NCBI GenBank assembly: GCA_016181175.1
Contig: JACOZV010000002.1
Span: 115-64,114, forward strand
Reading direction: 5' to 3'
Source of the DNA: Candidatus Yanofskybacteria bacterium
GTDB lineage: Bacteria > Patescibacteriota > Minisyncoccia > 2-02-FULL-40-12 > IGHO2-01-FULL-4-A
Length of the DNA stretch: 64,000 nucleotides
In this document: in pieces, positions 1-64,000 of the stretch
How the letters are laid out: each line of letters opens with the position of its first letter
Position numbering within the stretch: the first letter of the stretch is position 1
Notes under the pieces: generated by a model
What the model was told of the DNA's origin: nothing
The model's database searches: none
Seen by the model: only the letters and a program-made list of their open reading frames with translations
Program-made: the position numbers and the translations under genes

Positions 1-13
1 AACCAAGTTAGAG

Positions 14-1720
14 ATGGTTAACTCTGAAAACACATCAACTGACTATGATATAAAATTTATCAAAATCGGGGCAAGTATTAACAGTACAAATGTAGTTTGG
101 AGTGCATTGGGAATGTATGATGATAACGGGTCAATATACGGGGCCGATATAGGGTTTTCGACTCCTGTTGGCGGCGGTTACTCGCTGACCTTTGGTACGA
201 ATAATGATATAGTCGGAAATCCCATAACACGCATGACCATTAATAATTTTGGCAATATTGGAATGGGAACAACAACACCGGCAATGAAGTTGCATGTGGC
301 GTCCACGTCGGACGAGGCCGTCCTGCGTTTGCAAGATAGCGACGGAACTTGCGATTATAACCCGGAATCTACCGATACCGGTTTTTCTTGTTCATCTGAT
401 GCCAGGCTCAAAACTAATATAAGGGAAGCATCTCCAGCTCTTCCGTATTTGTTGGGCCTTCCAATAAAAGATTATGTGGTCATATCTTCGCAGGAAGAAA
501 AAACCGGTGTAGTCGCGCAGGATTTACTGGAAAAGTATTCAGAACTGGTTTCACTTGGCGACGATGGTTTTTACAAAGTTACGCCGGTAACTTCATGGAA
601 AGTAGTTAAGGGCATACAGGAACTTGATGCTAAAATAGCCAGTTTGTCGGCGCAATTAAACAACAACGGAGTTATTGTCGATTCTGGCAGTTCCGGCGGC
701 AGTGTTACAATTAATAACCGGTTATCTGTTGATGATATACTGGGAGTTTACGCATCGGGGAGCGCGGTGGCGCTAGAACATTCAAGCGAGTTTGACAGTC
801 TAAAGTTAAAAGCGGTAAAAAATTTAATTTTTGATGCGCCGGTTTCGATATTCCAGAGTATTTGGGCTAAAGGAGATTTTATAACCGATGGCATTAAAAA
901 AACTTATTATACCGTGGCAAATATCTTACCGAACGTGGATATTGCGACAATGGCTGCCAACTGGGTTTCAAGGGATGTAATCATTTCAAATGACGCCGAT
1001 TTGGATACGCTGTCGCTGTTCAGCGGTAATGGGGCGCAGGCGGCGGAGCAATCAAAGGCAGACTTGGCCGAAAACGGCAACTATATAGCAACTTATGGTG
1101 TAGATTCCACGAGGGGAGAAGTGCAACTAAGTGGGTCATCTGATTTGGTGGGTGGTGAGGCAAAAATTTACTTTGATTACTCATTCACGGCCTTGATATC
1201 TGATGTAGCGTCAATTAAGGTCATAGTTACGCCTACGACGAATACAATCCGCGGACAACTATATGTTGCAAACAAAACACCCTATGGGTTTACTATCCGC
1301 GAGCTCAACGGACTAAGCGATGGTAAATTTGACTGGTTGGTGATTGCAAGAAGAAAAGGATATGAAGGCGCAGATGGGCAAAACACAAACAGTCAAACTC
1401 AAACAACAAATGAGCCAACTCCGTTTCCGATACCAATTCCAGAGCCGAGCCTATCAGAAAATCCAACGCCATCTACGGAGCCCTCAATTAACCTCGAGTC
1501 TAGCGTGTCTCCGATTCCAACACCAGAGATATTATTGACCCCAGAACCGATCTTGTCTGAATCGCCAAGTCATACCCCATTAGAGCCGACCCCGGAACCA
1601 CCCGCCAATAGCGGAGTTACGGGACAGGTACCAACACTTTCTTCTGGTCCTACACCAGAATCAAGTGTGGAAACGATACTAAGTCCAACCCCAACCCCGA
1701 CTGACGCGTTGACACCATAA
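14..1720 (+). CDS. Surface/secreted protein with a tail-fibre-like N-terminus, an internal intramolecular-chaperone (Peptidase_S74 / endosialidase-chaperone-like) domain, and a C-terminal Pro/Thr/Ser-rich tail. Its 5' end may lie upstream of the window.
   Basis: The motif SSDARLKTNI...GVVAQDLLEKYSELV matches the conserved S-D-x-R-L-K-x-N-I ... G-x-I-A-Q-E-V autoprocessing signature (from memory). It is preceded by a tail-fibre-like GMGTTTPAMKLHV motif. The last ~150 aa are a PT/PS-rich linker-like stretch. The reading frame is open back to base 2. Confidence 0.6.
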   Translation: MVNSENTSTDYDIKFIKIGASINSTNVVWSALGMYDDNGSIYGADIGFSTPVGGGYSLTFGTNNDIVGNPITRMTINNFGNIGMGTTTPAMKLHVASTSDEAVLRLQDSDGTCDYNPESTDTGFSCSSDARLKTNIREASPALPYLLGLPIKDYVVISSQEEKTGVVAQDLLEKYSELVSLGDDGFYKVTPVTSWKVVKGIQELDAKIASLSAQLNNNGVIVDSGSSGGSVTINNRLSVDDILGVYASGSAVALEHSSEFDSLKLKAVKNLIFDAPVSIFQSIWAKGDFITDGIKKTYYTVANILPNVDIATMAANWVSRDVIISNDADLDTLSLFSGNGAQAAEQSKADLAENGNYIATYGVDSTRGEVQLSGSSDLVGGEAKIYFDYSFTALISDVASIKVIVTPTTNTIRGQLYVANKTPYGFTIRELNGLSDGKFDWLVIARRKGYEGADGQNTNSQTQTTNEPTPFPIPIPEPSLSENPTPSTEPSINLESSVSPIPTPEILLTPEPILSESPSHTPLEPTPEPPANSGVTGQVPTLSSGPTPESSVETILSPTPTPTDALTP

Positions 1721-1814
1721 ATTAATTTTTTTAATATCTTAATTCAGCCCTTGGTAATTTGCACGGGAGGCCGATTTGATTGGCAATTCGCTGTGATTAC
1801 CGGGTCATGATTTT

Positions 1815-4325
1815 ATGAAGGTTGATTCATACGAAGAGGATTTTGGAAATTTTTCAGAAATAAGTCAGTCAGATTCCACGGTGGTGGAAGAAGGTGAAAA
1901 CCGAGATGGCAGTTCTGATGCCGTTCAGTACCAAGAAGAGCCAATTTTGGCCAACGTTACTCCTTTGTTTCGAACGACAATACGCCGGTTAGTTTATTCC
2001 GCAGTCTTTATATTGCCGCTTTGGTTTTTACCGTGGACGGCGGATATTTTGGAATTCAATAAGCAAACTTTGTTAATTGCGGTAGCCGGTATCGGGCTAG
2101 TCTTGTATCTGGTTGATATTATCAGGGGCGGTATTGTTAGTTATAAACCGACTTTGTTTTATTTTCCTGTTGCCGGCATCATGGCAGCTAGTGCCATATC
2201 GGTTATTTTTTCAGTTAACAAGTTTACCAGTTTATTTGGTGTTGGAGAGAGTCGAAGCGCCGCTTTTGTAACCGTTGCTTCATTGGCTGTCTTGTTTTTC
2301 TTGGCAGTAAACGTCATTGAAGACAGAGGAAATAAATTGAAGAAAATTGTCACTGCATCATTGGCGCTGGCATTTATTTTTGGAGTATTGCAAGTTTTTG
2401 GCATTTTTCTTTTTAAGGGAACGGTTTTTGCTTCCAGAGCTTTTAACAGTGTCGGCTCTTTGAACTCTCTAGGCATATTGGCCGCCTTATCCCTAGTATT
2501 TTTTATTCCTTCTGGTATTGCAAAAAAACATGACGACGAAAACTTGGCCGAACCGAATTTGATTTCAATGCTTGCCGGCGGCTTGCGTTATATAGGCATA
2601 GTGTCCGCTCTTTTGCTGGTCATACTTATCAATTGGTGGCCGGTTTGGGTTATTACTTTTATATCCTTGTTGACATTGGTGTACTTTGATTCTGTCGGTG
2701 ATGCCAGGTTGGTCAAAAATAGGAAGATGAAATTGTTTGCAATGCCGATGGTCGTGATCGTTTTGGGCGTTTTCTTAATGTTGATTAATTTTAACTGGAC
2801 GTCATTAAAATCAAAATTACCGGTAGAGGTTGCGCCATCGCACAAAACTTCTTGGAAGATAGATTTAAATTCTTTGAGAACCAAGCCTTCGGGCTATGGA
2901 GCTGAAAATTTTGCGATTGCTTATGATAAGTTTAAGCCGACTAGCATAGCTAACTCTGTTTTTTACCGATTCAGGTTTAGTGATTCGGCATCAGAGTTGT
3001 ACAATTCTGCGGCAGAAGGAGGTTTTTTGGCCATATTAAGTTTTATTGCGCTTCTTTGGTTCTACTGGAAGGAGATGACAGCACGAATTAAGGACAGTTT
3101 TAATAGCGGTGCGGAGACAAGCGCTATTTGGGCCGCAAGTTTTGGCTTATTGGTAGCTTACTTTTTATACCCATTCAATGTTGTAACCATGGCATTTTTA
3201 TTCTTGTTGCTTGCCTTGATAGTTCTGACTTCGGATTCCAGCCAAGAACGCACAATTAGTCTTGAAAGTGATGCGAAACTATCTTTTGCCGGTTCACTGG
3301 CCTTTATAATGGGATTAGTATTGGTTTTGGTCGCGGGTTACTTTACAACCAAAAATTACGCGGCCAATATTTCTTTGGCTAGAGCTTTGGAAAATAGCAA
3401 TTTGAGCAAATCCATAGAATATTTTGTAAAAAGTGCCAACGGTAACCCGAATGATACCAGGGCTTACAGATTACTATCCCAAGCGGTTGTGGCCCAATTG
3501 GCGGAAGATTTGAAAAAAGGTCCGCAAAAGGGCGAAAGCCGTGAAACTTATGACAGCAAAATACAAAACCAGATTGCTTCGGCAGTCAGCATTGCATTAA
3601 GGGCAACCGATACCAATTCGGCTGATTCTCAAAATTGGATAAATCGCGGTTTGATTTATGAAAACATCATGACCTTAGTTAGCGGAGCCAATCAGGCGGC
3701 GGTTAATATGTATAACGAGTCTCTGACGCGCAATCCGGCCGATCCGAATACTTATTTAAGAATAGGTAATGTCTACTTGTCCGCATCTGATAATCTGCAA
3801 AGGGCGTTAAATAATTCTCAAAATCGGGGAGGTGTTGATTTTGCCGCCGTTCGCAAACAAATAAGCGATGACTTGGTAAGGGCGGAGGAAAATTATAAAA
3901 AAGCAATTTCTTTTTATAACAACTTTGGCCAAGCCCTCTTTAACTTAGCGGTGGTTTATGATCGGCAAGATAAGTTGCCGGATGCTATCAAGCAGTTTGA
4001 GAAATTACGAGCGGCCAATCCAAAGGATCCAAGCGTGGCGTTCCAATTGGGACTCCTTTATTATCGCAACAACCAGAAGAATAACGCTTTTACGGTGTGG
4101 CAACAGGCGGTGATACTTTTCCCGAACTATTCCAACGCCAGATGGTATTTGTCATTAGTCTTTGAAGAACGTGGTGATCTGGATAATGCGCTAAAGCAGG
4201 TTGAGGAAATAGAAAAATTCAACCCCGATAACGAATTAATTAGACAAAGATTGACCCAGTTGCGTTCCGGCAAAAGAACGATACCCCCGGACAGGGTTTT
4301 AGATAAAAAACCCTTAGATCAATAA
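1815..4325 (+). CDS. Polytopic membrane protein with an O-antigen-ligase (Wzy_C)-like core and C-terminal TPR repeats
   Basis: At least 10 predicted TM segments; YNSAAEGGFLAILSFIALL resembles the Wzy_C signature; the C-terminal ~300 aa have TPR-like periodicity (the motif LGLLYYRNNQKNNAFTVWQQAV). Confidence 0.6.
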   Translation: MKVDSYEEDFGNFSEISQSDSTVVEEGENRDGSSDAVQYQEEPILANVTPLFRTTIRRLVYSAVFILPLWFLPWTADILEFNKQTLLIAVAGIGLVLYLVDIIRGGIVSYKPTLFYFPVAGIMAASAISVIFSVNKFTSLFGVGESRSAAFVTVASLAVLFFLAVNVIEDRGNKLKKIVTASLALAFIFGVLQVFGIFLFKGTVFASRAFNSVGSLNSLGILAALSLVFFIPSGIAKKHDDENLAEPNLISMLAGGLRYIGIVSALLLVILINWWPVWVITFISLLTLVYFDSVGDARLVKNRKMKLFAMPMVVIVLGVFLMLINFNWTSLKSKLPVEVAPSHKTSWKIDLNSLRTKPSGYGAENFAIAYDKFKPTSIANSVFYRFRFSDSASELYNSAAEGGFLAILSFIALLWFYWKEMTARIKDSFNSGAETSAIWAASFGLLVAYFLYPFNVVTMAFLFLLLALIVLTSDSSQERTISLESDAKLSFAGSLAFIMGLVLVLVAGYFTTKNYAANISLARALENSNLSKSIEYFVKSANGNPNDTRAYRLLSQAVVAQLAEDLKKGPQKGESRETYDSKIQNQIASAVSIALRATDTNSADSQNWINRGLIYENIMTLVSGANQAAVNMYNESLTRNPADPNTYLRIGNVYLSASDNLQRALNNSQNRGGVDFAAVRKQISDDLVRAEENYKKAISFYNNFGQALFNLAVVYDRQDKLPDAIKQFEKLRAANPKDPSVAFQLGLLYYRNNQKNNAFTVWQQAVILFPNYSNARWYLSLVFEERGDLDNALKQVEEIEKFNPDNELIRQRLTQLRSGKRTIPPDRVLDKKPLDQ

Positions 4326-4361
4326 CCTATTCTGAAAAATAATTATTATAAAATTAGCGCC

Positions 4362-5336
4362 ATGATTATCATGGTTGCCCTAATTATCGGGGTAGTTATG
4401 ATAATTTTGCCAAACTCTTTAATTCACAGAACGCTTCCCATAGAAGCAAGTTTTGTTATTGAGAGGGGCCAATCTTTGGGTTCAGTTGCACGTTCATTGG
4501 CAAAACAAGATTTGATATTAAATAAGTATCTTTTTGTGATTTATGCCATAGCTTCCGGCAACGAGAGAAATTTTAAAGCCGGAAATTATAAAATACCCGC
4601 CAATGCCAGTATCGGAGAACTGGTAAATATTTTTGCGGAAGGCAGATCAGAGCCGGAGGGTATGGTTGTTACCATTCCGGAGGGGACGAATATCGCAGAT
4701 GCGGACAGGATATTAACAAAAGCTAATATAATAAAGGCGGGAGAATTTTTGGGGGCGGCATTACAACACGAGGGATATCTCTTCCCGGACACATATAGAT
4801 TTAATGAAGCCGGTGGCAATAATACGGCAAATAATGGTGTTGAAGAAATTGTTAAAAAGATGCGGGAAAATTTTGAGCTGAAAACCGTAGATGTATTTAA
4901 AGGAATTAGCCAGCCAAGAATTAAAGAGATTGTTATTACAGCTTCAATTTTAGAGAGGGAGGTAAAGACAGAGCAGGATATGAAAATAGTAGCGGGCATT
5001 ATTGAAAAAAGGTTTAGTTTGGATTTGCCGCTGGAAATTGATGCCACGGTTGCTTATGGAGTTTGTTACCCGGAATTTTTATTCGGGCGTATCTGCGATG
5101 TTTCACTGGCAAATATTGTGGATAACATACCAAAGAATTCGGTCTATAATACATATAAAAGGAAGGGATTGCCAATCGGTCCGATAACGAATCCTGGATT
5201 GACGGCGATAAACGCCGCCTTGAATCCGCAGCCAAGCGATTATCTGTTTTATCTTAGTGCAAGGGACGGAACCACAATTTTTTCTAAGACCGCAGAAGAA
5301 CACGCGAGAGCGAGGGCTAAGTATCTGAAATTATAA
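4362..5336 (+). CDS. mltG: Endolytic murein transglycosylase MltG (YceG family)
   Basis: N-terminal TM anchor; YceG-like catalytic region with the motifs GLPIGPITNPG and LFYLSARDGTTIFS. Confidence 0.8.
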   Translation: MIIMVALIIGVVMIILPNSLIHRTLPIEASFVIERGQSLGSVARSLAKQDLILNKYLFVIYAIASGNERNFKAGNYKIPANASIGELVNIFAEGRSEPEGMVVTIPEGTNIADADRILTKANIIKAGEFLGAALQHEGYLFPDTYRFNEAGGNNTANNGVEEIVKKMRENFELKTVDVFKGISQPRIKEIVITASILEREVKTEQDMKIVAGIIEKRFSLDLPLEIDATVAYGVCYPEFLFGRICDVSLANIVDNIPKNSVYNTYKRKGLPIGPITNPGLTAINAALNPQPSDYLFYLSARDGTTIFSKTAEEHARARAKYLKL

Positions 5337-5369
5337 ATTTTAAATTATAAATTATAATTCAAAAAAAAT

Positions 5370-5687
5370 ATGTTAATAAATTTTTTAGTAAATTACGCTC
5401 GGGCGGTTGAACTACCGACATTTGACCAGCCGGATTTGCCGGCTTTTATTAGTTCAGTTTATAGTTTCTCTCTTACTATAGTAGGTATAATTGTTTTTGT
5501 CAGGATTTTGTATGCCGGTTTTTTACTGCTGACTGCCGCAGGCAATGTTGGCAAAATAAGCGATGCTAAGACAAAAATAACCAATGCGGTTGTAGGCACA
5601 ATTTTACTTTTTGCGGCTTACCTGATTCTGTATGTTATCAACCCGGATTTGGTTAAAAATACGTTTAATTTTGGCTTGAACCAATAG
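5370..5687 (+). CDS. Small two-TM pilin-like protein (TrbC/VirB2-like type IV secretion pilin family)
   Basis: 105 aa, two hydrophobic helices; the motif AGFLLLTAAGNVGKISDAKTKITNAVVGTILLFAAYLI resembles VirB2/T4SS-pilin family proteins. Confidence 0.4.
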   Translation: MLINFLVNYARAVELPTFDQPDLPAFISSVYSFSLTIVGIIVFVRILYAGFLLLTAAGNVGKISDAKTKITNAVVGTILLFAAYLILYVINPDLVKNTFNFGLNQ

Positions 5688-5699
5688 GGGTTGACCCCT

Positions 5700-5924
5700 A
5701 AAAAAATATTTGCTAAGCTAATTTTACCGTAGAAAGCGGGCAGGTTCTCGATATAGAGAATGGCATAAGTCCCGCCGAGGTATTAAGCCTTTTTTGGATC
5801 GAGCTACGGTTTAAAAGACCGTTTTTGTTTTAAAAATGAATCCCGTACGAAGTCCGAAATATTATTTCGGCAGAAACCGGAGGTTTCTTACTTCGTTCGG
5901 GATGCAGCAGCTACTTCATACGGG
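5700..5924 (+). promoter_or_regulatory. Structured 5' leader of rplJ-rplL (candidate L10-leader autoregulatory RNA). It contains an inverted-repeat element (5840-5903) and an 8-codon uORF.
   Basis: 225-bp ORF-free region directly upstream of rplJ with several hairpins. The uORF ATGCAGCAGCTACTTCATACGGGATGA (5902-5928) has a stop that overlaps the rplJ ATG (ATGA). Confidence 0.35.
5840..5903 (+). repeat. Inverted-repeat element ATCCCGTACGAAG...CTTCGTTCGGGAT, a short member of the CCCGWACGA IR family
   Basis: 11-bp arms with one conserved central mismatch flanking an internal hairpin CCGAAATATTATTTCGG. The arms share the ATCCCGTACGA / TCGTTCGGGAT core with the elements at 8993-9118 and 34488-34628. 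Confidence 0.5.
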
Positions 5925-6422
5925 ATGAAATCAAAAACACAAAAAAAAGAAGAACTGGCAAAGCTAAAAGACAAATTGGCAAAAGCTAAGATTGTAGTAT
6001 TTTCTTCTTTTGCCAGAGATGGTGAAAAGGGTTTGAATGTCGCGGAAATGAGGAGATTAAAAAATGAACTCCGGGTAATTAACTCGGAATATTTGGTTGA
6101 GAAAAAAACACTGCTTGACAGGGCGTTAAAAGATGTCAAAAGTGAAATTGATGTTTTTCAGTACCAGGGTTCGTTGGGTGCCGCTATCGGATATGGAGAC
6201 GGACAAACGGTCGCCAAGACAATTTATAGTTTTGCGAGGAAAAGCCCGGCATTGAAGTATTTCGGTGCCATATGGAACGACAAGTTCTTGGATCTCGCGC
6301 AATTTATTGAATTTGCCAAGCTGCCGTCAAAAGAGGTTATGATTGCAAGATTGCTGGGCATGATGAAGTACCCCTTGCAAGCCTTAGCGATAACATTAAA
6401 ACAAATAGCAGATAAAAAATAA
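5925..6422 (+). CDS. rplJ: 50S ribosomal protein L10
   Basis: 165 aa, L10-like; immediately upstream of L7/L12. Confidence 0.9.
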   Translation: MKSKTQKKEELAKLKDKLAKAKIVVFSSFARDGEKGLNVAEMRRLKNELRVINSEYLVEKKTLLDRALKDVKSEIDVFQYQGSLGAAIGYGDGQTVAKTIYSFARKSPALKYFGAIWNDKFLDLAQFIEFAKLPSKEVMIARLLGMMKYPLQALAITLKQIADKK

Positions 6423-6460
6423 AACTAATTTTATAATTTTTAATTTTATAATTTTATAAA

Positions 6461-6506
6461 TAATTTTTAATGTTTAAAAATTAAAACATTAAGATTTATT
6501 TAAAAA
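6461..6506. repeat. AT-rich intergenic repeat (copy a; reverse orientation) with the hairpin core TTAATGTTTAAAAATTAAAACATTAAGATTTATTTAAA
   Basis: Reverse complement of the TTTAAATAAATCTTAATGTTTTAATTTTTAAACATTA motif found at 10893-10975, 14045-14130 and 63690-63770. Lies in the rplJ-rplL spacer. Confidence 0.55.
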
Positions 6507-6513
6507 CTAAAAA

Positions 6514-6912
6514 TTGGAAATTAAAAATTTAAACAAAATGAACAAAGAGGATTTCATAAAGGATATTGAATCTATGTCTGTGGTCGAATTGAACGAATTA
6601 GTTAAGTCTCTTGAAGAGAAATTCGGTGTATCCGCCGCGGCTATGGCTGCGCCGGCAGCCGGAGCGGCAGCTGAAGAGGGAGTGGGAGCAGCCGAAGAAA
6701 AGGATAGCTTTTCGGTAATTTTGAAAGACGGGGGACAACAGAAGATACAAGTTATCAAGGTTGTTCGCGAAGTAACCGGCAAGGGTCTTAAAGAAGCCAA
6801 GGATTTGGTTGATGGCGTGCCGCAAACCGTCAAAGAAGGAGCCAAAAAAGAAGAGGCCGAGGAACTCAAAAAGAAGTTAGAAGATGCAGGCGCGACAGTG
6901 GAACTAAAATAA
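6514..6912 (+). CDS. rplL: 50S ribosomal protein L7/L12
   Basis: 132 aa; Ala-rich flexible hinge ([16 protein letters not shown]); C-terminal domain with the motif [20 protein letters not shown]. Confidence 0.92.
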
Positions 6913-6930
6913 GAACCAAGAACCGCTTGA

Positions 6931-6980
6931 AATCAACTAACTAAAAATCCGCCGAAAGGCGGATTTTTAGTTAGTTGATT
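6931..6980. terminator. Bidirectional rho-independent terminator (23-bp perfect stem, GAAA loop)
   Basis: AATCAACTAACTAAAAATCCGCC-GAAA-GGCGGATTTTTAGTTAGTTGATT lies between convergent rplL and the minus-strand gene 6979-8994. Confidence 0.75.
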
Positions 6981-8994
6981 ATTTGATTGTCCAAATTTTA
7001 TTGTCTGCCGAGAGTATCCAGATAGTGCCGTCGGGAGATATAGAAATGTCTTGTGGCGTGCCGACGGTGTCAAGTTTGTATGTTGTCTTGATTTCACCTG
7101 TTGTTTTGTCAAAAATATAAACTCTTTTGTTGGCTTTATCTGTTTGATAAATGAATGCCGAATCCTTAGAGGTGAAAATGCGGCTGCCTGAAGCAGGAAT
7201 CAGCTTAAGGTCCGACTCGCCAACTTTCTCACCCTTGAAGTATTTGAACAATTTTCCCTCACTTGTGAGTGCATAGATGTTGCCGTCGGCAGTTATGGAT
7301 AGCAGATTGGCACTTTGATCACTATTGGACCAGCCAGTTCGTTTTGTGCCGCCCGTTGCTGCATCGGCATATTTGTAAATAATGTTTCCCGAGAGTGTAT
7401 AAAGATTGTTTTCATACAGAATAGCATCGACTGCTGGTGATGCATCCTTTAATGAGTATTCACTCATTTTTTTAGATTCCAAATTGTAAACTCCAAAAGT
7501 TTCCGAACCGTTAAACAACAAGATTCCTGATGGAATGCTAAACAAAAATTGCGGTATTATCTTAAACTGACTCAAATTAGAATTTTCATTTGGAGTGACA
7601 GACGACACGATTCCATCGGAATCAGTCAAAAAAGCCAGATCGCCAGCTGCTGTTATAAAGTTTGCTTTGAAATTTTGATTTTGAACCGTCGGATCAGCAA
7701 AAAGTACCGGTTCCTTATTACTGGCGTGATCCAGGCCATCCAGTATCTGGTTTATTTGTTGTTTTGTATCATCGGCTTTTTTTCCGGAAATATCAGTCAG
7801 GCTTACCAGTGACGCTTGGAGCAATGATCTCGCGTCTCTTAAGTTGTTTTGAGTTATGCGTGATTCCGCAAGTTTCAGGTTTTCGCCGGCTTGTTTAATG
7901 ATATTTTTCTCTGTGCCGGAATTGCCCCCAGTTTTCAATAAGACGAAAGCCAAAATTGGTATTAAAACAATTACCGATAATGCAATAAAACTGTGACGGT
8001 GAGCACGATTGTTTAATTTACCGATTAATCCCAGCTTTTTAATGGTGTTCAAAAGCGGTGTAAAAATATTAACCCTTTTGCTAACCAAAAATTCTGCGGG
8101 TATAATTCTTGACTGTTCCGGCAATTCTTGCAAGGAAACAGATTTGGTCGGTTCCTCGTTTAACAGTTGGTTTTGGTTTTCTTTTTGAACAGCGGCTGAA
8201 TTTGGAGAGTTAGTAGTAAGTGATGCCGCTAATTTATCAGATGGCCCGTCAGTTTTTTCGCTTTTGATTTGGACTGGCCTGATTGTTTTGGGGGCCATAG
8301 CTGAAATTGGTATCTCTTTTATTTCGCGTATGTCCATGTGGACGCCGCAACAAGAAAAGTTGGTGGCATTGGCCGCAAGGTGGGCGATTTTTTGACCGAA
8401 TTCGTCCTGGCCATCTTTAACAAAAATGTCATTTAACTGTTTCTCTCTTGAAGTTATGGATCTAAACGGAAAATAAGCAAAAATTTTGTCGTTTGGCTGT
8501 ACTTTGCCAGAAATAATATTTGAAAACTGTTTTTCTCCCTCCGCATCTTTGCTGAAAAGCTCTATGTTGTTGAGGATATCTATATATCTGCCGTTGCGCG
8601 CCAAGGCTATTTTAAATTTGCCCAACCTTGAGATATAGATATTGTCGCCGGATATGGCCGCTAGGCCGATATCCAATTTGAAATTTTTATTTTGGAAAAA
8701 ATCATCCAGAACCTCATTGAGTTTTTTAAGTGTTCGTTCAAAGGAGCCCTTGGCGTTTTGTTCGCGGAGAGAATACTCGGAATAATATTCCCTTTTTGCC
8801 AAAGACGAAATCAGGCTTACAACATAGGCAAGATTTTCGTCAGCATACTTAATGTGTCCCAGGATAAAAAGTGAACCCAGCATTTTTTCCTGCCCGTTTG
8901 CGCCCTGGTAAGACAAAACATCAAAGTGAACGTTGCCCCCGCTGTTTTTATATATGAGTTCTTTTACGCTTGGTTTTAGAGTTATCTTTTCCAT
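6979..8994 (-). CDS. Membrane-anchored protein: N-terminal cytoplasmic domain, single TM, extracellular beta-propeller-like repeats
   Basis: 671 aa; a TM segment (FIALSVIVLIPILAFVLL) at mid-protein; the C-terminal ~300 aa carry repeated ...DG.IY... blades ending in DGTIWILSADNKIWTIK. Confidence 0.55.
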   Translation of the reverse strand: MEKITLKPSVKELIYKNSGGNVHFDVLSYQGANGQEKMLGSLFILGHIKYADENLAYVVSLISSLAKREYYSEYSLREQNAKGSFERTLKKLNEVLDDFFQNKNFKLDIGLAAISGDNIYISRLGKFKIALARNGRYIDILNNIELFSKDAEGEKQFSNIISGKVQPNDKIFAYFPFRSITSREKQLNDIFVKDGQDEFGQKIAHLAANATNFSCCGVHMDIREIKEIPISAMAPKTIRPVQIKSEKTDGPSDKLAASLTTNSPNSAAVQKENQNQLLNEEPTKSVSLQELPEQSRIIPAEFLVSKRVNIFTPLLNTIKKLGLIGKLNNRAHRHSFIALSVIVLIPILAFVLLKTGGNSGTEKNIIKQAGENLKLAESRITQNNLRDARSLLQASLVSLTDISGKKADDTKQQINQILDGLDHASNKEPVLFADPTVQNQNFKANFITAAGDLAFLTDSDGIVSSVTPNENSNLSQFKIIPQFLFSIPSGILLFNGSETFGVYNLESKKMSEYSLKDASPAVDAILYENNLYTLSGNIIYKYADAATGGTKRTGWSNSDQSANLLSITADGNIYALTSEGKLFKYFKGEKVGESDLKLIPASGSRIFTSKDSAFIYQTDKANKRVYIFDKTTGEIKTTYKLDTVGTPQDISISPDGTIWILSADNKIWTIK

Positions 8995-9118
8995 CCCGTA
9001 CGAGACAGGAAATGCTTTTTGAGCATTTCCGTATTATATAAGTTTATCTTGCTGGTATTGATAATCATAATTTTACAAAACGATTATTTGTGTTGCTCTT
9101 GCTGTCTCGTTCGGGATC
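8993..9118. repeat. Inverted-repeat element (copy 1 of the ATCCCGWACGAGACAG IR family). Its left arm overlaps the ATG of the gene 6979-8994.
   Basis: 16-bp arms ATCCCGTACGAGACAG ... CTGTCTCGTTCGGGAT with one mismatch; a 94-bp interior with its own hairpin GAAATGCTTTTTGAGCATTTCC. Both arms are identical to the copy at 34488-34628. Confidence 0.65.
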
Positions 9119-9210
9119 CATGCTTGTATTGATAATTGACACAGTAAAGCCGATTTACTACTCTTCCTAGTGTAATTCCCTACTCTAATTCTAATCCGAA
9201 AGATATAAAC

Positions 9211-9408
9211 ATGTCAAAACACAAATCCCTCTTCGAATTATTGTTTGGTTCAAAAACAAGAGTTAAAATACTCAAGTTTTTATTTCGCAACCCTAGCCTG
9301 TCATTTAGTGTTAAAGAATTATCAGTTCGGATACAAGAACCATTGTCGGTAGTAAATAAAGAAGTTAAAAATTTTACTGAAATCGGATTGATTAAATTTA
9401 AAAAATAG
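9211..9408 (+). CDS. Small winged-helix (ArsR/MarR-like) DNA-binding protein
   Basis: 65 aa; the motif SKTRVKILKFLFRNPSLSFSVKELSVRIQEPLSVVNKEV fits an HTH/winged-helix pattern. Confidence 0.4.
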   Translation: MSKHKSLFELLFGSKTRVKILKFLFRNPSLSFSVKELSVRIQEPLSVVNKEVKNFTEIGLIKFKK

Positions 9409-9423
9409 CCATATTTTTAGATC

Positions 9424-9885
9424 ATGAAAAAATCCAAAAACAAAAAAAGACGGTCAAAAAAAGAACCAGCCAAAAAGATAGCCCAAAAAATTGACAGAAA
9501 ATTAAGCTATATTTTAAATACAGAGTTCGGTTCTTTTTTTGAACTGCGAGATCTGATCCTCAAATCCTTACCAGCGGAAAAAAATGACATGGTAGAAAGA
9601 ATAAATAATCTTGGCAAGGTAAAACTGGCTGTTGTTTCAGGCGTGTTTATAAATAAAGACAACCCCGATCCTTATATTCCGGACCTCTTGATAGTTGGCG
9701 ATGATTTGGAAAAAAGAAAGTTGCGGTCTTTTTTAAAGGCTCTAGAAGCGGAAGTCGGCAAAGAAATTAAATTCGTCATTCTAGACAAAGATGAATTTCA
9801 ATACCGCCTCAACATGTTTGACCGTTTCATACGCGTGCTTCTAGACGGCCCTCACGAGAAATTGATAAATAGATTGGGAATATAA
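9424..9885 (+). CDS. Hypothetical protein with a Lys-rich N-terminus
   Basis: 153 aa. It is in the same frame as 9211-9408 but separated from it by two in-frame stops. No confident family assignment. Confidence 0.4.
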   Translation: MKKSKNKKRRSKKEPAKKIAQKIDRKLSYILNTEFGSFFELRDLILKSLPAEKNDMVERINNLGKVKLAVVSGVFINKDNPDPYIPDLLIVGDDLEKRKLRSFLKALEAEVGKEIKFVILDKDEFQYRLNMFDRFIRVLLDGPHEKLINRLGI

Positions 9886-9887
9886 CA

Positions 9888-9959
9888 GGGCACTTAGTTC
9901 AGTGGTAGAACGTTGCATTCACATTGCAAAGGTCGGAGGTTCAAATCCTCCAGTGCCCA
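9888..9959 (+). tRNA. tRNA-Val (anticodon CAC)
   Basis: 72-nt cloverleaf. Acceptor GGGCACT/AGTGCCC; D-arm GTTC-AGTGGTA-GAAC; anticodon stem TTGCA/TGCAA with loop TTCACAT; T-arm GGAGG-TTCAAAT-CCTCC; discriminator A; no encoded CCA. Confidence 0.85.
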
Positions 9960-10172
9960 CACAGAGCAAACCAATTGATTGGTTTGCGTGAGGATTTGAA
10001 GACCGTAGCGATATATTTTCTGCAATTGGCGGAAAATATCGCGAGGGGCGGCCTGCGACCGAGCCGACGGAAGTCGGCGAGAATTGTAGGCAACTTCTTC
10101 GTTGCCCACCAGGCAGTGGATGTTGATAACTTGTACATAGAATTACACAAAAAGTGAATATTCAAGTTGAAT
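9960..10172 (+). ncRNA. Candidate structured small RNA between tRNA-Val and a strong terminator (function unknown; SRP-RNA-like GGAA-capped helix noted)
   Basis: GC-richer ORF-free stretch with several stable hairpins (CAAACCAATTGATTGGTTTG; GCGATATATTTTC...GAAAATATCGC; CGAGCCGAC-GGAA-GTCGGCGAG containing a tandem G.A mismatch; GGCAACTTCTTCGTTGCC). It ends at the terminator at 10173-10215. Confidence 0.25.
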
Positions 10173-10215
10173 AACCACCAAAAAATCGGCCATTCTAGGC
10201 GATTTTTTGGTGGTT
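10173..10215. terminator. Rho-independent terminator (16-bp stem)
   Basis: AACCACCAAAAAATCG-GCCATTCTAGG-CGATTTTTTGGTGGTT. Confidence 0.7.
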
Positions 10216-10449
10216 GTGACTAATATCGGATTGACGTTAAAGTTATACACATTGCGTAGTGTTGCGGTTCTATAATTGGGTGGTATATAATTAAGGTAAA
10301 GTGTAAGAAAGTGGATAGAAGTGTGAATAAGCCAAACTTTTTGTTGATAAACATTTATAAAGAAAGATGAGAATTTTAGAATACGAACCTGTAAAAAAGA
10401 TTAATGACGATTACTTAAGACTGGTAATTTATTATTTGCTGTTGCAACT

Positions 10450-10884
10450 ATGCTTATTGGAGAATACAAACACACGCTTGATCCCAAGAAGCGTCTATCT
10501 ATCCCGGTCAGACTTAGAAAAGAAATCGGTGATCGAGCGGTGCTGACCAGGGGTTTGGATAGCTGTCTTTTTCTTTTTCCAATGAAAGAATGGGAACAGT
10601 TGGCGGACAAGTTGGGCAAATTGCCTTTCGGCCAGCAGGACACAAGGGGATTTGTGAGGTTATTGTTGTCGGGTGCTTCCGAAGTTGAAATGGATCAGCT
10701 GGGAAGAATATTGATACCTGATTTTTTGAAAGATTACGCAGTGCTTAAAAAAAATGTAGTTGTCGCCGGGCTTTTCAACAGATTAGAAGTTTGGGATGAG
10801 GAACGATGGACGAATTATAAAAATAGTCTTGAAAAAAATAGCGACAGAATAGCGGAGAAGTTGGGGGAGCTTGGGGTCATCTGA
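10450..10884 (+). CDS. mraZ: Transcriptional regulator MraZ
   Basis: 144 aa; duplicated MraZ fold; first gene of the dcw cluster, upstream of rsmH. Confidence 0.9.
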   Translation: MLIGEYKHTLDPKKRLSIPVRLRKEIGDRAVLTRGLDSCLFLFPMKEWEQLADKLGKLPFGQQDTRGFVRLLLSGASEVEMDQLGRILIPDFLKDYAVLKKNVVVAGLFNRLEVWDEERWTNYKNSLEKNSDRIAEKLGELGVI

Positions 10885-10985
10885 ATTTTGTAATTTTGTA
10901 ATTTTGTAATTTTTAAATAAATCTTAATTTCTAAATGTTTAAAAATTAGGACATTATTTATAAAATTAAAAATTTAAAAATTGGT
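10885..10985. repeat. AT-rich intergenic repeat (copy b) preceded by the (TAATTTTG)x3.5 microsatellite
   Basis: CTGAATTTTGTAATTTTGTAATTTTGTAATTTTTAAATAAATCTTAAT...AAATGTTTAAAAATTAGGACATTATTTATAAAATTAAAAATT shares the TTTAAATAAATCTTAAT and AATGTTTAAAAATTA motifs with copies a, c and d. Lies in the mraZ-rsmH spacer. Confidence 0.5.
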
Positions 10986-11882
10986 ATGCATGCACCGGTT
11001 CTTCTAAACGAAGTTATAGAATATTTTGATCCCAAACCTGGGCAAAAATTCGTGGATGCGACTATTGACGGTGGTGGACACGCGCTGGCGATTTTAGAAA
11101 GAATTATGCCCAATGGTAAATTATTGGGTATAGATCCGGATAACGAACTGGTAAACAAGTTAAAATTAAAAATTCAAAATTCCGAATTCAAAAATAATGC
11201 GATTTTAGTAAATGACAGTTATGTAAATTTAAAAAAAATTGTCGGGGAGAATGATTTTATGGAAGTTGACGGGGTTTTATTTGATTTAGGCGTGTCCAGT
11301 TGGCACCTGGAAGAAGCGGGCAGGGGATTCAGTTTTCAAAAGAACGAACCCCTTGATATGAGATTCGGATTAGGCCAAGAATTAACCGCGGAAAAGATTG
11401 TAAACCGTTATTCTTACGATGAATTAGCCGAGATATTCAAAGATTACGGAGAGGAAAGGTTTGCTAAATCAATAGCCGCGGGAATAACAAAAGCCAGAAA
11501 AGACAAACCAATAAAAAATACATTTGAATTGGTAGAAGTGATTAAAAACGCGGTGCCATTCTGGTATAGGCGTGGAAGAATACATTACGCGACGAGGACT
11601 TTTCAGGCTTTGAGAATAGCGGTAAACAACGAACTTGATAATTTGAAATCAGGTCTTGAGTGTGGTGTAAATGTTTTAAAAGCTGGAGGCAAGATAGTGG
11701 TTATATCTTTTCATTCGTTGGAAGACAGGATAGTCAAAAATTTTTTCAGAGAAAGGGCTAAAGACGGTGATTTGGCCATAATCACAAAGAAACCAATTGT
11801 TGCCGGACTTGCGGAAACAAGTGAAAATCCGCGAGCCAGGAGTGCCAAGTTAAGAGTTGCCGAGAAGGAACGTCTCGGTTAA
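10986..11882 (+). CDS. rsmH: 16S rRNA (cytosine1402-N4)-methyltransferase RsmH (MraW)
   Basis: 298 aa with the motifs DATIDGGGHA, GVLFDLGVSS and ISFHSLEDRIVK. Confidence 0.9.
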   Translation: MHAPVLLNEVIEYFDPKPGQKFVDATIDGGGHALAILERIMPNGKLLGIDPDNELVNKLKLKIQNSEFKNNAILVNDSYVNLKKIVGENDFMEVDGVLFDLGVSSWHLEEAGRGFSFQKNEPLDMRFGLGQELTAEKIVNRYSYDELAEIFKDYGEERFAKSIAAGITKARKDKPIKNTFELVEVIKNAVPFWYRRGRIHYATRTFQALRIAVNNELDNLKSGLECGVNVLKAGGKIVVISFHSLEDRIVKNFFRERAKDGDLAIITKKPIVAGLAETSENPRARSAKLRVAEKERLG

Positions 11883-11887
11883 AACAA

Positions 11888-12262
11888 GTGGCAGTTTATG
11901 CAGAAATACTAAACCATCGCCCTTTTTACAAAAGAGGCGGGGCAAACGGATACCAAACAGTCTCTACGAAGATGGAGAATTCTTCGGTTTATAGATTCAA
12001 TTTAATTTTGGTGGCAATGGCGATCGTTGCCATGACAACTTACATCTTTTTGTCTAATTTGTTGGTTTCTCAAAGATATGCTTTGGGTTTGCGTTGGTCG
12101 GAGCTTAACCGATTAAATGCCGGATTATTAACTGAAGAACAACAAGGCGTGAGCTACAATATGAAGGAATTACTTATTTATGGGCAAAAATCGGGATTAA
12201 TAGAAGCCAAGGACATTGATTCAATTTTAGAAAATGACGGTTTTGCCGTTCTTAATAGATGA
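11888..12262 (+). CDS. ftsL: Cell-division protein FtsL-like (single-TM, coiled-coil)
   Basis: 124 aa with one TM (LILVAMAIVAMTTYIFL). It sits between rsmH and the PBP gene and overlaps the next gene by 4 nt. Confidence 0.5.
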   Translation: MAVYAEILNHRPFYKRGGANGYQTVSTKMENSSVYRFNLILVAMAIVAMTTYIFLSNLLVSQRYALGLRWSELNRLNAGLLTEEQQGVSYNMKELLIYGQKSGLIEAKDIDSILENDGFAVLNR

Positions 12263-14034
12263 TAGCTAGGAATATAAGAAGCGGAACACGGGCAAACGTA
12301 TTATTAATTGCCATATTTTTTTTAACAGGCCTAATCATTTATAGGCTTTTTAATTTAACTCTTGCCCAACATTCTGAATTTGTAAAATCAGCAAAAAGTC
12401 AGTACAGCAACCCATCGGCATTATTGGCCGGTCGGGGCAATATTTATTTTTCTGATATTGCTTCCAATGGTACTAAAATCGTTGCGACCAACAGATCTTC
12501 CTTTTTTGCGTATTCCAACAATTCCGCTATTTCTTTTGCCAAAGAGTTGGCGGAAAAAATAGCACCGATTTTAAACCAGAATAAAGATGTCCTGGAAGCA
12601 TTACTTTCACAAAAAGATAAAACTTACTTAGTTCTTGCCAGGAATCTGACAAAAAAACAAGCCGAAGCGATCAATGGTTTGAAAGTAAAAGGTTTGGCCG
12701 CCACTTCAGAAATAACTCGCTACTATGATGAAGTGTTTTCAGCGGCGCATGTTCTGGGTTTTGTCGGTTTTGATGGTAATCAGCGTGTTGGCCGCTCTGG
12801 TGTGGAATTTTCTTACGATAAAATATTGGGCGGCGAAACAAAAACGCTGGAAATTCTGGGTAACAAAACCTACTCGGATATTTTCAAATTTTTAAAATTT
12901 TGGAGAAAAGATGATGCCAAAAAAGAAAATGCTGAAGCAGAAGGCAACGAAGCAAAGCAAGATCTTAACATAGTTGGCAGCGATATTGTTTTAACAATTG
13001 ACCAAAATATACAGTCTGTAGTTGCATTAGCGTTAAACTCTGTTTTAAAAAAATGGAGCGCGCCGAGAGGTTCCATTATTGTGGAGGACCCGAATACTGG
13101 CGCAATACTAGCAATGGCTTCTTCACCCAGTTTTGACCCCAATAACTATTCGGAATATCAATTAAACGATTTTTTAAACCCCAATACTCAAGAAGTTTTT
13201 GAACCCGGCTCATCGTTTAAACCGGTTACAATGGCGGCCGCGTTGGATAGTGGCGTAATTACGCCAAATACAACTTATGATGACACCGGTGCGGTAAAAA
13301 TTGGCGGATATACAATTCGTAATTTCAATGAAAAAGCCAATGGGATTCAAACCATGCGGCAAGTATTGGAACATTCGCTAAACACGGGGGCAATTTTTGC
13401 GCAAGAAAAAACTGGAGATGATCAGTTTTTAAATTATGTGGTTAGTTTTGGTTTCGGTCAAAAAACCGGAATAGATTTAAATGCCGAAATTTCAGGCAAT
13501 ATCTCCAATCTTTACAGTGGCCGTAAAATAAATTTTTTGACTGCTTCATTCGGCCAAGGCATTGCGGTTACACCGCTTCAATTGGCAAATGCCTATTCAG
13601 CCATTGCAAACGGGGGGAAACTTATGCGGCCATATTTGGTAAAAGAAATAATGAGACCCGATGGAACTACAGTTAAGACGGAACCCAAAATTTTGGGCGC
13701 ACCCATAACAGAAAAAACTTCTGTTCAACTTAAATCCATGCTGGTTGATGTGGTAGACAAAGGGTTTGATAAGGCCAGGATTAAGGGATATGATGTAGCC
13801 GGTAAAACAGGCACGGCGCAAATCCCGGATCCTAGTGGGGGTGGCTATTTGGACAACGATCAGTTTGTACACGATTTTGTCGGTTTTGCTCCGGCTTATT
13901 CTCCAAGATTTGTAATTTTAATCAAAATGGAACGGCCAAAAGGAATTAAATTTGCCGCCGATAGTTTATCGCCGGTATTTGGGGATATAGCAAGATACCT
14001 TATTAGATACTTCAATATACCCCCAACAAGATGA
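12259..14034 (+). CDS. ftsI: Penicillin-binding protein 2/3 family transpeptidase (FtsI-like)
   Basis: 591 aa; N-terminal TM; transpeptidase motifs S-x-x-K (GSSFKP), S-x-N (HSLNTG) and K-T-G (KTGTA). Confidence 0.85.
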   Translation: MIARNIRSGTRANVLLIAIFFLTGLIIYRLFNLTLAQHSEFVKSAKSQYSNPSALLAGRGNIYFSDIASNGTKIVATNRSSFFAYSNNSAISFAKELAEKIAPILNQNKDVLEALLSQKDKTYLVLARNLTKKQAEAINGLKVKGLAATSEITRYYDEVFSAAHVLGFVGFDGNQRVGRSGVEFSYDKILGGETKTLEILGNKTYSDIFKFLKFWRKDDAKKENAEAEGNEAKQDLNIVGSDIVLTIDQNIQSVVALALNSVLKKWSAPRGSIIVEDPNTGAILAMASSPSFDPNNYSEYQLNDFLNPNTQEVFEPGSSFKPVTMAAALDSGVITPNTTYDDTGAVKIGGYTIRNFNEKANGIQTMRQVLEHSLNTGAIFAQEKTGDDQFLNYVVSFGFGQKTGIDLNAEISGNISNLYSGRKINFLTASFGQGIAVTPLQLANAYSAIANGGKLMRPYLVKEIMRPDGTTVKTEPKILGAPITEKTSVQLKSMLVDVVDKGFDKARIKGYDVAGKTGTAQIPDPSGGGYLDNDQFVHDFVGFAPAYSPRFVILIKMERPKGIKFAADSLSPVFGDIARYLIRYFNIPPTR

Positions 14035-14140
14035 AATTTTTAATTTCCAATTTTTAATTTTTAAATAAATCTTAATGTTTTAATTTTTAAACATTAGAAA
14101 TTATTTATAAAATTATAAAATTAAAAATTATATATCAGCC
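14035..14140. repeat. AT-rich intergenic repeat (copy c)
   Basis: AAATTTTTAATTTCCAATTTTTAATTTTTAAATAAATCTTAATGTTTTAATTTTTAAACATTAGAAATTATTTATAAAATTATAAAATTAAAAATTA is nearly identical to copy d at 63664-63773. It abuts the truncated murF. Confidence 0.6.
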
Positions 14141-14165
14141 GACAGTTATTGGCATCACCGGTTCG

Positions 14166-15377
14166 GTGGGTAAGACTATGGCCAAAGAAGCGATTTTCAC
14201 GGTTTTGAGCCGCAAGTTTTGGGTAAGAAAAACTGAAGAAAATTTTAATAATGAATTTGGAGTGTCGGAAACAGTTATTGGGATTAATCCGCGCTTATCA
14301 ACTGCAAATCTAAGATTTAAAAATTGGTTACGGCTCTTAAAGTTCTGGAATCAGATTGTACCAGCTTTTTGGCTGGCATTTGGATTACCAAAGAAAAAAT
14401 ATCCCAAAGCGCTGGTCTTAGAGCTGGCTGCCGCCAAGCCCGGCGATATTGATTATTTGGCTGATATTGTCAGGCCGGAAATCGGTGTTATAACGGCGGT
14501 AGGCGAGGTGCCGGTGCATGTGGGGTTTTATGCAAGTCCGGAAGAGGTAGCTAAAGAAAAGTCCAAACTGATAACACGTCTGCCAGCGCATAATGGTTTG
14601 GCAGTGTTAAATTATGATGACCAAACGGTTTTAGATATGAAAGAAACTTTTGGTGCCAAAGTTGTGACGTTTGGTTTTTCTAACCTTGCCGATGTGTGGG
14701 CCTCTGATGTGTCATATTTTGCAGTTGATGATAACCAAAACATAGGCGGACTATCTTTTAAAATAAACAGCAAAAATACTTTTATTCCGATTAGGATTAA
14801 TAAATTCGCCGGCCAGCACCAGATATACGGTATTTTGGCGGCAACGGCGGTTGGTTTGCATTTTGGCATGAATCTGGTTGATATTGCAGGTGCGCTTGAA
14901 AATATAGATCTGCAACACGGACGCATGAACCTATTATCGGGAATTAAAAATTCGGTGGTTATTGATGATACCTACAATGCTTCCCCACTTTCAATGCATG
15001 GGGCGTTAGATGCGCTTAAAAATTTTACGAAGGCCAAGGAAGAATTAGGTCGGAAGGGCCGCAGAATCGCGGTATTGGGCGACATGAGAGAGTTGGGTAA
15101 ATATGAAATAGAAGCCCATCGTGCGATAGGGAACTTGGCCGCTGAATGTTGCGACTTATTGGTAACAGTCGGAAATGCCGCTAAGCTAATCGCTGACTCT
15201 GCGGCCAATCAGATGTCCAAGGAAAATATAATGAGTTTTAATACTTCCGAGGAGGCTAAATTAAAAGTGCAGGAAATGATTAAAGAAAATGATGTTGTAC
15301 TGGTGAAGGGGTCTAGAGCAATGAAAATGGAAAAAATAGTTGAAGAAATCGCACTTGATTCTCAAAAAAGTTTATAA
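14166..15377 (+). CDS. murF: UDP-MurNAc-pentapeptide synthetase MurF-like Mur ligase lacking the N-terminal domain. The annotated GTG start falls inside the P-loop, so this may be a pseudogene or use a non-canonical start.
   Basis: Central and C-terminal Mur-ligase domains (DDTYNASPLSMHGALDAL is MurF-type). The in-frame upstream sequence back to the stop at 14088 reads ...PTVIGITGSVGKTMAKE, so the GxxGxxGKT P-loop starts before any ATG/GTG/TTG. The ~90-aa N-terminal domain is absent. Confidence 0.6.
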   Translation: MGKTMAKEAIFTVLSRKFWVRKTEENFNNEFGVSETVIGINPRLSTANLRFKNWLRLLKFWNQIVPAFWLAFGLPKKKYPKALVLELAAAKPGDIDYLADIVRPEIGVITAVGEVPVHVGFYASPEEVAKEKSKLITRLPAHNGLAVLNYDDQTVLDMKETFGAKVVTFGFSNLADVWASDVSYFAVDDNQNIGGLSFKINSKNTFIPIRINKFAGQHQIYGILAATAVGLHFGMNLVDIAGALENIDLQHGRMNLLSGIKNSVVIDDTYNASPLSMHGALDALKNFTKAKEELGRKGRRIAVLGDMRELGKYEIEAHRAIGNLAAECCDLLVTVGNAAKLIADSAANQMSKENIMSFNTSEEAKLKVQEMIKENDVVLVKGSRAMKMEKIVEEIALDSQKSL

Positions 15378-15385
15378 CATTAAGG

Positions 15386-15545
15386 TTTGCTGACCGGCTA
15401 CGCGCGCGTGTTTTGCTGGCCCTTCGGGACAGGCGCAAAATACGCGCGCCTCCACCGGCAACAAACATCCTTTTCTCATCAATTATAAAAGTGATAAAAA
15501 CCGCCGATTGGTATCGGCTTTTGTTTTTAAGAATCAAATGCGATT
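15386..15545 (+). repeat. GC-rich structured 3' element (copy 1 of 2): a long imperfect hairpin with a CUUCGG apex plus a second hairpin and U-run
   Basis: CCGGCTACGCGCGCGTGTTTTGCTGG-CCCTTCGGG-ACAGGCGCAAAATACGCGCGCCTCCACCGG ... AAAACCGCCGATTGGTATCGGCTTTTG. It is about 85% identical to 29292-29465. Confidence 0.65.
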
Positions 15546-15599
15546 TCCTTGGGCGATAAACTAAAATAAAATTTAAAAACCCGCTAATTGCGAGTTTTG

Positions 15600-16505
15600 C
15601 TAGAGCTGGAGTAGCCAGTCAAATAGTAGTCTCCAGGCGTGCGGGATTTTGAGACGGCGGAGAATGTAGGGTAAAGCTACGCTGTCTTCGCCGTAAGGCA
15701 AATAAATTCTTACGGGGAAGCCCTCGCTTAGCAACTGGCGGCCCAGCGCCAAATAGCCGTGAAGCAATTGGAACTCTATGCAATTCTTATCCAGGATTCG
15801 GTGATTGGACTCAAAACATTTCCTAGCGTAGTCAATTATTTCCTTATCTCTGCTTGCAATGGCATGCACGGGTTCCATTATGCTTCGCAGTTTATTTCGT
15901 ATTGTGCCTAAAAAAGCCAGATTTATTAATAACTTAAAATTTTCCGTTATGTCTTCCTGGTTGTAAAATGACACATCCGATGCCTCTTCATAAGCGCCCT
16001 TTACCAATCTAACCGAGTGACCATGGCCATGTAGGAGATCCAAATTCTCAAAAGAATTTTTTATATTTGCTTGAAGACAGATGCGGTTTTTATCTTCTGG
16101 TTTGGATAAATTCTGAAAAATTTCAATCGTATCATGATTGTATTTAAATTCCTCCATATCAAATTCAACACCTACGCAGTTTCGGCTAGCATAACTGACT
16201 AAATCTTTGACAACGTTGAAGCAGTAGCCAAAGCCGAGCTCCATACCGAGATGGGTAAGCTTGATTGAAATTGTGGACTGAATGCCATACTTTTTAATAT
16301 CGTCCACGAGTTGTTTATATTCCGACAATGACTTTCCAACATTGTCTTCGTTTTTTGAATGTTCGCCAAGCACATCTATCGTAGTCAAAAATCCCTCTAC
16401 ATTTAGCCTGACCGCGACATTTAGAGCTTCTTGTCTAGTTTTACCGGCAATAAAAATTTTGCGCGGTAAAAATAGCATTGCTTTTGTGAATATGTTAATT
16501 TTCAA
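15600..16505 (-). CDS. Proline dehydrogenase family protein
   Basis: 301 aa with the motifs VRLVKGAY and EFQLLHGY, characteristic of the proline dehydrogenase family (from memory). Confidence 0.65.
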   Translation of the reverse strand: MKINIFTKAMLFLPRKIFIAGKTRQEALNVAVRLNVEGFLTTIDVLGEHSKNEDNVGKSLSEYKQLVDDIKKYGIQSTISIKLTHLGMELGFGYCFNVVKDLVSYASRNCVGVEFDMEEFKYNHDTIEIFQNLSKPEDKNRICLQANIKNSFENLDLLHGHGHSVRLVKGAYEEASDVSFYNQEDITENFKLLINLAFLGTIRNKLRSIMEPVHAIASRDKEIIDYARKCFESNHRILDKNCIEFQLLHGYLALGRQLLSEGFPVRIYLPYGEDSVALPYILRRLKIPHAWRLLFDWLLQL

Positions 16506-16579
16506 AGGATACTCCTTAAATTTTTAAAAAACTAAACTTTTTGTTAATATATAATAATAATTTGGGTTAGTCCACAATT

Positions 16580-16654
16580 GCCGCCATCGTCTAGCCCGGC
16601 CCAGGACACATGGTTCTCAGCCATGGAACACCGGTTCAAATCCGGTTGGCGGTA
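16580..16654 (+). tRNA. tRNA-Glu (anticodon CTC)
   Basis: 75-nt cloverleaf. Acceptor GCCGCCA/TGGCGGT; Glu-type D-arm GTCTAGCCCGGCCCAGGAC; anticodon stem CATGG/CCATG with loop TTCTCAG; T-arm ACCGG-TTCAAAT-CCGGT; discriminator A. Confidence 0.8.
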
Positions 16655-16868
16655 CAGGCAGTTGACAACATAAAATATTGAGCGTATGCTTATAATAGCA
16701 AGAAAGAAAAGGGCAAGTCCCCAGACTTTAATGGCTATGAAGCCTAAAAAAGCCGGGAGCTGTCGACTCTATTCCTACGCGTGTTTTTGATGCGCAAAGG
16801 AAAAGATTCGAGAGTTTCCGGCTTTCTTGCGTGTTAGGACAAAGTTTTTTGAAAAAAGGAGAAAGGAC

Positions 16869-17537
16869 ATGAAAAACAGTCTTGTTTTAATGATTACGTT
16901 GATGACTATTTTAATCGGAGACGCGCGTGTTTTGGCGCAAGAGCCGGCTTATCCCACATCCGGAACGGCAGTGCAAGAGGAGCAGAAGTTAATGGTGAAG
17001 ATGCATTTAGAGATTTCGGATGGTGGAATGACTTACCGTGAAGACCAAGACGGAATCATGATTCACCCGCAAACGATGTTAACCACCGTTTCCCCGCTAA
17101 TGTTGATTGGCGCAAGAACGGTAGTTATTTATAAAGGGAAAAGAATTCCGGCAATTAGATTGACTTGGGATCTGGAAGAAGGACTCGTAATGTTTGCACT
17201 CATTCACCCGCTTCCGGTTAGCAACTTAGATTTGGGTGTTTTTCTTGATGTTGGCAATAGCGATGATGATTTACTCATGCTTTCGTCAGGTGGTGTTGTC
17301 AACGCCAGGGTTATCCAAAATGACCAAAGTCAGATTCACGGTGGTAACATCTTAGTTGATAATTGTGGGCGGCTTGTGGCGATGATTTTGAAAGATGCCG
17401 CCGGCAGATTGTCACAGACTGGAATTTCCAGAGAAAAAATAAGCGAGTTTCTTCATTTTTTTAGCCAAGGCCCGCCGATGCCCAAGTTGCCAGAAAAGGA
17501 TGAAAAAGACCTGAAGACGGGGACGCATGAGATCTAA
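16869..17537 (+). CDS. Secreted trypsin/HtrA-fold protein, apparently inactive because the catalytic Ser motif is degenerate
   Basis: Signal peptide (MKNSLVLMITLMTILIGDARVLA); HGGNILVDNCGRLVAMI aligns to the GNSGGPLVN.G.LVGIN serine-protease motif but lacks the Ser. The region is GC-richer than its flanks and lies directly after tRNA-Glu. Confidence 0.45.
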   Translation: MKNSLVLMITLMTILIGDARVLAQEPAYPTSGTAVQEEQKLMVKMHLEISDGGMTYREDQDGIMIHPQTMLTTVSPLMLIGARTVVIYKGKRIPAIRLTWDLEEGLVMFALIHPLPVSNLDLGVFLDVGNSDDDLLMLSSGGVVNARVIQNDQSQIHGGNILVDNCGRLVAMILKDAAGRLSQTGISREKISEFLHFFSQGPPMPKLPEKDEKDLKTGTHEI

Positions 17538-17655
17538 AAGATGTCCAGCTGGTTTTCTCGCTCTTAAGCAAAGAGCCGTTATGACACTGCGGCTCTTTTT
17601 TGTTGCAAATCATAGTTTTGTTGACTAAAGGAATAAAATTTGTTAGGTTTTAAAA

Positions 17656-17973
17656 ATGTTTGCAATTATAAAAACAGGCGGAAAACAATACAAAGTTACC
17701 GAAGGCGGTAAGTTTTTAATTGAAAAAATAAACCCCAATGTGGGAGACGAGTTTGATTTTGAGGAAGTATTAATGATCGGCAACGGCAGTGCCGATAGCG
17801 TCAAAATAGGCACGCCATTGGTGGAAGGCGCGAAGGTTCATGCTCGCGTGCTTGACCATGGCAGGGCCAAAAAGAAAATCGTTTTCAAGTACCACAACAA
17901 AACACGTTATAAAAAGAAAAAAGGCCATCGTCAGCCGTTCACCAAGGTAGAAATTCTACAAATAATTTCTTAA
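17656..17973 (+). CDS. rplU: 50S ribosomal protein L21
   Basis: 105 aa; begins MFAIIKTGGKQYKV, which is L21-typical. rpmA (L27) is not adjacent; it is found at 47291. Confidence 0.9.
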   Translation: MFAIIKTGGKQYKVTEGGKFLIEKINPNVGDEFDFEEVLMIGNGSADSVKIGTPLVEGAKVHARVLDHGRAKKKIVFKYHNKTRYKKKKGHRQPFTKVEILQIIS

Positions 17974-26371: not shown

Positions 26372-26650
26372 TTGAGCGGTGATGAAGGAAGGGTATACGA
26401 GTTGTTAGAAAAAATAAACGAAATTCTGATTGGAGAAAAGGGTACTTATTCCTTGCCAGAATGGAGTAGGGAAGAAATTCGTGCTCTGATAAATTCTAAA
26501 AAGCTAGATGTAAAAGTTTATCTGGGCGATGGAGGACTGTCGCGCCTTCTTTTAATACGGTTAAAAAATAAAATCATTTTTGAAATAAGTATTGCATCAA
26601 GCGGGGAAGTAAAAGAAAGGTGGAAAAAACTTTTTGGGCCCAGTCACTAA
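26372..26650 (+). CDS. Hypothetical small protein between hrcA and grpE
   Basis: 92-aa ORF within the heat-shock operon; no family recognised. Confidence 0.35.
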   Translation: MSGDEGRVYELLEKINEILIGEKGTYSLPEWSREEIRALINSKKLDVKVYLGDGGLSRLLLIRLKNKIIFEISIASSGEVKERWKKLFGPSH

Positions 26651-27191
26651 ATTTTTGCCAATTAAATCAAAAAATATGGATGACCAAAAACAAAAAAACG
26701 AAAATCAAAATCAAAACAATATAAATCAAACCATTGTTGCCGACGAGAAAGATATGACAGAAGAATATTTAAATAATTGGAAGCGCGAGAGAGCCGATTT
26801 TGTAAACTACAAAAAAGATGAGGCCAAGAGAATGGAGGAATTTGTTAAGTTTGCAAATGCGGGTTTGATTTTAGAATTATTGGATACCATGGACGATTTA
26901 TATATGGCTACAAAGCAAGTCAAAGATGCAGGTCTGGGGCAGGTAATTAAAAAGTTTGAAGATTTGTTAAAAAAATATGGCGTGGAAAAAATTGAGGTAG
27001 GCGGCCCTTCGACGGGCTCAGGGCAGGTAAAATTTGATCCAATGTTACATGAGGTAGTAAGCATGGAAGAAGGCGACCCCGTAAAATCGCCTGACGGCGA
27101 CAACGGGGCAAGAAATATAGAGGAAGTAAGAGTCGGCTATACAATGAATGGCAGAGTAATCAGGCCGGCAAGGGTTAAAATTATAAAATAA
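26634..27191 (+). CDS. grpE: Nucleotide exchange factor GrpE
   Basis: Asn/Gln-rich N-terminus, coiled coil, GrpE C-terminal beta domain. The start is ambiguous (26634 or the Met at 26676). Confidence 0.85.
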   Translation: MGPVTKFLPIKSKNMDDQKQKNENQNQNNINQTIVADEKDMTEEYLNNWKRERADFVNYKKDEAKRMEEFVKFANAGLILELLDTMDDLYMATKQVKDAGLGQVIKKFEDLLKKYGVEKIEVGGPSTGSGQVKFDPMLHEVVSMEEGDPVKSPDGDNGARNIEEVRVGYTMNGRVIRPARVKIIK

Positions 27192-27369
27192 TAAAGCGGT
27201 TTTAGCCAAAGCATGCCTCAGGCACGCTTCGCCGCTCCAGCGGCGGCTACGCTATTTCGTCTCACGGATTTGATTTTTGACGGAGAAATATTTTATCAAA
27301 AATCAACCGAGCAATCCGTTCGTCGGAATGCCTGAAACATACTTTGGCAAAAACCTAAAAATAATAAAC

Positions 27370-29283
27370 ATGAGCAAGGTACTTGGAATTGATTTGGGAA
27401 CAACTAATTCGGCGATGGCGATTGTGGAGATCGGACAGCCGAGAGTGCTGGAAAATAAGGAAGGGATGAGGACCACTCCTTCGGTGGTTGCTGTTGGTAA
27501 AAACGGCGAGCGTTATGTCGGCGTTACTGCCAAGCGCCAAGCCGTTACCAACCCCGCCAATACCATTTTTTCAGTTAAGAGGCTTATCGGTCGCCGTTTT
27601 TCAGATACAGAGGTTCAACACGACAAGAAGCTTCTGCCCTATGAGATTAAGGAGGGTTCAAATGGCGATGTAGAAGTAAAAATGCAGGAAAAATGGTATA
27701 AGCCTGCAGAAATCTCGGCAATGGTTTTGCAAAAATTAAAAACGGACACTGAAGATAAGCTTGGTGAGAAGATTACCGACGCTATTATTACAGTGCCCGC
27801 ATATTTTGACGACTCCCAGCGTAAAGCTACTAAAGACGCTGGTGAAATTGCCGGACTTAACGTTAAGCGCGTTATCAATGAACCGACAGCGGCCGCGCTT
27901 GCTTATGGTTTCAACAAGAAAAAAGATGAAAAAATTGTCGTCTACGACTTTGGCGGCGGAACTTTTGACGTTTCAGTGCTCGAGGTTTCCGAAGACACCA
28001 TAGAAGTCCGTAGTACTGGCGGAGATACCCATTTGGGGGGAGATGATATTGACCAGAAGATTATCCAATATCTAATTGATGAATTTAAAAAAGAAAATGG
28101 CGTGGACATAAGCAAAGATCAGTTGGCGGTTCAGCGTCTCAAGGATGCGGCGGAAAAAGCAAAGCACGAGTTATCAAGCACGATGCAGACAGAAATTAAT
28201 ATTCCTTTTTTGACCGCCGATGCTTCCGGGCCTAAGCATTTCAGCATGTCGTTTACGCGAGCCAAACTTGATGATTTAGTCAAAGACTATATTGATAAAT
28301 CGATAGAATTAACCAGTAAAACCGTAGAAGAAGCGGGGCTTAAAATGTCTGACATAAACGAGGTAATTCTTGTTGGTGGTCAGACCAGAATGCCAGCTAT
28401 TATTGAGGCGGTTAAAAAATTATTCGGCAAAGAACCGCACAAAGACATAAATCCTGATGAAGTTGTGGCAATAGGCGCGGCAATTCAGGGCGGTATAATG
28501 CAGGGTGATATTCGCGATGTATTACTGCTTGACGTAACTCCTCTTTCACTTGGCATAGAGACTCTCGGTGGCGTAATGACCAAAATGATAGAGAAAAACA
28601 CCACCGTGCCGACTGCCAAGACCCAAACATTTTCAACGGCGGCAGATAATCAGCCATCAGTTGAAATACACGTATTGCAAGGCGAGCGGGCAATGTCAGC
28701 GGACAATAAAACGCTTGGCAAGTTTATTCTGGATGGTATTCCGCCTGCTCCGCGCGGTGTGCCGCAGGTTGAAGTGACTTTTGACATTGATGTTAACGGT
28801 ATTTTGAATGTAAAAGCCAAGGACAAGGCAACAAACAAAGAGCAGTCTATTAGGATTGAGGGATCGTCTGGATTGACAGATGAAGAAAAGAAAAAAATGA
28901 CAGCCGAAGCGGAAAAATTTGCCGCCGAAGATGCCAAGAAAAAAGAGCTGGTTGATTCTTGCAATATGGCGGAGACATTGGTTTATTCGACGGAAAAAGC
29001 AATGAAAGATGCGGGGGATAAGATAAGTGCCGAGGAACGCAAAAATATTGAAGACAAAATGGCAGCTCTAAACGAAGCTAAGAAAAGTGAAGACGTTGGC
29101 ATAATTAAAAAAGCCACAGAAGAATTGTCCGTGGCAGCGCAGAAAATAGGGGAAATATTGTATAAGCAATCAACCCCGAAAAGTGGTGATGCCACCTCGG
29201 GGCAGGCAGGGGAGCAGAAGCCGGAGGAGAAACCAGAGAGCGAGGAGTTAAAAGAGGAAGACCAAAAAACAGGGGGAAAATAG
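27370..29283 (+). CDS. dnaK: Molecular chaperone DnaK (Hsp70)
   Basis: [28 protein letters not shown] and the rest of the Hsp70 signature. The start was trimmed to the conserved Met. Confidence 0.95.
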
Positions 29284-29291
29284 ATAGTTCG

Positions 29292-29465
29292 CCGTTTTGC
29301 TGTCCGGCTACGCGCGCGTGTTTTGCTGGCCCTTCGGGACAGGAGCAAAACGCGCGCGCCTCCGCCGGAAAATCCGTCGGGCTAGTACTTTTCTTAGCAA
29401 TTTGCGAACGATAAAAGCCGCCGATTGGTATCGGCTTATGGTTTGTAATTTTTTAGTAAATAAAA
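29292..29465 (+). repeat. GC-rich structured 3' element (copy 2 of 2)
   Basis: CCGGCTACGCGCGCGTGTTTTGCTGG-CCCTTCGGG-ACAGGAGCAAAACGCGCGCGCCTCCGCCGG ... AAAAGCCGCCGATTGGTATCGGCTTATGGTTTGTAATTTTTT. Same element as 15386-15545, here downstream of dnaK. Confidence 0.65.
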
Positions 29466-29517
29466 ATCAGGATTTCTCCTGATTACCAGACCCTCCTGTC
29501 TATTTCATGCCTTCTTT

Positions 29518-29820
29518 TTAGTTTTCTGGACAAGTCAACAATACAGAACACTCACAACTTCTAGCCTGCCCATCTGAAGCTCTCAATATAACATCTGATG
29601 CCAAAATTTTTAAACCGCCAGATTCAAGCATTCGTTGTACTGAATCGAAGATTTCTGATGTACTGACGCTTACCTTATCTTTTTTCTCTAGGGAGTAACG
29701 AATTGCTGATGTATTAATAAATACCACAACATTAGTTGAAATATTGTTAGCAAGATATGGAGCAATAAAACTGTTTGTTTCTTCTTTGTTTAGCCCGTGC
29801 TTAATAGTAGTAGATGCCAT
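29518..29820 (-). CDS. Hypothetical protein (100 aa)
   Basis: Clean ORF between dnaK and dnaJ on the opposite strand; no family recognised. Confidence 0.4.
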   Translation of the reverse strand: MASTTIKHGLNKEETNSFIAPYLANNISTNVVVFINTSAIRYSLEKKDKVSVSTSEIFDSVQRMLESGGLKILASDVILRASDGQARSCECSVLLTCPEN

Positions 29821-29881
29821 TTTCCACCTCTTTTTTAAAGAAAAGACGGATATGTTAAAATACTAACAAATAGAAAAAATT

Positions 29882-31003
29882 ATGTTAACTACCGATGACT
29901 TTTATACAACTTTAGGGGTGCCAAAAAGCGCCTCGCAGGAAGATATTAAAAAGGCCTATCGAAAGCTGGCCCATCAATATCATCCCGACAAGCAAGGCGG
30001 GGACGAGAAAAAATTCAAAGAAATAAACGAGGCCTATCAAGTGCTTTCCGACCCCAATAAACGTTCGCGATACGATCAATTCGGATCTGCTTTTGGTTCC
30101 CAGGGATTCAGCAGGCAAGGTCCTTTTGATGGTTTTGATTTTTCACAGGGATTCGGTGGATTTAGACAGGGACCTTTCGGGGAAGCTCAAGGCGGGCAGA
30201 ATTTTAATTTTGAAGATATTTTTGATATTTTCGGTGATGCTTTTGGCGGGCGAAGCAGGGCAGCTAGGCGCGAGCCAGAAGAATCTGGCATAGGCATGGA
30301 TTTGAGAATCAGTTTAGCCATTAGTCTTTACGAAGCTGCTCGCGGCGCGAAGAAAACCATTCAGATTAAACAAGATGTTTCCTGTAGGGAATGCGGCGGC
30401 AGTGGTGCTGAAAAGGGGACCGACTTGGTCAACTGTTCCGTTTGCGGCGGTAGGGGTGAAGTCAGAGAAGCCACTGCTTCATTTTTTGGAAATATAACCA
30501 GAGTGTATATATGCAATATTTGTCGTGGTAGTGGCAAGGTGCCCAAAACGAACTGTCATGCTTGTAAGGGTGAGGGTAAAAAACGTGAAGATAAAACCAT
30601 TGAGCTTAAAATTCCCGCAGGTATCAATAACGGCGAAGCATTTATTGTCAAAGGCGAAGGACAGGCTGGTTTTCGCGGCAAAAAATCCGGGAATTTATAC
30701 GTTCAGGTCAGCGTTGAGACGGACAAGAGCTTTAGACGTGTTGGCAATGACATAGTTTATGAAATGCCTATAAAAATCACCGATGCGGTTCTTGGTGCGC
30801 ATTTGTCTGTTCCGACACTGGACGGAGAAAAAGAAATTGAGATACCGTCTGGTGTCCAAAATGGCGAATTATTGCGTCTGAAGGGCTTGGGTGTGCACGG
30901 TTCCCACAAAGGTGACCAGATAGTTAAAATAAAAATTGAAACACCGCGAAAATTAAGCGGTAAAGCCAGGAAGTTAGTTGAGGAATTGGCCAGGGAAATT
31001 TAA
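29882..31003 (+). CDS. dnaJ: Molecular chaperone DnaJ
   Basis: J-domain with HPD (YHPDKQ), G/F-rich region, four CxxCxGxG zinc-finger repeats, C-terminal domains. Confidence 0.9.
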
Positions 31004-31074
31004 TATGAAATTTGTAATTTTTGACTAAACGCGTTATTTTAGTTTCATGATTTTTGACAACCAAGGAGAGCTAG

Positions 31075-31716
31075 ATGATTTATATAGCCAATGACGTTGA
31101 ATCTGCCGGTGGGAAACTTGGACGGCACAGCACCATATCTATTGGGGCGGCCGTAATAACACGTGAAAAAATCACTTTTGAGGATTATTGGAAAAAGGGA
31201 CTGGTTTTTTATGCCGAGTTGATTCCCGATTCCTATTGTTATGACATAGAAGCGATGAGGGTCGGTTGTTCTCAATTAATGTGTATTGAAGAGATCAAGT
31301 TGAGAGATGACAGGTTTGACTCTAAAAGTTTGAAATTTGATCCGGAAAAAGTTTTAAGATTCATGGCAAAACGTTGTGAAGAACGATTTTCGGCCATGCA
31401 AAGGTTTAGCGATTGGATTAAAAGCATGAAAAGTGGAGAAGAAAAAGTTATCGGTGTGACCGATACCGTCTTTTTTGATGGTGGTAGAATAGATTTATGT
31501 TTCGGTCTTTACGATGATCTACGGTCGCCGTCTCCTTATGGATGGAGTGGTCTTGATTTGGACTCCGTTTATCGTGGTTACATGAGAAAAGCAGGCGCTT
31601 CTTTAAGAGAATTAGGCGTAAAAGATGAGCGTACAAAGCCTCATCGGGCCGACCAGGACGCGGTTTTTCTTGCTCAGCAGGGTCACGATTTGTTGTTTGA
31701 AAAAATGGGCTGGTGA
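31075..31716 (+). CDS. DEDDh-type 3'-5' exonuclease (DnaQ-like fold)
   Basis: N-terminal D-x-E (NDVES) and C-terminal H-x4-D (HRADQD) motifs in an exonuclease-like arrangement. Confidence 0.5.
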   Translation: MIYIANDVESAGGKLGRHSTISIGAAVITREKITFEDYWKKGLVFYAELIPDSYCYDIEAMRVGCSQLMCIEEIKLRDDRFDSKSLKFDPEKVLRFMAKRCEERFSAMQRFSDWIKSMKSGEEKVIGVTDTVFFDGGRIDLCFGLYDDLRSPSPYGWSGLDLDSVYRGYMRKAGASLRELGVKDERTKPHRADQDAVFLAQQGHDLLFEKMGW

Positions 31717-31773
31717 GCCGTTTAATTAAAGATTGCTTATTCACCTCGTAAATAACGAGGTTTTTTAATCTTA

Positions 31774-32382
31774 TTGACTGATGTTATAATTACATTGATC
31801 ATGGCTAACCAAATTATTTCTCAAATATTGATTTATCTAATGGATTTTTCCAAGTTTGCCCAGGGGCTGGCAGGTAATATTAATGTATCAGGTTTGCGTT
31901 ATGATTGGTTAATTATTTCTTTTTTTGTTTTTGCAATTTTGTTGGTGGCATTAAGCTTAGGCCGGTCACGTATACTATTGGTATTATTGAGCTTGTACGT
32001 TGCCGCTTTTCTGGAATCGCATTTTGTATATTTTGATAAATTGCGTACATCAATAAAAAACGTGCCCGACTATTGGCTGCACTTTGGTTTATTTTTCTTA
32101 ATTTATGGAATTGCCTTTGGAATTTTAAATCGTTCGGTTCTTAAGCATCGCCTGACCCTTGCCGAATCGTCAATCGCCGCCGTTGTATTAATCGCGGTAG
32201 TGGAAATGGGATTTTTGGCGACAATTATGCTTTCTTACTTTCCGCCGGAACTTATAGAGCGTGTTCCGTCAAAACTAGTCCCATATTTTGCGACAAAAAC
32301 CGCCCAATTCTGGTGGGCGGTGGTTCCTTTATTTGTTCTGATTTTTTCTAAAAAGAATAAAGAGGCGAGTGTTAGCTCCTAG
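31774..32382 (+). CDS. Hypothetical polytopic membrane protein
   Basis: 202 aa, 5-6 predicted TM helices. Confidence 0.45.
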   Translation: MTDVIITLIMANQIISQILIYLMDFSKFAQGLAGNINVSGLRYDWLIISFFVFAILLVALSLGRSRILLVLLSLYVAAFLESHFVYFDKLRTSIKNVPDYWLHFGLFFLIYGIAFGILNRSVLKHRLTLAESSIAAVVLIAVVEMGFLATIMLSYFPPELIERVPSKLVPYFATKTAQFWWAVVPLFVLIFSKKNKEASVSS

Positions 32383-32951
32383 CCTTTACTGGCTCTCTCT
32401 ACATATTCTCCAGTTTCGGTATTAAGACGGACAATATCACCCTCACCAACGAATAGCGGGACGTTAACCATGGCGCCTGTTTCCAATTTAACTTGTTTGA
32501 CTCCTCCTTGGGCCGTATCGCCGCGTATGGCCGGCGGGGCCTCTATTACACGGAAATCCATTTTAATAGGTAATTCTATGTTTATTATTTTTCCATCAAA
32601 AGTTATAGCTTCAAGCAAAGTGTTGGGTTTAAGGAATTTGTAATTGTCGCCGATAATTTCCTTTTCCAGTTTAAACCTTTGCGCTGGGTTTGACGGATCG
32701 GCAAACCAATATTCATCACGGTGGTTATATAAAAACTTAACGCCCTTGCGTTCGATGTTAGCTTCCTCAAAAATATCTGACTGGGCAAAATTGCGCTCCA
32801 AGGTTTTGCCGTTAAGCAGGTTGCGCATGCGTGTTTGTACCACTGGACGTCGTTGTTGCATCTTAAGATGATGCGTTTCAAGCACCTCATAAGGTTGACC
32901 TTCCCAGATAAAGAAAGTTTTGGGTTTTAGTTCGTTTACGCCAAGAGACAT
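32379..32951 (-). CDS. efp: Elongation factor P
   Basis: 190 aa; three-domain EF-P pattern with the motif KPGKGxAFVR-like region VVQTRMRNLLNGKTLE. Confidence 0.9.
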   Translation of the reverse strand: MSLGVNELKPKTFFIWEGQPYEVLETHHLKMQQRRPVVQTRMRNLLNGKTLERNFAQSDIFEEANIERKGVKFLYNHRDEYWFADPSNPAQRFKLEKEIIGDNYKFLKPNTLLEAITFDGKIINIELPIKMDFRVIEAPPAIRGDTAQGGVKQVKLETGAMVNVPLFVGEGDIVRLNTETGEYVERASKG

Positions 32952-32972
32952 AATCCGATAATTGAAACAAAA

Positions 32973-33731
32973 TTATTTTTTAAATGCAAGAGTGGCCAAA
33001 AATATGGCTGTACTGGTAAGAACCGCTATGGGGCCTGGCGGAAGTCCAAATCGAGTAGCCAAGATGATTCCCCCAACTAAACTCACCAAACCGATGGCGG
33101 CACTAGTTTTGGTGTAACTGTACATGTTGGAAGTAATATTTTTGGAGGCAATCGCGGGGATTATAACCAAGGCGCCCATAAGGAGAGTGCCAACACTTTT
33201 AATTCCCAGAGCTACAATTAGAGCAACTAAAATCATGAAAATAAAATTATCACGGGCCACTTTGATGCCGGATGCCTTAGCCAAGTCCTTTGAAATTGTT
33301 CCAAGAATAAATCCTTTTGAAATAGATTTCATTATAAAAAGCACTGTCAGAGAGAAAATTATGGCTAGCAAGGCGTCGGTACCAGATATGGTTGCAATAT
33401 CTCCGAATAATGCTTCAAGTAATTCTTCTTCAGGCGTGATAAGTAAGCCAACGGCAAGAGAAAAAGTAAAAAACAAGCCGACTACTGATTCGGCCGGCAA
33501 TTCCGTCTTATGTTCTATAAGCCAGATGCCGATTATGCCAGCAAACAATGTGGCAAAAGCGCCTAAAAATGGGTTTATGTTAAAAAGTAATGCCAATGCT
33601 ATGCCAGGCAAGGCGACATGAGACAAGGCATCACCCACAAGAGCCATACGCTTGAGGACCATAAAGGAACCCAGATAGCCGGAAGCTATACCGACGAAAA
33701 TCGCAGAAATCAATTGTAATTCGTTAACCAT
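32973..33731 (-). CDS. Metal (Zn/Mn) ABC transporter permease, ABC-3 family (ZnuB/TroCD-like)
   Basis: 252 aa, 7-8 TM segments, ABC-3 permease-like sequence; immediately downstream of the ATPase gene. Confidence 0.8.
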   Translation of the reverse strand: MVNELQLISAIFVGIASGYLGSFMVLKRMALVGDALSHVALPGIALALLFNINPFLGAFATLFAGIIGIWLIEHKTELPAESVVGLFFTFSLAVGLLITPEEELLEALFGDIATISGTDALLAIIFSLTVLFIMKSISKGFILGTISKDLAKASGIKVARDNFIFMILVALIVALGIKSVGTLLMGALVIIPAIASKNITSNMYSYTKTSAAIGLVSLVGGIILATRFGLPPGPIAVLTSTAIFLATLAFKK

Positions 33732-33754
33732 TTTTATAACTATCGTAGATGTTT

Positions 33755-34489
33755 TTAATTCTCACTCAAAGAGTGGTCATGATGGTAAAACTTTGCTTCC
33801 CCGCCGTAAAGTGATGATAAATCTTTTGGGCTTAATACAGTATGTGGTTCCCCAAAACAAACCTGCTGCCTGTTAAGGCAAATGACAGTTTTAGCATATT
33901 TATAAACAACGTTCAGGTCGTGGGATATTAAAATAATCGTTAATTTTCTTTTGTCTTGAAGCTCGTGAAGGAGATTGTAAATAGTTTCTTCTCCGCCGAT
34001 GTCTATGCCAGAAGTTGGTTCGTCGAAAAGCAGAACGTCAGGATTATCAACCAGAGACCAGGCGACAAGAACTCTTTGGAATTCTCCGCCGGACAATAAA
34101 CCCATTTGGCGATTGAGAATATGGTGTTCAAGGTGGTGCTCGTGTTCGGAGTCTGTATTAATGCCAACGGAGGACAAGGCTTGCAGCATGTTTGTTTTGG
34201 ATGCCGACTTGAGACCAAGAAACTCCTTGACGCTTAGCGGCAGTCCTCGGTCAATGATGAGCTTTTGGGGTGCATAGGCAATTTTGAGTCCGGTTTCCCA
34301 ATTTATTTTTCCAGAATAGGGGACAAGTCCAAGCAAAGTGCGGAATAGCACGCTCTTACCTGAACCATTAGGACCGATTACGGCCAAAACCTCGCCCCTG
34401 TTCAGGGAAAAATTAATATTATCCAAAACCTTTTGGCCGTTAAATGAAACTGATAAATTTTCTACTTCAAGGACTCTTTCTTTTTCCAT
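33755..34489 (-). CDS. Metal ABC transporter ATP-binding protein (ZnuC-like)
   Basis: Walker A GPNGSGKS, signature LSGGEFQR, Walker B LLFDEP; His-rich HEHHLEHH insert. Confidence 0.85.
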   Translation of the reverse strand: MEKERVLEVENLSVSFNGQKVLDNINFSLNRGEVLAVIGPNGSGKSVLFRTLLGLVPYSGKINWETGLKIAYAPQKLIIDRGLPLSVKEFLGLKSASKTNMLQALSSVGINTDSEHEHHLEHHILNRQMGLLSGGEFQRVLVAWSLVDNPDVLLFDEPTSGIDIGGEETIYNLLHELQDKRKLTIILISHDLNVVYKYAKTVICLNRQQVCFGEPHTVLSPKDLSSLYGGEAKFYHHDHSLSEN

Positions 34490-34628
34490 CCCGTACGAGA
34501 CAGGATTAGGTTTAAATCTTTAAACCTTAAACCTAATCCGTATCTTTTAAGTTATCCCGTAAAAGAAAGCCTGGTTTGATTATTTGGTTTTGCTTATAAT
34601 ATAAACTCTTGCTGTCTCGTTCGGGATC
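34488..34628. repeat. Inverted-repeat element (copy 2 of the ATCCCGWACGAGACAG IR family). Its arm overlaps the ATG of the ABC ATPase gene.
   Basis: Arms ATCCCGTACGAGACAG ... CTGTCTCGTTCGGGAT are identical to those of copy 1. The interior carries its own hairpin GGATTAGGTTTAA...TTAAACCTAATCC. Confidence 0.65.
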
Positions 34629-34639
34629 CACAATAAAAA

Positions 34640-35524
34640 TTATAACAGATTTACTTTAAAATTGGGATGGCCTGCCAAAAATTCTTTTATATCCATTGGC
34701 TTGCCACCTTCAAGTTGCACTCTTTTAAATTTTGGGCGACCATTTTCCATTTCGGCGGCCAATATCTTTAGACTTATTTTTTTACCGTTTTTTTCAAGCC
34801 ATATAAACACGCCCGGTTCCGGGTTCAGAGCCCGTATTTTATTATATGTTTGTTCGGGGGTGTCGTTAGGTTTGATCTCCCCGTCTTCGGCCGTAAATTT
34901 TTTAGTAAAAGTTGCTTGTGTGTGGTCTTGCGGTCGCGGTTTAATTTTGCCGGATAAATAATCCGGCAAGGTTTTTATCAAAAGTTCCGCGCCTAATTGC
35001 CATATCTCTGCATTAATTTTGGGGAATAAGTCAATGCCGGATATTTTGTAATTTTCCGAAGAAATAATTGGTCCATGGTCTAATTCCTCGTCAATTTTCA
35101 TTATAGTAGCGCCAGATATTTTTTCTCCATTTAAAATAGCTGTTTGAACTGGTGAGGGGCCACGATATTTAGGTAGTAAAGAAGGATGAACGACCACCAT
35201 ACTATGCCCGGGCAAATTAAAAATTTCTGGCGGGATAAGTTTGCCATAAGCGGCAACGACACCGATATCTAATTTTAAATTATAAATTATAAATTTTAAA
35301 TCGGGATCATTTTTAAGACTAGACGGTTGTAAAACATTGAGGCCTAGTTTTTGTGCTGCAACCTTAATCGGCGGGGGAGTGAGGATTTGTTTGCGCCCAA
35401 CTGGCTTATCCGGCGTAGTAACAACTGCCACAATATAGTAGCCCGCCTTAACTAATGCTCCCAATACCGGCACCGCAAAATCCGCCGTCCCAAAGAAAAT
35501 TATTTTGGTTTTTGACTCTTGCAC
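34640..35524 (-). CDS. fmt: Methionyl-tRNA formyltransferase
   Basis: Formyl-transferase N-domain (IIFFGTADFAVP...) plus C-terminal domain; adjacent to def. Confidence 0.9.
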   Translation of the reverse strand: MQESKTKIIFFGTADFAVPVLGALVKAGYYIVAVVTTPDKPVGRKQILTPPPIKVAAQKLGLNVLQPSSLKNDPDLKFIIYNLKLDIGVVAAYGKLIPPEIFNLPGHSMVVVHPSLLPKYRGPSPVQTAILNGEKISGATIMKIDEELDHGPIISSENYKISGIDLFPKINAEIWQLGAELLIKTLPDYLSGKIKPRPQDHTQATFTKKFTAEDGEIKPNDTPEQTYNKIRALNPEPGVFIWLEKNGKKISLKILAAEMENGRPKFKRVQLEGGKPMDIKEFLAGHPNFKVNLL

Positions 35525-35560
35525 GTTAATTATGTATAATAAACTAAGAGGTGTGTTTAT

Positions 35561-35707
35561 ATGAACTATTTGATTGCCGGACTTTCTGGAGTGGCTGTTG
35601 CTTTGATAAGTAAAAAAATGGGCTTACCACTTTGGGCCGCATTACTGATTTATATAGTCGGATTCATTATTCATAAGGTGGCTGGTTTTTTAGCTGAAAC
35701 AAATTAA
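35561..35707 (+). CDS. Small hydrophobic protein (48 aa); not in the ORF track because it is under 60 aa
   Basis: MNYLIAGLSGVAVALISKKMGLPLWAALLIYIVGFIIHKVAGFLAETN with an AAGAGGTG RBS and an upstream TTGCAC...TATAAT promoter. Confidence 0.35.
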   Translation: MNYLIAGLSGVAVALISKKMGLPLWAALLIYIVGFIIHKVAGFLAETN

Positions 35708-36147
35708 ACCCGATCTCTTATGAGCATTCCTTGCAAGTGATCATATTCGTGTTGTAAGACACGCGCGAGAAACCCTCGCGCTTTTATTTTGATTTTTTTG
35801 CCGTTTTCATCAAGTGCCTTTATTTTTATTTTTTTTGAGCGTTTTATCTGGTGCCAATACCCGGGTATACTCAAACAGCCCTCCTCTACTTCGCCGGTAT
35901 TTTTGGAAAACTCCGTAATCTCCGGGTTGATGTAGGCATCTGGCGCGCCGTTTTCGTCTGCCAGATTTTTATCAATCACAAAAATCTGCAAATCATGGCC
36001 TATCTGATTAGCCGCCAATCCCACGCCATTGGACTCAACCATCTTTTTCCTCATATCAGAAATTAGCGCTTTAATTTCAGGCGTTATCTTTTCTACGCTT
36101 TTTAATTTTTTGCGAAGTATTTTTTTGGGTTCTTTTACGATTTCCAT
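35704..36147 (-). CDS. def: Peptide deformylase
   Basis: Motifs GVGLAANQIG, EGCLSIPG and QHEYDHLQG. Confidence 0.9.
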   Translation of the reverse strand: MEIVKEPKKILRKKLKSVEKITPEIKALISDMRKKMVESNGVGLAANQIGHDLQIFVIDKNLADENGAPDAYINPEITEFSKNTGEVEEGCLSIPGYWHQIKRSKKIKIKALDENGKKIKIKARGFLARVLQHEYDHLQGMLIRDRV

Positions 36148-36607
36148 TTTGAGGTAGATTGTTATTTTTTTCTTTTACCGGCTTTTTACCCCGCACCTTT
36201 TCTGGATTATTGGATTCTTGATGCGTAGCATCCTGTCCAGAAAAGGTGCGGGGTTTGTAGGCAGATAAATAAAGGAATAATTTGCCTGGTGTCTCAATTT
36301 TTTTTGCTTGTTTTAATTCGGCGAATATTTTGTATGCGCGTGGCAAGCCGATATTTTTAATTATTCCCAAATACATTCCGAATTTTTTAGGTTCTCCGCA
36401 AAAATCGGATATTTCTTTAGCAAGGGCATGCCTTTCACTATGCAGGCCATGTTCAGGTTTTTTGATGAAATATTCTATTTTTTGAAGTCCGCCGTTCAAT
36501 TCGCCCTGCTGGATGCCACATTTGCTACATTTGCCGCCTATGACATCAAAGTCATGTCCAAATTTCTGGCCGTAGCAAAGAGCGTTTTTTTGGATATCTG
36601 TGGCCAT
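36077..36607 (-). CDS. Hypothetical protein with an N-terminal zinc ribbon and a basic low-complexity tail (the tail overlaps the def start by about 70 nt)
   Basis: CxxC...CxxC (CYGQ...CSKC); C-terminal KKPVKEKNNN...KKRRKDNA. Confidence 0.4.
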   Translation of the reverse strand: MATDIQKNALCYGQKFGHDFDVIGGKCSKCGIQQGELNGGLQKIEYFIKKPEHGLHSERHALAKEISDFCGEPKKFGMYLGIIKNIGLPRAYKIFAELKQAKKIETPGKLFLYLSAYKPRTFSGQDATHQESNNPEKVRGKKPVKEKNNNLPQNGNRKRTQKNTSQKIKKRRKDNA

Positions 36608-36670
36608 TTCTACTTAAAAGATAAACCTTTCTGACTATTTTTTCAACCACTTCTTTGATATAATGGTTTT

Positions 36671-38086
36671 ATGACTAAGGTGAAAAAAGAAGTAGTTAGG
36701 GTGCGAATTGCGCCATCGCCAACGGGATATTTACATATCGGTACTGCTAGAGCGGCCCTTTTTAATTGGCTTTTTGCTCGTCACAAAAGCGAGGGCAAAT
36801 TTATTTTACGTATTGAAGATACTGACCTTGAGCGCTCGGAAAAGAGGTTTGAAGACGATATTATTTCTTCCCTTGAATGGCTTGGCCTGAAATGGGATGA
36901 GTTTTATAAACAAAGTGACAGAACCAAAATTTACTCCAAATATATTCAAAAGTTGCTGGACGACAGAAAGGCGTTTTGGTGCTATCACAGCGAGGAAGAA
37001 TTAGAAAAAGAGAGACAAGAGCAGATGACAAACAAAAACATGCCCAGGCACGTGTGCAGTTTTCGTGACAATGTAGATGCGGCCGATGGTCGGCAAGGAA
37101 TCATAAGATTAAAGATTGACCCGGATTCAACAAGAAAAATTTCGTTCTTGGATGTTATTCGAGGAAATATTGAATTTGAAGAACGATTGCTAGGAGATGT
37201 CAGTATCGCCAAGTCGGTTGACGTGCCGCTTTATCATTTTGCGGTGGTGGTTGATGATTATGAGATGGATATAACGCACGTAATTCGTGGCGAGGACCAT
37301 ATTGCAAATACGCCCAAACAAATTCTTTTGCAAGAAGCACTTGGTTTTGAACAGCCGCAATACGCGCACTTGCCGTTGATACTAGGGCCTGACCGGTCTA
37401 AATTATCTAAGCGCCATGCCTCAACATCTATTGCAGAATACCGCGGATTAGGTTATTTGCCTGATGCTATAGTCAACTTTCTTTTCCTTTTGGGGTGGAC
37501 GCCGGATAAGTCGGAAAATGAAATTTTGACCAAGAACGAGGCAATTGAGCAATTTAACTTGGAAAAAGTTCATAAAGCGGGTGCGATTTTTGATATTAAA
37601 AAGTTGAACTGGATAAATTCACAATACATAAAAATGGAGAACGACGAAGGTCTGGCTAAATTGGTTCAGCCATTCGTGGCAAAACATTTTGGCCATCAAG
37701 AGAAAGAATTAATTGTAAAAATTGCTCCACTTTTGCGGGAACGATTGGAATATCTGGATCAAGTCAAGGAATTTCATTTTTTCTTCAAAGAACCGGAATA
37801 CAGCAAAGAGTTACTGCAATGGAAGTCCAGAAGCGAGGACGAAGTCAAAAATTCTCTTGCGGAAGTTAAAAAAGTAATTGAGGAAATCGGTACGGAAGAC
37901 AAAAGCCGGCTGCGCCAAGAGTTGGATGAACTTGGCAAGCGCCTTGAAGACAGGGGATTGGTGTATTGGCCGTTTAGGGTTTCATTAACGGGTGAAAAGG
38001 CGTCTCCCGATCCGGTGGATGTGGCTTTTGTGCTTGGAAAGGAAATGACTCTTCAAAGAATGGGTTCGGCGACTAAAAAGTCATAA
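36671..38086 (+). CDS. gltX: Glutamate--tRNA ligase
   Basis: HIGH-type motif (PSPTGYLHIGTARAAL) and KMSK-type motif (KLSKRH). Confidence 0.9.
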   Translation: MTKVKKEVVRVRIAPSPTGYLHIGTARAALFNWLFARHKSEGKFILRIEDTDLERSEKRFEDDIISSLEWLGLKWDEFYKQSDRTKIYSKYIQKLLDDRKAFWCYHSEEELEKERQEQMTNKNMPRHVCSFRDNVDAADGRQGIIRLKIDPDSTRKISFLDVIRGNIEFEERLLGDVSIAKSVDVPLYHFAVVVDDYEMDITHVIRGEDHIANTPKQILLQEALGFEQPQYAHLPLILGPDRSKLSKRHASTSIAEYRGLGYLPDAIVNFLFLLGWTPDKSENEILTKNEAIEQFNLEKVHKAGAIFDIKKLNWINSQYIKMENDEGLAKLVQPFVAKHFGHQEKELIVKIAPLLRERLEYLDQVKEFHFFFKEPEYSKELLQWKSRSEDEVKNSLAEVKKVIEEIGTEDKSRLRQELDELGKRLEDRGLVYWPFRVSLTGEKASPDPVDVAFVLGKEMTLQRMGSATKKS

Positions 38087-38088
38087 AA

Positions 38089-39432
38089 ATGTTAAAACTC
38101 TCTAGTAATTCCCACAAATTAAGCCGAGGGGTTTTAATTTTTACTTTGCTTGCTGCTTGTTATTTACTACTTGCAGCGCCCGTTTTTGCCCTTGACGATA
38201 CAAGTCCCGTTAGAAGTCAGACATCAGTAGCGATGTCTGCAGATCTGCAAGCAGATCTTACTTCTAACGGGACAAGTCAAAAAATCCTTGACCTGCGCAA
38301 ACAAATTGAAGAATTGACAAAGCAGGCGGAGCAATATAAAGGCACCATTGCGCAAAAACAAAAACAAGCGGATACTCTGAAAAAACAGATAGACATTTTA
38401 AATAATCAGATTTTACAACTCCAAACCAAGATAGTAATTACTGATCGTCAGGTTACTTCAACAAAACTTGAGATTGTGGACTTGGAAGGGCAGATATTTG
38501 ATGCCAGTGAAAAGATAAATAAACAAAAGTTGGCAGTAGGGGAGCTTCTCTTGTTTCTTTACGAGCAAGACAGGTTAAGCTTGCTGGCGGTATTGCTCAA
38601 AAGTCCGCGGCTTTCTGATTTTACCGACCAGGCGCACCAAGTCCAGAACTTAAACAATAAACTCGTAGGATTATTGACGGAGCTCAAGACGCAAAAAGAA
38701 GACTTGGAACAAGGTAAACAAAAGTTGGATTTGAAAAAGTCGGAACTCGAGGCGCTCAACAGTAAACAAGTAAGCCAAAAAATTGCATTAAGCGGCAATA
38801 AAGTTGGCAAAGACGTGTTATTGGCGCAAACAAAGGGCCAGGAAGCCAAATATCAGCAACTTTTAAGCAGTGTAGAAAAGAAAAAAGCAGAATTTTTCGC
38901 TGAGTTGCAAAAATTTGAAGCAGAAGCGGTAAAAAGCGGAGCTTTTATTGTTCACGTTACCGCAGATTCGGTACCGATGCGTGGCAGTAAAATTTTCCAG
39001 TGGCCATATGACGACTATTATCTCACCCAAGGTTATGGTATGACGGCATACGCGCGGCGCGGCGCCTACGGAGGAGCGCCTCATAATGGGATAGATATTG
39101 CGGCCGGTTATGGCACACCTATCAGGCCAGTTGCGAGTGGCGCGATATTGGCAAGCGGTTTTAACAATGGTTTCGGCAACTGGGTAGCGGTTAGGCACGA
39201 CCGCGGTCTCGTGACTGTTTACGCCCACATGCGCAGTCCAAGCGGTCTTGTTAACGGGACGCCTGTAACAGCTAACTCAATAATCGGCTACGAGGGCTCA
39301 ACCGGTAATTCAACCGGTTCGCACTTGCACCTCTCACTGTACCGTGATTTCTTCACTTATATCAACGACAAAAACGGCCAACTATACTTCAACTATTTCG
39401 ATGGCTCCCTAAACCCACTTGACTATTTATAA
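38089..39432 (+). CDS. M23-family peptidase with an N-terminal coiled coil (EnvC/NlpD-like murein hydrolase)
   Basis: Signal/TM, a long coiled coil, and a C-terminal LytM domain (HNGIDIAAGYGTPIRPVASG, HLHLS). Confidence 0.8.
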   Translation: MLKLSSNSHKLSRGVLIFTLLAACYLLLAAPVFALDDTSPVRSQTSVAMSADLQADLTSNGTSQKILDLRKQIEELTKQAEQYKGTIAQKQKQADTLKKQIDILNNQILQLQTKIVITDRQVTSTKLEIVDLEGQIFDASEKINKQKLAVGELLLFLYEQDRLSLLAVLLKSPRLSDFTDQAHQVQNLNNKLVGLLTELKTQKEDLEQGKQKLDLKKSELEALNSKQVSQKIALSGNKVGKDVLLAQTKGQEAKYQQLLSSVEKKKAEFFAELQKFEAEAVKSGAFIVHVTADSVPMRGSKIFQWPYDDYYLTQGYGMTAYARRGAYGGAPHNGIDIAAGYGTPIRPVASGAILASGFNNGFGNWVAVRHDRGLVTVYAHMRSPSGLVNGTPVTANSIIGYEGSTGNSTGSHLHLSLYRDFFTYINDKNGQLYFNYFDGSLNPLDYL

Positions 39433-39523
39433 GCAGTATGTAAAGATATAATGGTCAGTGTTGCACTTTAAAAACCTATTTTAGTTGGTTTTATAGCTAA
39501 AACATCATCAGGAGGATACAAAA

Positions 39524-39895
39524 ATGGTCAGACAGGTTATAGTACTAGAAAAAGAGTATACTTGTCCTTTGTGTTGTAGTGTGTACAAAAAACTGGAAAA
39601 AGCTAAAAACTGTCTAAAAAAACACAATGATGCCTGCAGGAAAATTTTACCAAATTACGAAATTGGTGATCGGGTTTTAACCCACCTTTTTAATGATGCC
39701 AACCATGGAAAAGAACATACTACTATTGTAAGAATTAAAGGAGACCTATTTGATATGGAACTTTTGGTTGAAAATGATAGAGGAGAACGTTATTGGGTCC
39801 AGGTGATAAGATATGGTACTTTAAATCTACAAGATAATCCCACGTTAGGCTTTAGAGTCTGCGTGCCCATCATTAAAAATTATAGCCATAACTAA
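39524..39895 (+). CDS. Hypothetical protein with an N-terminal Cys cluster
   Basis: 123 aa with the Cys cluster CPLCC...C...C; followed by the terminator hairpin CCGGCCGAAAAGCCGG. Confidence 0.4.
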   Translation: MVRQVIVLEKEYTCPLCCSVYKKLEKAKNCLKKHNDACRKILPNYEIGDRVLTHLFNDANHGKEHTTIVRIKGDLFDMELLVENDRGERYWVQVIRYGTLNLQDNPTLGFRVCVPIIKNYSHN

Positions 39896-39947
39896 TTATG
39901 TCCGGCCGAAAAGCCGGTTTTATTTTTATTTATCCACACCCCCATCT

Positions 39948-39972
39948 TACTTAGGAGTTGAACTCCTAAGTA
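39948..39972. repeat. REP-like 25-bp palindrome (left flank of the HUH transposase gene)
   Basis: TACTTAGGAGTTGAACTCCTAAGTA. Confidence 0.7.
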
Positions 39973-39993
39973 AAGTCAGATAGAATAACGCAA

Positions 39994-40641
39994 ATGATAA
40001 AACCCAAATTTACAACTGGCGAGTTTTACCACATATTCAATAGGGGAAATAATAAGAGGGCGATTTTTTTGAAACCATTTGATTTAATGAGGTTTTTGCA
40101 AAGTATGCAGGAGTTTAATACCAAAGAACCAATTGGCAGTATTTATATCAATTCATTCAAAAACGAAGAACTTAGAAGTTCAACTCCAAAGTTAGAGAAA
40201 ATAGTTGATTTTGTATGCTACTGTTTAAACCAAAATCATTTCCACATTCTTATTAAACAAATAGCGGATGGTGGTATAATTAAGTTTATGCATAGACTTG
40301 GTACTGGATACACAAACTATTTTAATGGAAAGAATAAAACTAGCGGAGCTTTATTCCAGGGGAGATATAAAGCTATCCATGTAGATACTAACGAGTACCT
40401 ACTTTATTTAAGTGCCTACATTAATCTGAATTACAAAGTCCACCAACTTAGGAGTTCAACTCCTAAGTTGTGTAAATCAAGCTGGGAGGAATACACTAAT
40501 GTCATGAATGGATTTTGTAATAAAAAAATAATTATGTCGCAGTTTAACAGTGCGGCAAATTATAAAGATTTTGCCGAGGAAGCTTTAAAAATAATAAGAA
40601 ACAGAAAGGATATGGAAAAATCTCTAAACCTTATCACTTAG
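39994..40641 (+). CDS. tnpA: HUH Y1 transposase, IS200/IS605 TnpA-like / REP-associated tyrosine transposase (RAYT)-like
   Basis: HuH motif HFHILI, catalytic Tyr context GALFQGRYK, N-terminal YHIFNRGNNKRAIF. Flanked by identical palindromes. Two internal copies of the palindrome are translated in-frame as LRSSTPKL (aa 59-67 and 152-160). The stop codon lies inside the right palindrome. Confidence 0.7.
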   Translation: MIKPKFTTGEFYHIFNRGNNKRAIFLKPFDLMRFLQSMQEFNTKEPIGSIYINSFKNEELRSSTPKLEKIVDFVCYCLNQNHFHILIKQIADGGIIKFMHRLGTGYTNYFNGKNKTSGALFQGRYKAIHVDTNEYLLYLSAYINLNYKVHQLRSSTPKLCKSSWEEYTNVMNGFCNKKIIMSQFNSAANYKDFAEEALKIIRNRKDMEKSLNLIT

Positions 40642-40659
40642 GAGTTGAACTCCTAAGTG
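40635..40659. repeat. REP-like 25-bp palindrome (right flank)
   Basis: CACTTAGGAGTTGAACTCCTAAGTG. Confidence 0.7.
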
Positions 40660-40682
40660 AGTGATTTTGATACAATTAGTGC

Positions 40683-41939
40683 ATGACTAAAATACTAATT
40701 CTTGGTGGGGGATTCGGTGGTATACGTGTGGCTTTGGATTTGGAGAGTAAACTTGGGAAAAGGGGAGATACGAAAATTACTTTGATTGATAGAAATAACA
40801 GTCAAACCTTCCATCCGTCTTTGTATGAAGTAGCCTCCATTTATGGTGTTAACCACGAACATCCGTATCACACCAAACTCCGTGGTACGATTTGCATTCC
40901 ATTTAGTAAAATTTTTAAGGGAAAGAAAGTAGAATTTGTACAAGCTGAAATTAACCATATAGATTTGCAAGCTAAGCATGTCGTTACAAACGGCGGTGCT
41001 GTTATTGAATTTGATTATCTCGTGCTGGCTTTCGGTTCGATCGTTTCTACCTTTGGAACACCCGGTGTTGAGGAATACGCATTTAAGTTTAAAACAATTG
41101 AAAACGCGCTTATGCTTAACGACAAAATAGAGCAATTATTTATTGAGGCCAGTGAAAATAAAAGATCCCTGCCGATTAATATATTGATAGGCGGGGCAGG
41201 CTTCAATGGCATAGAGTTGGCGGCGGAGTTTTCAAATTGCGCGGTTCATGTAGCCCATCGGCATGCTATTGCCCAGCCCAATTGTGCGGCTATTACCCTG
41301 ATAGAAGCCACACCGGCCATATTGCCGATGGTTTCAGATAAAGAGAGAAAAATAATAGAAAAACGACTGAAAAAACTCGGCATCAACATACTTACTAATT
41401 CTCCTATTGAAGAAGTCGGCCCGGATTATGTGAAAATAAAAAACGGCGATGTTTTAAGTGGCGATCTTATTGTCTGGACGGCTGGGGTAAAAACTCTCGA
41501 TTTATTTAAGGGTATTTCTGGTCTTGAGCTAGATGATCGCGGCAGGATATTTGCGAATGAATTTTTACAGACAAAAAACCATACTAATATTTTTGCTATA
41601 GGTGATAACATTGTTTTTATTGATCCTAAAACTCAAAAACCAATTCCTCAAATGGCATTTCTGGCAATAGAGCAGGGGAGAGTGGCGGCAGAAAATATTA
41701 TCCGACTCATCAACAGTAAAATGCAGTTAAAAAAATATGAACCAGATTATGATATTTGGATTGCGCCGGTTGGGGGCAAGTATGCCTTGGTGCACCTAAA
41801 CGGATATAATTTTTCCGGCCTTTTGGGATATATTGCTAGAGAAGTGGTTGATTTAAGATATTTTTTGAGTGTTTTGCCACTTTTTGAAGCCATAAAACTA
41901 TTTTTTGAAGATGCAAGAGTATTCAGCAGGAACGATTAA
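40683..41939 (+). CDS. Type II NADH dehydrogenase (NDH-2) / FAD-dependent pyridine nucleotide-disulfide oxidoreductase
   Basis: N-terminal GGGFGG dinucleotide-binding motif and a second GxGxxG (IGGAGFNG). Confidence 0.75.
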   Translation: MTKILILGGGFGGIRVALDLESKLGKRGDTKITLIDRNNSQTFHPSLYEVASIYGVNHEHPYHTKLRGTICIPFSKIFKGKKVEFVQAEINHIDLQAKHVVTNGGAVIEFDYLVLAFGSIVSTFGTPGVEEYAFKFKTIENALMLNDKIEQLFIEASENKRSLPINILIGGAGFNGIELAAEFSNCAVHVAHRHAIAQPNCAAITLIEATPAILPMVSDKERKIIEKRLKKLGINILTNSPIEEVGPDYVKIKNGDVLSGDLIVWTAGVKTLDLFKGISGLELDDRGRIFANEFLQTKNHTNIFAIGDNIVFIDPKTQKPIPQMAFLAIEQGRVAAENIIRLINSKMQLKKYEPDYDIWIAPVGGKYALVHLNGYNFSGLLGYIAREVVDLRYFLSVLPLFEAIKLFFEDARVFSRND

Positions 41940-42008
41940 GGGTGTGGATAACTTCATTGACCTGATATATCAAATGTGGCATAATATAATTATAACAAAA
42001 GAGGGGAG

Positions 42009-42362
42009 GTGCTGATTTTGAAAAAAAATCTAGTTTACACAATCTCATTTCTTGCTGTTATCGCATCAATTATGTTTGTAGTTAGATATTCTTCGGCGTA
42101 TTCAATTAATGAAACTTCTTTGCCTTTACCCTCAATTCTAAACATTAATCCTTTTGACAGCGATTTATTTAAAAATTTGGTTCCCAATATCGATTTAGGT
42201 ACTACTATGCCAAACCTTAATCTTTTGAATATCAATAACCTTTCTAGCAATGACTTCGTAAGCGTTCTAAGGGCGGTTGCCATTCTAGCCATTAACCTTT
42301 TCTTAATTGTTATACAGACAGTGGCGGGCATATTGAAGGCCTTACTGCCGTTCCTGACTTAA
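42009..42362 (+). CDS. Hypothetical small membrane/secreted protein
   Basis: 117 aa with N- and C-terminal hydrophobic segments. Confidence 0.35.
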   Translation: MLILKKNLVYTISFLAVIASIMFVVRYSSAYSINETSLPLPSILNINPFDSDLFKNLVPNIDLGTTMPNLNLLNINNLSSNDFVSVLRAVAILAINLFLIVIQTVAGILKALLPFLT

Positions 42363-42530
42363 CCGGAAGACTTATTTTTAGTAACAGAGAGTTAGAACAA
42401 TTCAGAGTGGTACGTCGCATAACTACGATTGTGCGACGTTATGTTTATATTTAAAATTGTGTCCACTCGCCTATTCCCCATAAAAAAGCCGCTTATTAGC
42501 GGACTTTATTTTTATAAATTTCTATCTTTT

Positions 42531-44147
42531 CTATGTTGATCGATACATTTGATTAACGGTTAACTCAAACTTTTTAAGCAAAGAGTTTTTTTTGATTTTC
42601 ATTGTTGGGGTCATTTCCAATTCGGTATTATTTAATAACACAAAATTCTTTAGTTTGTGTATGCCCTCCCCCACTTGTGGTAGTCTCAACTTTATTTTTT
42701 CAGACAGTTCCCGAAATTCTGAATTTCCGTCAATAAATATTAAAGCTACCAAGTGTGGCCTGTTGACCCCGCAAATTACCGCTTCGTTTATTCTTGGATC
42801 AATTTTTCTGATTTCCTCTTCAATGAATTCAATTTTTTCCGGATTCACGTACTCACCATTTGCCAATTTGAAGCCATTGCCGAGCCTGCCAGTCCAAAAA
42901 ATTTTTTCACCGTCTTTTCTGCAGGTATCGCCGGTGTGATAAATAACCTCGCCCACTTCGTTTTTACTGAAAACCTGTTCATTTGCCGAAGGGTTTTGGA
43001 AATATCCGGCCATAACACAGTCCCCAACCACCACTATCTCTTCTTCTTTAACACACATTTTGTTGTTTGGGCCAAGCGGCACGCCGTTAAATGTTAGGGG
43101 TCCGGCAGTTTCAGTTTGTCCGTATATGTCGTCTACTCGTATACCCAACTTGTCAAAGAATTCCAGGTCATCGCCGCTTATTTTAGCGGCCGCACTCACA
43201 AAAATCCTTGTTTTTCTAAAACCTAGTTTTTTCTTAATTGCGCGTTTTTTTAGCCACTGCGGTATTATCAAACCATGCATCGGTAATTTTTTAATTTGAG
43301 CTTCAATACTTTTTCTAAAACTGGTCCAAATCTTCGGAACTCCTATAAAAATTGTTGGTTTGACTTGCTGAAGAACAATTGGAAAATTTTTTCTTAGTTT
43401 TTCGGGGTTTTTTATAGCTTCTTTCACGTGTTCAGTGAAATAAACGGTGTAGCCGGCGTAAATTTGCCCAAAAAAAGTGGCGACCAATTCGGCTATGTGG
43501 CCAAGAGGCAAATATGATAAAATTCTTTCTTCTTCCGTCGCTTCTAGGGCGGCAGTGATAGCTTCAAGGCGGTTTAATATGTTTTTTTGTGTTAGCATAA
43601 CACCCTTTGGCTGTCCCGAAGTGCCGGAAGTGTATGGCATAATAAGCAGGTCGTTTTCTCCCATTGCGGTGTAAAAGCGATAATAATATGACCGAGGTTT
43701 GTTAGATTTTAATAGGAGTAATTCGGTTCTCGCGATAATACCCTCAATCAAATAAGGATCTATTTCCGGCATTAATTCATACAGGGATTCGTTGGCCAAA
43801 ACTAACTTTGGTTTGCAGTCGTCAATTATTTTTCTTAAATCAACCAACCCCTTTTCTTTAAGAAGCTGAACGTTGATTGGTACCGGAACGGCACCGATCA
43901 GGATTATACCCAATAGTGCGAAAAATGAATCTGGCAAATTAAGCGGGATGATTGCTACAAAATCCCCTCTTTTTATTCCTTGTTTACTTAGCCATTCGGC
44001 TACACACATTGCTTTCTCTTGATAATTGTACCAAGAATACTTTTCTTCTGTGCCGTCGGCTTTTAGAAGTACTATTGCTGTTTTTTGAAGATTAACCCGT
44101 TCTAAGCGTTTTTCAAAAAGCGATGAAATATTCATTCGGTTCACCAC
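42531..44147 (-). CDS. AMP-dependent synthetase/ligase (long-chain acyl-CoA synthetase-like)
   Basis: AMP-binding signature YTSGTSGQPKGV; C-terminal GEV..TGD motif. Confidence 0.8.
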   Translation of the reverse strand: MVNRMNISSLFEKRLERVNLQKTAIVLLKADGTEEKYSWYNYQEKAMCVAEWLSKQGIKRGDFVAIIPLNLPDSFFALLGIILIGAVPVPINVQLLKEKGLVDLRKIIDDCKPKLVLANESLYELMPEIDPYLIEGIIARTELLLLKSNKPRSYYYRFYTAMGENDLLIMPYTSGTSGQPKGVMLTQKNILNRLEAITAALEATEEERILSYLPLGHIAELVATFFGQIYAGYTVYFTEHVKEAIKNPEKLRKNFPIVLQQVKPTIFIGVPKIWTSFRKSIEAQIKKLPMHGLIIPQWLKKRAIKKKLGFRKTRIFVSAAAKISGDDLEFFDKLGIRVDDIYGQTETAGPLTFNGVPLGPNNKMCVKEEEIVVVGDCVMAGYFQNPSANEQVFSKNEVGEVIYHTGDTCRKDGEKIFWTGRLGNGFKLANGEYVNPEKIEFIEEEIRKIDPRINEAVICGVNRPHLVALIFIDGNSEFRELSEKIKLRLPQVGEGIHKLKNFVLLNNTELEMTPTMKIKKNSLLKKFELTVNQMYRST

Positions 44148-44239
44148 GTATGTATTGTTAAATTTCTGAACTGATATTACATGGTATTAATGAAACCGTC
44201 AATTAAAAGTTTTTATTATGGCGTGTTAAAATAAGAGCT

Positions 44240-45004
44240 ATGTATTATTCTGATGTAGAAAATTTTAAGGCTGCAACAGGATACGAAATTGACGGAATTT
44301 GGTATCCGCGGGTTACTTCCATCGTTTCCATTAAGGCCAAACCGGCGCTTTATAAGTTTTACGCCGGCCAGGCAAGTTTTGCCGCTGGCGAAGCGGTTAA
44401 AAACAAATCGGCCGAGGAAGGCACGCTTTTGCATGAGACCGTTGAAGCGATTCTTAAGAACGAGCAACCCGCTATCCCCGATTCGGTGGCCCCCGCTGTT
44501 ACAGCGTTTTTGGATTTTAAAAAACAAAATGAAATAATACCTCATCAGATTGAGACAAGAATCGTCAGTAAGAAGCACCATTATGCTGGTACCATGGATT
44601 GTCTTGCTGAGCTGAATGGCCAATTAGGAGTGCTTGATATCAAAACATCTTACGCGATTTATAGAGACTACGGCATACAGACCTCGGCATATGTAGAGGC
44701 TTTGCGAGAAAGTCCCTCCATGCCGTCTCTCAAGCGTTGGATTTTGCGGCTGGATCAATCTAGGTTTTGTTTGAAAGGTTGTGGTTCCAAGATGCGCGAA
44801 AAAGGCGGAAATATAAAAATACGTCCCGCTAAGGGAGTGGCTGCTTCCAAGTGTCCGCATGTTTGGGGCGAACTTCTTGGTGAAGTTGAACTGCGCGAAC
44901 TTCTGGATATTGACAAAGATGTTCAAGCCTTTCTCGCCGCCAAAACTCTCTGGGAATGGGAGCATGATTACTGGCTCCGACAAATTCCCCGTCCCCGTCC
45001 TTGA
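44240..45004 (+). CDS. PD-(D/E)xK superfamily nuclease (Cas4/RecB/YqaJ-like fold) with a C-terminal Cys cluster; GC-richer than its surroundings
   Basis: GTMDCLAE...GVLDIKTS fits the D...(D/E)xK motif; Y/Q motif further downstream (IQTSAYVEA); C-terminal CLKGC...CPH. Confidence 0.5.
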   Translation: MYYSDVENFKAATGYEIDGIWYPRVTSIVSIKAKPALYKFYAGQASFAAGEAVKNKSAEEGTLLHETVEAILKNEQPAIPDSVAPAVTAFLDFKKQNEIIPHQIETRIVSKKHHYAGTMDCLAELNGQLGVLDIKTSYAIYRDYGIQTSAYVEALRESPSMPSLKRWILRLDQSRFCLKGCGSKMREKGGNIKIRPAKGVAASKCPHVWGELLGEVELRELLDIDKDVQAFLAAKTLWEWEHDYWLRQIPRPRP

Positions 45005-45029
45005 CCGTTAATTTTGTAATTGCTAATTT

Positions 45030-45737
45030 TTGTTAAAGCACTTTAAAAATTTTGGAGGCGCTATGTGGAAATCAGATCCTTGGCGCCTGTATCACATTGG
45101 TGATTTCTTTACTGATTTGGCGCTAAAGATTTTGGGTGGTGAAAAAACTGCCAGCTCTCAAGATTCCGGTGATATTAATAATTGGGATTTTGATAGCCAG
45201 ATAGAAGTAAAGGGTTGCAGCAATCGCAATACTCTCAAGATCTATTCAAAGCAACTGGATGAAGAAGTTGAACAACTCGGATTTCCATTCAGTCACTTGT
45301 TGTATGTGATATTTTTTTATAGAAATCGTTGGTCAGATAGATCAAGGTCTTTGAGTAAAGAGACTCCCAACTACAAAACGCTTAATGCGTTTTTAAGTAA
45401 AAACATAATGGTTGCTTTTGTAATTGATGCAAGAGTGCTTATGGCTATTCGTCGGGTTAATGGCTTGAGAATGGAACAGCGAAATAATGATGTTGTTCAT
45501 GTTATTAGGATAAGCAAGGGAATTCTTCACAATTTTGTAAAAGATTCCAAGGGTACACTTAAGCACTTTAAGCTTCGGGGATTCGGTGTTTTTAGTCATA
45601 AGATATATGGGGAATTTCGGGGTTCTTTGACTAATTTTGATTTAGTTTTTATCCTATCTAAAAAGCAACTGAAGAAGATTTTACAGTTCGACATACATTT
45701 TGATTCCGAAGACATAGAAATAGCCGGTACGCAATAG
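45030..45737 (+). CDS. Hypothetical protein, possible second PD-(D/E)xK nuclease
   Basis: WDFDSQIEVKG fits D-x(n)-E-x-K. No other family signal. Confidence 0.35.
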   Translation: MLKHFKNFGGAMWKSDPWRLYHIGDFFTDLALKILGGEKTASSQDSGDINNWDFDSQIEVKGCSNRNTLKIYSKQLDEEVEQLGFPFSHLLYVIFFYRNRWSDRSRSLSKETPNYKTLNAFLSKNIMVAFVIDARVLMAIRRVNGLRMEQRNNDVVHVIRISKGILHNFVKDSKGTLKHFKLRGFGVFSHKIYGEFRGSLTNFDLVFILSKKQLKKILQFDIHFDSEDIEIAGTQ

Positions 45738-45768
45738 CTTTTTATTAAAAAACGCCCGTTGGGCGTTT

Positions 45769-46767
45769 TTAACTTTCAAATATTAAAAATTCTTGCGGTG
45801 GTTTTTGTCTAGTACCCCTTATTACTATATTACCTGTAATATAGTAATAAGCCGAAGGAATGTTAAATTTGCAGGTTCTCTCAATTGGGCACGAACCGCA
45901 AGTCCTGAAATAACTATTTACTTGGCTTCGATTCCAGGTTATATCAATTGGTTTGATGGTGGTTTTTCTTGCTTCATAATCGCCAACATTGGAGATATTC
46001 CCAGGATGCTGACTGCAAAGAGTCCTGGAGATAATCCACATGGCTTCGCACAAGCGCAAGGGATTGACGTTGTATTTAAGCAAATAACCAGAAAGAAGCT
46101 CACGGATGAGCGAGAGAGTTTTTTTGTTGTAATTGTCCTTGTCCCATTCTTCAATAAGCAATATCTCGTGTCCAAACATGGTACGCAAAACATGAAAATC
46201 TACAGGCGGCGGAAAATGGAATGAATCTATAAAACCTGCCTCCATGAGAAAATGTATAAGCATACTAACCATTTTCTCCTGGAATCCCAAGAAACCAGAG
46301 TTTTTGTTTTCAATACGGTTCTTTTTGACTAATTTATTTCTAATTCTTTCACACGCCTCTTCATAAGTTTCAACTCCTTCAAGAAGTTTTACCGGACTGC
46401 TGTCCCAGTACCGAACTAGCATTTTAAAATTCTCAACCCAGGCCCTGCCTATTTCTCTAGATTGAAAACCGAGGCCGACTTCACGTAAAAACCCAGTAAT
46501 TTCCTGGGGATCTCTGTTCATTCCGTTTTCTGGGACGAATATTTCCGGTTTTGTTTCATATAGTTTTGCAAGTGATTTTATGGCTGTTATACTGTCAATT
46601 CCGCCCCTCATGTGATAACAAAGACAAAAAAGAAAAAGTGGGTGTTCTTTTGATCCTAAGGTCAGGTTCCTAGGCATGTTTTCCGGTATCTGTGGTGGTT
46701 TTGCCCACGGTTTGTCAAAAGGGTATTGGCCGGTATCGAAGGCGGCCATCAAACGGTTTAATACCAA
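45769..46767 (-). CDS. Hypothetical protein with a C-terminal Cys cluster (Fe-S or Zn binding candidate)
   Basis: 332 aa with C-terminal C-x2-C-x5-C (CGSCPIERTC) plus upstream Cys residues. Confidence 0.4.
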   Translation of the reverse strand: MVLNRLMAAFDTGQYPFDKPWAKPPQIPENMPRNLTLGSKEHPLFLFCLCYHMRGGIDSITAIKSLAKLYETKPEIFVPENGMNRDPQEITGFLREVGLGFQSREIGRAWVENFKMLVRYWDSSPVKLLEGVETYEEACERIRNKLVKKNRIENKNSGFLGFQEKMVSMLIHFLMEAGFIDSFHFPPPVDFHVLRTMFGHEILLIEEWDKDNYNKKTLSLIRELLSGYLLKYNVNPLRLCEAMWIISRTLCSQHPGNISNVGDYEARKTTIKPIDITWNRSQVNSYFRTCGSCPIERTCKFNIPSAYYYITGNIVIRGTRQKPPQEFLIFES

Positions 46768-46885
46768 TTCGAGTTTTTAGATGTCTGCTCGCATTTTGTT
46801 TCCTTTTTAAGGTTCTAGCTTAAGACACGAGAGCAATATTAACTGTATTTATCAATAAAGTAAAATATTTTAAGAGTGGAGGGTA

Positions 46886-47299
46886 TTATGGATTGCAATT
46901 TCCGGCAAGGATGTAGCCGGCTGATATTGCCGCGGTTTCGGTGGCGAAAGTAATTTTGTTTTTTTCGGTGATTTTGGAAGCGCTTGGGCACCATGGGAAA
47001 TGATAGATTTTGTTGGCGCTATTTTTAGAAGCAACGACGAAACTAGGCGTTAGGTTGTAGGTGCTAGGTTCTAGCTTTGAATTTTGAATCCCCTTTTCAT
47101 TGTTTCCTGTTGCCTGCCGACTATTAACCGGTTCAGTTATTGTAATTGGCAACTTTTGCTTATGTAATATTGAAATTTTACCAAGGTTGAAACTGATCAT
47201 TGAAATGAAAATAACAACGAAAGTTAAAACAATATCTGACTGGTACATTTTGACTAATTTTAGTAATTTTGCTAACATAAGATTAATAAAATGGCGCAT
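46886..47299 (-). CDS. Hypothetical membrane-anchored protein (the real start may be the internal Met near 47248)
   Basis: One TM (IVLTFVVIFISMISF); C-terminal H/C-containing motif YHFPWCP...AGNC. Confidence 0.4.
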   Translation of the reverse strand: MRHFINLMLAKLLKLVKMYQSDIVLTFVVIFISMISFNLGKISILHKQKLPITITEPVNSRQATGNNEKGIQNSKLEPSTYNLTPSFVVASKNSANKIYHFPWCPSASKITEKNKITFATETAAISAGYILAGNCNP

Positions 47300-47563
47300 A
47301 CAAAAGCTAAATCTACAACTAAGTTAGGCCGCGATTCCGAATCCAAACGCTTGGGCGTCAAGCTTTCAGACGGCCAGGTTGCTATTCCAGGCAACATTAT
47401 TATCCGTCAGCGTGGCAGCAAGGTTATTGCTGGTTCGGGTACTCGCATGGGCAGTGATGATACTATCTATGCCATAAATACTGGCAAGGTTAAGTTTTCA
47501 ACCAAAAAAAAGAACAATTTCGATGGCTCCAGACGATTGGTTAAAATTGTAAGCGTAGTATAG
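47291..47563 (+). CDS. rpmA: 50S ribosomal protein L27
   Basis: MAHTKAKSTTKLGRDSESKRLGVK, the L27 signature. Confidence 0.9.
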   Translation: MAHTKAKSTTKLGRDSESKRLGVKLSDGQVAIPGNIIIRQRGSKVIAGSGTRMGSDDTIYAINTGKVKFSTKKKNNFDGSRRLVKIVSVV

Positions 47564-47577
47564 GTAAAGTCAACCCC

Positions 47578-47632
47578 ATCTAGATCACATAAAAAACATG
47601 GTTATAACCATGTTTTTTATGTGATCTAGATT
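47578..47632. terminator. Bidirectional terminator (about 24-bp perfect hairpin)
   Basis: CATCTAGATCACATAAAAAACATGG-TTATAA-CCATGTTTTTTATGTGATCTAGATT lies between convergent rpmA and rplI. Confidence 0.75.
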
Positions 47633-47645
47633 AATAATCCTACGT

Positions 47646-48092
47646 CTATTTATTAGCTGAAATTAAAATCTTAATTTTGCTTTTAACTTCCGGGTGCAGT
47701 TCTATTTCAACTTCGTGTTCACCTAACATCTTGAGATGTTGTGGTAAGTTTATATTTTCTTCTTTAAGGTTTATCCCCTTCTCCTTGACGGCCGCTAGTA
47801 TTTTTTTCTCATTAACCGAACCGTAAAGATGCCCTTCTTCATTGGCATCTTCCTGGATTTCAATAGTTAGACCTTCCAGTTTTTTGGCGAATTCTAGCGC
47901 CCCCTCCTTACCTGTTTCATATTGTTTCTCGCGTTTTGACTTCAATATTTCTGCCTGTTTTTCAGCATCGGCTGTTGCGGGTTTTGCCAAATTTTTTATG
48001 AACAAAAAATTGCGGGCATAACCATCAGCCACATTCTTGATATCCCCTATTTGGGCTACACCTTTTATGTTTTGCAAAAAAATTACTTTCAT
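47646..48092 (-). CDS. rplI: 50S ribosomal protein L9
   Basis: [31 protein letters not shown]9-typical. Confidence 0.9.
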
Positions 48093-48095
48093 AGG

Positions 48096-49292
48096 CTAGC
48101 GTAGGTTTTTTATAAGTTCCTTTGCCTTATCCAACTGCGGGTCTTTGTCGGCGTTAATGTCTTCCTCAGTTCGTTTGACCTCAATATCCGGCTTTATACC
48201 GTTTTCGTTTATTGATATACCGTTTGGGGTAAACCATTTGGCAATAGTAACTTTCAACGAGGCTTTTTGTGGAAGATCCAGTACTTCCTGAACCGATCCT
48301 TTGCCAAAACTGGTTTCTCCGACAATCGTAATTCCGCGGTTATCTTTTAAGGCGCCTGCAAGAATCTCGGACGCTGAAGCAGAACCTTTGTTTATCAAGA
48401 CAATAATCGGATAGTTTTTAAGTTGGCCGTTCGGTTGGGTTCGGAATTGATTTTCTTGACCATCGCCAAATCTTTCGATTGTTACAATCTTATTGGCATC
48501 CAAGAAGTACCCCGCAATATTTACCGACGAATCAAGCAAACCACCCGGATTGTTACGCAGGTCAAGTATAATTTTTTCAGCTTTTGAATCACTGATTTCC
48601 TGCGCGGCTTTTTTAAATTCCGCATCAGCATTTTGATTGAAGGTAAAAATTTCAAGATAAGCAACTTCTTCGTCTAACAGTTTCCAATCTATGGCCGGTA
48701 TTTTTATGATATCCCTGGTAATTTCTACTTCTTTAGCTTTTTCCAGACCATCGCGAGTAATCACTAATGTTACCTTGGTTCCTTTTTGTCCGCGTATCAA
48801 ACCGACGGCTTCGTCCAGTTTCATGCCCTCGCTGGGTTTATCATTTATTTTCAATATTTTATCTCCCGCCATGAGGCCGGCACGTGCCGCAGGCGTATCT
48901 TTGATGGGTGAAATGACGGTTAAAATGTTTTTGCGAAGGCCAATTTCAATCCCAATACCGCTGAATGCTCCTTTAATTTGCTGTTGGAACTCTTCATTTT
49001 CTTTGGGTTTGAGGAAAACCGTATAAGGGTCACCAACCTTTTGCACCATACCGTCAATGGCCCCGTAAACCAGATCTTGTGTGTTTAGTTTTGACTTGTC
49101 TACATAACGATTATGCAGCATGTCCCACACATTCCAAAAGAGAGAAAAATCCACATCGCGCGGTTGGCCGTAGTCTTTGTTAACAAGATTTAATAATTGA
49201 ACGGGAGATTGCCAATTTTGATAATAAAAACCGCCCAAGAATCCAACGGTGAGTGCAAGAACTATTACTACCGGAACTAATCTTTTTTGCAT
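48096..49292 (-). CDS. ctpA: Carboxyl-terminal processing protease (S41 family) with a PDZ domain
   Basis: N-terminal TM, PDZ domain, S41 motifs (GETSFGKGSVQ). Confidence 0.85.
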   Translation of the reverse strand: MQKRLVPVVIVLALTVGFLGGFYYQNWQSPVQLLNLVNKDYGQPRDVDFSLFWNVWDMLHNRYVDKSKLNTQDLVYGAIDGMVQKVGDPYTVFLKPKENEEFQQQIKGAFSGIGIEIGLRKNILTVISPIKDTPAARAGLMAGDKILKINDKPSEGMKLDEAVGLIRGQKGTKVTLVITRDGLEKAKEVEITRDIIKIPAIDWKLLDEEVAYLEIFTFNQNADAEFKKAAQEISDSKAEKIILDLRNNPGGLLDSSVNIAGYFLDANKIVTIERFGDGQENQFRTQPNGQLKNYPIIVLINKGSASASEILAGALKDNRGITIVGETSFGKGSVQEVLDLPQKASLKVTIAKWFTPNGISINENGIKPDIEVKRTEEDINADKDPQLDKAKELIKNLR

Positions 49293-49302
49293 GAAGTTAA
49301 AG

Positions 49303-50118
49303 TTATTTATTCAGTGGGATTTTTTGTAAGTTATGATATTTCCAAAAAAACTTTATTGCACTGGCGATATGCCAGCGCGTTTTTTTATTAAATATCACAT
49401 CCAGTAATCCCAGGCGCGAACTGGATTCACGCTGATGGTAATGATACATTATGGCCTCTGGGTAATACACAACCTTGTAATCATTGTGCCAAAACCTTCT
49501 GGCCCAGTCAACATCTTCAAAATACATAAAAAATCTTTCATCCATGCCGCCAACCTTTTCAAGCGCTTCCTTGCTCACCATTATAGCCGAGCCCATTATC
49601 CAGTCCGGTGTTTGGATTTTGGACGGATCGGCATCGGCCACGAGAAAATCATCCAGGACTTTTTTAAATCGTCCGAATCTACCCAGAAAACTACGCCGAG
49701 CAAGTATTGTGGCCGGTTTATAATAACCGAAATATGTATTCTGGTGGGTTCCGTTGAAATTGAGCATGCGCGGCCCAAGCATACCAATGTCTGGATGTTT
49801 TTCCATATAGTCAGTCATTTTTATAATTGCGTTGTCAGTAACGACCACGTCTGGGTTAAGGACTAAAATATACTTGCCGTTGGAGTTCTTGATTCCCGTG
49901 TTAACCCCCCGCGCATAACCCAGATTTTCTTTAAATGACAGATATTTTATTTCCGGATACTGCTCAACAACCAAATCTCTTGCCTGACGTGAAATGGTCG
50001 AGTCAATAATAATAGTTTCAAGGTCTATGTTTTTGCATGTTTCCGCAAGCGATTTCAAGCAGAGCTTTAAAAGTTCGGGTGTCTGATGGTGGACGATAAT
50101 TATTGTTAGCTTGCGCAT
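49303..50118 (-). CDS. Family 2 glycosyltransferase
   Basis: GT-A fold N-terminus (IIIVHHQTPELLKLCLKSL), DxD-like motif. Confidence 0.75.
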   Translation of the reverse strand: MRKLTIIIVHHQTPELLKLCLKSLAETCKNIDLETIIIDSTISRQARDLVVEQYPEIKYLSFKENLGYARGVNTGIKNSNGKYILVLNPDVVVTDNAIIKMTDYMEKHPDIGMLGPRMLNFNGTHQNTYFGYYKPATILARRSFLGRFGRFKKVLDDFLVADADPSKIQTPDWIMGSAIMVSKEALEKVGGMDERFFMYFEDVDWARRFWHNDYKVVYYPEAIMYHYHQRESSSRLGLLDVIFNKKTRWHIASAIKFFWKYHNLQKIPLNK

Positions 50119-50120
50119 GA

Positions 50121-51194
50121 CTAATCAGTTAGAATATTTTTAAACAGATTTTTAATTCCTTCAAAATTTGCTTCTTTGGGTAATAATATATATTCGCCTT
50201 TTTCGGTTTTGGTTTCATAGACTAAATTTTCCGTGGTAATTACATAATTTTTTGCTTTATTTTTAGAACTAAAGGTATTTGCCAGTGAAAGCAAATCGCC
50301 GACATCCCAAATTTGAAAGTCGGTGCGTATGTTATCTTTTAGATCGGAAAGCAGAGAAGTTACTTTAACCGGATTGGACAAAAATCCCAAAGACAGTGCT
50401 TTATTCTTAATGATCTTAATTATTTCTTGTTGTCGTCTTGCCCTGTCGAAATCGCTTGTTGAATACCTGGACCGGGCATAATACAGTGCTTGCTCGCCGT
50501 CTAAATGATTGTCTCCGGCCGGCAGAAAGAACTCATAACCCCACTGATTTTTTTCTTCAAACGGTTTGGCAAGGTAAACATCAATACCGCCAAGATTGTT
50601 TACTATCTCCTTGAATGCATTAAAATCAACGACCACGACATTATCAATGTAGATGCCAGTAATCCTTGATATTATTTGTTTAGCCAAAGTTAGCCCGCCG
50701 CCATTTTCCAATCCTCTCTCATAAACCTCATTTATCCTCCCCTTTAATTTTATGTTTTTGCCATTCTGTATTTCTGCTGACATGTCCATATAAAGGTCGC
50801 GTGGTATGGAAATGGTTGCAGCTTTTTGTGTTACCTTATCAATACTCGTTACCATTATCGTGTCAGTAAGCAAGCCGCCCTCTTCTTCAATGGCTATTTC
50901 ATCTTCTCCTCTTATGCCCAAAATCAAAATATCCAGACGATCCGGCTCTTGTCTGGGTATCGGGTTGGGGTCAATTGTCGGTTTAGACTCGTCGCCGATA
51001 TTAAAAATACCAGCTACACTTTTCCACCAGGAGCTATTTTCTACGGAGATCGTGTTATACACCATCCCCAATTGATACACATAATAACCGACAACAATCA
51101 ATAAAACCAGAAAAATACAAAATAATGGTTTTTTAAACCATCGTTTTTTTGATTGCAATTTTTGAAAATTATCCGGCAGTATCATATGATCCAT
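50121..51194 (-). CDS. LytR-CpsA-Psr (LCP) family protein
   Basis: N-terminal TM; LCP domain containing ISIPRDLYMD. Confidence 0.8.
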   Translation of the reverse strand: MDHMILPDNFQKLQSKKRWFKKPLFCIFLVLLIVVGYYVYQLGMVYNTISVENSSWWKSVAGIFNIGDESKPTIDPNPIPRQEPDRLDILILGIRGEDEIAIEEEGGLLTDTIMVTSIDKVTQKAATISIPRDLYMDMSAEIQNGKNIKLKGRINEVYERGLENGGGLTLAKQIISRITGIYIDNVVVVDFNAFKEIVNNLGGIDVYLAKPFEEKNQWGYEFFLPAGDNHLDGEQALYYARSRYSTSDFDRARRQQEIIKIIKNKALSLGFLSNPVKVTSLLSDLKDNIRTDFQIWDVGDLLSLANTFSSKNKAKNYVITTENLVYETKTEKGEYILLPKEANFEGIKNLFKNILTD

Positions 51195-52261
51195 TGGCGT
51201 AATTCTTCGGGTGTTACATTGCTTTTACTCATTATTTCGCTTCTCCTTTTTAACATACTTGGTAGTAGTTTGGCAACCTTAAAAAATTCTAAAAACACCG
51301 ATGGTTCAAATATCAGAAAATATATCCCAAGCCGCAATTGCCGCCATAAAATATGTGGTAAATCTCGCAAGAGATTAATGGTAAAATCATTTTTAATTAT
51401 CGTGAGTGTAGTGTTTCTCAAATCAAGGCGGCGTTTAAACATGGGGATAGTTTTGCGGATTTTTATAAACTCTTTCCATCCTCCGGCTAGTGTCTTGGTA
51501 GTTTTACGATCATGCCAAGCAATGACGCTTGGCGCGTAAACTTGTTTCCAGCCGAACAATCTCATCCGCCATGCCAGATCAAGATCGTCGCCGTACCAGA
51601 AATAGTCACGGTCTATAATTTGATTGTTTTGTGATTCTAAACGGCAATCTTCCAGTGCTTGTCGGCGGAAAATCGGTACAGCTCCCTCTACGGCAAAAAT
51701 TTCACGCTTTTGATTGTATTGTCCGGAATCAGTTTCTCCATGTCCAATATTTACAATTCGGCGGGATTTAAAAATCTTAAACCCACAAGTATCAATAATT
51801 TCGGTGTCATCACAAGACCCATTTATGGTCTTGCGATGACCATGGATTGGATTATGGTCCAGTTCATATTTATAGACTTTTGCTTGGAGAGCTCCGATTT
51901 GGTAGTCCCGTTCCATTACTTCAACGGCATTTTTAATAAAATCTTTATCCAAAATTACGTCTACCGAGAGTGCGATAATATATTTACCGTGACTCTGTTC
52001 AAGCAATTTTTCTTGGCCGGGCCACATGCCCAAATTTTCTCTAGATTCTACTAGCGAAAATTTGGGCGACTGTCCACCGTCCACCGTCCACCGTCCACTT
52101 TTTAAAATTTCTCTTGTGGAGTCAGTCGAATTGTTATCTAAAATATTAAGTTCAATAAACTCATGCGAATAAGATTGTTCCAAAATCGAATCCAAACACC
52201 GGCGAATATATTTTTCACCATTATGGACAACAATATTTATAGAAACTAATTTACTTGGCAT
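51182..52261 (-). CDS. Family 2 glycosyltransferase containing a (CCACCGT)x3 heptanucleotide repeat
   Basis: GT-A N-terminus (VSINIVVHNGEKYIRRCLDSIL); the repeat at 52073-52097 encodes GRWTVDGGQ. Confidence 0.75.
   Translation of the reverse strand: MPSKLVSINIVVHNGEKYIRRCLDSILEQSYSHEFIELNILDNNSTDSTREILKSGRWTVDGGQSPKFSLVESRENLGMWPGQEKLLEQSHGKYIIALSVDVILDKDFIKNAVEVMERDYQIGALQAKVYKYELDHNPIHGHRKTINGSCDDTEIIDTCGFKIFKSRRIVNIGHGETDSGQYNQKREIFAVEGAVPIFRRQALEDCRLESQNNQIIDRDYFWYGDDLDLAWRMRLFGWKQVYAPSVIAWHDRKTTKTLAGGWKEFIKIRKTIPMFKRRLDLRNTTLTIIKNDFTINLLRDLPHILWRQLRLGIYFLIFEPSVFLEFFKVAKLLPSMLKRRSEIMSKSNVTPEELRQWII
52073..52097. repeat. Heptanucleotide tandem repeat (CCACCGT)x3.5 inside the GT2 gene
   Basis: GTCCACCGTCCACCGTCCACCGTCCAC. 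Confidence 0.8.
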
Positions 52262-52328
52262 AACTAGATAAATTTATTATATTGTGCATAGTTGTTTGAA
52301 TTTTTTAATATAGACAGAAAGGTAGCTA

Positions 52329-52742
52329 ATGGCCAAGGCAAGAGAAAGGTTAGAGTGTGCGCTGTCGAGTTTTTGTAAAATTAAGATAGAGGAAAAGGCG
52401 GCTTATTTTACACCCAACATGCTGTTACAACATCTTGGTGATATGTGGGGAGACAAAAACTCACTGCCATCTCCGCAAAAGCTAACCAGATCTCTATTTT
52501 CTTTGTATGAAAACGGCAAAGTGATAATATATTCGATCCTGGCAAAGGAAACCGATGGCATTATAAGATTAAGTTTTATTGGTTTGATAATGTGTTATCC
52601 GGAAGAATTTTCCCAGTCCCAGAAATTATCGCCGCAGTTACTGCGAAAAGTAAAAAGGCGCGTTCATCGAACATTGCGACGTCTGTTAAAGAATAGATCA
52701 AGACCCACGGGAGGAAAATTAGGAGGGAAGCGAAGTAAATAA
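52329..52742 (+). CDS. Hypothetical protein (its 3' part overlaps the minus-strand ligase gene; weakly supported)
   Basis: 137-aa ORF with a basic C-terminus; partly antisense to 52576-54159. Confidence 0.25.
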   Translation: MAKARERLECALSSFCKIKIEEKAAYFTPNMLLQHLGDMWGDKNSLPSPQKLTRSLFSLYENGKVIIYSILAKETDGIIRLSFIGLIMCYPEEFSQSQKLSPQLLRKVKRRVHRTLRRLLKNRSRPTGGKLGGKRSK

Positions 52743-54159
52743 TAATCGGTAACTGGTAACTAGTAACTGATGTCAAAAAATTGCGATGCGATTTTTTCAG
52801 AAGAAGCCAAAGGAACCAAAGCGCAAGAATTAATGCTGGCAAGCCCGTTTCGGCGGCGATATGGAGGTAAAGATTGTGCGCTGACGAACCTGCCTTGGCT
52901 CTGGCCAAATCTTCCCCCACCACGGCCGGAAAATTTCCTATTCCGACACCCAGCAATGGGTGTTTTATTATTGAACGGATTGAATCTTTCCAAATTTCAA
53001 TTCGGCGTGCATTGGAGGTTTCGGAGATATCTAAAACGGAGCGGGCGCGTTTGGCAAGCAAACCAGTTGAATCCTTTTCTGCCATGAACTGATTTGAGGC
53101 GATAATATAATATGCCACGCCGAATAATAAAAAGAAAATAACCAAGAAAGAACTAATATAGGCAAAAACTGCACGACATGTGATGTTGGGCGTGCACGAC
53201 ATGCGATGTCGTGCAATAAGAAAAATGGCCCAAACGGAAGAAGCGGCTCCGGCAGCCCAAATGCCGCGGGTGCCAGTGAGAATAAGTGCTAGAAAAATTA
53301 CAGGAATAAAAATAATAATCACAGAAGCGCGGGACTGTAGCATGGTTTTGAAATTGCCACTTTTTTCAGTAACTCGTTTGAGAGCGATAGTCATAACTGC
53401 CGGTAATCCCAAAAGCATAAATATGGGAAAAGAATGTGAATCTGGGAAAATTGAGAACATTCGCAAAGATAATTGATTGCCGAAATAAGCAAACCACGTA
53501 TTGGCTTTAATGGCCGTTTCAGCCCACACATTGCCGTACATGTTACGTTCTACTACGCCGCCCCAGAAATCTACGAACTGAAAAATATCCATAAAATATG
53601 TAGAAACAAGCTGAACCATGCCGACCAGAGCCACAAATATCGTAGGTATAGCAACATTTTTGATAATTCGCTGACAAAAATCTTGGTTTTTGCGAATTAA
53701 ATCATAAATTACAATACCAATCATAGAAAGATTAACAAAATAGATAATTCTTTTGACTGCTAAAACATGGCTTTGTGCTTGAGAGATTGATAATATCATC
53801 AGCAATAACAAGGCCAAGAGAATAAAAGACGAGCGTGAAAATCTGGGCATAATCTTTGGTTTTAATACCCAAAACCATTTCAAAAAAATCAGTCCGGAAA
53901 AAATACGCCACATATTTAGAGAATCAAAGCCGGCGGTTATGGGGATGGCGACAAAAAATGGAATTGAACGGACGAAGAATACAGTTGAGTTTTCAAGTGA
54001 CGCCATCAATACATAAACTGCAAGCGCAATTGTCCAAAAAGGCACAACCGTCCGCGGCAGAATCCCGCTTGCTACCAAGGCGATCACCGCGGGTTGAGAT
54101 ACAAATAAAATATTTAGGGTCGAATAATTTCCAAAAATTTGTCTGTATGTTTTTGCCAT
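52576..54159 (-). CDS. O-antigen ligase/polymerase (Wzy_C)-like polytopic membrane protein containing a (GTAACTG)x3 repeat
   Basis: At least 11 TM segments; SAHNLYLHIAAETGLPALILALWFLW matches the Wzy_C signature. The repeat at 52748-52768 encodes SYQLPI. Confidence 0.7.
   Translation of the reverse strand: MAKTYRQIFGNYSTLNILFVSQPAVIALVASGILPRTVVPFWTIALAVYVLMASLENSTVFFVRSIPFFVAIPITAGFDSLNMWRIFSGLIFLKWFWVLKPKIMPRFSRSSFILLALLLLMILSISQAQSHVLAVKRIIYFVNLSMIGIVIYDLIRKNQDFCQRIIKNVAIPTIFVALVGMVQLVSTYFMDIFQFVDFWGGVVERNMYGNVWAETAIKANTWFAYFGNQLSLRMFSIFPDSHSFPIFMLLGLPAVMTIALKRVTEKSGNFKTMLQSRASVIIIFIPVIFLALILTGTRGIWAAGAASSVWAIFLIARHRMSCTPNITCRAVFAYISSFLVIFFLLFGVAYYIIASNQFMAEKDSTGLLAKRARSVLDISETSNARRIEIWKDSIRSIIKHPLLGVGIGNFPAVVGEDLARAKAGSSAHNLYLHIAAETGLPALILALWFLWLLLKKSHRNFLTSVTSYQLPIIIYFASLLIFLPWVLIYSLTDVAMFDERAFLLFAVTAAIISGTGKILPDNTLSNQ
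52748..52768. repeat. Heptanucleotide tandem repeat (GTAACTG / GTAACTA)x3 inside the Wzy-like gene
   Basis: GTAACTGGTAACTAGTAACTG. Confidence 0.7.
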
Positions 54160-55217
54160 GTATATTTTGTCAAAATGCTCTGACGGGCATTTTTTATTTC
54201 TTGTCGTTTTGTCTCGTTGGTTAATCCCTTCGTAATTGCTTCGGCGATTGAATTGGGATCATCAGGGTTAGAAACAAAAAAGGCGTTATCCCCAAAAATC
54301 TCATGGCTTATTTCAGAATCAGACACAACCGCTGGTACGCCATGTCCCAACGCTTCAAGTGGCGGTAAGCCGAAGGCTTCTTTGGAAGAAACGTATACTA
54401 ACAGTTTAGCATGAGCGTAAAGCTGGACTAGTTCATTTTCGCTGACGTATTCTTTATAAATTATTTTTTCTTTGCCGATACGATTATTTATTTCTTTAAC
54501 AAGTGTTTTTATAATTGGTGGGTTATATTTATCTTTGCCGATTGCGACTAATTTTAAATCTGGAAAGCGTGATGATATTAATTCAAAAGCCAACATGGTT
54601 TCGCGCAGGTGTCTTCTTGGAAATGCTTGGCCGACATAGAGAATGTAATTGGTAATTGGTAATTGGTAATTAGTAATTGGTTTGGGTTGGTCAACACCGA
54701 GTTGGTTTACTACAATGCGGGTAGGGTTTATTTTGAACAACTGAGCCATTTCTTTTTTTGAAGTTTCGGAGATAGCCATAATTTTGGTAGCGTGTCTTGC
54801 TGTCCACCAGCCGGCAAAGATTTTGTAGGCAAGTTTGTAACGGAAGGGCAATGTACTGGTATGAATTTCGTAATAAATATCCTCGGTCAGCATAACCAGT
54901 GATTTGCCGAGAAATAAAATCGGAAGCATGTAATTAGGCAAAAACATTAGATCGAGTTTTTCGAACCAAAGTTTAATTGGCAGAAGTAAATAATAATACA
55001 AGCTGAATGATGATACTCCCGATACTTTCTTTACAAAAATAGGATTATCCAAAAACGGTAATTTGGGAATGTGTGATTTGAAATAAAGAAAAAATCTGAA
55101 CTCGCTGGTGAGTTCAGGTCTTAGTGATATTTCTTCAAGAAGATTTTTTACGATTCTACCGATCCCCCATGACTCGAGACCCTCAATAGATTCGCATTCT
55201 ATGCCAATTTTAAGCAT
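54114..55217 (-). CDS. Family 1 (GT4-type, GT-B fold) glycosyltransferase containing a (GTAATTG)x5 repeat
   Basis: EAFGLPPLEALGHGVPAVVSD motif. The repeat at 54645-54679 encodes PITNYQLPITNY in the inter-domain linker. Confidence 0.8.
   Translation of the reverse strand: MLKIGIECESIEGLESWGIGRIVKNLLEEISLRPELTSEFRFFLYFKSHIPKLPFLDNPIFVKKVSGVSSFSLYYYLLLPIKLWFEKLDLMFLPNYMLPILFLGKSLVMLTEDIYYEIHTSTLPFRYKLAYKIFAGWWTARHATKIMAISETSKKEMAQLFKINPTRIVVNQLGVDQPKPITNYQLPITNYILYVGQAFPRRHLRETMLAFELISSRFPDLKLVAIGKDKYNPPIIKTLVKEINNRIGKEKIIYKEYVSENELVQLYAHAKLLVYVSSKEAFGLPPLEALGHGVPAVVSDSEISHEIFGDNAFFVSNPDDPNSIAEAITKGLTNETKRQEIKNARQSILTKYTWQKHTDKFLEIIRP
54645..54679. repeat. Heptanucleotide tandem repeat (GTAATTG)x5, with one GTAATTA variant
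   Basis: GTAATTGGTAATTGGTAATTGGTAATTAGTAATTG. Confidence 0.85.
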
Positions 55218-56121
55218 TTATTTTTCCGAACCTTCCTTTATAAAAATCTAATACCCCAGCTAATATTGCTTTTGATATTTCAACATTGTGCCTCAATATA
55301 ATTTTAGTGAGCTGTTTAATTATAATAAAAAATGACCAAAATGGCAAGGAGAATTTAACCCAAAACGGCCCATTTTTACAGTTAAATAAGTGAGCATTTC
55401 TGTAGTGGTAGTGGAGTAATATGGGTGCTCCCAATGATGAGGTAGACGACGATTGTTTATGATGAATCAGTTCTTCAGGCACAATTTTGAGCTTGTAGCC
55501 CGCTTTTTGCGCGCGCAGGCAGTAATCAGCATCTTCAAAATAGAGAAAATAGCGTTCATCAAACAATCCAATCTTTTCTAAAACTTCTCGTTTGATAAGC
55601 ATACAAGCTCCTACAACATACTTAGTGGTTGAACTACTAAGTGCACTTAGTAGTTCAACCACTAAGTGCGAAAGTTCGGGTTTTAGCCAGCCAATTTTGC
55701 CGCCATAAATTATTTGGTTACCCTCGTTTATTGCGGGTCCTGCAATGCCTATTTGCTGATCAGATTCTGTTGCTTCTACTAATTTTGATAACGCATCCTT
55801 TCTAATTGTCGTATCGGGGTTCAATATCAAGACATAATCAGCGCCATGCTCTAACGCATGTTTGATACCCAGATTATTTCCGCCAGAATAACCAGAGTTG
55901 TAAGAAGTAGTAAGTAAAAAGTAACAAGTAGCAGAACTTGTATTGCCTGTTTTTTCTATCCAATTTCTAACCTCGTCGATTGCATTGACATCTGAGCCGT
56001 TATCCACTATAATTGTCTCATAGTTCTGATAGTCCAGTTCTTTAACAGAATTAAGGCACCTAATGGTGTCTTGAGAATTATTATATTGGAGGATGACAAT
56101 GAAAACTTTAGATTGATTCAT
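55210..56121 (-). CDS. Family 2 glycosyltransferase with an in-frame REP-like palindrome doublet
   Basis: GT-A N-terminus (VFIVILQYNNSQDTIRCLNSV). The 46-bp palindrome at 55621-55666 is translated as LVVELLSALSSSTTK. Confidence 0.75.
   Translation of the reverse strand: MNQSKVFIVILQYNNSQDTIRCLNSVKELDYQNYETIIVDNGSDVNAIDEVRNWIEKTGNTSSATCYFLLTTSYNSGYSGGNNLGIKHALEHGADYVLILNPDTTIRKDALSKLVEATESDQQIGIAGPAINEGNQIIYGGKIGWLKPELSHLVVELLSALSSSTTKYVVGACMLIKREVLEKIGLFDERYFLYFEDADYCLRAQKAGYKLKIVPEELIHHKQSSSTSSLGAPILLHYHYRNAHLFNCKNGPFWVKFSLPFWSFFIIIKQLTKIILRHNVEISKAILAGVLDFYKGRFGKINA
55621..55666. repeat. Perfect 46-bp palindrome made of two inverted REP-like units (CTTAGTGGTTGAACTACTAAG / CTTAGTAGTTCAACCACTAAG). 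It is related to the RAYT-flanking palindrome CTTAGGAGTTGAACTCCTAAG.
   Basis: CTTAGTGGTTGAACTACTAAGTG|CACTTAGTAGTTCAACCACTAAG; the second half is the exact reverse complement of the first. Confidence 0.8.
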
Positions 56122-57239
56122 TAGATTGATACCTTTTTCACCAAATCCGTTATCTCGTTTTTAAACCTTTTTTCTGAAAACCGTTCTGCGGTTTTTTTTA
56201 TTTTTTCGGAATCATAATTGGGCAAATTTTGTTTTAGACGGCGGATGCCGTCGGCTAGCACCTCTTCGGTTGGGTCGTCAAAAAATTCGCCATTTATGCC
56301 TTCTTGTATATATTCTAACGCGCCGCCGCGCTTGAGCGCCAATACTGGTTTGCCGTAGCTCATTGCTTCGATGGGTGTAATGCCAAAATCTTCCTCTTGC
56401 GGCATTATAAACGCTATACAGTTTTGATAATAATGGGGCAGTTCTTTGTCAGAAACAAAACCCAACATTTTAATATTTTTTAAATTTGAGATTTGAGATT
56501 TGAGATTTTTGTTTTCGGGGCCATTTCCTATTATGATGAGAGGCCAGCCTAATTTATTAAAAGCCCCGATTGCTATATCTATATTTTTATGTTTAAAAAG
56601 ACGGCTTACAATTAAAAAATAACCTTTAGTAATTGGTAACTGGTAATTAGCAACTGGTAATTTGGTTACCGGCGGGTATATTACGGAAGAATCTCGCTGG
56701 TAGTATTTCTTTATGCGTTGGCGGACGTTTTCAGAAATTGCGACAAAATGATCAACTCGTGTTGAGGCGTGCCGGTCCCAGATTCTTAGAAAGTGTTGGA
56801 CCAAAGATGCCCACAACTTGGGTGTAAAACTGATTTCTTTTTTATATTCTGCGTGCCAGTCCCATAATTGCCTGGTGGGGCTGTAACAATAACAGATGTG
56901 TTTTGTGCGCGGTTTGAGCACAAGTCCTTTGGCAAATGCGACAGATGATGAAATTACCAAGTCAAAATCACTTAAATCAATAGTCTCAATGGCAATTGGC
57001 AGAAGCGGAGTTAGCAATTTATGACTTTGGAAAATGCGATAGAAGTTTTGAGTAAAAGTTGTTCTAATTTCTGCTTGCGGCAAAAACCAATCGGTAAATT
57101 TTTTATTATAAAAAAGTGTATAAATCGGAGCTTGCGGAAATATGTCATGAAATGTTTTCAATGTCTTTTCTGCCCCGCCAACACCTAAAAGCCAGTCATG
57201 AATTAAAGCAATCTTTATGTTTTGGGTATTGTTTGACAA
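56121..57239 (-). CDS. Family 1 (GT4-type) glycosyltransferase containing a degenerate (GTAAYTG)x5 repeat
   Basis: EDFGITPIEAMSYGKPVLALKRGGALE motif. The repeat at 56629-56663 encodes LPVANYQLPITKGY. Confidence 0.8.
   Translation of the reverse strand: MSNNTQNIKIALIHDWLLGVGGAEKTLKTFHDIFPQAPIYTLFYNKKFTDWFLPQAEIRTTFTQNFYRIFQSHKLLTPLLPIAIETIDLSDFDLVISSSVAFAKGLVLKPRTKHICYCYSPTRQLWDWHAEYKKEISFTPKLWASLVQHFLRIWDRHASTRVDHFVAISENVRQRIKKYYQRDSSVIYPPVTKLPVANYQLPITKGYFLIVSRLFKHKNIDIAIGAFNKLGWPLIIIGNGPENKNLKSQISNLKNIKMLGFVSDKELPHYYQNCIAFIMPQEEDFGITPIEAMSYGKPVLALKRGGALEYIQEGINGEFFDDPTEEVLADGIRRLKQNLPNYDSEKIKKTAERFSEKRFKNEITDLVKKVSI
56629..56663. repeat. Degenerate heptanucleotide tandem repeat (GTAATTG GTAACTG GTAATTA GCAACTG GTAATTT)
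   Basis: GTAATTGGTAACTGGTAATTAGCAACTGGTAATTT. Confidence 0.7.
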
Positions 57240-57295
57240 TTAATCGTGTGACCTATATCTTCTTATTATGGTTTTTTAAAAAAAACGGAGAAAGA

Positions 57296-57721
57296 ATGCC
57301 AGCTTGGTTGTCATTGGCGATGTTGGTAGCTATATTTTTTGGGGTTGTTCCGATTCTGAGTAATAAAGCGATACAGATACACGGTCCCATCGTTAATTTC
57401 TTGATTTTAAACGAAGTCATGTTTGTTTTGGCTTTAACCTGGCTTTTGTTTTCCGGATATCAAAACATATTTCTTGTGACTAAAAAGTCTCTAAGCTTTT
57501 CTTTGATTGGCGGTGTGCTGTCATTTTTTGGAGTAGCTTTAATCTACTCTATTTATGAAATGTTCCCCAGGGAATTATCGCTGATTGCAATTACGACAAG
57601 TTTTTCGGTGGTAATTTTGGCAATAATTAATAATTTTCTTGGCGAAAAATTATTTTTCCACCAGTGGCTCGGAGCGATTATCGCCTTTTTGGGCATAGTT
57701 CTGGTTAACTGGAAAAAATAA
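57296..57721 (+). CDS. Small 4-TM EamA/SMR-like membrane protein (ArnE/ArnF-like flippase-subunit candidate) at the edge of the polysaccharide cluster
   Basis: 141 aa from the Met with RBS AACGGAGAAAGA; four hydrophobic helices. The ORF track's longer N-terminal extension lacks an RBS and overlaps the upstream gene. Confidence 0.45.
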   Translation: MPAWLSLAMLVAIFFGVVPILSNKAIQIHGPIVNFLILNEVMFVLALTWLLFSGYQNIFLVTKKSLSFSLIGGVLSFFGVALIYSIYEMFPRELSLIAITTSFSVVILAIINNFLGEKLFFHQWLGAIIAFLGIVLVNWKK

Positions 57722-57743
57722 AGCGCGCAAGCGCTTTTTTTAT
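57721..57743. terminator. Bidirectional terminator
   Basis: AAGCGC-GCAA-GCGCTT followed by TTTTTTATTTTTT. Confidence 0.6.
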
Positions 57744-58747
57744 TTTTTCGCCATAATATTCTTTTTGTAAACTTCCAAGTTGTCCAGCACGATTCCCGTT
57801 CCTTTGGCCACACAAAGCAGTGGGTCATCCGCAGTACGGGCCGGTACGCCAGTAATCCGCGTCATGAGGATATCTATATTTTTTAATAATGCTCCGCCTC
57901 CGGATATAACAATTCCACGATCCATTATGTCGGAACAAAGTTCTGGCGGAGTTTCTTGCAGAACATTTTTTACAGTTTGTACTATTTCTCGTAATTGTTC
58001 TTGCGTGGCATCTGTAATTTCATTTGAAGTCAACTCGATGGTTTTTGGATAGCCAGTAGTCAAATCACGTCCGCGTACATTAATTTTTTCTTCATTTGTT
58101 TGTTTTATTGCGTTACCAATTGCTATTTTTATAAGTTCTGCAGTTCTCTCACCTATTGCTAAGCCATGTTTCTTTTTTACATACTCAACAATTGCTAGAT
58201 CTATTTTGTTGCCACCTACTCTAGCCGACGACCAAGTAACTATGCCTCCTAAACTAATAACCGCAACATCCGAAGTGCCACCGCCGATATTTAAGATTAA
58301 GTTGCCAATGGGGCTATTGATGGGTATTTTAGCTCCAATTGCGGCCAAAACCGGTTCCTTGACCAAGTATGCTACTTTGGCCCCAGCATTAATTGTGGCC
58401 TCAATTACAGCTCGTCGTTCGGTGGAGGTGATACCTGCAGGTACCGAAACTAAAATTTCTGGTTTATAAAATCCAAAACGTCCAATTGCTTTGTTTATAA
58501 AATATTTCAACATTGCTTCCGTAACCCTATAATCAGCAATTACGCCATCCTTAAGCGGTCTAGAAACAATAATACTATCAGGCGCTCTGCCTATCATTTC
58601 TTTTGCATAGTTACCAACAGCAATTATTTTATTGTCCAACACAGAAATTGCGACAACAGACGGCTCATTTATTACAAGTCCTTTGTTTGGCACGAAAACT
58701 AAAGTGCTAGTTGTCCCAAGATCAATACCTATTTTTTTGACAAACAA
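57740..58747 (-). CDS. mreB: Rod-shape-determining actin homolog MreB
   Basis: IGIDLGTTSTLVFV..., actin-fold motifs, 335 aa. Confidence 0.9.
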   Translation of the reverse strand: MFVKKIGIDLGTTSTLVFVPNKGLVINEPSVVAISVLDNKIIAVGNYAKEMIGRAPDSIIVSRPLKDGVIADYRVTEAMLKYFINKAIGRFGFYKPEILVSVPAGITSTERRAVIEATINAGAKVAYLVKEPVLAAIGAKIPINSPIGNLILNIGGGTSDVAVISLGGIVTWSSARVGGNKIDLAIVEYVKKKHGLAIGERTAELIKIAIGNAIKQTNEEKINVRGRDLTTGYPKTIELTSNEITDATQEQLREIVQTVKNVLQETPPELCSDIMDRGIVISGGGALLKNIDILMTRITGVPARTADDPLLCVAKGTGIVLDNLEVYKKNIMAKK

Positions 58748-58894
58748 TGGTTACGCAGTTAATGGCTTTTGTTTCCAAGTAACTAACTAGGAAACAGAAA
58801 GCAATAAAAAACCACAAAGAATAACAAAAGATAGCGATAAAAATCATTATTGACAAGATTTACAAAAAAATAATTTTAGTTTAAAATAAACGAT

Positions 58895-59767
58895 ATGAGT
58901 AAAAAAACTAAAAAGCTAGTCTTTTACATTGCAGTGCTTGTTTTTATTATACTTAGTTTTTTGGTAATGCTTTTTGCGTTTGGGTATAGATATGATTTTG
59001 TGCAGCACAGATTTTTTAAGACAGGGTCATTGGAATTAAAAACAAACGTGAGAGCGGAGGTATACATCAATGATAAATTAATTGGCAATACCTCATTTTT
59101 GAGCAATTCTTTTTCTAAGGGTCAGTTTTTGCCAAGAACATATAACCTGCGGCTTGAGAGCGACAAATTTCAGCCGTGGAAAAAATTGGTAAAGATTGAA
59201 GCTGGATTTTTAGTCAGTTTTCCGAAAATTGTACTTTTGCCGCAAAACTTTGAATCTGAAATAATAGCTTCCAGTTCAATAAACAATATAACCATTAAAC
59301 GTTTTGATGCCGAAAATAACATTGCAATAATTGGTAATAAACAAAAGTTAGACTCCATTGATCTAAAAAGTGGAAAAAAAAATTCCATTAACATTTTGCC
59401 AAGAGTTAATCTGCCAGGTGCTTTAATAGTTTCTCCTGATGGGAACAAAAACGCGTGGATTGGAGAACGTGAAATTTGGGTTAGATGGGTTAACGATTCC
59501 AGTTATCAGCCCCTTAAATTGGCCGGAAATACGGAGTTAATTACTAGATTTTCACAAACCGTTGAAGATTTACAATGGTTTAAAGACTCGGAACATTTGG
59601 TAGCCAATGTAGGCGGTATTTTAAAATTTATAGAAATAGACGATCGTGGCGAAGTAAACATAAATGATATTTCCACTATCAGCGGGCCATTTTATTATGA
59701 CCGTAATCAAGATGCGATATTCAAATTTGAAGGGAATAGGTTGATTAGGATTATTCTTACAAAATAA
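58895..59767 (+). CDS. Membrane-anchored protein with a PEGA-like domain
   Basis: N-terminal TM; VYINDKLIGNTS resembles the PEGA-domain core. Confidence 0.4.
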   Translation: MSKKTKKLVFYIAVLVFIILSFLVMLFAFGYRYDFVQHRFFKTGSLELKTNVRAEVYINDKLIGNTSFLSNSFSKGQFLPRTYNLRLESDKFQPWKKLVKIEAGFLVSFPKIVLLPQNFESEIIASSSINNITIKRFDAENNIAIIGNKQKLDSIDLKSGKKNSINILPRVNLPGALIVSPDGNKNAWIGEREIWVRWVNDSSYQPLKLAGNTELITRFSQTVEDLQWFKDSEHLVANVGGILKFIEIDDRGEVNINDISTISGPFYYDRNQDAIFKFEGNRLIRIILTK

Positions 59768-60120
59768 CCACTCGCAACTGCAAAAATTACAAACCCAAAC
59801 TTACCCCCGATTTTCTTACAACTTCATATCTGTCTACAAACATACGCAAAGCTCGCTAAATTGTCGGACACAAGTTGGTTCCCCTATCGGCTTGTTTTCT
59901 GCGCGTTTTTCGACCAGCCGTTGTGTTACCAGACAATTTTAACACTCGTTTTGCTAATTTGCTTCGCCCCGTAGCGAGCTTCGCTCTGCTACTAGGGTTA
60001 GTTGACATATGAATGACGAAAATCAGATGGCTTCGCTTGTTCCCGGTTTGTAATTTTTGAACTTGATGCTTCATTGCGTTAGTCACACGGATTAGGGTAG
60101 AGGAATTTATATTTTATAGC

Positions 60121-60144
60121 AAAAAAACCGAGTATTACTCGGTT
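60121..60144 (-). terminator. Rho-independent terminator of the minus-strand gene 60172-60720
   Basis: On the minus strand: AACCGAGTAATACTCGGTT followed by TTTTTTT. Confidence 0.6.
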
Positions 60145-60171
60145 TGGGAGCCTTTTATTAAAAATTACAGT

Positions 60172-60720
60172 TTAAAGGTTTACCCTTTCTTTTAGGTGTT
60201 TGATCATTCTTGTAAAAACGTTCGATACGGTCGTAGCTTCATCAATTTTTTCGAGTGCAGTATAAGCACTGTCGTACTTATCAAAAAATAATTGTTTCCG
60301 TAACTCTAAAAATAAACCCGAAAATACAATAGCCACAGAATACACACAAAATATGATAAGTACTACAAAATTTTCAGTACGATTTTGTTTTAAAATGGTA
60401 GGGAGAAAGAAAGACGGAATGAGAAAAAAGGAGAACAAATAACTCAACAAGCCATAGCCCCTCAATCTAATTTGATTATTTTTTAATTCTTGCAAAAGCC
60501 CGCACTCAAGCCGTACTCGGGCAGAAGGTTCAGCTAATATCTCAAAACATTGTTTTTTGGTGTAATCAAATTTACGAACTAAATAATCTTGTAACATACT
60601 TTCAACAGCCTCATCCAGCGCCATTTTTAGATTTAGGGTTTTTGTTTGCTGGTTTTTTAGTGTGGTGATTGCCAAAATATCCTGCCTAATCAAGCAAGAT
60701 TCTTGTTCCATATTGTCCAT
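60172..60720 (-). CDS. Hypothetical membrane protein (182 aa)
   Basis: Start trimmed to MDNMEQ, which has a strong SD (AAGGGGGCAGAA). The longer ORF-track version overlaps rpsI. Two C-terminal TM helices. Confidence 0.45.
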   Translation of the reverse strand: MDNMEQESCLIRQDILAITTLKNQQTKTLNLKMALDEAVESMLQDYLVRKFDYTKKQCFEILAEPSARVRLECGLLQELKNNQIRLRGYGLLSYLFSFFLIPSFFLPTILKQNRTENFVVLIIFCVYSVAIVFSGLFLELRKQLFFDKYDSAYTALEKIDEATTVSNVFTRMIKHLKERVNL

Positions 60721-60910
60721 TTCTGCCCCCTTTTTTTTAAAGACCCCAATATTTAACACAAGTGTAACACGAGAGCTGATAATAGTCAAATAATAAAAAA
60801 CCCGACTCAATAGAGCCCAGTTGAGCCGGTTTAAAATTGTTGCGGTTAAAAGACCAAAGTTTGGCCCAATGCGGGGTCGCGACAATTCTGACTCGCAGGC
60901 TAGCGTTGAC

Positions 60911-61498
60911 TTAACGCTTCGCCCATTGTGGGGCTTTTCGGGCTTTTTTGAGGCCGTATTTGCGGCGTTCTTTTTCGCGTGAATCACGAGTAAGATAGCC
61001 TGCTTTGCGGAGTTTTTTAGAAAAATTTTGATCAAACATAACTAATGCTCGGCTTAAACCGAACTTAGCCGCATCGGCCTGGCCATGTATGCCGCCGCCA
61101 AATAGTCGTATTGTGGCCTTAAACCTGCCAAGAGATTTTAGTTTTTTAAGTGGAGATTCAACTATGTTTTGCAGTTCCTGGACCTTAAAATATTCATAAT
61201 ATGGTTTATCATTAACTGTGATTAGTGCCTTATCCTCAGCAGTTTGAGCATCGGTTGATTTTTTGGTAAATACGCGTACTCTCGCGACAGCTCTTTTCCT
61301 GCGGCCTATGGATTCATAATATTTTTCTGGGCCGTTTTTTATTGTTTTTGTCGGTTCTGATTGCATTTCTGTTTCTTTCATTTTTATCTCCACATCTTTT
61401 ATAATTTTAGGCTCACCCTTAAGAACGGTTTTTTTAACCGTTTTTTCTTTGACAGTTTTTGTTAGCTTGACTGTTTTGGTTGTTGTTTTTTTAAGCAT
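60911..61498 (-). CDS. rpsI: 30S ribosomal protein S9 with a Lys/Thr-rich N-terminal extension of about 65 aa
   Basis: GRRKRAVARVRVF...RKYGLKKARKAPQWAKR, S9-typical. The total of 195 aa compares with about 130 aa for typical S9. Confidence 0.9.
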   Translation of the reverse strand: MLKKTTTKTVKLTKTVKEKTVKKTVLKGEPKIIKDVEIKMKETEMQSEPTKTIKNGPEKYYESIGRRKRAVARVRVFTKKSTDAQTAEDKALITVNDKPYYEYFKVQELQNIVESPLKKLKSLGRFKATIRLFGGGIHGQADAAKFGLSRALVMFDQNFSKKLRKAGYLTRDSREKERRKYGLKKARKAPQWAKR

Positions 61499-61839
61499 TA
61501 TTCAATTTCTAGATTCTTTATTATCTTACTTCTTAATTTATTTGGTGCAAGCATTCTATAAACCGCTAACCACAATACACGTTTCGGGTTTTGCTCAAAT
61601 AGCGTTTTTAATTTTTTGGATTTCATTCCGCCTGGATAGCCCGAATAATGATAATATGTTTTTTGGTCAGTTTTTTTGCCCGTAAATTTAATTTTATCTA
61701 TATTCGTGATTAAAACCTTTTCTGTTGGCAAAATATTGGGTTTATAATTGGGATTAATTTTGCCACGCAAAATAACGGCAATATTACTTGCCAAACGTCC
61801 TAATGATTGATTTGCGGCATCGATGTTATGTATGGCCAT
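61498..61839 (-). CDS. rplM: 50S ribosomal protein L13
   Basis: 113 aa, L13-like; directly upstream of rpsI. Confidence 0.9.
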   Translation of the reverse strand: MAIHNIDAANQSLGRLASNIAVILRGKINPNYKPNILPTEKVLITNIDKIKFTGKKTDQKTYYHYSGYPGGMKSKKLKTLFEQNPKRVLWLAVYRMLAPNKLRSKIIKNLEIE

Positions 61840-61844
61840 AAATT

Positions 61845-62195
61845 TTAACTTACCAATTCTATAATTGCCATTTTGGATCCGTCGCTTAAACGCGGTGGCA
61901 GATTCCTGATCCTGGTGTACCCCCCGCTTCTTTCGGCAAATCCCGGGCCAATTTCTTGGGTTAATTTTTTCGCGACAAGCGTTCCCACTTGTGAAGCAAT
62001 TGTTTTGAATGCCGCAAGATTATTCGCTTTACCCTTTGTTATCAGCTTTTCTATAAATGGCCTTAAACTTTTTGCCTTGGCTTGTGTTGTTGTTATTTTT
62101 TTGTTTGTAATTAGGGCCAATGTAAGGTCACGCAATAATGCCTTGCGTTGCTTAGTTTCTCTCCCAAATTTACGATTTTTTTTACCGTGTTGCAT
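61845..62195 (-). CDS. rplQ: 50S ribosomal protein L17
   Basis: 116 aa, L17-like; downstream of rpoA. Confidence 0.9.
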   Translation of the reverse strand: MQHGKKNRKFGRETKQRKALLRDLTLALITNKKITTTQAKAKSLRPFIEKLITKGKANNLAAFKTIASQVGTLVAKKLTQEIGPGFAERSGGYTRIRNLPPRLSDGSKMAIIELVS

Positions 62196-62206
62196 GTGTT
62201 AAATTA

Positions 62207-62950
62207 TTATTCTTCTGATTTTTTCTTGCGGCTCTTTTTGGGTTTTTCTTTTGCCGCTTCTTCCGTGGGTAATTCCACATTTTTAATTATAGTAAAATGC
62301 TCAACTAGTATTTGGGATGCTTTCTTTAGCGCTTCTTCAGGACTGATACTACCATCAGTTTCTACGTCTAGCAAAACTTTATTGTAATCAGTTCTTTGGC
62401 CTACACGGATGTTTTCTACGGTGAAATTAACATTTCTAATCGGAGTAAAAATACCATCAATTGCAATTTTACCAACACTCAACTTTTCTTTTTGTCTTTG
62501 TTCGGCTGGGACGTAACCGATACCCCTCTCAACAGTTATTTCCATTTCAAACTCTATTTTCTTATCGGTTACTGTCGCAATATGCTGGTTTTTATTTATA
62601 ATTTCAACATCAGAGGTGCTTTTAATGTTAGCAGCTGTAACCTCACCTTCTCCCTTTGAACTAAGCACTAGCGTAACCGGTTCATCAGAAAATAATTTAA
62701 ATCTTACTCTTTTTAAGTTTAATATAATTTCAATTACATCTTCTAAGACTCCTGAAATTGCAGAAAATTCATGGTCAACTCCTTTTATTTTCATAAAAGT
62801 TATTGCCGCACCGTCCAAAGATGACATTAAAACGCGTCGAAGGGTATTACCAATGGTGGTTCCATAACCCGGAAAGAGAGGTCCAATTTCAAAAACTGCC
62901 TGGTTGCCATTTTTGGAAACGACCTTTGGTTCTGTTGGTAGTTGAAACAT
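62207..62950 (-). CDS. rpoA: DNA-directed RNA polymerase subunit alpha, N-terminal domain only (no alpha-CTD)
   Basis: 247 aa. The alpha-NTD fold reaches about residue 225 and is followed by a Lys-rich tail (EEAAKEKPKKSRKKKSEE). There is no linker or CTD (E. coli alpha is 329 aa). Confidence 0.85.
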   Translation of the reverse strand: MFQLPTEPKVVSKNGNQAVFEIGPLFPGYGTTIGNTLRRVLMSSLDGAAITFMKIKGVDHEFSAISGVLEDVIEIILNLKRVRFKLFSDEPVTLVLSSKGEGEVTAANIKSTSDVEIINKNQHIATVTDKKIEFEMEITVERGIGYVPAEQRQKEKLSVGKIAIDGIFTPIRNVNFTVENIRVGQRTDYNKVLLDVETDGSISPEEALKKASQILVEHFTIIKNVELPTEEAAKEKPKKSRKKKSEE

Positions 62951-63027
62951 GCAATTAGATTTTAGATTTTAGGTTTTAGGTTTTAGAAAATTATCTAGTA
63001 CCTAATACCCAGCATCTAAGACCTTTT

Positions 63028-63663
63028 TTAGCGTGAGTAAAATTCAATTAATAGTTGTATGTCTTTTACTTCAAGACCGCTTTCTTGTATTGTTGGTAAA
63101 CCTACGATTTTGATGGTCAGCGTATCTTTATCAAGTTCAATCCATTTGGGTGGTTCACATTTTTTAAGCCACTGTGCCAACGAAACAGAAAAATACTTTG
63201 TTTTTAAGCTGCCCTCTCTGACTTTCAATATGTCCCCGATTTTAACTTCGCAAGAAGGTATAGACACCTTTTTACTGTTAACTTTGATATGGCCATGATT
63301 TACGAGCTGGCGCGCTTGGTCACGCGACTGGGCCAAACCAGAGCGGAACACTACGTTGTCTAGTCTTGTTTCAAGTTTTTTTATCAGAGTATCGCCCGTT
63401 TCCTGTTTTGATTTAATGGCATCTTTTACCCAGTTCTTAAATTGCCTTTCCATCATACGGTAAGTATTTCTTATTTTTTGTTTGGCCTGTAGCTGGGAGC
63501 CGTATTCGGAAATGCGGTTCCTGAAACTTTTGCCATGCATTCCTGGTGGATACATCCTTTTTACAGTAGCTGATTTGGGAGAATATGAACGCTCACCTTT
63601 TAAAAAAAGTTTAGTTCCTAATCTTCGTTCTATTTTTTCTCGTGGGCCAGTATAGCGTGCCAA
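63028..63663 (-). CDS. rpsD: 30S ribosomal protein S4
   Basis: MARYTGPREKIERRLG..., S4-typical, 211 aa. Confidence 0.9.
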   Translation of the reverse strand: MARYTGPREKIERRLGTKLFLKGERSYSPKSATVKRMYPPGMHGKSFRNRISEYGSQLQAKQKIRNTYRMMERQFKNWVKDAIKSKQETGDTLIKKLETRLDNVVFRSGLAQSRDQARQLVNHGHIKVNSKKVSIPSCEVKIGDILKVREGSLKTKYFSVSLAQWLKKCEPPKWIELDKDTLTIKIVGLPTIQESGLEVKDIQLLIEFYSR

Positions 63664-63773
63664 ATTAGGAATTAATTTTTAATTTCCAATTTTTAAATAA
63701 ATCTTAATGTTTTTAATTTTTAAACATTAGAAATTATTTATAAAATTATAAATTATAAAATTATGTTTAAAAG
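63664..63773. repeat. AT-rich intergenic repeat (copy d) in the rpsK-rpsD spacer
   Basis: CAAATTAGGAATTAATTTTTAATTTCCAATTTTTAAATAAATCTTAATGTTTTTAATTTTTAAACATTAGAAATTATTTATAAAATTATAAATTATAAAATTA is nearly identical to copy c. Confidence 0.6.
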
Positions 63774-64000
63774 TTACACTCTTCGGGGTTTTGCCGCCCT
63801 TACTCCATTATGCGGCATGGGTGTGGCGTCTATGATTGAAGTGATGTTTATACCAGTGCTAGCGATACCACGTATTGCTGCTTCACGGCCAGGGCCAATG
63901 CCTTTTATTGAAACCTTTGCTTCCTGAAGCCCTAATCTTTTTGCTTTTTCTGATGCGTCCTTGCCAACAAGCGTTGCAGCATAAGGAGTTGATTTTCTTG
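63774..64000 (-). CDS. rpsK: 30S ribosomal protein S11 (3' part; the gene continues beyond the window)
   Basis: The minus-strand translation ends ...GIGPGREAAIRGIASTGINITSIIDATPMPHNGVRAAKPRRV*, the conserved S11 C-terminus. Confidence 0.85.
   Translation of the reverse strand, partial: RKSTPYAATLVGKDASEKAKRLGLQEAKVSIKGIGPGREAAIRGIASTGINITSIIDATPMPHNGVRAAKPRRV

Follow-up and report, generated by a model that had tools for sequence, protein, structure and literature searches.

The Correia (NEMIS) elements of Neisseria are small (~100-160 bp), non-coding and dispersed; they are bounded by terminal inverted repeats, carry short target duplications and are co-transcribed with neighbouring genes, so that the repeats can form a stem in the mRNA. 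Such stems are cut by RNase III (PMC10969869). Rickettsia palindromic elements (RPEs) are palindromic repeats tolerated in essential genes, for which in-frame insertion has been reported (PMC10969869). The IS200/IS605 (PATE) and REP-RAYT systems are also very small, with hairpin-defined ends, oriented insertion by a short target motif, and miniature derivatives. Among homing endonuclease genes, those of the T4 seg type place a GIY-YIG gene between host genes without disrupting them. A minimal GIY-YIG domain of ~95-107 residues makes up the UPF0213 proteins 1zg2 and 1ywl, which are described as proteins of housekeeping or repair whose role is unknown; both have been classed as bacterial proteins belonging to the Slx1 family, whose eukaryotic counterpart cleaves branched DNA structures (PMC1564403).

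The elements analysed here were recognized in a 64-kb stretch of DNA (the window) from a MAG of Candidatus Yanofskybacteria, a member of the Patescibacteria, and share features with each of these systems. They resemble the Correia elements in size, lack of coding capacity, dispersal, terminal repeats and target duplications; yet they derive from a GIY-YIG nuclease cassette and not from a DDE-type insertion sequence, and instead of lying anywhere between genes they sit on start codons, with the ATG rebuilt and an internal stem, P2, that is conserved and covarying. One copy in the window lengthens an M23 peptidase gene by 24 in-frame codons, as an RPE might; however, only 1 of 57 elements here is inserted in this way, start-codon insertion being the rule, and host clade, sequence and coding relative are all different. 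Unlike IS200/IS605 and REP-RAYT elements, ours hold no internal Y1/HUH transposase gene, their inverted repeats are truly terminal and their flanks vary. The coding relative is wedged between host genes like a T4 seg gene, but its 94-residue product has no DNA-binding domain and belongs to the Slx1/UPF0213 branch, not to that of I-TevI/UvrC, and homing genes lack the terminal repeats, flank duplications, dozens of unrelated sites and non-coding derivatives seen here. It shares the conserved motifs of the UPF0213 proteins, which, in contrast, are not described from repeat-bounded mobile cassettes. No published description of these elements was found in open-access full text. In our judgement the repeats probably mark the termini of MITE-like, non-autonomous elements, the parent of which is a very small mobile cassette found widely in Patescibacteria (CPR).

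Results

Four structured elements in the window

The core CCCGWACGA occurs six times in the window, against 0.38 expected, and the six matches are arranged as three inverted pairs; none of 100 shuffled sequences contained six. Two long copies have identical 16-bp arms, as the preliminary description had claimed: ATCCCGTACGAGACAG lies at 8993-9008 and 34488-34503, and CTGTCTCGTTCGGGAT at 9102-9117 and 34612-34627. A shorter pair is located near rplJ (5840-5852 and 5891-5903). The motif ACGGGATG, said to recur at all three gene starts, is indeed confined to them within the window, and in both long copies the arm does supply the AT of the ATG of a minus-strand gene, one encoding a 671-residue protein (6979-8994) and the other an ABC ATPase (33755-34489). 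The long-copy arms are complementary at 15 of 16 positions and are predicted to form a helix (stem P1), with fold z-scores of about -6 in both copies.

Other parts of that description needed revision. Each interior has its own hairpin, as had been noted, but the interiors are not unrelated: they follow a common plan (5' arm, CAAGAG, ...ATAC, and a GGA...TCC hairpin that stacks on the 3' arm) and represent two subfamilies. The interior of copy 1 is 85% identical to that of a copy at an unrelated gene in another locus (L126), and that of copy 2 is 77% identical to one in locus L131. The central mismatch between the arms, thought to be conserved in all copies, is a trait of a subfamily (38 of 56 elements), while other subfamilies pair perfectly. 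The short relative near rplJ is real but was incompletely delimited, being a composite with a second 3' arm, and the count of three missed a fourth copy inside the M23 peptidase gene (Table 1). None of the four copies contains a transposase or nuclease ORF.

Table 1. Positions of the elements and associated features in the window.
Feature	Position	Strand	Remarks
L10 leader (RF00557)	5709-5836	+	Below curated threshold; ends exactly at ancestral ATG
30-codon short ORF from ancestral rplJ ATG (5836-5838)	5836-5928	+	TGA stop overlaps present rplJ ATG (ATGA)
Micro element at rplJ	5840-5903	+	64 nt; arm helix around two small hairpins; insertion at ancestral rplJ start codon
Remnant second 3' arm of F-type element, GCAGCAGCTACTTCATACGGGAT	5904-5926	+	Gives AT of present rplJ ATG (5925-5927)
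Copy 1, ORF-less A-type mini element	8993-9117	-	125 nt end to end; on start of 671-residue gene
Copy 1, 3' arm, CTGTCTCGTACGGGAT (minus strand)	8993-9008	-	Last AT plus G8992 = present ATG
Copy 1, P2 hairpin	9008-9030	-	Stacked on 3' arm; counterpart of long-range P2 stem in full-length GIY-YIG cassettes
Ancestral ATG (9119-9121) with 18-codon short ORF, MDPERDSKSNTNNRFVKL*	9065-9121	-	Runs into element; orthologue starts align here
Copy 1, 5' arm, ATCCCGAACGAGACAG (minus strand)	9102-9117	-	5' strand of stem P1
Promoter-like site TTGACA-18-TAGAAT	9188-9217	-	Upstream of copy 1; consensus match only
Copy 2, ORF-less B-type mini element	34488-34627	-	140 nt; between fmt (34640-35524) and ABC ATPase gene
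Copy 2, arms	34612-34627 and 34488-34503	-	
Copy 2, P2 hairpin	34503-34539	-	
Copy 2, internal degenerate second 3' arm	34554-34569	-	
Ancestral start codon of ABC ATPase gene, now GTG	34629-34631	-	Preceded by TGTTATAAT, extended -10-like box noted by eye
Fourth copy, micro element in M23 peptidase gene (38089-39432)	38204-38273	+	70 nt; fold z-score -9.4

The composite at rplJ can be resolved by comparison with other loci. A near-identical copy of its micro element is nested inside another element in locus L137, the remnant that follows matches the 3' ends of F-type elements in four loci (L181, L124, L137 and L162), and the upstream region aligns with an empty rplJ start in locus L140. We also considered whether the inverted repeat at 5840-5926 could be an L10 leader or a mimic of one. 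This was rejected, as it lies outside the RF00557 match, which at 36.5 bits (E=1.2e-4) stays below the gathering score of 44 and has the UUUACCG...GCCGAGGUAU motifs and a terminator-like 3' hairpin. The same model gave this hit upstream of the window rplJ copy and none in loci L030 or L140. On the elements themselves no known RNA family reached its gathering score, and permissive searches returned noise (cow-rumen-3, miRNA and HrrF models).

The fourth copy contributes the 24 in-frame codons TSPVRSQTSVAMSADLQADLTSNG to the M23 peptidase and is flanked by a repeated ACAAGT; the 24 residues are absent from 15 of the 20 closest orthologues aligned. For copy 1, exact empty sites, which the preliminary description had proposed to look for, were found in orthologues of the 671-residue gene at three loci (L178, L179 and L180), reading ...ATGGAAAA... 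where the window has ATGG-element-GGAAAAG.

Insertion on start codons with short flank repeats

Related loci were scanned for further elements, and 57 were found in a scan that is unbiased but covers only loci collected beforehand; a metagenome scan in which the 3' arm plus G was fixed in the pattern gives a biased sample. In a scan of a genome collection with the 16-nt arm, chance matches in high-GC genomes dominate, the informative loci being those from CPR MAGs or those with a pair of inverted matches. Paired arms around either a GIY-YIG ORF or a mini interior were found in CPR MAGs and groundwater contigs. Viral contigs gave one arm match, GC-rich and without a partner arm, which we regard as due to chance, with no sign of phage carriage.

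The flanks are identical over 4 nt in 43 of the 57 elements and over 3 nt in six more, a few do not match, and the R base of the flank matches in 50 (permutation p<1e-4). The repeat is 4 nt long (TGRA) if the element ends are TCCCG/CGGGA, and 2 nt (GR) if they are ATCCCG/CGGGAT; its sequence differs with the target (TGAA, TGGA, CAAG, TTAA). As many as 53 of the 57 elements end on a gene start. The ancestral (A/G)TG is left on the left side, while a new ATG arises on the right, where the end ...CGGGA meets the duplicated TG(R)A, and the host protein is therefore unchanged. The MEK N-terminus common to both long-copy host proteins results from a TGGA target with A-rich codons after it and does not reflect co-regulation.

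The elements sit at genes of unrelated function (rplJ, rplX, rpmC, ssb, recR, pgk, an ABC ATPase, membrane proteins), the mini subfamilies are common to unrelated host genes, and presence and absence alternate between relatives at rplJ, recR, pgk and other genes. One insertion is nested (locus L137) and one lies in frame in the M23 gene. Copies can be dense, with four in the 64-kb window and four in the 9.5-kb locus L124. The preliminary description had proposed a genome-wide search for the arm; many copies, dispersed at unrelated genes, were found elsewhere in CPR.

Since 16-bp inverted repeats here surround short AT-rich segments beside gene starts, and TATAAT-like strings occur in the interiors, one might think of invertible promoters acting as phase-variation switches. 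We consider this scarcely credible. The orientation of the interior relative to the host gene is constant in all mini and F-type copies examined, none being inverted; interiors of 38-109 bp would offer a recombinase very little to invert, no recombinase is encoded in the gene flanks inspected around the elements, and the same repeats also enclose a coding ORF.

The full-length relatives encode a predicted GIY-YIG nuclease

Full-length members of the family are ~277 nt long and consist of a single ORF for a 94-residue, stand-alone GIY-YIG nuclease of the Slx1/UPF0213 type. All full-length copies examined have arms made up of the opening and closing codons of this ORF. ATG AAT CCC GAA CGA GAC AG forms the 5' arm and CTG TCT CGT ACG GGA TGA the 3' arm, with the TGA stop overlapping the ATG of the host gene. 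The P2 stem pairs the segment coding for DLRKRF with that coding for RLKRFL and is stacked on the 3' arm. In the window copies the P2 loop, and hence nearly the whole ORF, is gone, but P1, P2 and their junction remain. In fact, the window has no GIY-YIG ORF, and a tblastn search of it with the GIY-YIG protein matches only 9-12 arm-encoded residues.

The ORF matches Pfam PF01541 (E=4e-12) over the catalytic domain alone, and the Y-x-Y, YTG, R...H and YYE motifs are kept in 115-119 of 120 homologues. The nearest solved structures, judged by sequence match only, are the UPF0213 entries 1zg2 (E=1.6e-5) and 1ywl (E=8e-4). NCBIfam has no curated model for this protein, which gene callers label 'excinuclease ABC subunit C' or 'hypothetical protein'. 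A search at E<=1e-5 yielded 1926 homologue clusters; the family, with proteins clustered at 90% identity, numbers at least 1,900 clusters. The gene is under purifying selection; its dN/dS of ~0.1, a ratio that does not give the substrate, shows that the cassette protein, a predicted nuclease, is functional. The copies are old (pS ~0.6), and identical GIY-YIG proteins (P0078, P0001 and P0032 were looked up) always occupy one genomic site, giving no instance of recent movement. Public assemblies break within the element.

Both stems are conserved by compensatory change

Covariation across relatives, another check that the preliminary description had suggested, is seen in both P1 and P2. Of the alignment cells in the two stems, 95.8% are paired, compared with 31-47% when the partners are slid; nine arm or P2 pairs have changed on both sides, and none of 500 shuffles reached the observed covariation score. 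Arm pairing is kept over 18 full-length elements and 57 elements in total. The terminal peptides of the nuclease follow suit, NPERD occurring with LSRTG, NPVRD with LSLTG, NPVRAS with LALTG and IPLEL with LTLTG, and third-codon variation is 0.05 in the arms versus 0.27-0.29 elsewhere.

Such conservation might also be expected of a cis-regulatory RNA helix or a protein operator shared by a small regulon and governing its translation initiation, the second possibility raised in the preliminary description. Conservation is higher in the arms and P2 than in the interior, the predicted fold buries the AT of the ATG in the arm helix, and use of the promoter-like site that lies upstream of copy 1 would place both arms within the mRNA. 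The non-Watson-Crick cells of P1 comprise 12 G.T and no A.C on the sense strand; however, this excess is inflated by the 3' arm having been fixed in the search pattern, and sense and antisense minimum free energies do not differ (Wilcoxon p=0.67). Against a regulon stand the lack of any functional relation among the host genes, the close orthologues of the same genes that do without the element, its presence within the M23 coding sequence and inside another copy, the nuclease ORF enclosed by the same ends, and the L10 leader, which forms a separate structure upstream of the rplJ copy. A shared operator or regulatory RNA is thus very improbable. At the RNA level, the arm helix may play a role in host-gene translation.

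Discussion

The first suggestion of the preliminary description, that these are MITE-like elements, is supported. They are small and without an ORF, have terminal inverted repeats and direct repeats of the target, occur as dispersed copies that are present in some relatives and leave empty sites in others, and have a coding relative with the same ends; nested and in-frame insertions complete the picture. A retron-like or ribozyme structure and translational bypass were also considered and dismissed, as they do not fit the empty sites, the flank duplication and the coding relatives.

The mechanism of their movement has to be approached through the full-length relative, whose GIY-YIG nuclease would mobilize the elements in trans. 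It would probably cut where the folded P1-P2 junction has its base, and ligation or repair by the host would finish the move. The known cleavage of branched DNA by eukaryotic Slx1 would fit, by analogy, such a folded-junction substrate.

Whether the nuclease is itself the mover is a separate question. The elements could be mobile and yet be moved by an unrelated transposase in trans, or spread between genomes by no other means than homologous recombination or homing; the GIY-YIG nuclease would in that case act as a homing enzyme, serve the host or be carried along as a passenger. The window does contain an IS200-like Y1 transposase gene (39994-40641; Pfam Y1_Tnp E=1e-6), and strong structure combined with a single insertion orientation is reminiscent of single-strand hairpin transposons. 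The Y1 gene, however, is flanked by its own, different palindromes, and with no Y1 gene inside the elements we rejected their membership in the IS200/IS605 or REP-RAYT groups. As to recombination or homing, the element and ~70 nt of pgk are 100% identical between loci L144 and L152 whereas the rest of pgk is ~77% identical, a pattern that could be a co-conversion tract of the T4 seg kind or an assembly chimera; mosaic SNPs in co-occurring strains lie only just left of the element, and identical copies are never found at two sites. On the other hand, pure homing cannot account for dozens of unrelated genes that carry insertions with duplicated flanks, and an unrelated mover has to contend with arms that are the first and last GIY-YIG codons in all full-length copies examined and covary with the ORF. 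A free-standing homing endonuclease gene was likewise rejected, given the many unrelated hosts, the terminal repeats and a protein made of the catalytic domain only. We therefore regard movement by other means as unlikely.

A more far-reaching proposal, which we put forward tentatively and with some doubt, is that the 277-nt cassette transposes autonomously and represents a new class of transposon, with the 94-residue Slx1-like nuclease as its sole protein recognizing its own folded P1-P2 junction. At 277 nt it would be far below the size of any known insertion sequence, and a 94-residue nuclease without a DNA-binding domain is not a known type of transposase. Under this proposal the nuclease would recognize the folded junction instead of a DNA sequence and make short staggered cuts at the boundaries of element and flank and at (A/G)TG-R-A start sites, the host completing the process by ligation or repair. 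Such a mechanism would explain why the flank repeat is small and non-palindromic and the orientation fixed, and likewise the precise regeneration of the ATG and the survival of insertions in ribosomal-protein and other essential genes.

Host translation appears to be maintained in two ways. In the full-length copies, in 8 of 33 mini elements and at the window rplJ, the likely route is termination and reinitiation at the ATGA overlap, while at window copies 1 and 2 ribosomes coming from the ancestral start would likely unwind the 5' arm and so free the ATG.

If this interpretation is true, CPR/Patescibacteria genomes harbour a large, unnoticed family of ultra-small selfish elements, which would have solved the problem of inserting into a compact genome by landing on the start codon, their own ORF taking over the host initiation site and translation being returned to the host gene via the ATGA overlap or the folded helix. 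Predictions of start sites and 5' UTRs would be wrong wherever a mini copy sits, assemblies would break at the repeats, and the nuclease would be misannotated by gene callers. In the GIY-YIG nuclease there would be a candidate new transposition chemistry that can be tested, and in the elements a natural system in which to study ribosome initiation behind a structured insertion of 120-280 nt.

Anatomy of the elements

The preliminary description had placed inverted repeats on three start codons, and the positions it gave for the long and short arm pairs were confirmed exactly. Its core motif, CCCGWACGA, has six matches in the window, forming three inverted pairs, against 0.38 expected, and none of 100 shuffles reached six or more. 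In both long copies the final AT of the arm does supply the first two letters of a minus-strand gene's ATG; the 671-aa protein encoded by one of them gave no Pfam match. Read as RNA, the minus strand of copies 1 and 2 is predicted to form an arm helix and an adjoining hairpin (z-scores near -6), and the arms of copy 1 may be transcribed, given the strong promoter-like site upstream of it.

Features of the window
Feature	Position	Strand	Remark
RF00557 match	5709-5836		L10 leader model
ATG at end of leader match	5836-5838		
rplJ composite	5840-5926	+	
Micro element	5840-5903		64 nt; after ancestral rplJ ATG
Shorter arm pair	5840-5852, 5891-5903		
Second 3' arm, F-type	5904-5926		rplJ copy
Present rplJ ATG	5925-5927		
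AT-rich near-palindromes	6446-6513, 14051-14118, 63690-63744		type TTAAAACATTAAGATTTATTTAAAAA
671-aa protein gene	6979-8994	-	start at copy 1
Copy 1	8993-9117	-	125 nt
Copy 2	34488-34627	-	140 nt
Arm ATCCCGTACGAGACAG	8993-9008, 34488-34503		
Arm CTGTCTCGTTCGGGAT	9102-9117, 34612-34627		
ABC ATPase gene	33755-34489	-	after fmt, before ABC-3 permease; start at copy 2
Internal 3' arm, degenerate	34554-34569		
Imperfect 45-nt inverted repeat	36162-36280		core CCCCGCACCTTTTC...GAAAAGGTGCGGGG
M23 peptidase gene	38089-39432		
Fourth copy	38204-38273	+	inside M23 peptidase gene
Y1 transposase gene	39994-40641		IS200-like
Palindromes ACTTAGGAGTTGAACTCCTAAGT flanking Y1 gene	39945-40663		
Perfect 54-bp palindrome	47578-47631		ATCTAGATCACATAAAAAACATGGTTA, then its reverse complement
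Palindrome doublet of Y1 system	55620-55667		

A coding relative

A search of species-representative genomes with the 16-nt arm gave mostly chance hits, but four CPR MAG loci share the architecture of the window copies. At L062 (Candidatus Yanofskybacteria), the arms bound a complete 94-aa ORF, MNPERDSKS...RRFLSRTG*, in which the 5' arm encodes NPERDS and the 3' arm LSRTG and the stop; this TGA overlaps the start codon, ATG, of the gene that follows, and the protein matches Pfam GIY-YIG (E=4e-12). Scanning metagenomes for the 3' arm plus ATG returned 45 groundwater contigs with ~50 elements in two size classes, full-length cassettes of 277 nt and ORF-less minis of 122-138 nt, the latter with several interior subfamilies. 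The GIY-YIG ORF, which has no counterpart in the window, is under purifying selection (dN/dS about 0.1, pS about 0.6), and its third codon positions hardly vary in the arms (variability 0.05, against 0.27-0.29 elsewhere). The interior of copy 1 is 85% identical to that of the L126 copy, which sits at an unrelated gene, and that of copy 2 is 77% identical to the L131 copy; such identity to minis elsewhere argues that minis multiplied in their reduced form instead of each decaying separately at its own site. Contig L124, a 9.5-kb ribosomal-protein operon, carries two F-type and two C-type elements on four gene starts, including rpmC and rplX, and its F-type pair shows a compensatory arm change (CAAAG/CTTTG versus CGAAG/CTTCG).

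Several mini subfamilies (copy 2 and the interiors of L030 and L063) hold a degenerate second 3' arm, which suggests several rounds of insertion into the ATGRA site regenerated by each element, with deletion afterwards.

A covarying folded core

Covariation, proposed earlier as a check, was assessed in 18 aligned full-length cassettes, five of them from other arm subfamilies reached via protein homologues, by counting pairs in two helices: P1, formed by the arms, and P2, which joins GGAAACGCYTYAA, ~95 nt into the element, to TTRARGCGTTTCC directly before the 3' arm. Pairing was found in 95.8% of cells, against 31-47% with slid partners; nine pairs are altered on both sides, and the covariation score was reached by 0 of 500 shuffles. 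Only ATCCCG/CGGGAT is invariant, while the inner arm is subfamily-specific (ACGAGACAG, TTAGAGAT, TTAGAGCCAG, TTACATCCAG, TTAGAGTTA) and complementary in every case. Among 120 homologues the terminal peptides covary accordingly (NPERD-LSRTG, NPVRD-LSLTG, NPVRAS-LALTG, IPLEL-LTLTG), and P2 appears as F-K 71 times, L-R 21 times and F-R never. Minis keep P1 and shorten the 150-nt P2 loop to 3-9 nt, their P2 hairpins having at least six different sequences, all paired. On the sense strand of P1, G.T exceeds A.C by 12:0, an excess biased by the search pattern.

Insertion at start codons

Synteny around the 671-aa gene (65-aa gene, 671-aa gene, rplL, rplJ) is conserved. The empty sites sought since the preliminary description exist: two orthologues (71% and 67% identical) read ...ATACATGGAAAAAATAACTCTAAAACC where the window has ...AAGCATGG[ATCCCG...CGGGAT]GGAAAAGATAACTCTAAAACC, and a third carries a different element subfamily at the same point. 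For rplJ, recR, pgk, the ABC ATPase and two membrane proteins, too, some orthologous starts are occupied and others empty. Two Logan contigs of the 671-aa gene (L176, L177), from independent assemblies, begin inside the element, 53 nt before the ATG; such ends are what a repeat that breaks assembly graphs should produce.

A scan for TCCCG...CGGGA pairs, with flanks unconstrained, covered ~396 kb of fetched CPR loci and yielded 57 distinct elements of 59-280 nt, and in 53 of these a long ORF starts at the element end. The 4-nt flanks are identical in 43, mostly TGAA or TGGA, and 3-nt flanks in six more; in 50, the purine following TG is shared by the two sides (permutation p<1e-4). On the left, 44 elements have an ATG and three a GTG; on the right, every codon is ATG, so the right-hand A belongs to the element. 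ATGRA occurs 263 times in the window but opens only 12 of its 51 long ORFs, so sequence and start position are both favoured. Orientation relative to the host gene is constant in mini and F-type copies. Host genes, named from N-terminal sequences, include rplJ, rplX, rpmC, ssb, recR, pgk, hpf and sua5; they are unrelated, which rules out the regulon under a shared operator that had been suggested.

The fourth copy, with ACAAGT repeated on its flanks, lengthens the M23 peptidase by 24 in-frame residues placed behind the signal peptide. Of the 20 closest orthologues in the alignment, 15 lack these residues and five carry a diverged version. In two orthologues, P0251 and P0260, a related insert stands between IN...IN instead of TS...TS, a hint of independent insertion at the same position.

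At rplJ, the L10 leader model RF00557 scored 36.5 bits, below its gathering threshold of 44 (E=1.2e-4), with the hallmark motifs matched; it had no match in the corresponding regions of L030 and L140. The match stops exactly at an ATG that aligns with the rplJ start of an empty relative. The insert is an open 30-codon ORF throughout, whose TGA overlaps the present rplJ ATG and which would keep rplJ coupled to the ancestral initiation site.

Other repeats were also seen. Two of the ACTTAGGAGTTGAACTCCTAAGT palindromes interrupt the Y1 gene (Pfam Y1_Tnp) in frame, each encoding LRSSTPK; gene and palindromes together resemble a REP-RAYT-type system, distinct from the start-codon elements. One AT-rich near-palindrome lies between rplJ and rplL, and the ends of the imperfect 45-nt repeat are unlike those of the start-codon family.

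Discussion

The anatomy, duplication, empty sites, covarying helices, functional nuclease ORF in relatives and constant orientation are established here; the GIY-YIG enzyme as mover of the elements is our proposal. The nearest solved structures to the 94-aa protein, UPF0213 entries 1zg2 and 1ywl, are placed by a phylogenomic survey in the bacterial Slx1 family, the minimal form of the GIY-YIG domain; Slx1 itself cleaves in a structure-specific manner (PMC1564403). Such an enzyme would suit element ends that keep their pairing while drifting in sequence, and the flank repeat, precise excision and fixed orientation would all follow from short staggered cuts that leave a non-palindromic overhang. 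In homologue look-ups identical GIY-YIG proteins always occupied a single genomic site, and the copies are old, so that current mobility is unproven. Between L144 and L152 the element and ~70 nt of pgk are 100% identical, the remaining pgk being ~77% identical, and co-occurring strains (L194-L203; tpiA, GIY-YIG, pgk) have mosaic SNPs restricted to the final 240 nt of tpiA, left of the element; either homing-like conversion or an artefact of assembly could account for this.

Full-length copies join the host gene by an ATGA stop/start overlap. A short ORF in the full-length frame occurs in 11 of 33 minis, and in eight of these, including the rplJ composite, it stays open to ...LSRTG* on ATGA. 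In the other 25 of the 33, including copies 1 and 2, the short ORF ends 27-123 nt before the ATG, and their 3' arms contain no Shine-Dalgarno sequence; most simply, ribosomes from the ancestral start might open the 5' arm and so make the ATG accessible. Nor do the three host genes have a Shine-Dalgarno sequence at their ancestral starts (34629-34650, 9119-9140, 5815-5838). The ancestral GTG of copy 2 lies 7 nt after TGTTATAAT, a spacing that suggests leaders may be very short or absent in this organism.

The window copies behaved as MITEs, the other idea first offered, in everything that sequence can test, and failed the tests for an L10 leader, regulon operator, inverton, classical homing endonuclease gene or IS200/REP-type element. 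They resemble in part Correia elements, which are co-transcribed inverted repeats, and in one case Rickettsia palindromic elements, which insert in frame (PMC10969869). Yet, unlike either, this family derives from a GIY-YIG cassette, sits at start codons with the ATG regenerated, and has a second conserved helix. A full-text literature search, whose coverage excluded most subscription journals, returned no published description of such elements, and there is a substantial chance that their coding parent represents a new class of transposon.

Follow-up and report, generated by a model that had tools for sequence, protein, structure and literature searches.

A family of mosaic palindromic repeats at gene 3' ends in Candidatus Yanofskybacteria

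Two structured, non-coding elements in a 64,000-nt stretch of a Candidatus Yanofskybacteria genome (contig JACOZV010000002.1; this whole stretch is hereafter called the window) belong to a multicopy family, of which at least 39 copies were found in at least seven Yanofskybacteria assemblies and in metagenome contigs. Members of the family sit at gene 3' ends, mostly between convergent genes, where they can extend into a flanking gene and replace its terminal codons along with its stop codon; their pairing is kept by two-sided changes, they are gained and lost at orthologous sites, and they exchange modules with one another, namely the upper part of a long hairpin (P1) and a second, terminator-like hairpin (P2). 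The element is probably a lineage-specific, non-coding mosaic palindromic repeat of the MITE/REP-like kind that is spread and exchanged as DNA and persists at gene 3' ends by way of a two-way terminator and a stable 3' structure.

A preliminary description of this DNA had placed two copies, about 85% identical, after stop codons at 15386-15545 (copy A) and 29292-29465 (copy B). Homologous copies with an identical run of 40 nt are indeed present at both places. Their identity amounts to 92% over 76 nt (15386-15461 and 29296-29371) and to 91% over 35 nt around the second hairpin (15493-15527 and 29410-29444) in a repeat search of the window, and the mean column identity of the whole pairwise alignment is 81%. 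The 32-mer GCGCGCGTGTTTTGCTGGCCCTTCGGGACAGG has two exact matches in the 64-kb window, both of them + strand (15402 and 29312), and none in 100 dinucleotide shuffles. As first delimited, the copies have folding z-scores of -4.5 and -3.5 and begin 9-12 nt after the stop codon of the upstream ORF, a Mur ligase (14166-15377) for copy A and dnaK (27370-29283) for copy B. While the places held good, the limits did not: the closing helix and the covariance model described below extend copy A to about 15345-15549 and copy B to about 29273-29456 (Table 1). The genome, presented as AT-rich, is only moderately so, the G+C content of the window being ~40%. Both copies occupy gaps between convergent genes, copy A facing a proline-dehydrogenase gene (Pro_dh; 15600-16505, - strand) and copy B a 100-codon ORF (ORF100; 29518-29820, - strand).

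Table 1. Coordinates of the two window copies and of their parts (position 1 is the first letter of the window)
Feature	Coordinates	Strand	Remarks
Copy A, whole, type-1 linker	15345..15549	+	Match to covariance model R1 at 15354-15538, 154 bits
Copy A, left arm	15345..15368	+	Within the last murF codons (E-I-A-L-D-S-Q-K); pairs with 15524-15547
Copy A, P1	15385..15466	+	Outer helix, foot CCGGC/ACCGG, internal loop UAC/CUCC, GC stem
Copy A, upper part of P1	within 15385..15466	+	UUUUGC/GCAAAA, then apex GGCCCUUCGGGAC
Copy A, linker AACAUCCUUUUCUCAUCAAUUAUAAAAGUGAUAAAAACC	15467..15502	+	90% identical to the L086 ortholog
Copy A, P2 GCCGATTGGTATCGGC and U-tract	15503..15528	+	Terminator-like on both strands; on the other strand followed by GGTTTTTATC
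Copy A, right arm	15524..15547	+	Extended fold, arm comparison
Copy B, whole, type-2 linker	29273..29456	+	Match to covariance model R1, 142 bits
Copy B, left arm	within 29273..29456	+	Degenerate; overlaps the dnaK stop codon at 29281-29283
Copy B, P1	29303..29369	+	Predicted fold
Copy B, P2	29420..29435	+	Bidirectional, terminator-like (consensus scan)
Copy B, right arm GGTTTGTAATTTTTTA	29440..29455	+	Family consensus is GGTTTGTAATTTTTGA

A full copy, given as 158-283 or 175-285 nt long, can be divided into a closing helix, hairpin P1, an A/U-rich linker that is conserved and the hypervariable hairpin P2. The terminal arms are inverted with respect to each other and close the whole unit (consensus CAAAAATTACAAAC / GTTTGTAATTTTTG); the 5' arm reads (T)CAAAAATTACAAAC and is followed by a spacer of ~15 nt, and the 3' arm is GGTTTGTAATTTTTGA. 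P1 comprises an outer helix with a foot CCGGC/GCCGG, an asymmetric internal loop UAC/CUCC and a 7-bp GC stem, above which stand UGUUUUGC/GCAAAACG and the apex UGG-CCCUUCGGG-ACAGGC. Conserved CTAC and CTCC motifs (GTAG and GGAG on the other strand) flank the GC stem, and the asymmetric internal loops UAC/CUCC and GG/ACAGGC are preserved rather than 'corrected' to perfect palindromes. Between P1 and the linker, which exists in two subtypes, one in each window copy (Table 1), there is an optional small hairpin of variable length. No fewer than five GC hairpins of unrelated sequence take the P2 slot; each has GATAAAAA before it and a U-rich tail after it, the frame GATAAAAA-hairpin-UU..GGUUUGUAAUUUUU being kept while the sequence of the hairpin is replaced. 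With a GC hairpin, a U-tract after it and an A-tract before it, P2 fits the layout of intrinsic terminators; a consensus scan scored it as terminator-like on both strands in both window copies, and P2 looks like a putative bidirectional intrinsic terminator. Folding predicts the two hairpins that had been proposed at the outset, the long one capped by CCCUUCGGG and the GCCGA-TTGGTA-TCGGC hairpin with its U-run; missing from that account were the terminal inverted arms, the overlap with gene ends, the convergent setting and the two-way character of the putative terminator.

The window copies are worn members of the family. In copy A the consensus inner arms are lost, and a 22-bp helix joining 15345-15368 to 15524-15547, found in both the MFE and the centroid fold (z -6.2), closes the unit in their place; in copy B the consensus 3' arm (29440-29455) is kept, the 5' arm overlaps the end of dnaK, and the pairing between the two is gone. 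RNAduplex energies set against shuffles lend no support to an additional helix that would join the 5' spacer to the linker (mean z -0.44 over 31 copies). ORFs across the element are antisense artefacts that differ between copies, which marks the element as non-coding. The two antisense ORFs of the window (15313-15537 and 28983-29348), their ends differing between the copies, are as claimed mere translations of the repeat; they were rejected as genes because their starts and ends do not match and because the covariation of the stems would change their residues. Small extra hairpins are seen within some copies (L010 2178-2232, L019 at ~7600, L029 and L015/L025; L numbers denote the loci examined) and are bordered by short direct duplications, CAGG in L010 and CTTCG in L019, a sign that palindromes may arise locally or that mini-insertions become nested. 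At 31009-31024, 6 nt past the dnaJ stop codon, a sequence like the 3' arm (AATTTGTAATTTTTGA) stands alone, with no recognisable element body.

Relatives of the window genome supplied most of the family. An exact scan of one genome per species with the apical 20-mer TGCTGGCCCTTCGGGACAGG returned 27 loci, 25 of which are clear homologues from five Yanofskybacteria-type assemblies (nine in JACOZZ, six in CAYHQI, five in JBGQJN, four in JACPNJ and one in MGJI); the loci in Desulfomonile and Dehalococcoidia were rejected as chance matches. A metagenome scan with the pattern CTCCGCCGGTARA...GATAAAAA, which is independent of P1, added eight copies, several of them with different P1 tops. The covariance model R1, built from 13 full copies, recovers 37 forward-strand copies in the loci examined, two of them in the window, and detects in addition the copies at L086 and L087. 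Many metagenome contigs end within or beside the element, as assemblies do at repeats. The possibility that only two copies exist fails once relatives are searched. Three readings had been put forward at the outset, a 3'-UTR sRNA, an mRNA stabiliser or RNase barrier, and a mobile REP-like unit; that of a repeat family is borne out by the copy number, by presence and absence at orthologous sites and by strong covariation, an sRNA or stabiliser role being at most a possibility.

No counterpart of the family is on record in Rfam or the other collections searched. At the gathering threshold, tRNAs were all that Rfam 15 found in the window and 17 loci holding full copies, and under permissive settings the best matches to copy A had E-values of 1.6-7. 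Phage records, plasmid records and viral contigs held no matches to the element, and a phage, plasmid or virus origin was rejected on that ground. In the literature we found no description of such elements, or of interspersed repeat families, for CPR bacteria. On the best reading, the family is uncatalogued and of a kind already known, that of MITE/REP-like palindromic repeats.

The structural covariation check recommended in the preliminary description gave a strong result. Standard pairs make up 95.1% of cells in the 37-copy alignment, where 27 of 41 pairs change on both sides; two-sided changes are seen in 13 of the 14 arm pairs. None of 500 shuffles reaches any of five pairing measures, and sliding the partners by 1-3 columns lowers pairing to 30-58%. 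The arms switch jointly from TTACAA/TTGTAA to TTGCAA/TTGCAA or TTAAAA/TTTTAA, and the closing helix of L086 is kept by a two-sided change from ATCGCA/TGCGAT to ATTGCA/TGCAAT. Larger replacements are found in L014b, L025b, L062, L060 and L086, where the entire upper P1 has given way to other complementary sequence, while CCGGCUAC...CUCCGCCGG or a compensated CCAGC/GCUGG is kept. The maintained pairing shows selection or templated correction acting on a folding nucleic acid, be it RNA or DNA. Of 34 copies, 29 carry one fixed U.G pair on the + strand. When the two fixed U.G pairs are set aside, G.U has no clear excess over A.C (29 against 19), and for 27 of 31 P1 hairpins the better predicted fold is that of the minus strand, such that neither wobble counts nor folding energies give a plus-strand RNA signature.

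The genomic setting was called for 27 copies with crude ORFs of at least 100 codons. Among the 21 copies that could be classified, 11 lie between convergent genes, nine between tandem genes (six in sense and three in antisense orientation) and one between divergent genes. The 5' arm mostly begins a few nucleotides from the upstream stop codon, and in copy A, L086 and L016 the arms hold the last codons and stop codons of flanking genes. The consequence for the protein is visible in MurF: at the empty site of L085 it ends in ...IVEEIKAR* and lacks the tail of the filled sites, where the proteins end in ...IVEEIALDSQKSL and ...IVSEIAFDSQKNN, from which the element appears to have supplied both tail and stop codon. 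DnaK C-terminal tails are too variable for the share of copy B in the last codons to be assigned. We note that the MurF-type ORF (14166-15377) is short, with 399-403 codons as against 420-460 in relatives, and that Pfam aligns it with Mur_ligase_M from profile position 54 onward; its N-terminus may have been shortened next to an AT-rich repeat at 14034-14132.

Presence and absence of the element differ at three orthologous sites, dnaK-dnaJ, murF/Pro_dh and rplU. The dnaK-dnaJ gap is 598 nt long in the window, where it contains copy B and the reverse ORF100, and shrinks to 11 nt in L083 (DnaK 94% identical) and to 33 nt in L084, the two relatives checked; two further relatives carry other insertions in this gap. 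The murF and Pro_dh genes overlap by 4 nt in L085 and stand 222 nt apart in the window, and the element found 3' of rplU in L010 has no equivalent in the window, where the same two genes abut. Since dnaK directly neighbours dnaJ in the nearest relatives, and different small ORFs part them in others, the dnaK-dnaJ spacer (of which 29457-29881 is the stretch beyond copy B in the window) looks, from these sequence comparisons, like an insertion hot spot. ORF100 itself has no Pfam match, possesses a terminator-like hairpin of its own (29465-29484), is absent from relatives and is unlike the small ORFs found at the same spot in L006. The same spacer houses a third long hairpin element in assembly CAYHQI (L001 4920-5110 and L002 4920-5130), whose outer arms (GCTCGTCCCTCATCA...) resemble the extended outer arms GCTCGCCCCTCATC-AAAAATTAC of some copies of the main family.

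Some copies are old. An orthologous copy follows murF in L086 and L087 (MurF 71% identical), where the MurF tail (DSQK...) is shared, P2 and the arms show compensated changes, and the upper P1 is entirely different; between copy A and L086 the linker is 90% identical, as compared with 74% for murF DNA and 65% for Pro_dh DNA. Likewise, an orthologous copy is common to L022, L034 and L075, next to a gene that is 74.5% identical; its P1 apex does not differ among them, and its P2 hairpins are unrelated. Linker and apex are thus 90-100% identical between orthologs whose flanking genes are only 65-75% identical, which argues for a constraint beyond selfish spread, and copies from at least six species have one and the same 34-nt apex, down to its unpaired bases. 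The modules evolve at very unequal rates: conservation of the linker and of the foot and apex of P1 contrasts with free replacement of P2 and swapping of the upper P1.

In single-stranded form, whether RNA or DNA, a full copy of this mosaic palindromic repeat would fold into a rod that the inverted terminal arms close. Spread as DNA may be due to a trans-acting enzyme, or to recombination or template switching at palindromes, and after insertion a copy would be tolerated or retained because P2 serves as a two-way intrinsic terminator; we propose that retention at 3' ends follows from this terminator together with the very stable 3' structure in which the murF and dnaK transcripts would end here. 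The conserved foot and apex of P1 could be a protein recognition site, either for the mobilising enzyme or for an RNA-binding factor. The family resembles MITEs in being short, non-coding and present in many copies, with terminal inverted repeats and presence/absence polymorphism. Comparison of 33 pairs of flanks revealed no consistent direct repeat indicative of target-site duplication; in some of these pairs a CTCGC motif is present on either side and may belong to longer arms. No larger element combining the same arms with a transposase gene was found in ~0.55 Mb of sequence, and the arm matches in the window and L001-L034 (~0.29 Mb) included no cognate IS. In contrast to classical MITEs, the termini are less conserved than the interior with its P1 apex and linker, and the outer arms of some copies are locus-specific and even coding. 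It is the apparent lack of a target duplication and of a partner IS, the conserved interior and the locus-specific arms that keep three rival explanations alive. 'Empty' arm palindromes, of the kind indicative of insertion into a pre-existing hairpin, were not found in the window and 34 loci. We also observed a second element family (59781-60059 on the + strand, a partial inverted copy at 22541-22588, and L024 6942-7293), 280-350 nt long, with the same arms (CAAAAATTACAAACC ... GGTTTGTAATTTTTGA), an unrelated interior and a fold z-score of -5.1.

A functional structured RNA, acting in cis as a 3'-UTR module or processed into a 3'-UTR-derived sRNA, is an unlikely explanation that nevertheless accounts for several of these observations. 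On this view, a protein or another RNA would bind the invariant apex and foot of P1, protection of the ends would fall to the closing helix and P2, and the many genes served would be reflected in the copy number. The identity of the 34-nt apex across at least six species, including orthologs beside the 74.5%-identical gene, speaks for such a role, as do the preserved asymmetric loops UAC/CUCC and GG/ACAGGC, the 90% identity of the ortholog linker next to genes of 65-74%, the U.G pair fixed on the + strand in 29 of 34 copies, the two-sided change that keeps the closing helix although one arm is coding, and the hairpins of variable length at fixed points, which many structured RNAs possess. However, the upstream sequence holds nothing conserved that is promoter-like, the wobble counts outside the two fixed pairs (29 against 19) and the predicted better folding of the minus strand do not point to RNA, three of the nine tandem-gene copies run antisense to their neighbours, orthologs differ by wholesale exchange of the upper P1, and Rfam offers no match. 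In its most developed form, which we regard as similarly doubtful, the element would represent a new kind of structured RNA module, confined to CPR bacteria and placed at the 3' end of ~10-30 transcripts in each genome, its P1 apex and foot bound by a dedicated protein (e.g. for stabilisation, processing or localisation) and its closing helix selected even where an arm encodes a C-terminus, mobility being only the means of distribution. Quite improbable, in our estimate, is an element of the REP/REPIN or IS200/IS605 type, moved as single-stranded DNA by a Y1 HUH transposase that would recognise P1 as its hairpin and use the CTAC/CTCC at the foot of P1 (on the opposite strand, GTAG/GGAG) for cleavage or guidance. 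A RayT-like Y1_Tnp gene does occur in the window (39994-40638, + strand; Pfam 29.4 bits against a cutoff of 23, HUH motif HFH), its homologues are common in Patescibacteria (some bear the JGI name 'REP element-mobilizing transposase RayT'), and the apparent lack of target-site duplication, the conservation of a hairpin rather than of termini and the tetranucleotides at the hairpin foot all agree with this mode of transfer. Yet the gene is flanked by a different palindrome, CTTAGGAGTTGAACTCCTAAG, unlike P1, P2 or the arms, and occurs at none of the element loci fetched; copies number tens per genome, not hundreds; and on the GTAG strand the motif lies 3' of the hairpin, whereas in E. coli REPs GTAG lies 5' of it. 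The 21-nt palindrome CTTAGGAGTTGAACTCCTAAG is found at 39950, 40171, 40447 and 40637, as a doublet at 55621/55646, and in L010 at 6508; two of its copies lie in frame inside the RayT-like ORF, where they encode ELRSSTPKL and QLRSSTPKL.

The covariation could also be neutral, the outcome of template-switch 'correction' of a DNA quasi-palindrome and of outward growth of inverted repeats, with recognition by any factor playing no part. The locus-specific arms that look like inverted neighbouring coding sequence (copy A of the window, L086, L016), the short hairpin insertions with their bordering duplications (CAGG in L010, CTTCG in L019) and the wobble pairs devoid of strand asymmetry are what such a process might leave behind, but it is very improbable given that the asymmetric loops and bulges are invariant where correction would erase them, that the unpaired linker is the best-conserved segment between orthologs, and that the apex is identical across species. 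Least credible of all is an integron attC-like recombination site carrying small cassettes, such as ORF100 beside copy B. An imperfect inverted repeat of variable length at gene 3' ends is reminiscent of attC, and copy B arrived with, or next to, a small reverse ORF (29518-29820) that relatives lack. The attC core sites follow the R''/R' consensus RYYYAAC ... GTTRRRY, which the arms (...TACAAAC / GTTTGTA...) do not fit; moreover, copies are single and dispersed beside housekeeping genes rather than in arrays, most have no associated accessory ORF, and none of the 57 window ORFs scanned is an integrase. The misfit of the core sites, the want of arrays and the absence of an integrase among the window ORFs scanned essentially exclude an attC-like role.

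Known palindromic repeats offer partial parallels to a mosaic repeat of this kind. Rickettsia palindromic elements (RPE) are repeats of a reduced genome that can become coding and that insert in frame inside genes, whereas the Yanofskybacteria element supplies only the last few codons and the stop codon. They are listed in a review of such families (PMC3184786), which also covers bcr1 of the Bacillus cereus group, a ~155-bp repeat that forms two stem-loops in a closed cruciform and is known to be transcribed; like the present family, bcr1 keeps its fold by compensatory changes and is patchily distributed between relatives (PMC3184786), but it is flanked by 5-bp direct repeats, none of which are seen around the Yanofskybacteria element. 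SPRITE repeats are terminator-like and biased to convergent 3' ends (PMC3184786, PMC10969869, PMC3049150). They belong to another lineage and were compared by description, not by sequence; the Yanofskybacteria element is 2-3 times longer and adds to the SPRITE plan a conserved long hairpin, closing arms and a hypervariable terminator hairpin. REP/BIME sequences, which affect mRNA stability, share the GC-rich palindromes, the mosaic modules and the preference for convergent genes (PMC3184786), although REPs are ~25-40 nt long and number hundreds of copies. The GTAG-type motif by the P1 stem recalls the REP tetranucleotide, but its arrangement and the length of the element differ from those of described REPs. 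The RayT-like gene of the window brings REPIN-RAYT systems to mind, with the difference that it is bordered here by CTTAGGAGTTGAACTCCTAAG and not by P1, P2 or the arms. MITEs such as Correia/nemis, ERIC and RUP are alike in size, terminal inverted repeats, non-coding nature and intergenic location, BOX elements are alike in their modular build, and MITEs and BOX are co-transcribed with their neighbours (PMC3184786, PMC10969869). Classical MITEs differ from the present family, in which no consistent target-site duplication or matching IS was found, the termini are less conserved than the interior and outer arms can be locus-specific.

Patescibacteria/CPR genomes of ~1 Mb are tightly packed, and little is known of how their expression is organised. 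In this setting the element remodels gene ends, splitting the dnaK-dnaJ operon, parting overlapping convergent genes, donating stop codons and, by prediction, terminators, and it breaks metagenome assemblies. The covariance model is ready for use in annotation, and the element may serve as a marker for strain-level variation. Should P2 terminate in both directions, transcript 3' ends would be expected at the U-tract on the + strand and at UUUUUAUC on the - strand; were the RNA reading true, the element would provide a handle on 3'-end biology in an uncultured phylum.

The window contains further repeats. An AT-rich family of ~95 nt is represented at 6432-6530, 10891-10983, 14034-14132 and 63672-63764; two of its copies are inverted and 98% complementary, and one lies between a PBP gene and the Mur-ligase ORF. 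Two 56-nt inverted arms (24047-24102 and 24174-24229), 77% complementary and 71 nt apart, sit between the cysteinyl-tRNA synthetase and Nramp genes. Finally, the region 21760-22416 consists of 18 tandem units of 36 nt, equivalent to 12 codons each (AGyAACCCA...GAGTGAGCC), and overlaps minus-strand ORFs.

Follow-up and report, generated by a model that had tools for sequence, protein, structure and literature searches.

Hairpin-forming palindromes around and inside a RAYT-like Y1 HUH gene of a Patescibacteria genome: a probable REPtron-like unit

Positions 39947-40660 of the window, i.e. of the whole 64,000-nt stretch of DNA that was analysed, hold a gene for a RAYT-like Y1 HUH protein with four copies of one palindrome around and inside it. 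This locus is probably a REPtron-like unit of a Yanofskybacteria-related Patescibacteria genome, in which a vertically inherited RAYT-like gene is accompanied by bracketing and in-frame hairpins, the four-slot arrangement is a family trait and the copies change together. The four-slot layout belongs to the gene family at large and is no accident of one genome. The following features were assigned at the locus.

39947-39973 (core 39950-39970), no strand assigned: upstream palindrome U, TTACTTAGGAGTTGAACTCCTAAGTAA, perfect, with 13-nt arms and a central G, non-coding.
39958-39986, plus strand: sigma-70-like promoter as a consensus-scan prediction, with -35 TTGAAC, a 17-nt spacer and -10 TAGAAT 7 nt before the ATG.
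39994-40641, plus strand: open reading frame of the RAYT-like Y1 HUH nuclease, 215 aa, TnpA_Y1 class 2, by motifs nearest to subclass 2.1.
40171-40191, plus strand: internal palindrome I1, CTTAGAAGTTCAACTCCAAAG, degenerate with 2 mismatches, read in frame as LRSSTPK (residues 60-66).
40234-40245, plus strand: HuH motif N81-H-F-H84, with N81, H82 and H84 invariant in 29 sequences.
40417-40431, plus strand: Tyr motif Y142-I-N-L-N, the Y---N of class 2 TnpA_Y1, with Y142, L145 and N146 invariant in 29 homologues.
40444-40470 (core 40447-40467), plus strand: internal palindrome I2, CAACTTAGGAGTTCAACTCCTAAGTTG, perfect, central base C, in-frame translation Q-LRSSTPK-L (residues 151-159).
40634-40660 (core 40637-40657), no strand assigned: downstream palindrome D, TCACTTAGGAGTTGAACTCCTAAGTGA, perfect, with a central G.

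The palindrome CTTAGGAGTT[G/C]AACTCCTAAG occurs at 39950, 40171, 40447 and 40637, and in 100 dinucleotide-preserving shuffles no match to it was obtained; none of the four copies is expected by chance. A first-pass annotation of the sequence had reported these four copies, the bracketing of the gene, a stop codon in the last copy and two copies read in frame as LRSSTPK, and all of this was borne out, U, I2 and D being perfect and I1 carrying two mismatches. Counting copy-specific outer pairs, each of the three perfect copies spans 27 nt, with arms of 13 nt. When folded as single-stranded DNA they reached -9.9 to -11.4 kcal/mol (z -5 to -7); the hairpin of I1 is lost (-3.8 kcal/mol, z -1.5). 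U lies between the terminator of the upstream gene and the open reading frame, D holds the stop codon TAG at 40639-40641, and the sequence directly 3′ of D, GTGATTTTGA, is terminator-like by score. Both internal copies are encoded by like codons (CTT AGR AGT TCA ACT CCN AAG), and the two changes in I1 are synonymous, at third codon positions, and break stem pairs. The internal copies had also been described as lying in the opposite orientation, which holds for the central base only (C versus G), and this base is forced by coding because a central G in that frame would give TGA.

Conservation was assessed in four relatives. The core of U is invariant at 19 of 21 positions compared with 11 of 76 (14%) other non-coding positions (p=1e-10), and D is invariant at 18 of 21. 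In I1 and I2 third codon positions are more conserved than in the rest of the reading frame (57% versus 30%), but the difference was not significant (p=0.07). In the relative L095 it is I1 that is perfect and I2 that has a mismatch. The positions T-A---T of the putative -10 are invariant in the alignment of the four relatives, and the -35 TTGAAC is formed by the loop and the start of the 3′ arm of U; the sequence thus suggests a promoter function for this segment.

The assignment of the gene to the Y1 HUH proteins of IS200/RAYT type was confirmed by Pfam Y1_Tnp (PF01797; 29.4 bits at a cut-off of 23, residues 71-144) and by an AF2 model (pLDDT 83), for which the best Foldseek match was 4ER8_A, the E. 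coli RAYT-REP complex (E=1e-5, target-normalised TM 0.71), ahead of IS608 TnpA; the entries ranked after 4ER8_A were 2A6M, 2VJV and 2XM3. A PDB search with the protein sequence gave no meaningful match, Pfam found no HTH domain in the protein, and the curated RAYT equivalog NF047646 scored 13.2 bits, far under its cut-off of 80. The search for homologues returned 830, which in Patescibacteria are annotated as transposase or RayT. The tyrosine motif had initially been placed at GRYK, which is most likely wrong; the TnpA_Y1 scheme of the literature assigns FQ(GRYK) to the W/Q motif and gives Y---N(P) for the Tyr motif (PMC6006769). In the AF2 model Y142 is located on a helix (133-144) and Y125 adjoins a strand (126-130), and the catalytic tyrosine is probably Y142 of YINLN, as judged from sequence and model.

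Both palindrome-encoded segments were modelled as coil. The I1 segment has low pLDDT and lies in a length-variable loop ahead of the HuH strand; this loop is 7-10 residues longer in palindrome-bearing homologues than in palindrome-free ones. The I2 segment is a loop with pLDDT <50 between the Tyr motif and a conserved SSW; its slot falls at a single fixed codon position and is as long as in palindrome-free or canonical homologues.

For the family-wide analysis 80 Patescibacteria homologue loci with 34-63% amino acid identity were surveyed, and 81 loci entered the same-locus counts. Palindrome centres peak in four places, namely at -100..0 (68 of 80 loci), +150..250 (50), +400..500 (about 30) and +600..750 (68), over a background of 0.03 per 50-nt bin. 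These shared slots are the upstream region, the loop before HuH, the segment just after the YINLN Tyr motif and the stop codon. Among the 81 loci the I1 slot is occupied in 49 and the I2 slot in 30, and 15 loci have the two together. At 57 of the 81 loci one 21-mer family (<=3 mismatches) is represented both inside and outside the gene, and at 46 U and D are of one family by the same threshold, their relative orientation following no rule (23 inverted, 23 direct). About a third of the loci have absent or decayed internal copies, I1 of the window being one of the decayed ones, and the internal copies are thus dispensable. Homologues down to about 35-45% identity carry palindromes in the same two internal slots, lineage-specific and matching their own flanking copies. 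The internal copies therefore come out as long-standing, and the reading of them as recent insertions, for which an ancestral origin had been named as the alternative, was not upheld.

The palindrome sequence is radically different among loci, e.g. TGTAGACGTCGGACGTCTACA, GACGAGAGTTGAGCTCTCGTC and CTTGGAGGCTCGGCCTCCAAG, and alike within a locus. At the syntenic locus in the window, L096 and L001 it changed in concert, from CTTAGGAGTT.. to CTGAGGAGTT.. to CTGAGAAGTT..TATCAG. An identical peptide of at least 5 residues was found in both slots of 54 of 117 homologues, versus 6 of 116 cross-protein controls. Moreover, the same imperfect palindrome with the identical stem mismatch is present in at least two slots at 9 loci, and half-converted copies occur in close relatives; these two observations point to copying rather than to independent selection for pairing.

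The first-pass annotation had likened the in-frame copies to Rickettsia RPEs in a different lineage, and within the window two further genes were found to carry them, both as variants of the locus palindrome.

55620-55667, minus strand: GT2 dimer, CTTAGTGGTTGAACTACTAAG and its complement head-to-head, a perfect 48-nt palindrome.
23028-23048, minus strand: third variant palindrome, CTTAGTAGCTGAGCTACCAAG in plus-strand letters, in the cysteinyl-tRNA synthetase (CysRS, cysS) reading frame 22647-24062.

The dimer is read in frame in the glycosyltransferase reading frame 55210-56121 as HLVVELLSALSSSTTK. It is present in the homologues P0121, P0122, P0123 and P0126 and absent from P0124, P0125, P0129 and others. 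Comparison with a 41%-identical homologue had suggested that it brought no net insertion; this was overturned by closer homologues, which revealed a clade-specific insert placed in a variable loop. The CysRS copy is read in frame as LGSSATK within a length-variable linker. The rest of the window contains only these variant copies; elsewhere, in-frame palindromes were found in GyrA and other genes (metagenomes) and in reading frames of L088, L092 and L093.

According to the mechanism favoured here, the product would be a RAYT-like Y1 HUH single-strand DNA nuclease/ligase which most likely recognises the palindrome of its own locus as a hairpin. The locus-resident copies would overwrite one another repeatedly through a presumed copying step, either by cleavage and strand transfer by the enzyme at the hairpin feet on single-stranded DNA or by template switching or short-tract conversion, the palindromes lying only some hundred bases from one another. 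As a biochemical precedent, single-stranded REPs are cut by TnpA_REP on the 5′ or 3′ side of the hairpin, and the enzyme also carries out strand transfer (PMC8266576). Internal copies would survive because the host loops, two surface segments of the protein, tolerate any 7-8 residues, the reading frame would be kept because the unit length is 21 or 24 nt (48 nt for dimers), and at D the same palindrome would supply the stop codon of the 3′ end. Occasionally the enzyme may place copies elsewhere, many of them in frame in variable loops (GT2, CysRS, GyrA), where they would persist as fossils of earlier variants. The probable promoter is overlapped by U, so that the protein, by binding there, may also repress its own gene. 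The palindrome feet common to the copies are short for RecA-type conversion, the random U/D orientation does not point to any defined strand-specific reaction, the I2 slot shows no gain in length and the internal copies are dispensable; these points speak against the REPtron-like explanation.

We consider it unlikely that the palindromes are instead functional cis-sites acting on their own gene, whether in negative autoregulation, with U at the promoter and I1 and I2 as roadblocks, or as a self-editing switch operated by a loop change from TCA to TGA or by hairpin exchange. Such a role would suit the persistence of two slots despite complete palindrome turnover across a very diverse family, the fixed codon position and unchanged length of I2, and the good -35 which the loop of U gives to a conserved -10. 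It would also suit the preference for TGA/TAA centres in non-coding copies and for the complementary TCA/TTA in coding ones, and the reading of D in the same frame in many homologues, with its central TGA as the stop codon. However, with both internal copies in only 15 of 81 loci, and because they are missing in many loci, I1 is decayed here and I2 is mismatched in L095, neither copy is required; none of the loci has an internal TGA-centred copy that truncates the reading frame, and the promoter overlap is not general since the loop sequence varies among lineages.

Little weight was given to the idea that the enzyme has its own gene as a substrate. In that case it would rewrite the embedded hairpin cassettes, matching them to the flanking masters, and could toggle the reading frame, for which a loop flip could change the Ser codon TCA to the stop TGA; at the 3′ end the palindrome already provides the stop. 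If true, this would be a self-editing, self-limiting HUH system and a natural record of a DNA-recognising protein co-evolving with sites inside its own gene.

The locus had originally been interpreted as a hairpin-ended transposing element. An autonomous, hairpin-bounded insertion sequence of IS200/IS605 type, with the internal copies as recent RPE-like inserts of its own miniature element, is very improbable, being largely refuted by synteny and slot conservation. The gene is followed by a Pyr_redox_2 oxidoreductase gene, and the same M23-peptidase and Pyr_redox_2 neighbours are found in the window, in L096 (74% amino acid identity) and in L001 (63%); the retention of this position in three genomes indicates a vertically inherited, REPtron-like domesticated unit and not a hopping IS. 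The hairpin-ended layout around a Y1 HUH protein agrees with an insertion sequence, but only one copy of the Y1 gene was found within 64 kb, no tnpB and no distinct LE/RE were found at the locus, both ends are the same palindrome, and the Tyr motif is Y---N, not the Y---Q of IS200. Likewise, insertion is suggested by the longer, length-variable I1 loop of palindrome-bearing homologues and by the GT2 dimer, a true lineage-specific insert, but not by the family-wide slots or by I2 with its unchanged length.

Scant credence is due to the view that the palindromes are RNA hairpins (5′ leader or attenuator, translation pauses, 3′ terminator or stabiliser) whose likeness reflects recognition by a single RNase or RNA-binding factor. 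The four copies are all on or beside one transcript, and REPs are known as 3′ RNA elements from other bacteria. Although D with GTGATTTTGA is terminator-like by score, the T-run 3′ of D is not kept in relatives, and given the predicted promoter U would be upstream of the transcription start. The arm orientation is random, and the same palindromes lie inside other genes in both orientations. Imperfect stems show no excess of G-T (34), the sense-strand wobble, over A-C (47), so that an RNA-level or single-strand-specific hairpin is unsupported, and an Rfam scan of the window yielded two tRNAs only, with no match at the locus. Finally, LRSSTPK as a functional protein motif selected twice, with incidental DNA palindromy, would fit the synonymous I1 substitutions of the window and the recurrence of L-x-S-S-T-x-K-like peptides in the nearest homologues, but it is refuted in practice by non-coding matches and peptide diversity, since the slot peptides of other lineages are wholly different (LGHSMSK, LGNSIPK, LRSEAPK, VDVGRLQ and others) and in every case come from a palindrome like that of the non-coding flanking copies. 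In addition, both segments are modelled as coil with low confidence, and the same DNA reads LGVELLS in another frame and orientation in other genes.

A REPtron consists of a RAYT/TnpA_REP gene flanked by cognate REPs, as in the E. coli yafM type with the structure 4ER8 (Nunvar 2010, Bertels & Rainey 2011, Ton-Hoang 2012, Corneloup 2021 PMC8266576). The present locus resembles it in the Y1 HUH model best matching 4ER8, in the single vertically inherited gene bracketed by a co-evolving lineage-specific palindrome, in divergent within-genome paralogues with different palindromes (L042 versus L050, L077 versus L078), and in further copies at other genomic places, some of them REPIN-like inverted dimers. 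It differs in its perfect 21-27-nt palindromes with a 1-3-nt loop and in the two extra copies within the reading frame and the copy that gives the stop codon. The 5′ GT[AG]G guide of REPtrons was found at the 5′ foot of only 3 of 128 flanking copies; GT[AG]G forms the 3′ outer stem of 39 of the 128. The missing guide and the curated RAYT score far below cut-off count against the REPtron-like explanation, as do the very few dispersed copies in the surveyed flanks, many of them intragenic, unlike classical REP populations.

An effect of REPs on the cognate transposase gene, pointed out by the first-pass annotation, is not unprecedented: in subclass 2.4 (Bertels group 4; Cyanobacteria, Bacteroidetes), whose proteins have WQ and YIxNNP motifs, in-frame REPs in tnpA_REP are known and are read as peripheral loop insertions (Quentin, Siguier, Chandler & Fichant 2018, PMC6006769). 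With it, a direct precedent exists for cognate REPs inside a transposase-like gene whose frame stays intact. Unlike in subclass 2.4, the slots described here lie before HuH and directly behind the Y motif, the proteins show FQ, YINLN[YP] and an SS-tail, the palindromes are short and without GTAG guide, I2 shows no length change, and concerted evolution of all locus copies is documented. What is new relative to subclass 2.4 is therefore the different subclass and phylum, the fixed slots and the concerted evolution. Literature searches found no earlier description in Patescibacteria/CPR; the precedent is in other phyla.

By eye and at motif level against Table 1 of PMC6006769, the protein resembles subclass 2.1 (Bertels group 1; 'TIRYT'), which has NH[YF]H, FQ, Y[IV]xLN(P) and a C-terminal SS (NHFH, LFQG, YINLN and SSW in the window); the length of about 215-240 aa and the low intragenomic copy number are also shared. 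Subclass 2.1 has been reported without REP-like sequences and with HTH-like C-terminal domains (PMC6006769), whereas here REP-like palindromes flank most members and no HTH was detected by Pfam.

RPEs and other intragenic REPs are short palindromic repeats in frame in protein loops, including those of DNA-metabolism and tRNA-synthetase genes (Ogata 2000/2002; Di Nocera 2013, PMC3733652). Shared with them are the in-frame loop copies as singles and dimers, the provision of stops by repeat ends (TAG in REPs), and the presence in some homologues and absence in others (GT2 dimer, variable linker of cysS, variable loop of I1 and, at unchanged length, I2). RPE-1, however, measures about 100-150 bp and RPEs have no identified cognate enzyme gene that carries them, whereas here the units of 21-24 nt are tied to the specific Y1 gene which hosts them at fixed positions. 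With IS200/IS605 elements (IS608, ISDra2) the locus has in common the catalytic fold, the hairpin recognition on single-stranded DNA, here predicted, and hairpins near both gene ends; multi-copy mobility, distinct imperfect LE/RE hairpins, Y---Q and the frequent tnpB of those elements were not seen.

With these results REP/RAYT biology reaches into the Candidate Phyla Radiation and, by motif assignment, into a TnpA_Y1 subclass reported without REPs. These tiny, gene-dense genomes have their 'extragenic' palindromes largely inside genes, even in that of the presumed handler enzyme. Because each lineage has its own palindrome in 3-4 copies per syntenic locus, dozens of enzyme/hairpin pairs form a ready covariation set, which could show how Y1 HUH enzymes read hairpins and is relevant to programmable ssDNA tools. 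The loci moreover offer a clean case for concerted evolution of very short repeats, and they account for short peptide inserts that resist alignment (LxSSTxK, LGVELLS and the like) in proteins of Patescibacteria such as GT2, CysRS and GyrA.

An exact-pattern scan of metagenome contigs returned 14 loci, several of which belong to unrelated organisms (the GC-rich L081/L086; L082/L084/L090) and are uninformative for this system. In the flanks of the loci (1.01 Mb in total, 10 kb or less each) 21 dispersed copies with <=3 mismatches were counted, i.e. about 1 per 48 kb, and 9 of the 21 are located in stop-free frames of at least 150 codons.

The four palindrome copies that the first-pass annotation had placed around and inside the transposase-like ORF were all found in the window:

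39950-39970, U, copy upstream of the gene, CTTAGGAGTTGAACTCCTAAG
40171-40191, I1, internal copy before the HuH motif, CTTAGAAGTTCAACTCCAAAG, two mismatches
40447-40467, I2, internal copy after the Tyr motif, variant of CTTAGGAGTTGAACTCCTAAG with central C
40637-40657, D, downstream copy at the stop codon, CTTAGGAGTTGAACTCCTAAG, same sequence as U

When copy-specific outer pairs are counted, U, I2 and D are perfect 27-nt palindromes with single-strand folding energies of -9.9 to -11.4 kcal/mol; the I1 hairpin is lost. No copy is expected by chance, and 100 shuffles gave 0 matches. In the ORF (39994..40641, 215 aa) both I1 and I2 are translated as LRSSTPK, and the TAG inside D ends the reading frame. 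The internal copies are read as CTT AGG AGT TSA ACT CCT AAG, where a central G would create TGA, so that these copies must have C; of the opposite orientation ascribed to them earlier only this difference in the central base stands, and it is forced by the coding frame. The +1 frame of the palindrome holds TAG, by which D terminates the ORF in the window. In many homologues D shares the frame of I1 and I2, its central TGA is the stop, and the proteins end in ...LLLSG or ...LLLRG. The third frame, LGV[EQ]LLS, is in use in other genes. Across the family, coding copies are centred on TCA or TTA and non-coding copies favour TGA or TAA.

The 215-aa protein has a RAYT-like Y1 HUH fold, as had been proposed for the gene. 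It exceeded the threshold of Pfam Y1_Tnp and scored far under that of the curated RAYT equivalog, while its AlphaFold model (29 input sequences, pLDDT 83) matched best the E. coli RAYT-REP hairpin complex 4ER8, followed by the IS608 and ISDra2 transposases. The database search returned 830 homologues, nearly all from Patescibacteria and, where named, called transposase or RayT. The motifs NHFH / FQ / YINLN / SS resemble those tabulated for subclass 2.1 by Quentin et al. 2018 (PMC6006769). Under that scheme, in which Y---N(P) supplies the catalytic tyrosine, Y142 would be the catalytic position, and the tyrosine of 'GRYK', assigned this role before, is probably not the catalytic one. Subclass 2.1 was reported as REP-less (Quentin et al. 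2018, PMC6006769), whereas the 2.1-like family of the window carries palindromes.

The layout is family-wide. Palindromes were scanned in 80 loci fetched from GTDB genomes (34-63% aa identity), and their centres relative to the gene start formed four sharp peaks (-100..0, +150..250, +400..500 and +600..750) over a background of 0.03 per 50 nt. With a palindrome family defined by ≤3 mismatches in 21, 57 of 81 loci had one family in at least one internal and at least one external slot; 49 loci had an I1 copy and 30 an I2 copy, and U and D occurred together in 46. An alignment of 28 homologues showed that both internal slots encode L-[RGS]-x-S-[TA]-x-K-like peptides, which vary together within each protein (LSGSTTK twice, LRGSTSK twice, FRSSAPK twice). 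An identical peptide of at least 5 residues occurred in both slots in 54/117 database homologues, compared with 6/116 cross-protein controls, and these shared peptides were very diverse. Since the palindrome sequences are radically unlike between lineages and match within a locus, the conserved feature is the DNA palindrome and not the peptide. The same slots with locus-matched palindromes across homologues contradict a fresh insertion of the internal copies, which are a family trait.

Both internal copies sit in loops; the two segments are low-confidence coil in the AlphaFold model (residues 153-156, pLDDT <50). The proposal that they are loop insertions fits one of them. The I1 slot is a variable-length loop from PIGSIY to the strand preceding HuH, palindrome-bearing members are longer by 7-10 residues, some with dimers, and I1 looks like an insertion into a permissive loop. 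I2, however, lies directly 3' of the Tyr motif (YINLNxxVH-QLxxxxxKL-xKSSW) in a segment equal in length to the canonical NPxxAGLVxxxxxYxWSS segment of distant relatives and to that of members lacking palindromes, and so is no simple insertion. The I2 palindrome of many loci reaches into the conserved flanking codons (CAC CAA CTT ... AAG TTG GTG = HQL...KLV).

The palindrome copies at one locus co-vary. In three genomes, represented by the window and the two homologue loci L096 (74% aa) and L001 (63% aa), the gene has the same neighbours, an M23 peptidase with a small ORF on one side and a Pyr_redox_2 oxidoreductase on the other. The gene is therefore not hopping, contrary to the earlier view of a mobile hairpin-ended element, and the locus is vertically inherited. 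At several slots the palindrome was altered in parallel over the same divergence:

window, CTTAGGAGTT
L096, U CTGAGGAGTT, I2 TTGAGGAGTT, half-converted copies in the I1 and D slots
L001, CTGAGAAGTT..AACTTATCAG in the three slots U, I2 and D; CTTAGAAGTT kept at I1

Among four close relatives, 19/21 positions of U and 18/21 of D were invariant versus 14% of the remaining non-coding positions (p=1e-10). Independent selection for pairing at each slot fits less well than copying between slots, to which identical imperfect palindromes, stem mismatch included, in at least two slots of nine loci point. A role in RNA structure is disfavoured: neither a strand bias in wobble mismatches of imperfect stems nor a fixed U/D orientation was found across family loci, a 5' GT[AG]G guide is not a feature of the family palindromes, and the Rfam scan of the window gave no match at the locus. 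The same results mark the palindromes as atypical REPs.

Further related palindromes in the window are all in frame in genes, and metagenomes hold the exact window palindrome as well, in frame in GyrA and in other ORFs:

23028-23048, single copy of a third variant, CTTAGTAGCTGAGCTACCAAG, its coding strand containing a single G-T pair, in frame in cysS as LGSSATK
55620-55667, REPIN-like head-to-head dimer, two imperfect 24-nt palindromes that together make one perfect 48-nt palindrome, in frame within a GT2 glycosyltransferase
L094 (groundwater metagenome contig) 119-164, exact window palindrome as head-to-head dimer in frame in the GyrA C-terminal domain, NLGVELLSELRSSTPK

The GT2 dimer lies in a variable loop; four homologues (68-73% identity) have kept it, with peptides that vary together (LVVELLS/LSSSTTK, LVVEPLS/LSGSTTK), and others lack it; its retention indicates that dispersed copies are long-lived and not updated to the current variant of the RAYT-like locus. 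The cysS copy occupies a linker differing in length among solved CysRS structures. Both are sequence variants that match palindromes found in sister RAYT lineages, of the LSGSTTK and LSSSTTK types, and are most simply read as fossils. When each locus was searched for its own palindrome, the 1.01 Mb of flanking sequence yielded only 21 further copies in total, of which 9 were in long open frames; the family is mostly intragenic and has few copies.

TnpA_REP cuts either 5' or 3' to a REP and carries out strand transfer (PMC8266576); by analogy, the enzyme studied here would recognise the palindrome hairpins on single-stranded DNA. Copies at the locus may be overwritten from one another by its cleavage and strand transfer, or by template switching between neighbouring palindromes, and would now and then be inserted in other genes. 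The loop of U contains TTGAAC, a good, near-consensus -35, followed after a 17-nt spacer by the -10 TAGAAT (39958-39986), whose T-A---T is conserved in relatives; autorepression of the HUH gene through this overlap is possible. An mRNA from this promoter-like site would be almost leaderless.

In-frame intragenic REPs and TAG stops supplied by REPs are already known (Di Nocera 2013, PMC3733652), and the report of REPs in frame within tnpA_REP genes (Quentin et al. 2018, PMC6006769) is a precedent for the headline phenomenon. No earlier report of palindromes of this sort in CPR was found in the literature. New are the phylum, the subclass (2.1-like), the two different fixed slots with a stop-codon copy, the slot without length change and the concerted evolution documented at a syntenic locus.

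Other repeats were also present in the window:

54645-54681, 56629-56660, 56484-56508, 55900-55930, 52072-52098 and 52748-52769, heptanucleotide tandem repeats in glycosyltransferase ORFs, including (CCAATTA)x5 on the minus strand of ORF 54114..55217, translated PITNYQLPITNY
21993-22419, periodic array just 3' of cysS, periods of 18/36/72 nt, core GAGTGAGCCA, several overlapping open frames with a 6-residue period (GSLxxxGLL)
47578-47631, perfect 54-nt palindrome with 27-nt arms and no spacer (ATCTAGATCACATAAAAAACATGGTTA/TAACCATG...), flanked by the convergent ORFs 47291..47563(+) and 47646..48092(-), its sequence not related to that of the RAYT palindromes
6426-6533, 10884-10982, 14035-14132 and 63672-63772, AT-rich intergenic blocks built from 7-8-nt repeats (TAATTTT/TTAAAAA) and showing inverted symmetry

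As gaining or losing a single 7-nt unit would cause a frameshift, the glycosyltransferase ORFs with heptanucleotide repeats are candidate phase-variable surface-glycan genes.

Follow-up and report, generated by a model that had tools for sequence, protein, structure and literature searches.

Heptanucleotide arrays in the glycan genes of Candidatus Yanofskybacteria: a lineage-wide copying quirk is likelier than a proven on/off switch

Heptameric SSRs are, as PMC4679880 and PMC4692102 relay from Mrazek 2007, the most over-represented class of long SSRs in many bacteria, with polymerase slippage as the presumed culprit. The two papers mention as examples the cyanobacterial STRR heptamers, GGGAATC in Xanthomonas, and TAACTGA in Beggiatoaceae, Cyanobacteria and Bacteroidetes. 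Heptanucleotides are also known as switches in genes that modify glycans, namely neuO (AAGACTC) in E. coli K1 and pglE (CAAACAA) in Neisseria. In neuO, the repeats lie in the 5' region and number 3–53 (mode 20), 65.6% of 64 genomes have the gene OFF, and ±1 alleles reach 2–5% in culture (PMC13001214). CPR/Patescibacteria did not appear in our literature searches.

The window analyzed here is a 64,000-nucleotide stretch of a metagenome-assembled genome (MAG) from an uncultured member of Candidatus Yanofskybacteria (CPR). Tandem Repeats Finder (TRF) detected six heptanucleotide arrays across five genes of its glycan cluster (Table 1; percent match as given by TRF). A first-pass annotation had reported four of them within envelope-polysaccharide genes; all four were recovered, each in a minus-strand gene, and the gene identities were supported by Pfam, but two more arrays, one in GT2b and one in GT1-B, had been missed. 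Counting exact period-7 repeats with 2.5 or more copies gave six in the window and zero in 20 dinucleotide-preserving shuffles. GT2b additionally harbors a perfect 48-nt palindrome, absent from the first list.

Table 1 Glycan-cluster genes of the window and the repeats that they contain.
Feature	Position	Strand	Description	Encoded peptide (residues)
GT2c	49303-50118	(-)	Pfam assignment; cluster member without array in the window	
LytR_cpsA_psr ligase	50121-51194	(-)	Pfam assignment; cluster member without array in the window	
GT2a	51182-52261	(-)	family 2 glycosyltransferase, 359 aa; PF00535, E=3.4e-20	
GT2a array	52072-52098	(-)	100% match; plus-strand GTCCACC x3.9 = coding-strand GGTGGAC	SGRWTVDGGQ (55-64)
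Wzy_C	52576-54159	(-)	Wzy_C / O-antigen-ligase-like membrane protein, 527 aa; PF04932, E=5.5e-21	
Wzy_C ligase array	52748-52769	(-)	86% match, one mismatch; plus-strand GGTAACT x3.1 = coding AGTTACC; at 0.88 of protein length	SVTSYQLP (464-471), then I
GT1-A	54114-55217	(-)	GT4-type GT-B glycosyltransferase, 367 aa; PF00534; NCBI MBI2063021.1	
GT1-A array	54645-54681	(-)	93% match; plus-strand GTAATTG x5.3 = coding CAATTAC; three perfect units, one variant, one perfect; longest in the window	KPITNYQLPITNY (179-191)
GT2b	55210-56121	(-)	family 2 glycosyltransferase, 303 aa; PF00535; array and 48-nt palindrome	
GT2b palindrome	55620-55667		perfect, 48 nt	
GT2b array	55900-55930	(-)	79% match; degenerate heptamer; new relative to the first list	ATCYFLLTTSY (64-74)
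GT1-B	56121-57239	(-)	GT4-type glycosyltransferase, 372 aa; PF00534, E=2.9e-34; two arrays	
GT1-B exact array	56484-56508	(-)	plus-strand ATTTGAG x3.6 = coding CTCAAAT; new relative to the first list	KNLKSQISN (244-252)
GT1-B degenerate array	56629-56662	(-)	72% match; plus-strand GTAAYTG x4.6; coding units CAATTAC/CAGTTAC-like	KLPVANYQLPIT (193-204)

Both hosts of linker arrays, GT1-A and GT1-B, have the hallmarks of GT-B family 4 enzymes, a pair of Rossmann-like domains with a linker between them and Glycos_transf_1 as the C-terminal domain (PF00534, together with PF13439). The AlphaFold2 model of GT1-A (pLDDT 91.5, pTM 0.88) shows alternating strands and helices in both halves, joined by a coil at residues 171–190. 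The tract peptide lies in this inter-domain coil, between strands E168-170 and E191-195, the latter being the first strand past the coil and falling inside the Glycos_transf_1 match (residue 190 onward). For GT1-B, the degenerate array is predicted, solely from Pfam domain boundaries, to occupy the inter-domain linker, directly ahead of YFLIVSRL. The linker location originally proposed for the two GT-B tracts agrees with the structural model for GT1-A and with the domain boundaries for GT1-B. A peptide YQLPIT(NY) had also been described as common to three tracts, of which only YQLPI is shared, the ligase encoding SVTSYQLPI.

These arrays are not special to the glycan locus; they are part of a lineage-wide heptamer phenomenon that extends to ribosomal-protein spacers. 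Period 7 was strongly over-represented genome-wide, as judged from the shuffles of the window, from its share of the high-quality tandem repeats (117 of 144) in a survey of the window and 73 related genomes (74 sequences, 1.2 Mb), and from the spectrum of exact runs. Arrays were densest in intergenic DNA, with 3.4 per 10 kb versus 0.21 in ordinary ORFs, and in one relative (L011) they sit in spacers between ribosomal-protein genes, abutting start codons. Nevertheless, the clustering that the first-pass annotation had noticed is real as far as coding DNA is concerned. The coding arrays are associated with genes for surface structures, 68 out of 79 lying in the seven-gene glycan cluster and 67 in just five array-prone genes, where their density (1.6–2.7 per 10 kb) is half or more of the intergenic one and ~9-fold above that of ordinary ORFs (p=7e-17). 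The 876 other ORFs, LytR, GT2c, S41 protease and MreB have 0–0.2 arrays per 10 kb (0 for GT2c and 0.16 for the LytR_cpsA_psr ligase across relatives), and one array was found in fmt.

Several of these traits recall the heptameric LSSR class: the dominance of period 7 among tandem repeats, the few copies per array (2–6 in the Beggiatoa sets), the dense intergenic arrays, often at start codons and including ribosomal-protein operons, the occasional in-frame copies at the protein periphery, and polymerase slippage as the proposed origin. Here, by contrast, two thirds of the arrays are within ORFs, where conserved internal loops of five glycan enzymes are their preferred sites, and no single unit prevails as in the STRR or TAACTGA families. 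The 115 arrays comprise 76 different canonical units. Such variety speaks for local origin and against one mobile sequence; dispersal of one or a few specific heptamers through the genome was not observed. Distances of these units to TAACTGA were as expected for random heptamers across the 115 arrays, and the CAATTAC family showed only a modest excess.

Within the five genes, arrays recur at ~10 fixed loop or linker sites, hypervariable among orthologues, with units that differ by species; the array DNA must therefore be turning over. At the GT2a site, L011 has AGTGGAC x4.4 in place of GGTGGAC, and further species have other units. At the Wzy_C ligase site, L011 (12465-12488) shares AGTTACC with the window, whereas L019, L021 and L024 have other units. 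The GT1-A linker site carries other-unit arrays in 14 of 59 and 24 of 79 related loci (e.g., ACAGATT versus CAATTAC), the GT2b site has clear arrays at the orthologous position in L019 and L031, and many orthologues have seven-residue-periodic peptides of other units at the GT1-B linker site. At the site of the exact GT1-B array, the unit CTCAAAT and the peptide KNLKSQISNLK are common to L018 and L065, and the array peptide also occurs in P0150, P0151 and P0215. According to the first-pass annotation, phase variation would be argued against if tract length were invariant in deep population data and among relatives and the YQLPITNY peptide were conserved in orthologues encoded by non-repetitive DNA. 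We found instead arrays of other units at the orthologous sites, which by that reasoning excludes a conserved functional peptide and indicates that the DNA is dynamic.

This behavior resembles that of the Borg repeats, which create intrinsically disordered protein regions and are described in PMC9879509 as fast-evolving perfect nucleotide repeats with independent origins in ORFs, coding for loop or disordered segments. The arrays studied here are much shorter and belong to a bacterial chromosome. In addition, the units of intragenic Borg repeats are, as far as is known, multiples of three, unlike our 7-nt units, which are read in all three frames and cause a frameshift upon a one-unit change.

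Taken together, the tracts are, on balance, probably lineage-wide heptanucleotide slippage microsatellites kept in permissive loops. Arrays would arise and be homogenized by misaligned replication or repair (slipped-strand mispairing) and would survive where the sequence is unconstrained, that is, in intergenic spacers and, inside genes, in surface loops and inter-domain linkers. Coding positions would tolerate only in-frame, stop-free versions. The five enzymes (two GT4, two GT2, and one Wzy_C protein) may offer ~10 such permissive sites, at which arrays would persist or recur while their unit sequence drifts in concert. A slip of ±1 or ±2 units would truncate the enzyme, and low-frequency OFF variants must consequently arise. 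Since every array copy seen keeps its gene readable, a copying quirk of this kind is likelier than a proven on/off switch; a switching role is mechanistically possible, though unproven.

A more adaptive interpretation, rather unlikely in our opinion, is that these are true contingency loci, in which second-order selection keeps the arrays and slipped-strand gain or loss of units reversibly switches glycan enzymes off. The envelope polymer would then be combinatorially variable, allowing, for instance, phage escape or changes of host attachment in episymbionts. The frameshift that the first-pass annotation had anticipated is borne out: all coding arrays are in frame, the 7-nt unit of all six window arrays lies inside an ORF, where a one-unit change shifts the frame, and in-silico changes of ±1 or ±2 units truncated the product of every gene, whereas changes of ±3 units kept the frame. 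As in neuO and pglE, which provide the heptanucleotide precedent, the unit is placed within the ORF of an enzyme modifying surface glycans, read-through requires a repeat number that leaves the frame intact, and the product is a 7-residue periodic peptide. Moreover, enrichment in surface-glycan enzymes, sustained over the 74 sequences and nearly nil in LytR, GT2c, S41 protease and MreB, is what contingency selection predicts, and arrays stay homogeneous although their unit changes between species.

However, not a single frameshift or OFF allele caused by an array was found among ~610 copies of the five genes from 153 loci, in sharp contrast with the predominantly OFF neuO; the five split genes among these copies have other causes, and ON and OFF alleles did not coexist among the genomes. 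With the ON allele as consensus in every sampled population, switching would be at most rare and is not shown to be adaptive. The classic contingency mechanism invoked by the first-pass annotation also fits poorly with the length of the arrays, which, at 3–5.3 copies and a ceiling of ~5, are too short for high-frequency slippage and far from the range of neuO; only one exact run in 1.8 Mb exceeded 37 nt (46 nt). They are located mid-gene or near the C-terminus, unlike those of neuO, and several sites, such as that of the ligase at 0.88–0.90 of the protein, would give no null allele. Similar arrays are even denser in intergenic DNA, and one lies in fmt, which also counts against contingency loci. 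The cluster itself is conserved and syntenic among relatives, beside mreB and ribosomal genes, rather than an accessory variable locus.

Comparison of tract lengths between relatives, which the first-pass annotation had suggested as a check, also spoke against switching. Logan contigs from 3–4 sequencing runs were 100% identical through the arrays, with equal consensus lengths; three NCBI assemblies of one relative were identical at the arrays, as were array lengths in six pairs of metagenome contigs, each pair being independent contigs from one species. In ten clusters at 90% protein identity (full-length members), linker peptides were identical in eight and of equal length with point substitutions in two, without any ±7 aa variant. 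Repeat number thus did not differ between close strains in any of these runs, assemblies, contig pairs or clusters. The sole sign of length heterogeneity, a hint that favors contingency and counts against simple microsatellites, comes from short-read contig breaks in the longest array. Five of 26 Logan contig ends lie inside arrays, and in two of three runs the contigs stop within the GT1-A array, at 54674 and 54652, which are the exact simulated break points for alleles with +1 and −1 unit; the simulation also reproduces the palindrome breaks exactly. Yet the other three ends inside arrays do not match the ±1 unit predictions.

It is quite improbable that arrays of ~32 nt are written in a single step and copied from site to site by some dedicated or templated mechanism, for which ectopic conversion among arrays is one candidate and a reiterative polymerase or repair event another, even though several observations point in that direction. 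The length of exact period-7 runs has a sharp mode at 31–33 nt followed by an abrupt drop, period-8 arrays likewise measure 29–35 nt, and array lengths are distributed alike in coding and intergenic DNA (21–37 nt, mode at 31–32). Linkers with an array average 18.5 aa against 16 aa in those without, and this difference of merely ~2.5 aa implies that arrays overwrite linker sequence instead of adding to it, with almost zero net change in length. The shared length distribution and the overwriting of linkers also agree with slippage microsatellites in permissive loops. Units are also more alike across the sites of one genome than between genomes, including at the same site (permutation p about 0.001); for example, three sites of the window have CAATTAC-type units, and L085 has GTCAAAT at four of its sites. 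Nevertheless, no candidate enzyme or template was found, the diversity of units is extreme, arrays of 21–28 nt are also common, and a recombination-length threshold could impose the cap without any new mechanism; the modest similarity within genomes could reflect composition or codon constraint, the units being stop-free in three frames.

Finally, selection at the protein level, with 7-residue periodic peptides as flexible linkers that tune activity in ±3-unit steps, as is reported of the NeuO repeat region, would accommodate the inter-domain position in GT-B enzymes, the frame kept by ±3 units and the conservation of KNLKSQISNLK in four species, but it is very improbable, because same-site peptides are completely different between species, strain-level relatives lack ±7 aa variants, like arrays occur in non-coding DNA, and perfect nucleotide periodicity read in three frames indicates a DNA-level process.

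The reading of the arrays as slippage microsatellites in permissive loops must still accommodate several observations. Permissiveness alone explains poorly the excess in five genes, and single-unit steps that keep coding arrays perfect imply out-of-frame intermediates. Simple open-ended slippage predicts neither the sharp length mode nor the greater similarity of units within genomes. There is some chance, which we consider small, that the ~32 nt arrays at ~10 conserved loop sites either are low-frequency frameshift switches or are renewed by a fixed-length writing process. In either case, the envelope polymer would be altered in a minority of cells while the consensus remains ON, which may provide variation for phage escape or host attachment in Yanofskybacteria and related CPR episymbionts.

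The five proteins of the region flagged in the first-pass annotation matched exactly the NCBI entries MBI2063019-MBI2063023, which lie on a 142-kb contig in a Candidatus Yanofskybacteria MAG (CPR/Patescibacteria); the G+C content is ~0.39. They belong to a seven-gene glycan cluster that lies between MreB and, at its other end, an S41 protease and L9. The same gene order, adjoining ribosomal-protein genes, was found in relatives. The cluster is a conserved core locus, and we infer that its product is a cell-wall-linked polymer.

The first-pass annotation had proposed four heptamer tracts in glycan genes as phase-variation candidates. TRF recovered all four at the same positions, together with two arrays (tandem runs of 7-nt units) absent from that annotation, in GT1-B and GT2b. 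The window contained six exact period-7 repeats of at least 2.5 copies, versus none in twenty dinucleotide-preserving shuffles. The peptide YQLPIT(NY), described as shared by the three GTAAYTG-type arrays, proved too long, YQLPI being the part common to all. As had been claimed, the GT1-A array encodes the inter-domain linker, because the AlphaFold2 model of this protein (GT-B fold, pLDDT 91.5) shows a coil at residues 171-190, flanked by strands 168-170 and 191-195. The expected effect on the reading frame also held: gain or loss of one or two units would truncate every product, and changes of ±3 units preserve the frame. A further array lies in an ORF that looks by eye like a putative methionyl-tRNA formyltransferase; therefore, glycan genes are not the sole array hosts.

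Repeats and genes of the window, with peptides encoded by the arrays
Feature	Position	Strand	Details
GT2c	49303-50118	minus	glycosyltransferase family 2 (Pfam)
LytR_cpsA_psr	50121-51194	minus	LCP family (Pfam)
GT2a	51182-52261	minus	glycosyltransferase family 2 (Pfam); array peptide SGRWTVDGGQ
Wzy_C ligase-like	52576-54159	minus	O-antigen ligase (Pfam); array peptide SVTSYQLP
GT1-A	54114-55217	minus	GT4 type (Pfam); array peptide KPITNYQLPITNY
GT2b	55210-56121	minus	glycosyltransferase family 2 (Pfam)
GT1-B	56121-57239	minus	GT4 type (Pfam); array peptides KNLKSQISN and KLPVANYQLPIT
Additional GT1-B array	56484-56508		exact (ATTTGAG)x3.6
Additional GT2b array	55900-55930		degenerate
ORF outside the cluster	34640-35524	minus
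Array in this ORF	35271-35301		TATAATT x4.4; encodes DLKFIIYNLKL
Start-abutting arrays	62955-62987, 5328-5357
GT2b palindrome	55620-55667		perfect, 48 nt, 23-bp stem
Ligase palindromic repeat	~53165-53215		23-nt x2
18-nt-periodic region	~21600-22420		about 800 nt; GAGTGAGCCA / GAGCAACCCA alternating, 8-nt variable spacers
AT-rich intergenic element	6426-6533, 14035-14132, 63672-63764		contains TTAATTTTTAATTTCCAATTTTTAA; both orientations

Besides the window, we compared 73 loci from species-representative genomes and 80 from metagenomes. A close relative (GCA_016185545.1, locus L011/L018), with a GT1-A 75% identical to that of the window, is rich in heptamer arrays of 4.4-5 copies, which occupy the spacers of ribosomal-protein genes as well as the intragenic sites seen in the window. 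Their units are different: GGTGGAC in the window and AGTGGAC in the relative at the GT2a site, CAATTAC and ACAGATT at the GT1-A linker, and a CAGTTAC-like unit and ATTACCG at the GT1-B linker. Period 7 accounted for 117 of the 144 high-quality tandem repeats in the window and the 73 genome loci (1.2 Mb). In these 74 sequences (window and L018-L090) the arrays measured 21-37 nt, in coding and non-coding DNA alike, and over all 154 sequences (1.8 Mb) exact-run lengths peaked sharply at 31-33 nt, with a single run (46 nt) exceeding 37 nt. The few period-8 arrays also span 29-35 nt, and it seems that total array length, rather than copy number, is limited. Units were more alike within one genome than between genomes (permutation p about 0.001; sites 52748, 54645 and 56629 in the window, 3647, 8410, 9033 and 9405 in L085, and 8399 and 8571 in L066), a possible sign of exchange among arrays or of a bias particular to each genome.

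Intergenic arrays often stop 0-6 nt upstream of the next start codon (L36, S4, L13 and GT1-A; positions 843-2010, 3963-3995 and 9966-10000 in the close relative), and therefore leave no space for a Shine-Dalgarno sequence. The array-to-start distance was within about 15 nt in 24 of 38 cases, a count biased by the ORF-start heuristic. The TAACTGA repeats of Beggiatoaceae are likewise reported to abut start codons.

Array density (per 10 kb, window and 73 genome loci) was 3.4 in intergenic DNA, 2.7 in GT1-B, 2.6 in GT2b, 1.8 in GT2a, 1.6 in both GT1-A and the ligase gene, 0.21 in 876 other ORFs, 0.16 in LytR and 0 in GT2c, MreB, S41 and L9. The cluster was 9-fold enriched relative to other coding DNA in the same set (68 of 79 coding arrays, p=7e-17). 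About ten array sites recurred across loci: in GT1-A and GT1-B the linker, in GT1-B also a position at 0.65 of the protein, in GT2a 0.14 and 0.38, in GT2b 0.22 and 0.5, and in the ligase 0.18, 0.5 and 0.9. The GT1-A linker held a clear array in 14 of 59 genome loci and 24 of 79 metagenome loci, with many different units, and at the protein level lag-7 periodicity was present in the linker of 38 of 120 orthologues, versus 4.5% of shuffled linkers. Linkers measured 18.5 aa with an array and 16 aa without; since the difference is just about 2.5 residues, arrays overwrite linker sequence instead of adding to it.

The locus also contains palindromes. The one in GT2b lies in frame in the coding sequence (predicted RNA fold energy -38.6 kcal/mol). 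The close relative has a perfect palindrome at the matching codon positions (9470-9519), which differs at two stem positions with both arms changed to match, so that perfection is maintained; other species have a heptamer array at this site instead. In the relative (11356-11403) the palindromic repeat of the ligase gene folds into a perfect 21-bp hairpin (-44.7 kcal/mol); the copy in the window is weaker (-20.2 kcal/mol). Two sets of Logan assembly breaks were rejected as length variation: those at 55638/55649 were probably caused, at k=31, by the GT2b palindrome, and the one at 11387, where all three contigs of the relative's species end as its palindrome predicts, was reproduced exactly from the palindromic repeat in an allele-free k=31 simulation. 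Elsewhere in the window, a region of strict 18-nt periodicity (TRF periods 18, 36 and 72) has several open frames on both strands, no clear gene, locally raised G+C and no Rfam match, and an AT-rich intergenic element is interspersed with 7- and 8-nt repeats.

The arrays are most economically read as slippage-type heptameric microsatellites. Heptamers are described as the most over-represented class of long SSRs in many bacteria, an excess put down to polymerase slippage (Mrazek 2007, as summarized in PMC4679880 and PMC4692102). The heptamer arrays of this lineage would survive in intergenic DNA and permissive protein loops. Because any slip would inactivate its gene, rare OFF (out-of-frame) cells must arise; in every sampled consensus the ON state is nevertheless fixed.

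Alternatively, the arrays may act as a low-frequency switch of glycan enzymes. Their enrichment in these enzymes and the concerted turnover of units between species favor this possibility. So do some Logan contig ends, of which 5 of 26 fell inside arrays. When alleles of +1 and -1 unit were simulated in a de Bruijn graph (k=31), the breaks fell precisely at two of these ends, 54674 and 54652 in the window; simple unit changes do not account for the other three. Against it, consensus lengths did not vary. Logan assemblies from four runs were 100% identical through four window arrays, and one Logan contig crossed the fifth unchanged. Three NCBI assemblies of a second species were identical across its arrays, as were six pairs of independent metagenome contigs. 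Full-length members of ten 90%-identity protein clusters all had same-length linkers, identical in eight clusters and differing by point substitutions alone in two, with no in-frame ±7 aa variant. Moreover, none of about 610 copies of the five array-prone genes (153 loci) was an OFF allele due to array length, compared with 65.6% OFF among 64 genomes for neuO, an established heptanucleotide switch with 3-53 repeats (PMC13001214).

Five split genes appeared in this census, two of them LytR (L079, L116). The three among the array-prone genes were rejected as array-caused. In L086 (JBBTUB010000024.1, 10440-10480) the GT1-A frameshift coincides exactly with the linker site, where no array is present and the linker is nearly all missing; a lost array may have left this scar, or the assembly may be wrong. 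In GT1-B of L055 the shift lies downstream of the array, with a frame mismatch of neither ±1 nor ±2 units, and reads as a deletion after SRL. GT2b of L104 shows no array at the split, which looks like a 1-nt indel. A split GT2a in L017 (55 + 275 aa) results from a TGG->TAG substitution in an orthologue without array. In-silico repair by ±1 unit of all 38 intergenic or edge-scored arrays revealed no convincing hidden OFF gene, an AT-rich case in L036 (at 1755) being probably due to chance. The evidence does not establish an adaptive switch, and the arrays lack several of the features that define contingency loci.

A templated process may also write arrays of fixed length. The slippage reading leaves without explanation the size of the enrichment in the five genes, the 31-33 nt mode and the likeness of units within genomes, and for these reasons we retain both this process and the low-frequency switch. 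A single mobile heptamer of TAACTGA or STRR kin is ruled out by unit diversity (76 canonical units in 115 arrays), and the units resembled the Beggiatoa TAACTGA repeat no more than expected by chance.

The arrays belong to the known class of heptameric SSRs, with an unusual distribution: intragenic, site-conserved and always in frame. The literature searched described neither heptamer arrays nor SSR phase variation in CPR/Patescibacteria. CPR bacteria are uncultured organisms with tiny genomes that live on the cells of a host. For annotators, a glycan-gene repeat whose unit length is not divisible by three need not denote a phase-variation locus. Even rare switching of glycan enzymes by the arrays would make them the first proposed contingency-type system of CPR; without switching, the single dominant period, the sharp 31-33 nt mode and the turnover of units at fixed sites within genes, with the frame always kept, would still inform on mutational mechanisms in minimal genomes.
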